Positions 1-64,000 of a stretch of DNA of 64,000 nucleotides are shown here, piece after piece. How positions within the stretch are numbered: the stretch's first letter is position 1; each line of letters starts with the position of its first letter. The notes below the pieces were generated by a model. It was not told the DNA's origin and made no database searches. It saw only the letters and a program-made list of their open reading frames with translations. The stretch comes from Euglena gracilis (Eukaryota): assembly GCA_039621445.1 (NCBI GenBank), contig CP154954.1:1-64000 (forward strand), written 5' to 3'. The position numbers were made by a program, and so were the translations under genes.

Positions 1-214
1 AAAGGACGAGGAGAACACGAGAGAAAGAAACGAAGCACACAGACGGGCAGAGCAGAAAGCGGGCCAAAGGGAAAGAGAAGCGAGAAACGGGGGAAGAGAG
101 AGAGAGAGGAGGGGCGGAAAGGAGGGGAAGAAGAAAACGCAGGGGGCAGAGGGGAGGAAGAAAAAAGACCCCGGGCGGAAACAAAAAAGAAAAAAGGGAG
201 CAGGAGGGGCAGCG
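1..214. other. Purine-rich low-complexity leader, probably low-quality read end
   Basis: Mostly A/G with some C and no T. Abrupt switch to chloroplast sequence at ~215. Unlike the ~25% GC plastid DNA. Confidence 0.7.
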
Positions 215-431
215 AAAACAAGAACAAAAATTTCAATACTCTTAAAAAAATTGAAATAAAAAATACTGTTTTATACACTTTCAAAAATTATTTAGTATAT
301 TTTTTACTAAAATCCTGAAATAAGTCTTACTTGAAGGATTTTTAATTTTTTGAAATTAGACAAAAGTTCAAATCAACATAAAAGTATAAATTATATAAAA
401 ATGCGTCAGACTTTATTTGTTGTCATAAATT

Positions 432-1351
432 TTATTTAGTAAATTGATCCATTTGTTCTAAAGCATTGAAACGATCAGAAATTAAAGGAGCTTGTTGTCT
501 TGTTTCTGTAAAATATTCGCTTGGACGAGGTGTACCAAAAATGTCATAAACAATTCCCGTGCTTACAAAAATCCAACCTCCAACAAATAATGACGGTATA
601 GTTACACTATAAAACTAAAAACAATAGAAAAAGTTTTTGTTTAAAAACTGTTGGAATGAACTATACAAAAACAGCTTATAATAAAATAATCTTCTGTTAT
701 CTAAGGAAAACCAAACAAAATAAATAACAGTTTTACAAAATATTAAAATTTAGTAAACAAAATATAAAATAAAAAATCCCTAAAATAAACACGTATTATT
801 TAGGTGCAAAAATATAAAAATAAAAAATTTTTTTGTTAAGTAAAATCAAAAATAATCTGCAATTTATTTCATTCACAAGAAAAACATTTGATTATTAAAA
901 TTTTTAAAACATTTAATATTAAGAAAATACACACATGAATTACCCAATAACGAATACTAGTAATATGAAATTAAACTTCCAAAGCTCATACCAAAACCGT
1001 ACAAACAAATACACTTGAGCTGTATACGGATTGAAAATTTAAAATAAAATTAAAAAATATAAAACAAATTTTATTTTACTTATAAAAAAATAAACAATGT
1101 TGAGATTTACTTTTAAAAAACTAAAAAATAGTAATAATTATTGTTAAACTTTCAAGGAAATACTTAAAAAATTATTTCAAAAATTATATAAACTAAATAA
1201 TAAGATAATAAAAAAAGATCAAAAAAGAAATATACTTATTAAACTTACACGTTTATCTCAAAGGATATTAATAAAATATTTGATAATAAAAAATGTATAT
1301 TCCAACGCGCACAATATCAGAAAAAGGACGTTCTCCTGTTGAGCCTGCCAT
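432..1351 (-). CDS. psbE: psbE, mirrored copy (2 introns)
   Basis: Reverse complement of 18860-19781; begins [13 protein letters not shown]. Confidence 0.9.
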
Positions 1352-1435
1352 ATTAAATTTCCCTTTAAAAAAAGCCCATAACAATTACTATATTCTAAAA
1401 TCATTAATTAACAAATAATAAGTAAAAAATTTTTA

Positions 1436-6915
<5,480 letters not shown>

Positions 6916-6926
6916 TTAAGATATAA

Positions 6927-13282
<6,356 letters not shown>

Positions 13283-13293
13283 TTATATCTTAA

Positions 13294-18775
<5,482 letters not shown>

Positions 18776-18859
18776 TAAAAATTTTTTACTTATTATTTGT
18801 TAATTAATGATTTTAGAATATAGTAATTGTTATGTTTTATTTTTAAAGGGAAATTTAAT

Positions 18860-19781
18860 ATGGCAGGCTCAACAGGAGAACGTCCTTTTTCTGATATTGT
18901 GCGCGTTGGAATATACATTTTTTATTATCAAATATTTTATTAATATCCTTTGAGATAAACGTGTAAGTTTAATAAGTAAAATTCTTTTTTGATCTTTTTT
19001 TATTATCTTATTATTTAGTTTATATAATTTTTGAAATAATTTTTTAAGTATTTCCTTGAAAGTTTAACAATAATTATTACTATTTTTTAGTTTTTTAAAA
19101 GTAAATCTCAACATTGTTTATTTTTTTATATAAGTAAAATAAAATTTGTTTTATATTTTTTAATTTTATTTTAAATTTTCAATCCGTATACAGCTCAAGT
19201 GTATTTGTTTGTACGGTTTTGGTATGAGCTTTGGAAGTTTAATTTCATATTACTAGTATTCGTTATTGGGTAATTCATGTGTGTATTTTCTTAATATTAA
19301 ATGTTTTAAAAATTTTAATAATCAAATGTTTTTCTTGTGAATGAAATAAATTGCAGATTATTTTTGATTTTACTTAACAAAAAAATTTTTTATTTTTATA
19401 TTTTTGCACCTAAATAATACGTGTTTATTTTAGGGATTTTTTATTTTATATTTTGTTTACTAAATTTTAATATTTTGTAAAACTGTTATTTATTTTGTTT
19501 GGTTTTCCTTAGATAACAGAAGATTATTTTATTATAAGCTGTTTTTGTATAGTTCATTCCAACAGTTTTTAAACAAAAACTTTTTCTATTGTTTTTAGTT
19601 TTATAGTGTAACTATACCGTCATTATTTGTTGGAGGTTGGATTTTTGTAAGCACGGGAATTGTTTATGACATTTTTGGTACACCTCGTCCAAGCGAATAT
19701 TTTACAGAAACAAGACAACAAGCTCCTTTAATTTCTGATCGTTTCAATGCTTTAGAACAAATGGATCAATTTACTAAATAA
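18860..19781 (+). CDS. psbE: Cytochrome b559 alpha; exons 18860-18898, 19249-19278, 19605-19781
   Basis: [35 protein letters not shown]... Confidence 0.95.
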
Positions 19782-19786
19782 AATTT

Positions 19787-20955
<1,169 letters not shown>

Positions 20956-21062
20956 CCTTTAAAATTTTGTTAAAATAAAGTGTAAAGTTTTGTTTAAAGT
21001 TATACTTTTTTATATTTTTTAATCTAAGGTTTAACATATTTTTTTATTATAAATTATTTATT

Positions 21063-21179
21063 ATGGCACAAACAAATTCAAATAAAAAAACAGTCGAATT
21101 AAATAGGACAAGTTTATACTGGGGACTATTATTAATTTTTGTTTTGGCTGTTCTATTTTCTAGTTATATCTTTAATTAG
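21063..21179 (+). CDS. psbL: Photosystem II protein L
   Basis: [38 protein letters not shown]. Confidence 0.95.
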
Positions 21180-21267
21180 TTATTATTAATTAAAGTCTGC
21201 TTCTTGAAGCAAATATTTTTGTAGTATTTTTTTTTAACATTTTTTTATTATTTTGGGAGAAATATTT

Positions 21268-21396
21268 ATGTCTAATTCAGAAAATACAGGTAGAATTCCA
21301 CTTTGGTTAGTTCTTACAATAATCGGTTTAGCAGCGATTGCACTTCTTGCTCTTTTTTTTTATGGCTCTTATTCGGGTTTAGGTTCTTCTTTATAA
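21268..21396 (+). CDS. psbJ: Photosystem II protein J
   Basis: [15 protein letters not shown]...[13 protein letters not shown]. Confidence 0.95.
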
Positions 21397-21543
21397 GTTT
21401 TTTATAATACTTTTATATTCTTAATATATATTTTAGTTTATTCGGTAATTAATATATTATCGAATAAATTTTTCTAAATTTTTATAATTTAAAAAAGGTT
21501 ATTATTTCCTTGTTTTTTTTTGTTAGTATTTTGTTTACTTTAT

Positions 21544-22154
21544 ATGTTTTATTTTATTTCTAGAAAATTTTATGATCAGTTTAAGTATGGGTGTGTTCTT
21601 ATATTTTTTTTTTATAATATATTTATTTATTTTTTTTTTTAATGTTAATTTTTTTTTGAATATTTATAAATACTTTTGATTTTTTTTTAAATCTCAAATT
21701 TTGACCGATAAGACTAATAAACTTTTAAAAAATAATGTTTATACTTTTGATGTTGATATACAAATGTTTTGAATGTTTATAGTAGCTGTATTTTTAGTTT
21801 GTAGTTTTATATTATAAAAATTTTAATTAATTACTTTTATTTTTTTAGTATTTTATAACTTCATAAGTAAAAGGCAATTTAAAGATCTTATTGAAACTGC
21901 TTTTAGTGTTAAAATTACTTCAGTTAATAGCTATGTAAAATCTAGTAAATATTATCGTTCAAATAATTTTGAGGGTATGAAAAAATATTATAAAAGAATG
22001 TTTATTAAATTAGTGAGATTATATTATTATATTATATTGGGAAATAAATATAACTTTTGTTTTCAATTAATTCTTTTTTGTTTAATTTCTTTTAAGGATT
22101 TTAATCAATTTATATAATGACTTAGAAACAATTCCTTTTTTTTCTTGTCTCTAG
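21544..22154 (+). CDS. rpl23: 50S ribosomal protein L23 (short ~100-nt group III introns)
   Basis: Exon pieces LTDKTNKLLKNNVYTFDVD and FKDLIETAFSVKITSVNS...KRMFIKL; position before rpl2. Confidence 0.75.
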
Positions 22155-22308
22155 TTAATTTTTATTGTTTTAGTAGTGGCATTTATAGGTGAGTTTTACT
22201 TTATTTGTTTAAAAATAATTTAGTTTTTTATTTTTAACCTAAAATTTTTTAATTCTAATTTTTTCGATGTATTTAGTATATACTTTAATAGTTTACTAAT
22301 TTTTTAAT

Positions 22309-23142
22309 ATGATTATTCGTTATTACAAACCATATACATCAGGGACTCGTAAACGTTCTGTTAGTAATTTTTCAGAAATTACAAAATCTAATCCTGAAAA
22401 ATATTTAACATTTTTTGTTCATAGGTCAAAAGGACGGAATTCCCGTGGTGTGATTACTTGCCGAACTTTAGGTGGTGGTCACAAACGCTTGTATCGCAGA
22501 ATAGAGTTTAAACGTAATAAGCTAGGTATTTTAGGAAAAGTTATTTCTATTGAATACGATCCTAATAGGAATGCTCGAATTGCTTTAATTTATTATAAAA
22601 ATGGTGATAAGTCTTATATTATTCATCCAAAAGATTTGTGCGTTGGTAATAATATTATTTCTGATTTTTTTTCTCCTATTAAAATAGGAAATTCTTTACC
22701 CATAAGCAAAATACCATTAGGTACTATTATTCATAACGTAGAGTTTGAGCCTGGAAAAGGTGGTCAAATTGCAAGGGCTGCTGGAACTTTTGTACAAATA
22801 TTGGCCAATGAAGGAAAATTTGTTACTATAACAATGCCTTCGGGAGAAGTTCGTTTATTACGACGTTATTGTTGGGCTACTATTGGTCAAGTTGGAAATC
22901 TTGATCATTCTAATGTCGTTTTAGGAAAAGCTGGAAGAAATCGCTGGTTAGGAAACAAACCAACAGTTCGTGGTGTAGCTATGAATCCTTGCGATCACCC
23001 TCATGGAGGAGGCGAAGGCAGAAGTCCTATAGGTAGACCAAAGCCTGTTACGCCTTGGGGTAAACCAGCATTAGGTAAAAAGACAAGATCACCTAAACGA
23101 TTTAGTAATAAATATATAATTCGCTCTAGAAAAATGGTTTAA
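22309..23142 (+). CDS. rpl2: 50S ribosomal protein L2
   Basis: Uninterrupted ORF with [10 protein letters not shown] and [20 protein letters not shown]. Confidence 0.98.
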
Positions 23143-23201
23143 TATCTACTATTTTCCTTGTTATTATTTTGTTTATTTTTTATTTTGTTTATTTTTTATT
23201 T

Positions 23202-23686
23202 ATGTCTCGTTCTTTAAAAAAAGGTCCTTTTGTTTTTTATTCATTAATAAAAAAAGTTGACCAAATGAATTCGAATCGTTTTTGAGATTTGACCTTATGT
23301 TTTTAATTAATTTTTATTTTAGAATCATATATAATACTAATTTATTTATTTTTTTGTTTTTAAATGAAAACTTTAGATCTTTTTTAAATCTGTAATATTA
23401 ACTTGGTCCCGTTCCTGTACTATTATTCCAATTATGATTGGAAATACAATAGGCGTTTATAATGGAAAGGAGCATATACCCGTTTTAGTTTCCGATCAAA
23501 TGATAGGTCACTTTTGATTTTATAATTTTTGTAATAAAAAATTTAAAGTTTATTTTCTTATATTATTGTGGGTTTTTTATTAATAAAATGGATTTATTAA
23601 ACCTTATAAAATTAGGTGAATTTGTGCAAACTAGAAATTATCGTGGTCATAAAAAGCATGATAAAAAAACTAAGACTAAGAGATAG
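23202..23686 (+). CDS. rps19: 30S ribosomal protein S19 (2 group III introns)
   Basis: [11 protein letters not shown]...[10 protein letters not shown]...VYNGKEHIP...GH|KLGEF. Confidence 0.92.
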
Positions 23687-23796
23687 TAGAATTATTTTAT
23701 ATGTTATGTAATTTTTGCATGTATTAAGAACTTTTTAAATATTAGTATGGATACTTTTTATACAGTTTTTATATAATTTTATGTTATTTTTTACTG

Positions 23797-24494
23797 ATGG
23801 AACAAAAAAAACCTTTAGAATCTTCAGCTTCAATAAAGTACGTTAGAATTTCTCCTTTTAAAGTTAGGAGAATTTTAAATCAAATTAAAGGTCGTTCTGC
23901 AAAAGAGGCTTTAATGATTTTAAAATTTATGCCTTATAAACCTAGTACTCTTATTTTTAAGCTTCTTAAAAGCGCCGTTTCTAATTCAATAAAAAATTAC
24001 GATGAAGATGCAAATGTTTTGCGTGTTCTCGAAGCTAGAGCAGATGCTGGACCTATCTTGAAACGTTTATGTCCACATGCACAAGGTAGGGGTTTTCCTA
24101 TTAAAAAACGAACATGTCATATAACTATTATTGTCTGAATTTGAATTATTTCGTAGTTTTCTTTTGCAACTCTAATTGTTGTTTTAGTGAGTTTGTTTTT
24201 CTAAATAAAAGATAAATAACTTTTTATTTTTGATGAATTTTAAGTTTATTTGTTTTTTTTATTTGTTGAATTTGGTTTATGGTTTAAAAATTTTAATTTA
24301 TTTTTCATTTCAAAACAGATTTATTTTATTCATTTTTTTGTTTAAAAAGCGATTGGAAATACTATCAAAAATTTTTATAGTTTTATAGGTATTTTAAATG
24401 TATATTTGTATTAATGAAGCTGTATGTTGTAAACGCTTGTACAGATTTTAGAAGGATTATAATTTCTATTCAATTAAAATTATCCATTTTATAA
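23797..24494 (+). CDS. rpl22: 50S ribosomal protein L22; main exon 23797-24132, probable 3' group II intron (~24133-24479) and tiny terminal exon
   Basis: RISPFKVRR...AQGRGFPIKKRTCHITI. GTCTG boundary and domain V-like GAAGCTGTATG...TACAG at ~24416-24450. 3' end approximate. Confidence 0.88.
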
Positions 24495-24768
24495 AAATTT
24501 TTGTTAACTTATTGCATTTTGTTTTTGTAATTTATTTTATTAAGTGTTGGAACCTCATTAATCAGAAAAAACTTATTTTTTACATTAACTGGTCATTTTG
24601 TTTTGAAAAAATTTGAAAGATTAAATTTATAGAAAAAAGATTAAATCTCTATTAATAAATAATCAAAACAATAATCGTTTTTAAATTTACCTGGTATTTA
24701 TTTGTTGTTCGTAGTTTATTTTTATATTATTTTCAATTAAGATTTTAGCATTAGTTGTTTTTTTTTTT

Positions 24769-25936
24769 ATGGGTCAAAAAGTTCACCCTTTAGGGTTTAG
24801 GCTAGGTATTACTATTGAGATACAAAATATTATTTATTTCGTAATAAATATTTTATTCTATTATTAACTTGTGTTTTATCTAAAATATTTATAGTGCGAT
24901 ACTAAAGTTCTAAAGTTAATTTTTATAATTTTTTGGTCTTATTTACTTTAAAATTTATAAGATAGCTTCAATTCGTTAAATATTATTTTGAGGTCGATTT
25001 TTTATATTTTTCTATTAAGTGTTGTTTTTAATGTTTATTTTTCCTTATTTATTTTTTTTGTAGAAAAAGTTTTTATTCTTATTTTGAGGATAATTTGATT
25101 TATATTTTATTAGAATTAGAGATTTTATACCCGAGTTTTTATTTTAGCTATATGCTTTTAATAAGCTTGTTTTGTTTTGAAAGTATTTTATTTTTAACTT
25201 TAAAAAGAGTTTTCTATTTTCTTAGTCGCATAGTTCATTTTGGTATGTGGAAAGGAGGCATTACGCTAGTTTTGTAAAAGAAGACATCGTTATCCGTAAT
25301 TTTATGAATAAAGAGCTTTTAGAGACTTTAATTTCGTTGATAAAGATAGAAAGAATATATGAATTTAGTGAACAAAGAAATAACACAATAGTCTATATTC
25401 ATGTTGCCAGACCAGAACGTGTAATAGGAAGAGATGGCCAGGGATTATCTCGTATTAGGGATATATTGATTGATAGGATGAATTATCTGTTGGGTAAGAC
25501 TCCTCGTATTATTACTTGTAAGGTTGTAGGAGTGACCTCTCCTAATTTAGATGCCAGACTTCTTGCCGACTCAGTTCGTCGAGAATTAGAAAAACGAACA
25601 CCTTTTATAAGGGCTATGAAAACTGTAATGTTGCAAGCAATGAAGGCAGGAGCAGAGGGTATAAAGGTTCAAGTTTCTGGACGTTTAAATGGTATAGAAA
25701 TTGCTAGGACGGAATGGTTTAGGGAAGGAAGAGTTCCTCTTCATACTTTGAGGGCAGATATAGATTATTTTAATGATATAGCTCATAAGATATTTCTTTT
25801 ATTTTTATAAAATTTAGTATAATTTTATAAATTTTTCTTTATTTTTATTTTTTGTTTTATTTTAAATAAATTTTATTAATTTTATAATACGATTTATGGA
25901 GTTTTAGGGATAAAGGTTTGGGTATATAAAGTTTAG
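24769..25936 (+). CDS. rps3: 30S ribosomal protein S3; intron 1 (24815-25223) is a mixed twintron, intron 2 is group III
   Basis: MGQKVHPLGFRLG...GRLNGIEIARTEW...GRVPLHTLRADIDY...TIYGVLGIKVWVYKV*. Confidence 0.95.
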
Positions 25937-26043
25937 CGTCTTTTAATTTTTTTTTTTATTGATATTTATATTATTTTTATTTTTCGCTATATTGTAAAAC
26001 ATTTTGTTTTCTTTTTTTATAGATTTAATTGGAACTTTATTAA

Positions 26044-28760
26044 ATGGAATTTTTTGCGTCATTAATTTTGTATTATTTTAAAATATTTTTTATGAAAAAT
26101 TCCTTCTTTATAATCCTTCAATATTTTAAAGATCAAATTTAATTTTATAAAATTTAACTTTTTTCTAAATTTTGGAATTTTTATTTATTTTTACTTGTTA
26201 AAATAACAATAATATACAGTATTAACTGAAATTGTTATTAATAAATCATTTATATTCTAATAAAAGCATGCATTATTAGTATTATTAGTAATACCTGAAC
26301 GAAACATGTATATTTTATATTCATTTATTGAAAAGCTGTACTATATGAAAATATTTTTTACAGTTTGTGAACAAATTTTTAATTAAAAGTTTTAGTTCAT
26401 TAGTTTACGAATTTGCATCATTTTTTGTAAAAATTTTATTTTATTTTATTATTTATACTTATTTGATTATTTTTATGAGGTTTTAAAACAGCACTTTTTT
26501 TGATAATACTGTTTCCTTAACACAACATAAAATTTATTTAGCATCTAAAAAATCAGATATATTTTTGGTTAAAAACAAACAACGGCGTTTTTTTAAAAGT
26601 TTTTATGCTCATATTTTTTCTGTTCGTAATTGCTTTGAAAAATTTCCTTCTTTACAATCGTATTTTTATTCTTCTAAGGATAAATTTTTTCTAGTATCAC
26701 TTTTATCTTCGAAAAGAAATTTATTTCTCCATGGTTTTTTTTATAACATTAAAAACGCGTTTTTGTTTTATTCTTATGATTTTTTTCTTCTATATAAATT
26801 ATCTTTTAGTCTTTTGTTAACAAGTACTCTTTTACCTTATATTAATGATATTAATCCTTGTTTTATAAAAGATTATTATTTTTTTGTTGAAGGCAACTTT
26901 TTTGATTTTGAACAAATTTTAATAGATGTTTTTAAGTACTCTTATTATTTTAAGGTCGAAAATTTTAAGTTTTTATATTTTGCTCGTTTTTCTTGGATTT
27001 ATAAAAATTTTCCTTTGGATGTAAATTTTTTAAAAAATTTTTTAGACCGTAAAAATTTGGTTTTTTTTAAGTCACTTTTTTTAATAATTTTTAATTTTAT
27101 ATTTAATGGATTGTTGCGAATTACTATTTAATGTGTTTTTTGAGAATTCTTAAACTTGTATTTTTAATAAAGTTATTCATTAGAAATAGAATTTTTTTTG
27201 CAGGTATTAAATTTTTGTATTATTAAATCATTAATTTTTTAATGAATTATCAATTTCTTCAAGATTTGTATAATAAAAAAAGAATATTTTTGTTAATAAG
27301 TAATTACGTAATCACCTTTTTTCGTTTTTGTAGTGAACTATAATGCTGTATTCTAAAATTGATTTTGTAGCTTTTTTTTAAAGCTATGTAATTTTTACGC
27401 ATGGTTTATATACAAATATATTTATATTTAGTTTTTTAATTTTTTTTTTCAAGAAGTGCGTATTGTTTGCTTTTTAAAAGTTTTATTTAAAAACTTAATA
27501 TTTTCGTTTCTTTCATAGGTTCTTTTTTATAAATTATTTTCAATTATTCAAAATAAAAATTACATAAGAAATAATTTGGAAAAATTTTCAGAAATTTTTG
27601 TTCTGAGTTTAATTGAAAAATCTGAATTTAAAAGTTTAAAATTTATTCATTTAAAAATAAGTTCTATTAAAAATTTTAACTAAAAAAACAATAAAAGTTA
27701 ATTCTATTGATTTAATCAAAATTAGACGTTTAGGATTATTCTACGCAATTTTTATTGTAATTTTTCCATTTGAAATTATGTTTCTAAAAATGAAATTTTT
27801 ATATCTTGAACTTATTGTTTCAGATAAAAAGCCTATTACAATTTGATTTGTATGATTAGGTTTGTTAAAAAACTTGTTAAAAGTCTATTTAAAAATTTTT
27901 TTATTAGTTATAAAGTTTATTATTTGTTTTATATAGATAAATTTTATTTTTTTTTTAAGTTTCCTTATGATTTTTTTATTTGTAAAAAAATTATTATATC
28001 TTTTTTTAGTCTTCGAGGGATTATTTTGAATATTAATATTAATTCTTTTTATAGATTTGAGACGTTTGTATTTAATTTTTTTATTTTCGATTTTTTAAGA
28101 TTTGGTTCAAATATTTTATTGCATATTAATAAAAAACATATACAATTTTATAAACTAAGTTTAAAAATGATTGTAAAAATGTTTTTAAAAAAAAGTGTAT
28201 TTTTTTTAGTAAATTTATTGAATAAAAAAATTTTAGATTGTTTAAACAGAGGTTTTTTTTGTTTTAATAACAATTTTCTATTTTTAGAATTAGATCTTTA
28301 TCTTTACCGATTATTGTGGAGATATATAAAAAAACTTCATTCTAGAAAAACTAGAACTTGGATTTACTCTAAATATTGGAAATTTTTTTCAGGAATTTGG
28401 AGATTTTTCATTACTGATATAAAAACAGGAAATTTTTTATTTTTAAAGTCTCATTTGTATTCTTCGAAATATTTTTATAGTTATAGAAATATGAAATTTA
28501 AAATATCTAATACTTTAAATATATTCAACTTATATAATAAAGGAAAATTAGAACGTATGATATTTGAAAAGTTCAAATATAAATTTTCACCTAATTTTAT
28601 TGTCTTATATAATAATCAGAGGGGACTATGTTTCTTTTGTAAAAAATCGATTTATTCGAATCGTTTTGTAATTTTGAACATAAAAAAGTGGAACTTTAGT
28701 TTCTTTGAAAATTTGATTTTAATTCATTTTTATTGTAATAATTTTAATCAGTTGCAATGA
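26044..28760 (+). CDS. roaA: Intron-split maturase-like ribosomal-operon-associated protein
   Basis: Lies between rps3 and rpl16. Last exon has group II maturase domain X-like LDLYLYRLLWRYIKKLHSRK..WIYSKYW and a CxxC...NL.LIH..C tail. Start approximate. Confidence 0.75.
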
Positions 28761-28816
28761 ATTTACCTAATTTAGAAATTTATTATCTTTTATTTTCGTT
28801 GTTTTTATAGTCTTAT

Positions 28817-29879
28817 ATGTTAAGTCCTAAGCGAACGAAGTTTCGTAAATATCATAGAGGTAGATTAACAGGTAAAATCTATATGAGACTTTTTTTATGT
28901 AAAAAATAAAATTTTTATTGCGTTTTACCACGATAGTTATTTTATTCGATTTGATTTAAGTGAAATTTTTTATTTAATTGATAAAGTTGTTTTTGGTAAT
29001 TATGCTTGTGCGATCTAAATAATTTAAAAAATTAATTATGAGTAAATTTAATTATTTTTTGTTTAAGTTTTAAATTATTGTAATTAAATATCTTTAATAG
29101 CATTTTATTCTTAACGTAATAAATGTTTAATAATTTTAAATTTTAAGTATTAAATATTTTTTTGAGCTAATAAAAATTAAAATAATAAAAAATACATTTA
29201 ATCTTTACTAAAATTAAGTAGATTATTATTAAAATTTTTTATTTTATATTATGATATACAATTTGATTTTGTACTTATTTTACTTTTTTTAAATTTATTA
29301 ATTAAAAGCCAAATGCATTACATTTTGCTTGTTTGGATTTTTTAAGGCATATTGTACTTGTTTTACAATCATTAGAGCCTGGTTGGATAACTTCACGTCA
29401 AATTGAAGCTGCTTTGTGGTTTTTTGTGATTTCTAATAAATTTATATAGATTTTTTGCTTTCAAAGTTATTTAATAAATTTTTATTGTTTATAAACTTTT
29501 TTGGTTTTCGATAAAAAAGGTTTTTTAACTTATTTACTTATAAGATGATTTTTCTTAATTGTTTTATTTTAAATAAATTTTTACTGTTTTCTTTTCTAAA
29601 AAAAAATTTTTTTATTTAATTCGTAGAGTTATTACAAGATATGCAAAACGTGGGGGCAAACTTTGGATAAGAATTTTTCCCGATAAGCCTGTAACATTTC
29701 GAGCAGCCGAAACTCGCATGGGTTCAGGGAAAGGAAATGTAGAATATTGGGTTGCAATTGTAAAACCTGGAAAAATTCTTTACGAAGTATTGGGTATTTC
29801 AGAATCCATTGCAAAGTATTCTTTAAAAATAGCAGGATATAAAATGCCTATTAAAACTCGTGTTATTGTTAAAATTTAA
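28817..29879 (+). CDS. rpl16: 50S ribosomal protein L16 (3 introns)
   Basis: [15 protein letters not shown]...[14 protein letters not shown]...[11 protein letters not shown]...RMGSGKG. Confidence 0.95.
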
Positions 29880-29974
29880 AACTGTTTAATGCTAATTGTT
29901 TTTGTTAATAATATTTTTGGTAAAATTCTTATTTTGGTAGTTCTTCGTTCTTTATAATTTATTTTTTAGTTTAG

Positions 29975-30448
29975 ATGATTAAACCACAAACATATTTGAA
30001 AATTGCGGATAATACTGGAGCACAAAAAATTATGTGTATTCGTATATTAGGACCAAATTGTCAGTATGCGAATATTGGTGATATAATAATAGCGGTTGTA
30101 AAATTGTGTATTAGAGTTAATAATTTATATATCTTTTTATGTTTTTATTATTTTATTATTCTTTTATATTGATATTGTTTATAAATTTATAAAGATTTTA
30201 TCTATTTTAAAGAAGCTATTCCTAACATGGTTGTTAAAAAATCAGATATTGTTAAAGCTGTTATTGTTAGAACTGTTAAAGGAGTACGTAGAGAAAGTGG
30301 AATGGCAATTCGTTTTGACGAAAATGCTGCTGTCATAATTAATAATGATCGTTCACCTAAAGGTACAAGAATTTTCGGCCCCATTGCTCGCGAATTGCGA
30401 GAAAAGGAATTCGTAAAAATAATGTCCTTAGCGCCAGAGGTTGTGTGA
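29975..30448 (+). CDS. rpl14: 50S ribosomal protein L14 (group III intron ~30104-30211; a further terminal intron is possible)
   Basis: [16 protein letters not shown]...[11 protein letters not shown]...[12 protein letters not shown]. Confidence 0.93.
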
Positions 30449-30634
30449 TACAATAAAGACTTCTCATAATAAGTTGTTTTTCATTTTTAGCGTATATCTA
30501 TATTTTCTTAATTTTTTGTATGTGTGTTTTTTTATTATAAATTTTACTTTTATCATTCCTATTTATAGTTCCAAAATATTTTTATTAAAATTTAGTGTAG
30601 TAGTAATAATATTTAAAAAGGATTTTATAAAAAA

Positions 30635-31174
30635 ATGCAAAGATTAAAATCGTTTTATTTAGAAACTATCATTCCCAAACTTAAAGAAGAATTTGGTTAT
30701 GTTAATTCTTATAGGGTTCCTAAATTAAAAAAGATTGTTATAAATCGAGGATTTGATGAATCTTGTCAAAATTCAAAAATTTTGGAAGTTTTATTAAATG
30801 AATTAGAAATTATTTCTGGTCAAAAGCCTATTATAAGTAAGGCGAAAAAAGCTATTGCTAACTTTAAACTTAAAGAAAAGATGCCTGTTGGTATGTTTTT
30901 GACTTTGCGTAGTGAAAAGATGTACAGTTTTTTAGACCGGTTAATTAATCTATCTTTACCTAGAATTAGAGATTTTCAAGGAATAAACAAGAATTGTTTT
31001 GATGGATCAGGTAACTTTAGTTTTGGGTTAAGTGAACAATCAATGTTCCCTGAAATTAACTTTGATAAAATGATTAAAGTACAAGGTTTGAATATAACAA
31101 TCGTTACAACTGCTGAAACGAATCAAGAAGCTTTCTTTCTTTTAAAAGAATTAGGTATCCCGTTCCGAGATTAA
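30635..31174 (+). CDS. rpl5: 50S ribosomal protein L5
   Basis: VPKLKKIVIN...LPRIRDFQG...FDGSGNFSFG. Confidence 0.97.
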   Translation: MQRLKSFYLETIIPKLKEEFGYVNSYRVPKLKKIVINRGFDESCQNSKILEVLLNELEIISGQKPIISKAKKAIANFKLKEKMPVGMFLTLRSEKMYSFLDRLINLSLPRIRDFQGINKNCFDGSGNFSFGLSEQSMFPEINFDKMIKVQGLNITIVTTAETNQEAFFLLKELGIPFRD

Positions 31175-31258
31175 TTTTTATACTTTTTTTTACGTGTTAA
31201 GATGTACAAAATCTATTTTTTATTAATAGTAATTTTATTGTTTTATTTTTAGAATTTT

Positions 31259-32381
31259 ATGACAAATATTGATTTGCGAGTTTAAGTGTAATAATATATT
31301 ATTAATAATTTTTTATATTTATTATCTATATATATGTTGAAATTCGGTAAATAAGAGCATTATTAAATATTTTGATAGTAGTATTTTTCTTTAACAAACC
31401 GTTTATTATTGTTTTGTAAAATTTATTCATTAGTTGGGAGATCACTTATTTTTATTACTATATTAATATTACATAATTAAATTAGTTAAATATTAGTAAA
31501 TCTTGAAATATTTAAATTTTATTTTTCAAAACTTTATGATTAATGGTTTCCTGTAGAGTTTGTTAATAAATTGTTTTAAAAATTTATAATTTAATTTAAT
31601 GTAATTAGGTGTGATTTTTTTTATAGAAGTATAATTAATTTTTGATTTTTATTAATATATATACATATTTTTATTCTTTTGTTAGGTTTTATTTAGCCTT
31701 ATACGATATGCTTACAAGAATAAGAAACTCTCTTTTAATAAAAGCTAGAAAAATTTACTGTTGTTAATACAAATCTTACTGTAAATATATTTGAAATTTT
31801 AAAAAAAGAAGGATTTATTGACTCTTTTGAATTGGCTGACGCTACGTGTTTAACTGAAAACGGTGTTATAAAAAAATATATTACAATCTTTTTAAAATAT
31901 AAAGGTCCAAAACAAGTTTCTTATATAACTAAAATAAAACGTGTAAGCAAACCTGGTTTGCGTACTTATAGTAGTTATAAACAACTACAATCAGTAGCAG
32001 GTGGCGTTGGTTTAACTGTTTGTGCGATATGTTTTTTGAGTTTCATAAGATAAAAATTATAAGCAATAATAAATTTTTTATAATGATTTCCTTTATTATA
32101 ATTTAGCAAGAATTTCTATTTTTGTATTCTAATGCATGTTTTTGTGAAAAACATAAAATTTAATTCTTATTATTCGTGAATTATTTTGAAATATTTTTTA
32201 ACGTAATTTTTTGTATTATTATTATTATTTTTATTTGAGCCTTATGTTGATTATTAACTTGTATTGTTCTTAAAGAAATTTTAAAATTTAATTTTGCATG
32301 TCTACTTCTAAAGGATTAATGACTGATCGATTGGCTAGATCTAATAAAATTGGTGGGGAGATTCTGTTTTATATTTGGTAA
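31259..32381 (+). CDS. rps8: 30S ribosomal protein S8 (3 introns; apparent 1-nt insertion ~31755)
   Basis: MTNID|..|DMLTRIRN...KRVSKPGLRTY...STSKGLMTD...IGGEILFYIW*. Confidence 0.88.
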
Positions 32382-32464
32382 ATAAACTAAAATTACCTCT
32401 TTTGTTTTATTATTTTTTATTAAAAAGTTGTTTGATAATTTTTGTTTAATTAGACTTAATTTTT

Positions 32465-32578
32465 ATGAAAATACGTTCTTCTGTTAAAAAAATTTGTAAT
32501 AAATGTTATTTGATTCGTCGCAAAAACAATCTTTTAGTTGTTTGTATAAATAACAAGCATAAACAACGACAGGGTTAA
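32465..32578 (+). CDS. rpl36: 50S ribosomal protein L36
   Basis: [14 protein letters not shown]...KHKQRQG*. Confidence 0.95.
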
Positions 32579-32606
32579 ACTTGTTTTGCGTCTATAATTT
32601 GTAGGC

Positions 32607-32690
32607 GCATTTATGGCAGAGTGGACGATAGCACGGGACTCATAATCTCGCTCCGGAAGGACGTCGCTGGTTCGAATCCAGCTGAATGCA
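32607..32690 (+). tRNA. trnI: tRNA-Ile(CAU), long variable arm
   Basis: GCATTTA/TGAATGC acceptor stem, CTCATAA anticodon loop, GGTTCGAATCC T-arm. Confidence 0.85.
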
Positions 32691-32729
32691 TCTTATTCGA
32701 GCATTATTTAACCTAAAAATTTTTTATTT

Positions 32730-33138
32730 ATGTCAAAAAAAAGTCTTATAGCAAGACAGAGAAAACGAATAATATTAGTATTAATACATTCCCATAACCG
32801 TTATGTATACAGGACAAATGGAAAAGACGAAAAATCTTTTGAGAAAAAATTGCGGATTTACTCTTTTTTGCAAAAATTACCTAGAAATAGTTTGCGTTGC
32901 CGATTAATTTGATTTTCTATTTGTCATTCAAATTTTATAGCTGTTAATAATTTGAAAAATTTATAAAATTTTTATATTTATTTTTTTGAGTATTTTTATT
33001 TGTTAACTCTTTCGAAATCGTTGTTACGTAACAGGGAGATCACGTGGATATTTTAGGACTTTTGGATTATCACGACATATTCTTCGAGATATGGCTCATT
33101 ATGGTTTACTTCCAGGTGTAACCAAAGCGAGTTGGTAA
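32730..33138 (+). CDS. rps14: 30S ribosomal protein S14 (1 group III intron)
   Basis: [13 protein letters not shown]...LPRNS...|[11 protein letters not shown]...[11 protein letters not shown]. Confidence 0.93.
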
Positions 33139-33190
33139 ACTTAAATTTACTTATAATAATATAAGTATAAATTAATTTATAATAATAATA

Positions 33191-33263
33191 GCTGGGATAG
33201 CTCAGTTGGTAGAGCGGAGGACTGAAAATCCTTGTGTCACCAGTTCAAATCTGGTTCCTAGCA
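33191..33263 (+). tRNA. trnF: tRNA-Phe(GAA)
   Basis: GCTGGGATAGCTCAGTTGGTAGAGC...CTGAAAA...GTTCAAATC. Confidence 0.96.
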
Positions 33264-33264
33264 T

Positions 33265-33336
33265 GGCGGCATGGCCAAGCGGTAAGGCAGAAGATTGCAA
33301 ATCTTTTATTCCCCAGTTCGATTCTGGGTGTCGTCT
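33265..33336 (+). tRNA. trnC: tRNA-Cys(GCA)
   Basis: GGCGGCATGGCCAAGCGGTAAGGC...TTGCAAA...GTTCGATTC. Confidence 0.95.
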
Positions 33337-33506
33337 TTAAGAGAATTGAAGAAACAATAAAACAAAAAATACATAGATGATTCCGGTATTTACTTCTTAA
33401 AATAATAAAGAAAATTTTTTTTTATGAAATATTTTTATATATCTTTTATAACTATTATTTTCTTTATATGTATGTTACGCTACTCGTTTTTTAAATTTAA
33501 TTAAAT

Positions 33507-34930
33507 ATGATTACTGTAGAAAAAATGCTTAATTCTAGTGTTCATCTTGGTCATAAGGTTAAACAATGGAATCCAAGAATGAGAATTTATATTTATGGAG
33601 AACGCAAAGGTCTTCATATTATCGATTTGTTACAGACTATAGTTTGTTTAAAAAAAGCTTGCAATTTCCTTATACGTTCTGTACGTAAAGGTAAAAGTTG
33701 TGACTTTTTATGAAAACCAATCTGTTAGATTTTAGCATTTTTTAAAAAGCTTTATAAATTTTTTATGAATATTTATTAGAAAAATTTTTAATCTTAATGG
33801 CTCTTTTTGTTTGTACAAAACGCTTTTTTTCTATTTTAACACAAAAAATCGCTTTAAAATGTAATTCTTTTTTTGTAACAAAACGTTGGTTGGGCGGTAT
33901 ATTGACAAATTGGATAACAATTAAAAATTGCATAAATAAATTAAAGCAATTTTTTGATAATAAAAATTATAAATTTTATTTATAACTAAATTACATTTAA
34001 TTATAAAATTAAGAATAATTTTGGGATTATTTTATTTTTGTTGCAATAAAATTTTATGCTAAAATCAAAACAAAAAGAAAAGCATCACAACTTATTAACA
34101 AAAAAAGAACGTTTAGTACTAAAAAAAAAAAATTAAATGTGACTCAATTTTTATTTTTTAACTAAATTTTAAAATTTTTATAAATATATTTATTTTCAAA
34201 CTAGATAATTAATCGAAAGAATATTCTATTTAATTAGCTTAAAAAATATTTTTCCGGTATGAGAGATATGACTGAACGTCCTGAAATTGTTATTATAATA
34301 GGACAAAACAAGGAGATAAATGCTGTACGTGAATGTAAAAAGTTAGGTATTGCTAGTATAACTATAGTGCGTTATTCATGTTTTAAGTATCTCTTTTTTC
34401 CATAGTAGAATTTTTTTTATTAAAGAATAAAAAATTTATAAAATGAAAATTCTTTAAAAATAATTATTAGAATTAATTATTAAATAATTACAATTAAATT
34501 TGAATGAATATAGTAACAAATTATTTCTCGATATTTTATTTTGTTATTTAGTAATATAGTTTTTAATATAACAATAAACTACCTTTGAGGTTTATGAATA
34601 ATTTTTAAAAATTAAATAATGAAAAAGTTTTGTTTTTTTGTAACAAGTTTTAATAACTTTAAATAAATAATTATTCAAAGCTGTATGAAACTTTAAATCG
34701 TTTTCTTGTTCAGTTTGATGAAGCGTATTAATTTTTAAATTAAATGCGTATTTTATTTAGATACCAATTGTGACCCCACACTTACTAAATATCCTATTCC
34801 TTCAAATGATGATTCTATTCTTTCTGTTTCTTTAATTTTGAGTGTTCTTTGTAATTCCATAAATCGGGGCGTTAACAACAAAGTAAGACAAAAATTTGAT
34901 AAGTATAAAAAATTCAAAAAACTTTCTTAA
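33507..34930 (+). CDS. rps2: 30S ribosomal protein S2 (4 introns)
   Basis: [14 protein letters not shown]...[10 protein letters not shown]...DTNCDP...IPSNDDS. Confidence 0.93.
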
Positions 34931-34972
34931 AGGTTTCAGTGACTTTCATAATAATTTTTTATTTTTCGAGAA

Positions 34973-36587
34973 ATGAAGATTGTTTTATTATATTATTTTT
35001 GTGATTTCAATCCCTTTCATATGAAGTTTGTTTTAATTATATTTTTTAATTTTTTGAATTTTTAAGACTTCTTCTTTTAGTTAAAACTTTTTTAAAAAAT
35101 TTTTTCTGTAAACATGTTTATTTCGGGCATTTTTCTGTTGATTTTAAAAATTAAACATTCTTTTAACAATAAAAATTTTTTCGGATTTTTTATAAATATA
35201 AATATTTTGATTAAATACTTCCTAAGAAAATTTTAACTTTTAAAAATTGCTAATGTTTTGCGATTTAAATAATTTTCATTTAAAAGTTCAGATGTAGAAA
35301 CTTTAATTCAAATTTATTGCTATTTATAAGAATATTTAAAAATATTTTATTATTTTTAAGAAGTTGGGCAACACTTTTATTGGTCAATTTTAGGTTTTCA
35401 AATTCACGGGCAAGTATTAATTAATTCTTGGATTGTTATATTAATAATAGGTTTTTTAAGTATTTATACTACAAAAAATCTTACTTTAGTACCAGCAAAC
35501 AAACAAATTTTTATAGAACTTGTCACAGAATTTATAACAGACATTTCAAAAACTCAAATAGGTGAAAAAGAATATTCAAAATGGGTTCCTTATATTGGAA
35601 CTATGTTTTTATTTATCTTTGTGTCAAATTGGTCAGGGGCACTAATTCCTTGGAAAATTATTGAACTTCCAAATGGAGAGTTGGGAGCACCTACAAATGA
35701 TATGTGCGTTTTGAATTTATCATAAAAAGTTTATTCAAAATGGTTTATAAAGCAATGGAATTAATAAAGTAATTTTATTTGTCTGAAACTCTAAAATTTG
35801 GTTAATTTATTAAATATTTGCAATAAAATATCCTTTTTTTTTTTAACATTTATAGTTGATAAAGATTTCTGATAAAACAAATATGTATTTATTAATTTTA
35901 TTATTTATTTATAGATAAGACTCAACATTTATTAAAGTGTAGTTGTTAGATCTTTTTTTTATAATTGTAAGTTATATACGTTTTGTAATGTAGGTATAAA
36001 TTTTAAGAGGATGTTTTCTATCTATTTAATACTACGGCAGGACTTGCTATATTGACATCTTTAGCGTATTTTTATGCTGGACTTAACAAAAAAGGTTTTG
36101 TCGTATATTTTATTAAAGAATTTTAAATTTACTAAGCTTACTTTAATTTATATAAATTTTATAGTTTTTTTATTAATTACTTAATAAAGAATTTAAATTC
36201 TATTAAACTTAACATATTTTAAAAAATATGTTCAACCTACTCCAATTTTATTGCCCATTAATATTTTGGAGGATTTTACTAAACCTCTTTCCTTAAGTTT
36301 CAGACTTTTTGGTAATATTTTAGCAGATGAATTAGTAGTAGCGGTATTGGTTTCTTTGGTACCGCTAATTGTTCCTGTTCCTTTAATTTTTTTAGGTTTA
36401 TTTACTAGTGGTATTCAAGCTTTAATTTTTGCAACTTTGTCTGGATCAACGCGATTTCCCATTTATTAAAATTTGTATTTTTTATAATGACAATTATAGA
36501 ACTAATTAATACTATTATTTTTTTTAGTTTATGAAGGATTATTTTTATCTAAATTATATCGGTGAAGCAATGGAAGGTCATCATTAA
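34973..36587 (+). CDS. atpI: ATP synthase CF0 subunit a (multiple introns)
   Basis: EVGQHFYW...APTND|..[16 protein letters not shown]...[10 protein letters not shown]. Start approximate. Confidence 0.9.
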
Positions 36588-36701
36588 TAGTAAGTGATAT
36601 TAAGTAACATTTTATTACCCAAGTATTAATTTTTAATATTCAATCCTTTATTCTTTAATTTAATTAAATTAAAAGTTCAAAATTTAACTTTTAAGCAATA
36701 A

Positions 36702-36965
<264 letters not shown>

Positions 36966-37080
36966 TTTTAATATTAGATTTTTAATAAAAAAATTTTAAA
37001 ATTTAATCGAGAGTATAATACTGTATAGTTTATATTTTGAGGTTTCCTAAAATGAAAGCAACTATTGTGTAAAAAATATC

Positions 37081-39238
37081 GTGGTGTGTGAAACGTTAAT
37101 GACAATAAATTACTTTTCTAAAATTTTTAGTTAAATTTGGCTGTTTGGCTATTAATCTTATTTTAATAATTTTACATGAAAAAGATTACATTGCGAAAAA
37201 ATTTTAATCTATTTTTACAAATATTATTCATTTTTCAATTAGAATAAATATATTTGCCGGAATAACGGTAGATTAAGTTTATACATGTTATTTCAAAGGT
37301 TAGATTTATTTAAATTATAATTTACAAATATATTAATAATAAATTGTAGTTAAAATATACTAAATTTTTATAATAAAAATTTTTTTTAATATCATGTTTT
37401 AAAAATTTTAAACACTTCTATTATAATTTGAACATAATATTAAACCTAATGATTAAAAAACATTAAAATTAAGATACGTTGTTATATGAAATATAAAAAT
37501 ATTTATTAAAGTTGGAATTTCGTATTATTGTTTTTCTTATTAAACTTGAAAGATAATTCTAGAACTATTTTAAAAAATATTTTAATTTAATAGGTAAAGT
37601 GTTGTTTTTAAATTTTTAAAACGCTGTATGATCTGAAAAGTTCAAATACGGTGTATTTGGGGATATCGAGAATTTTCTCATTATATATCTATCTAAATAA
37701 TTGATAATTTTAATATTTTCACTATCATTTCTAACGCTAAGACTTTCGGTATAAATACAAATGTTTTTGAAACGAATATTATAAATTTAGCGATAGTAGT
37801 TGGAACCCTGTTTTATTATGGAAAGTTAACTTTTTAGTCATTATTTTTAATTTTAATTTTACAAATTCAGTAAAATTAATATAAATTATATTTTAAAAAA
37901 TAATTTTATATAAAAGCTTTTATGTAATTTTGTTGTGATAACAGTTATAATTATTATAAGTTAAATTTTTTATAAGTAAGAATCATTTATTTTTTAATAC
38001 AACGGTAATGTTAAAAACATTAAAATATTTATCATTAATTTTAAACTTAAAAATTATAGAAATTCTTTAAAGATAGAAGATCAATTTCCGATAATTTTGA
38101 AATAGATATTAATGAATATTATATAGATTTAAGACGTATGCAAAAAATTTTGCTCATACCTTTTTGAAAGGAAAATTTTATTTTTATCTAATTTAAGTGA
38201 TTTACTAAAAACGCGAAAAAAAACTATAATTAAAAATATTTTAGATATTGATGAAAAGATCCGTTCTTCGCAAAGTTCTTTATATCTTGCTGAACTTGAA
38301 TTTGAAAATGCAGCTAAAAAAGCTTCTTTAATTCGTTCTAATGGTACAACATTTTGTGTGATTCGTCTATTTAAAATTATATTTATTTTTATGGGAATAG
38401 AGGAAATTTCTAAAATTAGTATTTTACTAAATATTTTTAAAAGAATAATTTATCTCTTATCATGAAAATTATAGAAATATTATAAGCAAGAGAAAAATAA
38501 GATTATAAACTTTTCATTGTTAATTTTTTATTTCACATTTTATAAAATAGATAATCAAAATGTTTCTTCAATCACCGTTAAGTATAATTTTGCTTATCAA
38601 GTTAGGTTATATTATGTTATTGAGAAGAAATTAATATAACTATAAGAAAATAATATAAAAATTTGTAATAAAACAACTTTATATTATGTTAACTATCTTA
38701 AAACTTTTGGTGAACAATCATATTTATTAGTAATATATTATCAGTAAAAATAACGAAGTAATAAAAATTATTATAAAAGGACGATTCTTATAGGTAAATT
38801 TTTTGCTAAAAAAGCTGGTTTATAAAAAATACTAATTTACAAACGCAATTTCAATTTATAAAATTTGTTTCAAATTATTTTCAAACTTATAATAAAACAA
38901 ATAAAATACAATTTTAATTGAATAGCCATATGATTGGAAATAAATCGTGTATGGTTTCGGATAAGAGTATTAAAAAACTACTTTATCGCCTTAAAAGTTT
39001 TGATATAATTCGTTCTTCCGTTAATGAAGATATTAAACGTTTAAAGCAATCAAAGCGTTTAATATTAAGAACGGAAGATAAAAAATCTGTTAGAGAAATT
39101 TTTAAAAATTTATATTCACAAGCCTGTCAAAAAGCTAAAGCGACTATTATTAAACGTCTAAATTCAAAAATTCATAAAAAAATTATTCTGAAAAAAATGG
39201 AAAAAATGTCGCTTAAGAAATTAAAACCTAAATACTAA
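37081..39238 (+). CDS. atpF: ATP synthase CF0 subunit b (3 group II introns)
   Basis: Exon FGINTNVFETNIINL at ~37744; lies between atpH and atpA. Start codon approximate. Confidence 0.82.
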
Positions 39239-39342
39239 GAAAAAAATAAATACATATATGTATTGTTTATGTTGAAAATTTTGACTTATTAATTTTGTAT
39301 TTATATGTTTAGCATTGTCTATATATGCCCCAGGCCCAAGCT

Positions 39343-42694
<3,352 letters not shown>

Positions 42695-42879
42695 CTCGAT
42701 ATTAGTTATAATAGTAAAAATATGCCAATAATATCTATGTATTTGCCCGAATAAATGAAAAACTTTAAAAAATTCAGTAAATAAAAAACAAAATTTTTCC
42801 CTTAATAATGGGAACAAATTTAATAAATTTTAACTAAATTTATATTAAATTTATTTATGTTATAAGATGTTTTAACTTT

Positions 42880-43609
42880 ATGAAATTTGTGATTGTACTT
42901 TTAAATAAATTAAAATAAAAATATTATAAAATAAAATTATTTTTAATATAAATCTTAACAAAATTTTAGAAAGAATTTTTATCATATACCCAGCACTTAT
43001 TGATTATAAAAATGTTAATATTCTTAGAAGATTCATAAACTTTCAAGGTAAAATAATTCCAAAACGATTAAACAAACCTAAATTAACATATAAACAGCAC
43101 CGTCTTCTAAGAAAATCTTTTTGATTTTATTTAAAATATTAAAAAAATTAAAATGACAATAATATCAATAATCAAACAATAAAAAATTTTTTTGTCTTTC
43201 TAAGAAAAAACATATTATGTTTTCACGTTAAAATTATTAAAAAATAGTAAAAATAATAGTGACATTAAAACAATAAAATTGAGTATTCCACAAAAATTTT
43301 AAAAACAAATACATATTTTTTATAAAATTCTTTATATTTTGAAAAACATTTAGTTATTTTTAATATAAATTTGTAAAATGATTGTTCTTATTTTTTAAAA
43401 ATTACAAAATTGTAAGATTAAAAATTTTAATTAAAAATAAAATAATTTAAATTATTTAATTAAAAATTAAAATTATTTTCTTTAGTAGATTAAAATATAC
43501 GCATTTTAAAGATTAATATTATGACTACATTTTAATAAAAGTATATTCAAAAGTTAAACAAGCACGCTATTTAGGCTTACTTCCTTTTAAAACTAAAGAT
43601 TTTTTTTAA
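42880..43609 (+). CDS. rps18: 30S ribosomal protein S18 (2 introns)
   Basis: [23 protein letters not shown]...KQHR...|[12 protein letters not shown]. Start approximate. Confidence 0.88.
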
Positions 43610-43637
43610 TATTCTTTAGTTTTAATACTTCAAATTT

Positions 43638-43769
<132 letters not shown>

Positions 43770-43864
43770 CTAAATAAAATTTACCTTTCAATTTCATACA
43801 AATACGTTCATTAAATCTATAACGATTTTTGTAAATTTATTATAAATAATAAAGAAAACCTTAT

Positions 43865-43938
43865 CGGGATGTAGCGCAGTTTGGTAGCGCATTGCATTTG
43901 GGATGCAAGGGTCGCAGGTTCGAATCCTGTCATCCCGA
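43865..43938 (+). tRNA. trnP: tRNA-Pro(UGG)
   Basis: CGGGATGTAGCGCAG...TTTGGGA...GGTTCGAATCCTGTCATCCCG. Confidence 0.96.
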
Positions 43939-43948
43939 AAAACAGAAA

Positions 43949-44033
43949 GGAGAGGTGTCTGAGTGGTTTAAAGTACTGGTCTTGAAAACCAGCGTAGTTT
44001 TTGCTACCGAGGGTTCGAATCCCTCCTTCTCCG
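43949..44033 (+). tRNA. trnS: tRNA-Ser(UGA)
   Basis: GGAGAGGTGTCTGAGTGG...CTTGAAA...long variable arm...GGTTCGAATCCC. Confidence 0.95.
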
Positions 44034-44146
44034 AATTAAAATGAAAATTAAAATAAATTTGACGTTTTTAATACAAATCACAATATTTTATTATAAATAA
44101 TATAAAATTATTTTGATCTTAATTTAAATTTAAATATTAAAAAAAT

Positions 44147-44917
44147 TTATGCATTAGTTAAAGTAACTAAATTAGAAGATTGCAATGCTTTGATAAATGC
44201 ATTGAAAGGTGTAACACTTCCATCTGTAGTCAGATCAAAAATCATATAATTATCAAAAAATTCATCTTTTTCTATAATTAAATTTAATCTTTTAATAGGC
44301 TTTTGAAAACTGGCTTTTTTTGCTTCTATTTTTAATAAAATTTTTAAAGTAATATTAAAGGAAATTTTAGTAAACAATAATTCTCGTGAATTTAGTAGTT
44401 TTAAATGAGGAGGAAATATTATATCTCCTGATAAAAAATCTTTCACTTCAAAAGCATTTAAAACAGCAAAAAATTTATTACCTTGGTAGGATTTTGAACA
44501 TAATTTAAAACGTAGAAGTTTGAATTTTTTAGTTATTTCGAGTAAACTTTGTTTTAACTCTTCTAAACCTAAAAAGTTGTGAACAACATGAAAAGTACTA
44601 GTATTTTTTAAATTATTTGTGACAAAGAACATAACATTTGTAATGTTCCAACTCTCAAAAAAATAGATCTTAATCTTTCAATTATAACGAATATTTATAT
44701 AAATTTTTTATTAGGAAAAATTTATTTCTTTTATTAACAATCTTAAAATATTGTAAATTTAATTAAATTATCTAAACAAATCTAGTAATAAATACCTTCT
44801 AATTTCAGTAACAAAAAAGTTTTTATCAAAAAATTGTAGATTTTTTACTTTAAAAAAAGCCAAATTACCATCTTTTAATAGCCTACTTCTTAAAACATAT
44901 ATTTTTAAATATTTCAT
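44147..44917 (-). CDS. rpoA: Highly divergent, truncated RNA polymerase alpha subunit (probably one short intron)
   Basis: N-terminal TEIRRYLL (RpoA LRR.LL); GLEELKQSLLEI (gv.E.v.eil.nl); C-terminal MIFDLTTDGSVTPFNAF (l.lei.TnGsi.P.eAl). Confidence 0.7.
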
Positions 44918-45082
44918 AAAAGATTCATAATAAATAATTACGTTCTATAAAAAAAGAAAAAAAATAATTTTTGTTAAAATTAATAAGGATTTATTGTTAA
45001 ACAAAACATAATTTTTTAAATTAATTTAAACTATATTCTTAGATCAAAATTCATCAAAAATAAAAAAAAGAAAAAATATGAA

Positions 45083-45280
45083 TTATAAGAAAATACCATC
45101 CAATATTCCTATTAAAAAAACTAAAAAAAACCAGAAGCGACACGCCAACCAAATACGAGATTTGTTATTTTCCCATCCTTTAGGAGAAGCAAAAATAACT
45201 GGCAGCGTAAGAACCAATATAAAAGAGAAAATAATTAGAGCTAAAACTAAAGCTTGAAACGTAAATGTAAATAAAAGCAT
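45083..45280 (-). CDS. psbZ: Photosystem II protein Z (ycf9)
   Basis: FQALVLALIIFSFILVLTLPVIFASPKGWENNK. Confidence 0.95.
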   Translation of the reverse strand: MLLFTFTFQALVLALIIFSFILVLTLPVIFASPKGWENNKSRIWLACRFWFFLVFLIGILDGIFL

Positions 45281-45469
45281 AATAACTAAAAGTTAAACAT
45301 TTTACACTTAAACCAAATATAAAAAACTAAAATATATACTAAATCACTTTTATAAAAAAGAATTGTACTTCTTTTATACAATTTTTAAAAATAATTAAAA
45401 AAATCAATAAAGAAAACAACTAATAATTATAGAATAAATAAAAATATTATTTAAAGGTTATGTATAAAC

Positions 45470-45969
45470 TTATTTAATAATTATTGAAGCTCCTGCTTCT
45501 TCTAGAAGTTTTTTAGTTTCTTCTGCTACTTCTTTTGATACAGCCTCACATACAACCTTTGGAACAGATTCAATAAGATCTTTAGCTTCTTTAAGACCTA
45601 ATGTTGTTAAACTACGGACAGTTTTAATAACATTAATTCTTTTTGCACTTGGAACTTCTTGGATGATAACATCAAATTCAGTTTTTTCCTCCACTACAGT
45701 TTCATCCGCTTTTGAAGGTAAAATTGATGGATTCGTATTACTAGCTGACAAAGCAATAGTAGCATCAACACCGAAGGTATTTTCAAAAAAGTAATAATAT
45801 TCTAAATCATAAAAAATAAAAAATATTATTTTATGTAAAATATAATAATAAAAGCTAAAAAAAATAAAATTTTTTTACAAAACCCCAAAATTTGTTTAAC
45901 TAGCTCGTAAGCTTCTAGTAAAGTAATTTTTTTAAGTCTTTCTAAAATTTCATCTGTTTCTGTTGACAT
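45470..45969 (-). CDS. rpl12: 50S ribosomal protein L12 (1 group III intron ~45786-45889)
   Basis: [33 protein letters not shown]...EEKTEFDV...[11 protein letters not shown]. Confidence 0.93.
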
Positions 45970-46067
45970 AATAAAAATAATTCTTCAATAATAAAAAAAA
46001 TAAAATTTTTCTACAAAAATTTTTACATATACCTATTAAGAAGTTATTCTTAAAAAATAAGAAGATT

Positions 46068-47770
46068 CTATCTTTTTGAGAATTGTGGCGCTTTGCGCGC
46101 TTTTTTCAAACCGTATTAATAAACTAGAAAAAAGTTCTGTTACAAAACTAAACATCTTTTTTATTTCATTAAAAAATGTAAGATTAAGCTTTTGAAATAG
46201 ATGATACTATTTTCTTTTTTTTAATTAATAATCTATTGTTAGAGATTGTAACGATTATACAAAACTATACTTTCCCTATTATTAAAATAAAATTGTTTTT
46301 AAAATTAAAAAGAAATTATATAATATAAACAACTATTTTTTATAAAATGAATAATAATTAATGAAAAATTACATATTTGAATTAACTTTATAGTAAATAG
46401 TGTTACAAAGTTAATACAAAAAAATAATAGGACTTAAATATACAAACTTCTTCTTTCTTTACACAAAGAATTTCGTGTTAAAAAACCGTTCACTTTCAGT
46501 TTTTTTTTGTCTTCCTTTTCTATAAAAACGCTTAATGATTTTGATATAGCAAGTTTTTTTACATAAAATAAAATTTCTACAATATAAAACAAAAATATAA
46601 TCTTTAATTTTTTTAAATTTTTGGTATTACTCGGTCATAACGCTTAAAAATCATAAAATGGCATCTGCTTGACCAGAAAGGCCTCCTCCTTTTACATAAG
46701 CATGAACTTTATAATTATTAATGTTAAGAAGTTCGAACGGACTACAATAGAATAAAAATATAACTTTCTAATTTTTAAAACAAAAAAAATGTTTTGCAAT
46801 AGAAAAAACTAAACTAATTAAAAAATACAAATAAAACACAAATACAACTTTCAACGTTATTTAGATTGTAAATACTTGAAAAAATATATAAAAAAATAGT
46901 TTATTAAACAAACAAAAATTAAAAATAACATTTTAAAAATTCTTTTTCTCAACGAAGGTTATTAGTTGATAGAAAATAAAATTGATAAATTATTTCCCTC
47001 AAAAGAACTGGACAAACATCAATAAATGTATCCAGCTCATAAAAAGTTTATTAAAATAAAATAGAATAACTTTCATAAATACTTCCTTAATTAAAATTTT
47101 ATGAACAATAAAGATAATTTATAACAATGTTTAATAATCTATCATTTACTTTTTTATATTTGTATATCATAATTTAAAGAAAGTCTTTCGAATAAAATAT
47201 AAAAATTATAAAAAAATTTAGTTCTTACGTCTAAGGTAAATTTGAATATTTTGATTTCAAATTAAAAAGAATTTCTATCCAAGAAGTATATTAGTATATT
47301 AATATGTGCAACTATATTAATATCGATTTAACTTTATTAAAAATTTCAACTGTTATCTTAAACTTAATTTAAATTCAATTATTAACTCGAAATTTATCAT
47401 CTTTAGGATTAAATTAAAAAATAATAAATCTATTAAATGCTTAAAAATTATTAAATAAAAATCAATAATAAAATTTAAATAAACGAGATTATTTTTTTTC
47501 CCTTAACTTGGAAATGTTAAATAAAGACTTTTAGAACTCGCAACTGCAAATAGTTAAAAGCTTTTTCTCCATTAATCAAAATTTCACCACCACCATCTTT
47601 AGGAAGGAAGAGAATTATTTTGGCAATAGAAGATTTTCTAGTTAAATAAAAAATTTTTAAAAAAATTAAATTAAAAAAATTATATGATTCATAATAAATC
47701 TAAAATAAATATAAAAAATTTTTTAAGAAATCCATAACTTACCTATTACTTCAATAGAATTTAATTTCAT
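46068..47770 (-). CDS. rps9: 30S ribosomal protein S9 (many short exons)
   Basis: Exon pieces RKSSIAK..GGGEILING, VKGGGLSGQADAI, LTRNSLCKERRS, YGLKKARKAPQFSKR*. Confidence 0.88.
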
Positions 47771-47881
47771 AAAAATAACTAAAAATAAATTTAACAATAA
47801 ACAAAATTCTATATTAAAAAATTTTTTTAATAAAATATAAATATGTCCTTTGAAATTTCCTATCTCAAAGAAAAACCTTAT

Positions 47882-48838
<957 letters not shown>

Positions 48839-48872
48839 AAAAATAATTACAATTTTACATATTATCACAGCA

Positions 48873-49037
48873 CTATTGTGGTAATTTGTCTCCAAAAGAA
48901 AAATTAACATTAGTATTCGCTTCAAAAGATTTTCCTAAAGAAAGAGCAAAAAGAACTTTTTTAAGCACCTTTTTTTTCCAGTTACTTTTCCTTGAGTTTC
49001 TACGAGATTTGGACATTTTCTTTTTTGGAACCGCCAT
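48873..49037 (-). CDS. rpl32: 50S ribosomal protein L32
   Basis: MAVPKKKMSKSRRNSRKSNWKKK. Confidence 0.92.
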   Translation of the reverse strand: MAVPKKKMSKSRRNSRKSNWKKKVLKKVLFALSLGKSFEANTNVNFSFGDKLPQ

Positions 49038-49163
49038 AAAAAAATAAAAGATCTTTTTGAACTTAAAAATTTAAACATTATTCTAAAAATTATAAAATTT
49101 AACGTATTTAAAAAATACTAAAAAATATTCAAAAAAATTTGAGATAAAACGAAATTATTTTAA

Positions 49164-54727
<5,564 letters not shown>

Positions 54728-54916
54728 ATTTTAATAATAAAATAAAAATTATATTCGAAAAATCACTTTACAGTTATTTATAGATAATTTACATTATTAT
54801 TAATAAGTTTTGCTACTAATTTTTGTCTATTTGAGGTCTAAAAATATAATACTCACGTTTAGTTTCTTTTACTCTAGATAAGTCAGTTACGTTAGTTTCA
54901 CAGTCAATATACGTAT

Positions 54917-55126
54917 CTACGATAATACACCATATGGCTTCAGCTTCTCAAGTAAAGAATAACTAATATCCTCCACAGTAAATGAAGATGAAACTTTATT
55001 ATACATCAAAAATATGTTTTTAGCCGCTAAACGGAACGCAACTTTTTGCCTCACCTTACGGGACACGTCTGTTTCTATTGTGTAATTTTTTAACCTTTCA
55101 TTTAATATATCTTTTTTACGTACCAT
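54917..55126 (-). pseudogene. Truncated Rep N-terminal fragment
   Basis: FRLAAKNIFLMY matches geminivirus-type RCR motif I context FRLxAKNxFLTY; stops before motif II. Confidence 0.7.
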
Positions 55127-55471
55127 AGTAGTTTTCCTTGAATAATGTATTATTTTTTGCTTATTTCCCGTACATAGTATCTTAAATAGGAGTTGTATGC
55201 AGTCGTATTTAACGATTTACATGTTACATCCCTTTAATTGTAAAGAATTCTCATTACTTTTCATACACATAGTTCAAAACCGTTTGCCTGAGGCAGATTA
55301 CATTTATTTAGTAATAATATCATGTGAGTGACTTTTTTAAGTTATTAGTGCAATATTGTGATTGTGTTATTGCGTGGTTAATGTTTACAAAACCATACCC
55401 CGTTTTGTCAGTAACGACCGAGAATTTGCTAAGTAAATTGCCCCCTAATAATAATAATAATATAATAATAA

Positions 55472-55513
55472 GTTAATAGATTAATAATAGGTTAATAGAT
55501 TAATAATAGGTTA
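55472..55513. repeat. 19-bp tandem repeat (GTTAATAGATTAATAATAG x2.2) after a (TAA)n run
   Basis: Units at 55472-55490 and 55491-55509, partial unit to 55513. Confidence 0.9.
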
Positions 55514-55549
55514 TAACTCCAAATAAAACTAATCAAAAAATTACGTTAG

Positions 55550-55738
55550 AAAAAAGTAAAATCAAAGAAAAGTTCCTTTAATAAATTTGAAAAAAACGTT
55601 GGTAAAAACGCTAAATACCGACTGTCAGCTAGGAAAGTATTTCTTACATCTCCAAAATGCCCTTTATCTTTAGAATATGTTGCAGAATTCCTTAAATTTA
55701 GATTTATTAAAGTACGATACCATAATAAAAGGTTATAA
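55550..55738 (+). pseudogene. Truncated Rep N-terminal fragment, opposite strand, no start codon
   Basis: Translates to ...YRLSARKVFLTSPKCPLSLEYVAEFL... (compare FRLxAKNxFLTYPKCSLSKE). Confidence 0.72.
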
Positions 55739-55993
55739 AAGTTGTTCCTGCTGACCTTAAACTAAAACCAATAAAAATAACAAAAACGTGTCCACTAGGA
55801 TTTTATTCTCGGTGAACTTTAAAAAAGTTAATAACATTTTAATAACAACTAGCTAACTAAATTATTTATATTTTTAATTAAATAATTTTATAATAATTAT
55901 ACTAATAATAACAATTTAATAACAAACGTGTCCACTAGAATTTTATTCTTGGTGGACTTTAAAAAATTTTAATGGAATAATATAATAACTTAA

Positions 55994-56818
55994 TTATTTA
56001 TTAGTTATATTATCTAGTAACATACTAAGTAAAATATATAAGAAGTTCAAAGACCCAGTATATTCTCTTAAAAATAATGGCGATTCGTTGATAAATTTGA
56101 TTTTATATTTGGAAGGAATTTCATATTTTGTATGCTGATATATTTTAATTTCAGCTAATTGATTTTTTTTATTTGCTTTTAGCAAAAGGTTATTAAGAAC
56201 ATAACAAAAACAAAGACCTCCTAGTTTTGGTACGTTTGATATATTTAAAATTTTACCATTTTTAATAGTAGAAAAAAAGCTTTCAACTAAATTTTTAGTC
56301 CATACTCTTTTTTCATCAAATATCACATATATATTTAAATATAGCTGTGATTTTACTGCTTTACATTCTAATTTTAGATATGTCTCTTGAAGAATTTTAT
56401 CTTTGGAATCAGTATGTATTAATATTACAGGTTCTACCGAATACATTATCCATAGAATATCTTCACTTGTAATTAAATTAAGAAAATCTCTTATAAGGCT
56501 AGTATTAAAACTATCACATACGAAAATCTCAATTTTTAATTTTACAAAAAAAACGTTATTTTCATTGCTATAAAACTTAGTTAAACTAAACGAAACAAAT
56601 TTTATTTTTTTGTATGATTTTCTTACGTTCGTTAAGTTAACATTTTCATTCAATCTATTTTGAAAAGAACGTTTAACAGAATTTATTGTATTATCTGTAA
56701 GTGATTTATTAGTAATTATATTATAAATTTCTCCTTGATTAATATCGTCAATATTTTTATTTTGCCACGGTTTAATTGATTTATATAAAAATTGTTTAAG
56801 GATTCTATCAATAGACAT
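55994..56818 (-). CDS. Hypothetical protein, 274 aa
   Basis: Long uninterrupted ORF in very AT-rich DNA, 17 nt downstream of the 295-aa ORF. Confidence 0.7.
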   Translation of the reverse strand: MSIDRILKQFLYKSIKPWQNKNIDDINQGEIYNIITNKSLTDNTINSVKRSFQNRLNENVNLTNVRKSYKKIKFVSFSLTKFYSNENNVFFVKLKIEIFVCDSFNTSLIRDFLNLITSEDILWIMYSVEPVILIHTDSKDKILQETYLKLECKAVKSQLYLNIYVIFDEKRVWTKNLVESFFSTIKNGKILNISNVPKLGGLCFCYVLNNLLLKANKKNQLAEIKIYQHTKYEIPSKYKIKFINESPLFLREYTGSLNFLYILLSMLLDNITNK

Positions 56819-56835
56819 CCAATTAAAATACCACT

Positions 56836-57723
56836 CTATTTCATTATTGTTCTTTTTTTTTTATAAGTACAAATAAAAACATCCGAATATTTTGGTTTAC
56901 TTTGAGAATTTAAAATATTTATTTCTAGAATTAATAATTCTAAAATATAATTGCAAAATAAATCTCTTATTTTTTTCCCTTTATTGTTAATATTTATTAA
57001 ATCCTCACACTTTTTTGTATATTTTTCGGTTATTGCTAAAAATTCTGAATCCTCGAAAAAGCTCTTAATTTCAAATTGTTTTTCTTTTTTTATTTCTATT
57101 TTTTCTATTTCTTCGTCATTATCGATTTTTTTTGCTAAAACAGTTTTTCTTTTTTCTTTATCAATCTCTTCCGGACCTTTTTTTAAAACTTCAAGGAAAA
57201 TTTTAGGTAGAAAATAATTTCCCCTTGCTTTCTCAATTAAATTATATTGAGTAATAAATTTAAAACTTAAACAGTTATTATTTTTAGATTCATAGCGCGG
57301 TATTCTATTCCAAAAAAGTTCCTCTTCGGGGTCTCGGCAATTAATAATAAAACCACCAACATTGCCAGGACTATCCCCTTTAGCTTTTTCGATACTTATA
57401 ATTGTATTTTTATCAAAACTAAACAAGTCTTCTAAATATTTTGGCCGACAATTTTTCTTTAGTTCGAGGTAAGCTTTAATAAAAATATCGGTTTCTTTCT
57501 GAAAATCCACGTATTTGCATATGGTATACATAATAAAAGAAATTTTATCGTCGTTTATTATTGCATGCCATTTTTTAATAAAAGAATAATCCATTTCTAT
57601 TAAAGATTGAAAATTTGTCCTTATTAAAATTCTCCAATTACGTGTTATATTATAACTACCATAATATCTCGAACTTGTGGTGTTAATTTTGAATTTGTAT
57701 TTTTTTCTTAATTTTTGAACCAT
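56836..57723 (-). CDS. Hypothetical protein, 295 aa
   Basis: Long ORF with GGGAG SD upstream of the ATG; Lys/Glu-rich C-terminal half. Confidence 0.72.
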   Translation of the reverse strand: MVQKLRKKYKFKINTTSSRYYGSYNITRNWRILIRTNFQSLIEMDYSFIKKWHAIINDDKISFIMYTICKYVDFQKETDIFIKAYLELKKNCRPKYLEDLFSFDKNTIISIEKAKGDSPGNVGGFIINCRDPEEELFWNRIPRYESKNNNCLSFKFITQYNLIEKARGNYFLPKIFLEVLKKGPEEIDKEKRKTVLAKKIDNDEEIEKIEIKKEKQFEIKSFFEDSEFLAITEKYTKKCEDLININNKGKKIRDLFCNYILELLILEINILNSQSKPKYSDVFICTYKKKRTIMK

Positions 57724-58073
57724 AATTATTCTCCCATAAAAAATTTGTCCAATTAACTATAACTATATTCTTTCAACAATAGTTTATTGTTGACCTACCC
57801 AATTAATTTAACGCTTAATGCTCATACAACAAATTAGCTATTTAATAACAATTTAATAACAAGTTAGCAATAAAATAAAAATTAATTTGATAATAATTAT
57901 ACTAGTAATAATATTTATAATGATTTTAATCACAACTTTATAACAAAAAATAACAAAAACGTGTCCGCTGGTATTTTATTCTCAGCGAACTTTATTTTTT
58001 TTTTTGAAGTTTTGTTTTTGAATTGTTCATTTTATTCTCCCAAAAATAATAGAGCAATAATTTTCTAAATTTT

Positions 58074-58253
58074 TTTATTCTCCGGGCGGACAGAAAAAAA
58101 AAAATTTATTAAAAAAAAATTTTAAGTTTTATTAAACTTAAAATAATTGTTAAAAAAATGCCTCATGCTTTTCAAAATTAATTCGAACTTTTGATGTCAA
58201 GAGGCATTTTTTAACAAATTAATGTTACCACTAATTTTCCGCCCTAGAATAAA
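58074..58253. repeat. Nested imperfect inverted repeat
   Basis: Outer arms TTTATTCTCCGGGCGGA / TCCGCCCTAGAATAAA. Inner arms TTGTTAAAAAAATGCCTC (58147-58164) / GAGGCATTTTTTAACAA (58201-58217). Confidence 0.85.
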
Positions 58254-58330
58254 TATAACATATTTATAACAAATAACAAATTAGTAATATTTTTATTACT
58301 AATAAAATAATAACATATAATAAAAACGTA

Positions 58331-59554
58331 TTAATTAGTATTTTTTTGATTATCATTTCCTTCATTTTCATCATTCATATTAGCTTTTTTTAAGAATTCT
58401 TGAATATAAACTTTAGTTTTACTTTCAAGTTCTCTGTATTCCTTTGATTTTTCCATTTCTGAATTATGAAAATGTGGGGGAAGTAATTTATCATCGGCAT
58501 TTAATTGATAAGGTAGTATGCCTTCCATTTCAATTCCTTTTTCTTTAAAAAATTGTTCCAAAACTTTATAAGGTTTTGACGACATTATAGCTTTTGGTAA
58601 AGCAGGAGATAAAAGTACTTTAACACTATTTTTTCGATTATGAACTTTTAACGTTGTTTCTAAAGAGTTAAATAAATTTTTTAGCTCATCTACATTTTGA
58701 TACTCTAAAATGCTAGAGTCTGAAAAAATTATCGCATCGTAATGACAAGTATTTCTAAATCGCAGTAAATCCTTAGCTTCCTTAACTACTAGAAGATAAA
58801 AGCCTTTGAATTGCAAATAAGATTCAAAAAAATCTATTAAATACCTAAGCTCACCGCCTAAAATTAAAAATACTTTATTTTCACCCATATTCAGATAAGA
58901 TTCATAAATGTCTAACATCCACCTTAAATCTCGAGGTATCACATAGTCATTAAAATTAATTTTTGCTTTAACTCCTAACCTTGTGCTTAAATATATGTTT
59001 CTAAGTCGTTTTTCAATAGCATCACCTTTATATACAAATTCAGAAGGTTTTTCTTTTTCAAACAACAACATAGCATCCGCTATCTCTCCTTTTTTTGCTA
59101 ATTCAATCATCCTTTCTTCTAATGGACAATATTCAAAATATTTACCATACTTTTTCAAAATTGATGGAGAAGCCATGAAATTTTTTGAAGCATCTACAAA
59201 GTTAAATATTTGTTTTGTTAAATAGTCCAACAAATCTTTCTCGTTATTAACTGTTTGAACATATGCACTATAAGTTTTAGAATCAACATATATATCAAAA
59301 AAATTTGCTGCCTTAGTGTCTATTTTTTTAATAAAAACGAAATATGAGTGTACATGAGGGTATCCGGTTTTATGAAACTATCTTACCAACGCATAATCAA
59401 CTAGTCCATATTTTACTTCAAATTTATTTTTAAAAAAATTTAAAATTTCTGAAAGATCTGCGGAACAATAAGAATAGGTTAAAAAAACTTTTTTTGATGA
59501 AATACGTCTCATATTATTATCAATGTTATTTTTGTTCGTATTTAATAAATTCAT
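58331..59554 (-). pseudogene. Geminivirus-like rolling-circle Rep (407 codons, single in-frame TAG at codon 59, 59378-59380)
   Basis: GGAGG SD + ATG at 59554; motif I KKVFLTYS, motif II R*FHKTGYPHVHSY, GRS-like NFFDI, motif III DYLTK; in frame with the 300-aa ORF. Confidence 0.85.
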
Positions 59555-60268
59555 AAAACCTCCCTATTTAATTTTTTATCATTTTTAAAAGACATAAAAA
59601 TTGCATTTAAATTTTTTTTAATTGCTACAAATTTTTTGATGTAGTAATCTGGCCTTTCTTTTTTTAAAAGAGATAGAGCCTTAAAAATATTGCCTTTTTC
59701 AGCTAGTTTTATCATGCGGTTCCAAAGTGACAACATTTGGTAATGATCATCTAATTTTACAGACAAACACGGACTAATTACTAACGAATCAGTAAAATCT
59801 TGTATACCATATGCTCTCTGACTTAAAACCATTTTTATTATATAATCGATAGAATATTCTTCTGACTTAGCTGCGCTATAATTTCCACAAACTGTAACCT
59901 CTTCACAGTCTTTTTTTAATCTCAAATCCAAAAAACGAGTCGAGCGCGTATCTAATCGTTTATCCACTTTAATGTAAGCATAAAAGTTAGCGGTTCTGCC
60001 TTTAAGGTAATCTCGTCCAACAATATAAGATAGTATTTTAACAATCCTTACTAGAAATAGATTTATTCGATATATATAAATTTAAAATAGATTCCATATT
60101 AATATTGTGAGATTCACAAAAAGCACGCCAAAATTCAGAATCTAAATTATATATTTTTCCTTTCTTTTTTCGTAAGGCCAAATAAGATTCTATTTGGTTT
60201 TTATTAAGAAAAGAACCTTTACCTTCAACGCTCTTTTCAAAGTTTAGATTATCATATTCGGATAACAT
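59551..60268 (-). pseudogene. Degenerate Rep paralogue (138-aa ORF extendable upstream; the overlapping 76-aa ORF is possibly its frameshifted N-terminus)
   Basis: RFLDL...GNYSAAKS...DYIIK (GRS + motif III), and ALSLLKKERPDYYIKKFVAIKKNLNAIF, which is homologous to the downstream Rep. Confidence 0.72.
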
Positions 60269-60538
60269 AACATTTTTTTTTACTTAAATTCTTGCCTAAA
60301 AGTCGAATTTTGAATTTTAATTTAATTAAATTAAAGAATAAATGAGTGAATCGAAACCAAAAACGTTTAAATCAAACTGTCAGTTTCAATACACTAACTA
60401 CACTATTTTATAGTTTAAGTAATAATATACTATAAAACAAACATAATTTTAAACTATTAATAATTGAAAAAATTTTTATTATAAAAAATCTATCAACATA
60501 AATTAAAAACGTATAATTTAATAAAACAATAAATTAAA

Positions 60539-62364
60539 CTACTTTTTAAGTTGAGTGACCTGGAATCTAGCACGTGCTTTTTTTAAATTTAAAGTTAATT
60601 CAAATTTTCTCTTAATATCTTTATTCATTTCTAAAGCATGTTTAGATGAATTATAAGAAATCTGTGCTTGTTCTACATTAATTTCGGAACCAAATTCTGC
60701 TTCATTGACTAATATAGTAACGTTATTGCTATTAATTAATGCAAAACCTCCTGTTACAACCAAACTAGTCCAATCGGAAGAAGACTTTTGACGAACTAAG
60801 ATTATACCTATATCTAATCCAGTCAATATTGGAATATTTAGATAGAAAAAAATTTATCATTAAAAATTAATAAATTAAGTTAATTTTTTCCCCAACAATA
60901 CAGTACGGGAGATTTAAATCTCATACGGCATTTAACAAAAAATCTTTTAAAATTTGCTTAAAAATTGACTAAAACTAAATTGTGATAGAATCAAAAGTAC
61001 TAAAAAAAAACAAAAATTTTGTAAATAATTTACATAAAAATACACATTCCTTACCATTGCATACAAATTTAAAAATTTTTTAGATTCAAATATTATATCT
61101 TACAAATTATGTTTATCAAGTATTGTTTTTAAAAAAATTAAAACTATTAAAAATTTTTTCTAAAACATGTAAAAACACTTTAAATAGTTATAAAATAACA
61201 GTTTAAATATATTCTTCTAAAACAAGACTTAAATATACATTTTCAAAATAAACTATAAATTATATTAATCTTAAAATTTTAAATTTTTCTTATTTATAAA
61301 AAATAATTTATAAAAAAGTAAATTTTAAATTTTAGAAAATATTCAAAGCTACCACGCACAAACAAAATGTTAATGCAGAAAATAAAAATAATTAACTAAT
61401 ATGGTTAAAAGTAAAAGTAAAGTTAAATCTCAAACAAGCATTTATCAAAAAATTATAATTAATAAAATTAACAAACGTTTTAATAATGTGTCACACATGG
61501 TCTTTAAGAACCCCCATCTGACCACTTAAAGTAGGAAGAATAATTTCTTCAACTCGTTTTTCCCAAAAAACTCTTTCAGGAATAAGTAAAGTAGAAAATA
61601 TAAATTCAATTTTGAAAATTTTATTCACAAACTAAACAAAAATTGTTGATTTATTTAGCTTTTCAACATACTATCGCAAAAAAGGTTAGGTTGTTTTATA
61701 TTATATAAAACTCTAAAACAAGACTTATTAAAACTAAAATGTAAAATTTTCTTTAGAATAAAAATTTATAGAAAATTAAATTAAAACCTATTCTCTTTGC
61801 TTTTATTGGTCTACTAAAATAATAAATAAATTTCAATTACCAAAAAATAAAATAATTTTACTTTTCATACAGAAAAGTTTAAAAAAGAGAATAAAATCCC
61901 CAAAAACGAAAATTATTTAAAAAATTAACTTTTGAAAAATAAATACTCAAGAAAAAAGATTTAAACTAGAATTTAATGAAAAAAGAAATATATTAGCGAA
62001 CTAAAATTTCTCTTAAAAAACTGTACAAGTAAAAAAAAACATACAGCTTAAACATTTAATTTTAAATAAAAATATGTCAAAAGTTTATTCTTTATTAAAA
62101 AAAAATCCAAAATAAAACCTATTTACGTTCTACTTGAAAAATTACTAAACTTATTAACAAATTATTGAAAATATTAAGATTAACCAATTAGATTAACCAA
62201 TTTTTTAATTAATATGAATAGCCAAAAACATACAATTTAAGGAAAATTTACTTAACTTAAAAAAAACACATAAATAAAATTTTATTTCTTATCTTTTATT
62301 TTAACTTATACCTAATAAACTAAAAGCAACTTCGTAACGTACTAATTGATACATCTAATGTCAT
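60539..62364 (-). CDS. atpE: ATP synthase CF1 epsilon; exons ~62343-62364, 61497-61585, 60539-60833
   Basis: MTLDVSI|.IPERVFWEKRVEEIILPTLSGQMGVLKDH|IPILTGLDIG... Confidence 0.93.
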
Positions 62365-62514
62365 TGTAAAAAAATTATAATTTTTCGTAGTCAAACTAAA
62401 AAAACAAAGTGGAAACATTATGTTTACTCAACAAAGCATAACTAAATAAATATTAATAAAAGCTTTTTAAGTAAGATATAGTTAAAAATTATTTACAATA
62501 CGTCAATAATAATT

Positions 62515-64000
<1,486 letters not shown>

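Follow-up and report, generated by a model that had tools for sequence, protein, structure and literature searches.

The window analysed in this study is a 64-kb stretch of a euglenoid chloroplast genome, in which rbcL and atpE are separated by a spacer of 5.8 kb. The stretch 54730–60535 is flanked by pieces of rbcL, atpE, and atpB, all on the minus strand, and holds Rep-like sequences, two long open frames, three hairpins, a tandem repeat, and a nested palindrome (Table 1). The initial annotation described this island as devoid of plastid housekeeping genes and recognisable introns. Consistent with this, ARAGORN found no tRNA in 52000–62000, and the Rfam matches at E ≤ 1 were two overlapping weak group II intron matches (60836–60939) in the atpE intron, outside the island. 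The GC content of the Rep copies (0.27–0.30) and of the other two frames (0.22–0.24) is plastid-like, and the composition of the island resembles that of its flanks. At least half of the sampled words of the island were present in 20 runs from 12 studies.

Table 1 Features of the rbcL–atpE spacer and its flanks (positions in the window).
Feature	Position	Strand	Remarks
rbcL exon	52080–52496	-	Pfam RuBisCO_large
rbcL start codon	~54729	-	
Rep fragment C	54917–55126	-	69-codon ORF; family HMM E = 2.3e-5, positions 8–51
HMM segment, fragment C	54920–55216	-	E = 2.3e-5
Tandem repeat (iteron-like)	55446–55513	+	19 nt x 3.7; TRF score 92, 90% matches
Rep fragment D	55550–55738	+	family HMM E = 1.2e-8, positions 7–47
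HMM segment, fragment D	55550–55735	+	E = 1.2e-8
Hairpin copy 1	55785–55817	.	core AACGTGTCC..ATTTTATTCT..GAAC; weak fold
Hairpin copy 2	55925–55957	.	37 nt 3′ of the orf274 stop, minus strand
orf274	55994–56818	-	open frame
orf295	56836–57723	-	open frame, basic N-terminus
Hairpin copy 3	57958–57990	.	between palindrome and orf295
Nested palindrome	~58074–58253	.	outer GC-rich stem, two inner hairpins; 3′ of copy A
Rep copy A	58331–59554	-	407 codons, near full-length, one in-frame TAG
HMM segment, copy A downstream of TAG	58334–59377	-	E = 3e-55
HMM segment, copy A upstream of TAG	59381–59563	-	E = 7e-14
Rep copy B	59551–60048	-	26% identical to copy A over 149 aa (BLASTP E = 2e-15)
HMM segment, copy B	59554–60081	-	E = 3.3e-34
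76-codon ORF	60038–60268	-	upstream of copy B, different frame
atpE	60539–60826	-	

A family HMM was built from 94 outside homologues of 300–600 aa, with zero window sequences among them, and run over the six-frame translation of the window, split at stops into segments of 15 aa or more. Five significant segments were obtained in the 64 kb, all within the spacer, and the next best one anywhere in the window reached only E = 0.82. With stops read as X, the four Rep pieces matched the family HMM at E = 3e-73, 2e-34, 9e-9, and 5e-6. When single ORFs were scanned alone against Pfam, none of eight exceeded the cut-off; copy A read through with X did so for Gemini_AL1 (32.2 bits versus a cut-off of 24, E = 1.2e-7). 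The Rep identity of the pieces is thus statistically solid, and the stretch is shown to contain four fragments of an HUH Rep gene of the geminivirus type (Gemini_AL1). Four Rep N-termini had been proposed here. All four pieces are Rep-like, but only two of them, fragments C and D, come from the N-terminus; HMM positions 5–388 are covered by copy A and positions 48–190 by copy B, which lacks motif I.

The match of copy A to the family HMM (i-E 3.2e-73) spans the nuclease domain, the central domain, and a dead helicase. Five solved nuclease domains of geminivirus-type Reps matched copy A at E = 2.7e-6 to 5.6e-4. In the alignment, copy A retains the central domain together with motifs I (FLTYSYC), II (HVH), and III (YLTK) and has lost all four helicase motifs (Walker A, Walker B, motif C, and the arginine finger); its Walker A site reads GGELRY, and in 16 full-length relatives it reads GxxGxGK[ST]. 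The in-frame TAG (59378–59380) is at codon 59, a position shortly ahead of motif II at which a Glu is conserved among relatives. A 58-aa ORF ending at this TAG is on record on eight contigs (P0016), and the stop is therefore real. It cuts the nuclease domain off the long frame, which has 300 codons after the TAG; copy A includes 348 stop-free codons.

The TGA stop of copy B and the ATG of copy A overlap in an ATGA. Copy B spans only the part that starts ahead of motif II and finishes with the central domain; motif I is absent, the HUH histidines are lost (NFYAY), and motif III is kept (YIIK). It had no match in Pfam. The 76-codon ORF upstream of copy B had no Pfam match, was absent from the family HMM matches at E ≤ 10, and had a best phmmer E of 0.76. 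In fragment C, 54920–55057 aligns to the Rep motif I region, with FLMY replacing FLTY. With stops as X, its i-E against the family HMM was 5.2e-6; no Pfam match was obtained at E ≤ 10, BLASTP against copy A gave only E = 2.4, and nothing Rep-like was found downstream of it. Fragment D, the only plus-strand Rep piece, comprises the motif I region only (VFLTSPKC). It resembles the N-terminus of copy A (BLASTP E = 7e-6, 35% over 48 aa), and its Pfam Gemini_AL1 match (E = 0.082) was under the cut-off. The Rep copies are visibly broken, copy A by a stop codon and the loss of its helicase motifs and the other three by truncation.

orf274 and orf295 had been described as two intact ORFans. Both far exceed chance length, and neither has a family. 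Among 300 shuffles of the island, the longest stop-free run was 171 codons. With ca. 9.6% of random codons expected to be stops, the probability that frames of 274, 295, and 348 codons are open is 1e-12 to 5e-16 (ca. 9e-13 for orf274). orf274 showed no Pfam match and a best phmmer E of 0.69 against the ORFs of the relatives' contigs, and its AF2 model (pLDDT 42.6) is unusable. orf295 (pLDDT 32.9) had no Pfam match and no homologue at E ≤ 0.01, and its best Atlas score was 0.79, at chance level. Residues 214–279 of orf295 weakly resemble the part of a minicircle Rep around Walker A (pairwise E = 0.002; 0.053 in a small database), a resemblance without backing from hhalign (probability 0.2). Both frames probably arrived as cargo of the element or elements that brought the Rep copies.

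The hairpin pattern had three matches in the window versus none in 100 shuffles. RNA folding gave −13.3 (plus strand) and −11.3 (minus strand) kcal/mol for copy 2 (z ~ −3.5) and −12.1 kcal/mol for copy 3 on the minus strand (z = −3.8). The hairpins had been called covarying. The hairpins themselves are real; in the three copies 23 of 24 cells pair and two pairs have changed on both sides, but the covariation is not significant because 95 of 500 shuffles reach this value with n = 3 sequences. Copies 2 and 3 bracket a 2.0-kb orf295–orf274 cassette (2033 nt start to start) and have flanking similarity over ca. 110–150 nt. Read on the minus strand, each hairpin lies 3′ of a gene and has the T-run ACGTTTTT after it; a role at transcript 3′ ends therefore fits equally well. 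The hairpins may represent either former origins or just the 3′ ends of transcripts.

The iteron-like repeat (repeat families D3 and D10) was confirmed by TRF as a tandem repeat; this candidate iteron starts some 80 nt ahead of the motif I part of fragment D. The palindrome also held up: DNA folding of 58040–58260 gave −36.6 kcal/mol, compared with −18.8 on average for shuffles (z = −5.2), and none of 200 shuffles folded as well. No canonical origin nonanucleotide was enriched in the window (TANTATTAC occurred 15 times versus 9.7 expected, a count reached by 11 of 100 shuffles). The hairpin loops are unlike those of relatives and match no known nick site. Assigning the hairpins, repeats, and palindrome as origin parts therefore goes beyond the evidence, given the lack of an enriched nonanucleotide and the equally fitting 3′-end reading.

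At E ≤ 1e-3, a phmmer search of 1.84 billion representatives with copy A yielded 355 proteins, of which 77 passed E ≤ 1e-10; among the full-length matches, the best one (E = 1.3e-43) was 32% identical over residues 16–392. Gemini_AL1 was above the cut-off in all ten relatives tested. The nearest intact relatives are on circular contigs of 1.3–4.3 kb, their circularity judged from end repeats of the assembled contigs, and on mitochondrial contigs. Rep is the sole ORF of at least 100 aa on L002 (1637-nt unit), L005 (1337), L007 (1814), and L008 (1452); a scan at 70 aa added an antisense ORF of 75–78 aa inside Rep on L002 and L008. The extra ORFs on L003 (~1397), L004 (2455), L032 (~3110), and L020 (4317) belong to no Pfam family. 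These uncultured circles (L002–L005, L007, L008, L020, and L032; P0004–P0006) encode nearly full-length matches (≤34% identity, E down to 1.3e-43) and have a common clade and central domain consensus with the island. Unlike the island, they are free, their Walker A, Walker B, and arginine finger are intact, and several of their Reps have long basic N-terminal extensions, including RGRP.

A tree of 51 rows was constructed, drawn from Reps other than those of named geminiviruses, red-algal plasmids, and Phytophthora mitochondria. A 42-row clade (SH-aLRT 96) contained copies A and B, the circles, and mitochondrial copies, among them Reps on the uncultured contigs L025 and L028 (COX2, cytochrome b). 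Two capsid-bearing CRESS viruses and one phytoplasma plasmid fell outside it. Copies A and B (26% identical) are not sisters, and from their sequences either one integration with amplification or several integrations may account for them. The close relatives P0007 (89% identity over residues 108–196) and P0008 (73%), each encoded on a single 1379-nt JGI contig, are broken differently from copy A; P0022 is 56% identical. In the close relative, a break between residues 196 and 213 divides the gene into two short products. The loss of Walker A is common to copy A and P0008, and thus the copy A frame stayed open after the helicase died. The more distant relatives L001 (circular, 2590-nt unit) and L010 carry a capsid gene and a TAATATTAC stem-loop and are true viruses.

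Foreign plasmid DNA has reportedly been found in diatom plastomes (PMC3971590). Copy A resembles the Reps of geminiviruses and genomoviruses (PF00799; 6q1m, 7vg8, and 1l2m) in its HUH motifs (I, FLTY; II, HxH; III, YxxK), in aligning over 98–106 residues to solved nuclease domains, and in the domain order of nuclease, central domain, and SF3 helicase. In contrast to those Reps, identity is ca. 25–30%, the island is not in a virus and falls in the separate 42-row clade, and copy A has destroyed helicase motifs and an interrupted frame. No capsid gene, movement gene, or TAATATTAC origin was found in the island. According to Liu et al. 2011 (PMC3198968), Phytophthora mitochondria hold a truncated Gemini_AL1 Rep related to those of red-algal (Porphyra/Pyropia) plasmids, interpreted as an integrated plasmid. 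Both cases concern a truncated Gemini_AL1 Rep within an organelle genome; the former is in an oomycete mitochondrion, whereas a euglenoid plastid here has four pieces and extra ORFs in one spacer. The parts of Lee et al. 2016 (PMC4814812) drawn on here describe plasmid-derived genes of other kinds in red-algal plastids, e.g. a DNA polymerase B-like domain. Foreign plasmid genes are likewise lodged and decaying in plastid DNA in that case, but those parts mention neither a geminivirus-type plastid Rep nor Euglena. The phytoplasma plasmid pPLLHn-1 (NC_019290), which we infer to belong to pCRESS9, a group of Kazlauskas et al. 2019 (PMC6668415), also carries a geminivirus-like Rep with nuclease and helicase. 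However, its match is marginal (tblastn E = 0.7, 25% over residues 17–114), and it lies on a long branch outside the island's clade. We found no literature report of Rep relics in this plastid spacer.

The nearest intact relatives are on tiny circular DNAs; therefore, a small plasmid- or virus-like DNA very likely once entered the plastid genome. We consider it very likely that the spacer is a graveyard of at least one small Rep rolling-circle replicon, most likely a capsid-less plasmid, that integrated and then decayed. The Rep identity, the broken copies, and the small free circular relatives bear out the initial annotation, which had inferred integrated and decayed ssDNA plasmids or viruses. 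A plasmid fits better than a virus because no capsid-like gene was found. That the island is an integrated CRESS-DNA virus, with one ORFan as a diverged capsid gene, is improbable, although L001 and L010 are capsid-bearing and orf295 has a basic start, a trait shared by many CRESS capsids. In the tree, the island Reps group with capsid-less circles and away from the two capsid-bearing viruses; no ORF on the relatives' contigs matches orf274 or orf295 (best E 0.69 and 0.053, respectively), and the low-confidence models of these two frames, too poor to use, are mostly helical rather than jelly-roll. Chance resemblance in AT-rich DNA or mis-assembled foreign DNA has a negligible probability. Such an artefact would fit the lack of Pfam matches by single ORFs, but it is refuted by the E-values from a profile free of window sequences, with nothing else below 0.8, by the island words in 20 runs of 12 studies, and by the flank-like composition.

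The initial annotation suggested that Rep replicons may still replicate in the plastid, which goes beyond the evidence, as the 64-kb window has no intact Rep; nothing in the window is now able to start rolling-circle replication alone. Free Rep plasmids of the clade that still replicate in the plastid and release the cassette in trans from two origins are highly improbable. The two bracketing hairpins with similar flanks, and their two stem positions changed on both sides, would suit such release, for which an origin–cargo–origin layout is required, as is established for geminivirus replicons. Against this stand the lack of an intact Rep, a loop that is not a known nick site, the non-significant covariation, and the T-run after hairpins 3′ of genes, which suits an RNA 3′ end too. 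It is unlikely, though less so, that the long frames (copy A after the stop, orf295, and orf274) form a domesticated module, still expressed and under selection for a role in the plastid that no longer calls for nuclease or ATPase activity, e.g. putative DNA binding via the central oligomerisation domain. Three frames open far beyond the shuffle maximum, a copy A frame still open after helicase death, and the best conservation in the central domain (as in P0007) point this way. However, a close relative's gene is split into two short products, no family or fold was found for the three frames, and the TAG leaves the long frame without the nuclease domain.

Under the preferred reading of integrated and decayed replicons, the donor would have been a rolling-circle replicon active in the plastid, or at least with access to it, and may have entered by illegitimate or Rep-mediated recombination. 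The tandem B–A layout and the two stray N-terminal pieces would then stem from rearrangement or repeated integration, and the DNA would since have drifted to a plastid-like base composition. A graveyard leaves unexplained that the frames of the island are much longer than neutral decay in DNA of 24% GC would leave. Since they lie far above the shuffle maximum, some of the island genes may still be under selection.

Translation placed the start of rbcL (MSPQTETKT) at about 54729 on the minus strand, and Pfam confirmed the last atpE exon on the other side. Therefore, the stretch 54730–60535 (the island) is exactly the rbcL–atpE spacer. The window consists of plastid DNA with intron-split genes; atpB pieces near the spacer were also confirmed by Pfam, and all genes around the spacer lie on the minus strand. 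No tRNA, rRNA, or Pfam plastid family was found in the island, in agreement with the initial annotation, which described it as free of plastid housekeeping genes. Weak Rfam matches to group II introns [60836–60939(−), 26.4 bits against a gathering score of 40] adjoin the last atpE exon on its upstream side and fit the intron-rich flanks, in contrast with the intron-free island. The GC content of the spacer (0.19–0.29) is similar to that of the flanks; it is 0.27–0.30 in the Rep copies, 0.22–0.24 in the two ORFans (orf274 and orf295), and 0.26–0.41 in the contigs carrying relatives. Words of the island were present in 20 runs from 12 studies, indicating that the island belongs stably to this DNA, and none of the runs listed with island words was an RNA run. 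The chloroplast genome of E. gracilis is annotated with three hypothetical frames (281, 295, and 274 codons).

When each ORF was scanned separately against Pfam, none of the eight ORFs reached the cut-off, and the best relevant match was Gemini_AL1 (E=0.082) at 55550–55738(+) in fragment D. This single-ORF scan missed the Rep gene because a stop splits it. We used the product of copy A with the stop read as X (P0001), and it exceeded the Gemini_AL1 cut-off of 24 bits with a score of 32.2 (E=1.2e-7), its residues 17–115 aligning to profile positions 2–101 of 113. P0001 also matched five solved nuclease domains of geminivirus-type Reps (E=2.7e-6 to 5.6e-4). These Pfam and structure matches are the independent tests for copy A. 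In a HMMER search of 1.84 billion representatives with P0001, E≤1e-3 was reached by 355 proteins, the window's own pieces included; 77 of these reached ≤1e-10, and 8 reached ≤1e-30. The best outside full-length match was P0004, a protein of 450 aa that is 32% identical over residues 16–392 (E=1.3e-43), and Gemini_AL1 scored above its cut-off in all 10 relatives tested. A word-based homologue search with copy A returned only the window's own products, among them the 281-aa product, and two close fragments.

We built a family HMM from 94 homologues of 300–600 aa, none from the window, and ran it on all stop-to-stop segments of at least 15 aa in the six frames of the whole window. Five segments were significant, each inside the spacer, and the next best segment in the window had E=0.82. 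Since the profile was built from matches to copy A, it is not independent for copy A but is independent for copy B and fragments C and D, each of which falls below the Gemini_AL1 cut-off when scanned by itself. Reading stops as X joined copy A into a single domain (HMM positions 5–388; i-E 3.2e-73), and no additional Rep piece appeared in the window (best extra i-E 0.055, at 57674–57793). The six-frame profile search proposed in the initial annotation thus recovered Rep sequence at all four of the places it had named. Its description of all four as resembling a Rep N-terminus holds for fragments C and D, whereas copy A is a near-complete Rep and copy B the middle part of one.

Features of the rbcL–atpE spacer and its borders in the order of their positions
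Feature	Position	Strand	Evidence
rbcL exon	52080–52496	−	Pfam
Fragment C	54920–55216	−	Family HMM, E=2.3e-5, HMM positions 8–51
19-nt tandem repeat	55446–55513		
Fragment D	55550–55735	+	Family HMM, E=1.2e-8, HMM positions 7–47
Hairpin copy 1	55785–55817		
Hairpin copy 2	55925–55957		
orf274	55994–56818	−	
orf295	56836–57723	−	
Hairpin copy 3	57958–57990		
Nested palindrome	about 58074–58253		
Copy A after TAG	58334–59377	−	Family HMM, E=3e-55, HMM positions 59–385
Copy A before TAG	59381–59563	−	Family HMM, E=7e-14, HMM positions 4–57
Copy B	59554–60081	−	Family HMM, E=3.3e-34, HMM positions 48–190
atpE last exon	60539–60826	−	Pfam

The state of each copy was read from an alignment with 16 full-length relatives. 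Copy A is a single frame of 407 codons (59554 to 58331) that is interrupted once, by a TAG at codon 59, the site of a Glu conserved ahead of motif II in the relatives. A 58-aa product ending at this TAG is recorded on eight contigs, so the stop is not a one-off sequencing error. FLTYSYC, HVH, and YLTK occur in order, aligned with the relatives' nuclease motifs; they are motifs I (FLTY), II (HxH), and III (YxxK), respectively. The central domain is also well conserved. The helicase positions of copy A read GGELRY at Walker A (GxxGxGK[ST] in the full-length relatives), FSDS at Walker B (FDD), SSK at motif C (N), and EMEG at the arginine finger (RR). None of the four signatures of an SF3 helicase (Walker A GxxxxGK[ST], Walker B, the Asn of motif C, and the arginine finger) is left in copy A. 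Copy B (26% identity to copy A; E=2e-15) has lost the HUH histidines (NFYAY), retains only motif III, and stops after the central domain. Its TGA overlaps the ATG of copy A (ATGA, 59551–59554), a layout typical of coupled genes that here links a truncated Rep copy to a near-complete one. Fragments C and D are N-terminal stubs with motif I only, and the helicase part is absent from them as from copy B. Fragment D might be the displaced N-terminus of copy B, as the two look complementary in the HMM positions they cover (7–47 and 48–190), but the same 'I..Y' stretch is seemingly present in both. None of the copies has an uninterrupted reading frame, copy A carrying the TAG and the other three being truncated. 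None of the window's pieces is able to serve as a full initiator-helicase.

A quick maximum-likelihood tree (HMM columns 1–200, 51 rows, SH-aLRT support only) grouped copies A and B with the circular and mitochondrial relatives described below in a clade of 42 rows (SH-aLRT 96), outside which fell the Rep of a phytoplasma plasmid and those of two viruses with capsid genes. Copy A paired with P0022, a fragment 56% identical to it (SH-aLRT 99). Copy B was not sister to copy A, and its position was without resolution. Both a single integration with later duplication and repeated integration fit these data. Two closer protein fragments, P0007 and P0008, are 89% and 73% identical to residues 108–196 and 213–312 of copy A, respectively. 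Each comes from a single JGI contig 1379 nt long, and the two contigs are probably identical. Walker A is destroyed in P0008 as well (GSEHRY), so the helicase died before the lineages of the island and of P0007/P0008 parted. The P0007/P0008 gene is split between residues 196 and 213, and decay is separate in the two lineages after their parting.

Loci of the relatives were obtained with a locus scan using an alignment of six closer rows, one of the scans used; the metagenome scan with copy A itself gave 106 pattern matches, of which none was confirmed. The nearest intact Reps lie on short uncultured contigs of 1.3–4.3 kb with repeated ends, and we took these contigs as circular because repeated ends are the assembly signature of circles. 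In four of them (L002, L005, L007, and L008, with units of 1637, 1337, 1814, and 1452 nt, respectively), Rep is the sole ORF of at least 100 aa; with a cut-off of 70 aa, L002 and L008 show an extra antisense ORF of 75–78 aa within Rep. Four others (L003, about 1397 nt; L004, 2455 nt; L032, about 3110 nt; L020, 4317 nt) carry extra ORFs without a Pfam family. In L002, L003, L005, L007, and L008 (about 1.3–1.8 kb), the sole sizeable gene encodes a Gemini_AL1-type Rep whose helicase is intact, and there is no capsid gene. A TAATATTAC-type site lies upstream of Rep in L007 and L008, and the hairpin loop of L002 differs. On two uncultured mitochondrial contigs (L025:181–2453 and L028:173–3601), COX2 and cytochrome b identified by Pfam adjoin Gemini_AL1 Reps, two of which stand in tandem in L025. 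At a greater distance (identity of about 25%) stand typical CRESS viruses such as L001 and L010, which have both a capsid gene and a stem-loop with TAATATTAC. Judged from these contig sequences, the donor clade also occurs as free small circles and mitochondrial inserts. As in a plasmid insert, the homologues of the island are on free small replicons, and none is among organelle housekeeping genes.

Long Lys/Arg-rich N-terminal extensions with AT-hook-like RGRP(K) cores were observed in the intact relatives P0005, P0006, P0010, and P0013 and in the Rep of L032; the plastid Rep copies are without them. L032 itself, a Rep-bearing circle (about 3.1 kb) with 37% identity to P0004, comes from a MAG labelled as an uncultured proteobacterium. 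Since it is the sole match among 185,579 species genomes, it was probably binned there as a passenger and is unlikely to be a plasmid of the bacterium.

The two ORFans are real long frames, as had been proposed, with a probability of staying open of about 1e-12 to 1e-13 and lengths beyond the shuffle maximum of 171 codons. Searches of Pfam, the Atlas, and homologues gave no family or relative for either; the best Atlas score (0.79) was at chance level, and the homologue search with orf295 returned none. AF2 models made without an alignment had pLDDT values of 32.9 (orf295) and 42.6 (orf274), neither being usable. Residues 214–279 of orf295 (56887–57084) weakly resemble the Walker A neighbourhood of the L003 Rep (pairwise E=0.002), a likeness that may be due to chance or may mark a fifth remnant of Rep in very advanced decay. 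With an hhalign probability of 0.2 and no family-HMM match, we rejected orf295 as a hidden Rep remnant for now.

The hairpin pattern matched three times in the window, always in the spacer, and never in 100 shuffles. Of the 'three covarying hairpins' of the initial annotation, the hairpins are therefore real and confined to the spacer, with 23 of 24 cells pairing against 25–46% in slid controls. Their covariation is only suggestive: two stem positions change on both sides, and 95 of 500 shuffles do equally well. The loop is invariant across the copies (GAATTTTATTCT or similar) and could be assigned to no known nick site. Copies 2 and 3, spaced 2033 nt apart, enclose the orf295–orf274 cassette, and their flanks share additional similarity. 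Read along the minus strand, every hairpin lies 3′ of a gene and has ACGTTTTT after it; a role at mRNA 3′ ends is at least as likely as one as an origin. The nonanucleotide TANTATTAC occurs 15 times in the window against 9.7 expected (11 of 100 shuffles reach 15), never within a stem-loop of the island, and no stem-loop near Rep was found to bear the conserved nonanucleotide of an origin nick site. The iteron-like repeat (19 nt × 3.7, in tandem) and the nested palindrome (z=−5.2 against shuffles) noticed earlier are both present, and any role for them, as iterons or otherwise, is only putative. Scans for promoter and terminator consensus sequences gave matches at chance level.

On the plus strand, 8 of the 10 occurrences of AAAAACGT in the window lie within 54564–60512 in the spacer (binomial 1.7e-7, indicative only, as the motif was chosen post hoc), and two of them abut hairpin elements. 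The 92 nt directly 3′ of the copy A stop (58249–58340) and of the atpE stop (60432–60523) are 71% alike, and both end in AAAAACGT, which is ACGTTTTT on the coding strand. These two stretches may be a common 3′-end signal.

In the literature searched, the only report of a geminivirus-type Rep in an organelle concerns Phytophthora mitochondria, where a truncated Gemini_AL1 Rep is closest to red-algal plasmids (Liu et al. 2011, PMC3198968); its main text mentions neither Euglena nor plastids or chloroplasts. Likewise, Euglena and plastids are unmentioned in the main text of Kazlauskas et al. 2019 (PMC6668415), and the accessible text of Lee et al. 2016 (PMC4814812) describes plasmid DNA in red-algal plastid genomes without mention of Euglena. 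The frames are not treated as Rep in the accessible text of three euglenid plastome papers (PMC9728796, PMC3534033, and PMC3308993), and the rbcL–atpE spacer is undiscussed in that of all six papers. Thus the literature check called for in the initial annotation found no prior Rep reading of these frames in open main texts, and no mention of a geminivirus-type Rep in a plastid genome or any euglenoid in the open literature searched. The locus might have been noticed earlier, e.g., in the supplementary Rep lists of PMC3198968 or PMC6668415.

The Rep profile matches, the broken copies, and the relatives on free circles support the proposal that a Rep-encoding plasmid or virus was integrated here and then decayed, the spacer being the relic of one or more integrated rolling-circle plasmids. 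The island is not autonomous at present. A more far-reaching combination would add that a capsid-less Rep-circle clade lives in protist plastids and mitochondria, that a domesticated, helicase-dead Rep and two ORFan cargo genes are selected in the euglenoid plastid, and that the hairpin-bracketed 2.0-kb cassette can be released by Rep supplied in trans; taken jointly, we consider this improbable.

Foreign DNA is rare in plastid genomes. If the relic reading is true, rolling-circle Rep plasmids once reached a secondary green plastid with three bounding membranes, and frames that have long stood as 'hypothetical' in a classic chloroplast genome gain names. The plastid relic would be tied to an uncultured clade of small circular Rep replicons and to mitochondrial inserts, pointing to plasmids of organelles as a reservoir on which CRESS/geminivirus Reps drew in their evolution. 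A plastid-adapted pair of Rep and origin could have practical use as an episomal vector, and no working pair was found here.

Follow-up and report, generated by a model that had tools for sequence, protein, structure and literature searches.

The stretch of Euglena gracilis DNA analysed here, 64,000 nucleotides long and referred to below as the window, harbors on its reverse strand a long reading frame that resembles geminivirus Rep proteins and is interrupted by a single TAG. The locus raises the question of whether this frame is a working nicking enzyme concealed by one stop codon, the relic of a plasmid-like replicon that entered the plastid, or a remnant that has been retained for another role. 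Its gene content and intron load mark the window as a euglenophyte-type plastome: psaA, psaB, rbcL, and atpA lie in many exons and are accompanied by rpl2, rpl22, rps3, rpl5, atpB, and atpE, with a GC content of 17–32%. The Rep locus is flanked by atpE (60539–60826, reverse strand) and by the rbcL exons, which occupy the same strand from ~52.5 kb downwards.

Rep-derived pieces in the atpE–rbcL spacer

The frame comprises 58 codons, the TAG, and a further 348 codons, 407 in all, and runs from an ATG at 59554–59552 to a TAA at 58333–58331. The mechanical ORF list divides it into a 58-aa ORF and a 300-aa ORF that starts at TTG 59233. A sequence-only reading of the window had proposed that the latter extends 107 codons upstream to the ATG, and this proposal holds, only one stop being present between the ATG and the TAA. 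When the whole window was searched in six frames with 17 family members, three further Rep pieces emerged, such that the spacer contains the following:

58331..59554, reverse strand: Rep copy (c), a Rep-like frame of 407 codons with nuclease, central, and SF3-helicase-like domains and one TAG inside
59378..59380, reverse strand: in-frame TAG at codon 59, the sole internal stop of copy (c), in a column occupied by Glu in 54 of 56 relatives
59551..60081, reverse strand: Rep copy (d), an open frame of 176 codons with a 138-aa ORF from GTG, covering family residues ~45–190
54926..55081, reverse strand: Rep fragment (a), motif I region only, FRLAAKNIFLMY, best E 4e-4
55580..55723, forward (opposite) strand: Rep fragment (b), motif I region only, KYRLSARKVFLTSPKC, best E 7e-6

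Copy (c) is the largest and best preserved of the four. Copy (d) is 27.9% identical to it (E 3e-14) and has neither motif I nor a helicase; N-F-Y has replaced its HUH motif, YxxK survives, and the central domain has stayed in good condition. Fragments (a) and (b) are clearly no more than debris. The four-piece nature of the cluster had been passed over by the sequence-only reading. The neighboring orf295 and orf274 do not resemble Rep, are assigned to no family in Pfam or PHROG, and were rejected as capsid or Rep derivatives (hhalign probability of 0.2%; atlas scores of 0.79–0.84, which is chance level).

For the identity searches, copy (c) was read through with an X at the stop. Residues 17–115 match positions 2–101 of the 113-position Pfam profile Gemini_AL1 (PF00799) with 32.2 bits (gathering cutoff of 24, E 1.2e-7), and sequence matches in the PDB include 6q1m (E 2.7e-6), 7vg8 (3.5e-6), 6we0 (9.6e-6), and 1l2m (5.6e-4), in agreement with the earlier assignment as a geminivirus-type HUH Rep. 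A match to PF08283 (Gemini_AL1_M) is not found in copy (c) by Pfam. An exhaustive HMMER search returns 355 relatives at E ≤ 1e-3 and 77 at E ≤ 1e-10; the full-length relatives P0002 (E 1.3e-43), P0003, P0004, and P0007 are 30–34% identical to copy (c).

The fold had been named in advance as the test of identity, and an AlphaFold2 model built from a 60-sequence alignment (mean pLDDT 88.1, pTM 0.63) predicts an HUH endonuclease. Foldseek matches the N-terminal domain of the model to TYLCV Rep (7vg8_A, E 6e-9, TM 0.85 on target, rmsd 2.0 Å) and to WDV Rep (6we0/6we1/6q1m, TM 0.81–0.85), the whole chain to the CRESS Rep hexamer 9pqq_A over 372 columns, and the C-terminal domain to SF3 and AAA+ helicases such as SV40 LTag, papillomavirus E1, and RuvB. 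The predicted fold is inherited from the family alignment, and the model is therefore no proof that copy (c) itself folds. At the level of sequence, these comparisons show copy (c) to be a genuine homologue of geminivirus/CRESS-type Rep, with a predicted HUH nicking domain, central domain, and SF3 helicase.

A coincidental open frame containing coincidental motifs is a barely conceivable alternative, for which the AT-rich, low-complexity look of the sequence can be adduced and nothing more. It is opposed by the Pfam score above the curated cutoff, by the 77 relatives at E ≤ 1e-10, and by shuffling, as none of 20,000 shuffles of the copy (c) stretch has two or fewer stops. The per-codon stop probability is 0.094, and at 26% GC copy (c) has one stop versus ~38 expected at equilibrium; on the basis of composition, 407 codons would contain no more than one internal stop with a probability of ~1e-16. 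The other five frames across the same stretch contain 25–62 stops, and the long open frames extend over 348 codons in copy (c) and 176 in copy (d).

Catalytic residues and the in-frame TAG

The residues of copy (c) were compared with those of 56 more distant relatives, with P0005, P0006, and P0020 being counted apart. The motifs involved, all on the reverse strand, are as follows:

59474..59485, reverse strand: motif I, FLTY, codons 24–27; T26 is kept in 55 of 56 relatives
59348..59356, reverse strand: motif II (HUH), H67-V-H69; H67 is found in 55 and H69 in 54 of 56 relatives
59291..59302, reverse strand: FFDI, described as GRS-like by the sequence-only reading
59213..59224, reverse strand: motif III, YLTK, with predicted catalytic Tyr111 and Lys114; Y111 is found in 55 and K114 in 53 of 56 relatives
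58835..58858, reverse strand: degenerate Walker A, GGELRYLI, which is GxxGxGK[TS] in relatives
58718..58732, reverse strand: degenerate Walker B, IIFSD, which is IIFDD in relatives; D278 (54 of 56) is replaced by Ser, so that the first Walker B Asp is lost
58574..58585, reverse strand: degenerate motif C, MSSK; N326, an Asn in 52 of 56 relatives, is replaced by Ser

FLTY, HVH, FFDI, and YxxK are all located in the frame and in the order that had been claimed for them. Copy (c) keeps R17, T26, H67, H69, Y111, and K114, each of which is conserved in 53–55 of the 56 relatives. Its motifs I, II, and III share order and spacing with those of geminivirus Rep HUH domains (TYLCV 7vg8/1l2m and WDV 6q1m/6we0); in contrast to these, copy (c) has a stop in the Glu column and no longer has the H-G/P-N block. 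The TAG had been placed on the Glu of geminivirus Reps, and in an ungapped alignment it indeed falls on the E of VRELHEDGSPHLH in the solved Reps; the close relative P0020 has Glu in this column. In CRESS-type HUH sites, the acidic residue upstream of HUH presumably serves as the third metal ligand. Also missing from the nuclease half are the conserved residues G97, N98, and Y99, with S-A-Y-V in copy (c) versus H-G-N-Y in relatives.

In the helicase half, the Walker A motif GxxxxGK[TS] required of a CRESS-DNA Rep is absent from copy (c), as G236 (50 of 56 relatives) is replaced by Leu, G238 (53 of 56) by Tyr, K239 (56 of 56) by Leu, and T/S240 (56 of 56) by Ile. The Arg finger is gone, with “EMEGIL” in place of the “AIxRRI” of relatives. 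Among Pfam P-loop NTPase models, nSTAND3 is matched by 11 of 19 aligned relatives and none is matched by copy (c). G156 and A161 are kept. The earlier description of the frame as “otherwise catalytically complete” is thus not sustained, since the helicase has neither Walker A, nor Walker B D278, nor motif C N326, nor the RR finger, and the nuclease has no G97/N98/Y99. The description holds only for part of the nuclease domain, and a read-through copy (c) would be at best a nickase without a motor rather than a complete Rep.

Two ways around the TAG were considered and rejected. An intron is at odds with homology that is colinear and ungapped through the stop, and recoding is at odds with atpE, which ends with TAG; as both atpE and orf295 end with this codon, it is a genuine stop codon in this genome. 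Past the TAG, there is no in-frame start before TTG108 or Met127, which lie beyond HUH, and uniting HUH and the catalytic Tyr in one polypeptide therefore needs read-through. Copy (c) has a sole database entry, for a 281-aa product that starts at Met127 and has no recorded Pfam domain. The identity of this “orf281” has been hidden because the called product begins past the nuclease domain and carries no Pfam domain, and Rep homology accounts for what was an old-style hypothetical ORF.

The sequence-only reading had left open a recent nonsense mutation or a sequencing error as the origin of the TAG. The exact 58-aa ORF ending at the TAG is called on eight contigs of the protein collection, the longest of 9,159 bp, and a one-off sequencing error is therefore unlikely. 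A mutation private to one widely used strain is possible. The 2.1-kb locus is present nearly word-for-word in 19 sequencing runs from 12 studies, a kind of match that does not resolve a single base, and the exact 30-mer adjoining the TAG has no matches in the genome-contig and viral-contig collections. None of the runs found to contain the locus is recorded as RNA, which carries no information on expression.

These observations bear on the proposal that the TAG is an error or a one-strain mutation and that the locus encodes an intact, working 407-aa plastid nicking enzyme. The intact HUH motif, catalytic Tyr/Lys, and motif I are in its favor, as are the single stop in 407 codons and the Glu of P0020, which is the nearest relative to cover the TAG column. 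The proposal is nonetheless very unlikely: the 58-aa ORF recurs on eight contigs, the locus is nearly unchanged in the 19 runs (within the resolution of such matches), and the protein, even if read through, would have none of the SF3 ATPase catalytic residues and no G97/N98/Y99. No working hidden enzyme is revealed by copy (c).

Close relatives and Rep-only minicircles

The close relatives of copy (c) are found only as short ORFs: P0005 (89 aa, 89% identical), P0006 (114 aa, 73% identical over residues 213–312), and P0020 (91 aa, 53–56% identical). In P0006, Walker A (GSEHRYLI) and Walker B (FVN) are dead in the same way as in copy (c), from which it follows that the ATPase was lost before the lineages of P0006 and copy (c) split. 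P0005 and P0006 each come from one 1,379-bp JGI contig, which is probably the same contig for both. If so, this would imply breaks between residues 196 and 213 and after residue ~300, past which the similarity of P0006 to copy (c) ends. Metagenome scans for these close relatives returned none among 145 stretches with the C-terminal part of copy (c) and none among 221 with P0006.

Of the possible single-base changes in the copy (c) frame, 6.5% create a stop; the probability of finding at most one stop is 0.53 at a per-lineage divergence of 0.02 and falls to at most 0.036 at divergences of at least 0.065. Differences from the close relative are unevenly spread (Fisher p 0.0096): they affect 10 of 89 central-domain residues but 27 of 101 residues of the helicase region. 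This hints at past or present constraint.

The wider family was placed in a midpoint-rooted FastTree phylogeny of 65 sequences, from which P0005 and P0006 were left out. Copy (c) pairs with P0020 (support 1.0), and copies (c) and (d) both fall in an 11-tip subclade (support 0.94, with inner nodes at 0.54–0.79) that also holds P0002, P0003, P0004, P0007, P0008, P0011, P0012, and P0015. Copies (c) and (d) are each 34.1% identical to P0004, which exceeds their identity to each other. They may stem from an old duplication or from separate integrations, either of which is compatible with this placement.

P0002, P0011, P0018, and P0048 are found on run-assembly contigs of 1.8–2.0 kb, and a scan of IMG/VR with the subclade alignment gave 163 candidate stretches, 146 of which were confirmed, corresponding to 78 loci. 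The best two of these, L002 and L003, are circular contigs with terminal overlaps of 121–122 nt. L002 (~1,883 bp, 32% GC) and L003 (~2,387 bp, 30% GC) each carry Rep as the sole gene, with no capsid gene; the Rep of L003 is P0015, and that of L002 is 29% identical to copy (c) over 367 residues (E 8e-41). Among the more remote members of the family are L001, a CRESS virus with a capsid gene, and the begomovirus Rep P0154, which is ~17% identical to copy (c). The nearest whole kin are thereby shown, as far as sequence relationships go, to be plasmid-like, AT-rich, Rep-only minicircles of ~1.9–2.4 kb.

Like the plastome, the Rep-only circles (L002 and L003, together with P0002, P0003, P0004, P0011, and P0015) are AT-rich (30–32% GC). 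Their Reps belong to the subclade of copy (c) and are 29–34% identical to it over ~350 residues, with E-values down to 1e-43. Unlike copy (c), circles of the L002/L003 type are free, have all catalytic motifs intact, and often bear a basic N-terminal extension. The Rep copies of the window are integrated between atpE and rbcL and form no small autonomous circle. Copy (c) also differs from Geminiviridae: it has no PF08283 match, no capsid or movement genes accompany it, and it is integrated in a plastome. A search by tblastn found no matches in bacterial plasmids or phages, which leaves an origin of the phytoplasma-plasmid type unsupported at the sensitivity of tblastn, and viral scans with P0004, P0003, or P0007 as the single query protein gave no matches.

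A replication origin was sought as a stem-loop near rep with a NANTATTAC-like nonanucleotide in the loop. On the Rep strand, TATTATTAC lies in the hairpin loops of 60404–60437 (9-bp stem) and 57894–57921 (6-bp stem). These are at most candidate origin loops, whose number, folding energy, and regional enrichment do not exceed chance: two such loops are observed versus 0.97 expected, their folding z-scores are −0.82 and +1.10, and 3 of the 10 copies of TATTATTAC in the window fall in the 8.8% of it that was considered. No shared motif was found in the non-coding regions of the minicircle relatives.

Probable relic or possible domesticated remnant

The surroundings of copy (c) contain further elements of interest:

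59559..59564, reverse strand: Shine–Dalgarno-like GGGAGG, 4 nt upstream of the copy (c) ATG at 59552–59554
58280..58303, reverse strand: hairpin directly 3′ of the TAA, with a 10-bp stem and a 4-nt loop

The presence of a Shine–Dalgarno sequence before ATG 59554 had been asserted by the sequence-only reading, and the GGGAGG is found where it was placed. GGAGG occurs 13 times on this strand in 64 kb. In this plastome, a comparable AAGGAGG is present at psaB and none at rpl2, rpl22, rpl5, or atpA. The ATG of copy (c) overlaps the TGA of copy (d) as a 4-nt ATGA. The 3′ hairpin has a folding energy of −5.9 kcal/mol (z −2.64), with equally good folds in 3 of 200 shuffles, and is possibly a plastid mRNA 3′ stem-loop. 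Codon-position GC in copy (c) is patterned as in host genes (GC3 of 0.18, inside the 0.15–0.25 span of the host). In their arrangement, the Shine–Dalgarno-like site, the ATGA overlap, and the 3′ hairpin look like parts of an expressed unit.

The four pieces are probably relics of integrated plasmid-like Rep minicircles, dead as replication initiators, with both the integration and the loss of function deduced from what remains. According to this reading, a small, AT-rich, Rep-only circular replicon, plasmid-like rather than capsid-encoding, would have entered the euglenophyte-type plastome. The residues for ATP binding and hydrolysis by the helicase were lost before the split from the close relative, and in this genome the stop at the position of the conserved Glu, ahead of HUH, also interrupts the nuclease domain. 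Decay is favored because the close relatives are broken, because debris limited to motif I is present, and because the stop lies inside the nuclease domain.

Several observations count against a relic. The frame is remarkably open for dead DNA of 26% GC, the probability of at most one stop being at most 0.036 once divergence reaches 0.065 or more. Copy (d) retains its 176 open codons despite the loss of HUH. The uneven divergence counts in the same direction, as do the Shine–Dalgarno-like site, the ATGA overlap, and the 3′ hairpin.

These observations could alternatively be accounted for by domestication, in which selection maintains ATPase-dead remnants as separate proteins that serve the plastid in some way other than replication, for example, in DNA binding or oligomerization via the central domain. 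Candidates for such proteins would be copy (d), the 58-aa N-terminal piece, and the 281/300-aa product, with the stop either tolerated or part of the arrangement. Domestication would explain 348 and 176 open codons in very AT-rich DNA, as well as a frame that stayed open after the helicase active site was lost before the P0006 split. It is also consistent with a central domain that is more conserved than the helicase, is retained in both copies (c) and (d), and keeps G156 and A161, and with the expression-like elements and host-like codon-position GC described above. However, the close relatives exist only as ORFs of 89, 91, and 114 aa, and the loss of similarity in P0006 suggests breakage elsewhere. 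Neutrality, moreover, predicts one stop if the split is recent (P = 0.53 at ~0.02 per lineage), and fragments (a) and (b) are debris by any account. Domestication is thus unlikely, though still viable, and the relic reading is preferred.

Relics of geminivirus-type Rep integrated in organelle genomes are already known as a kind. According to the accessible text of Liu et al. 2011 (PMC3198968), Phytophthora mitochondrial genomes contain a truncated Rep-like gene with a Gemini_AL1 domain, which the authors read as an integrated plasmid. Like copy (c), this is a truncated geminivirus-type Rep in an organelle genome; it differs in that the organelle is an oomycete mitochondrion and in that the gene is related by the authors to red-algal plasmid Reps, a comparison made here by description only (PMC3198968). 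The accessible text of Lee et al. 2016 (PMC4814812) describes plasmids of red algae whose replicases are related to those of geminiviruses, along with DNA of plasmid origin in red-algal plastomes. The likeness to copy (c) lies in small plasmids with a gemini-like Rep and in decayed plasmid genes in plastomes, whereas the lineage is another one and the integrated pieces are mainly other ORFs (with a PolB-like domain), again as compared by description (PMC4814812). The accessible text of two euglenid plastome papers (PMC9728796 and PMC3534033) mentions no such Rep gene. A report of a Rep-like gene in a euglenid plastome was not found in the open literature, and an earlier description is possible.

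The significance of the locus lies in its setting. Foreign DNA in plastid genomes is rare, such that each case informs on how DNA gets in. The four Rep pieces and their minicircle kin point to repeated integration of plasmid-like replicons into a secondary green plastid, and the locus provides one more case bearing on the kinship that has been proposed between plasmids of algae or organelles and geminivirus Reps. A bolder extension, which is quite unlikely as it stands, is that euglenid plastids host or hosted plasmids of the L002/L003/P0002 clade, that these were repeatedly integrated between atpE and rbcL, and that their ATPase-dead derivatives, copy (d) and the products of copy (c), were domesticated as plastid DNA-binding or nicking factors. 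If this were true, uncultured AT-rich minicircles would be protist organelle plasmids, and they would connect, as a living link, the plasmids of algal organelles with the ancestry of geminivirus-type Rep.

Open frames and repeats among the Rep pieces

Three open frames are interleaved with the Rep pieces, the four Rep-derived fragments of the atpE-rbcL spacer, and lie on the same strand as the pieces:
55994-56818, minus strand, 274-aa ORF
56836-57723, minus strand, 295-aa ORF
60038-60268, minus strand, 76-aa ORF

None of the three has a family match in Pfam or PHROG, and the comparisons run detected no likeness to Rep or of the ORFs to each other; their Atlas scores of 0.79-0.84 are at the chance level. 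They may represent additional cargo of the integrated element(s). Open frames of such length are unexpected given the AT-rich DNA of this region.

The gaps separating these ORFs from the Rep pieces harbor a dispersed 94-nt repeat in three copies:
55757-55850, 94-nt repeat
55897-55990, 94-nt repeat
57930-58023, 94-nt repeat

The copies share 64-72% identity with the reference copy and retain a conserved inverted core of the GTCCAC...GTGGAC type; they may act as hairpins for processing or mark where elements end. The Rep strand also carries the sequence TATTATTAC, a nonanucleotide of the kind serving CRESS/nanovirus-type origins:
60404-60437, minus strand, TATTATTAC in the loop of an A/T-only hairpin
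57894-57921, minus strand, TATTATTAC in the loop of an A/T-only hairpin
55319, minus strand, further TATTATTAC site

Statistics within the window reveal no departure from chance for these hairpins or for the site at 55319.

The psaA/psaB palindrome and other open frames

380-10047 and 10162-19833, arms of a near-perfect palindrome, ~9.7 kb each
1-318, plus strand, open frame at the window edge
26565-27131, plus strand, 188-aa ORF
27843-28760, plus strand, 305-aa ORF

An inverted-repeat search of the window resolved the palindrome arms into four inverted-repeat pairs with 97-100% complementarity and a spacer of 114 nt, such that the psaA/psaB exons are present twice in mirror image. The palindrome may reflect a genuine inverted duplication of large size, or it may be a fold-back artefact of the assembly. 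The frame at 1-318 is purine-rich, translates into a low-complexity Lys/Arg/Glu/Gly peptide, and is probably a repeat tract rather than a gene. The 188-aa and 305-aa ORFs, both F/L/K/N-rich and with ribosomal protein exons on either side, may be intron-encoded.

Rep-only circular relatives

Two IMG/VR contigs encode Reps related to that of the window:
L002, positions 1-2005, circular
L003, positions 1-2508, circular

Both are AT-rich replicons (~1.9-2.4 kb, GC 30-32%) that code for Rep only, without a capsid gene, and the ~300-nt non-coding region of L002 contains GC-rich hairpins. These circles may be organelle or protist plasmids.
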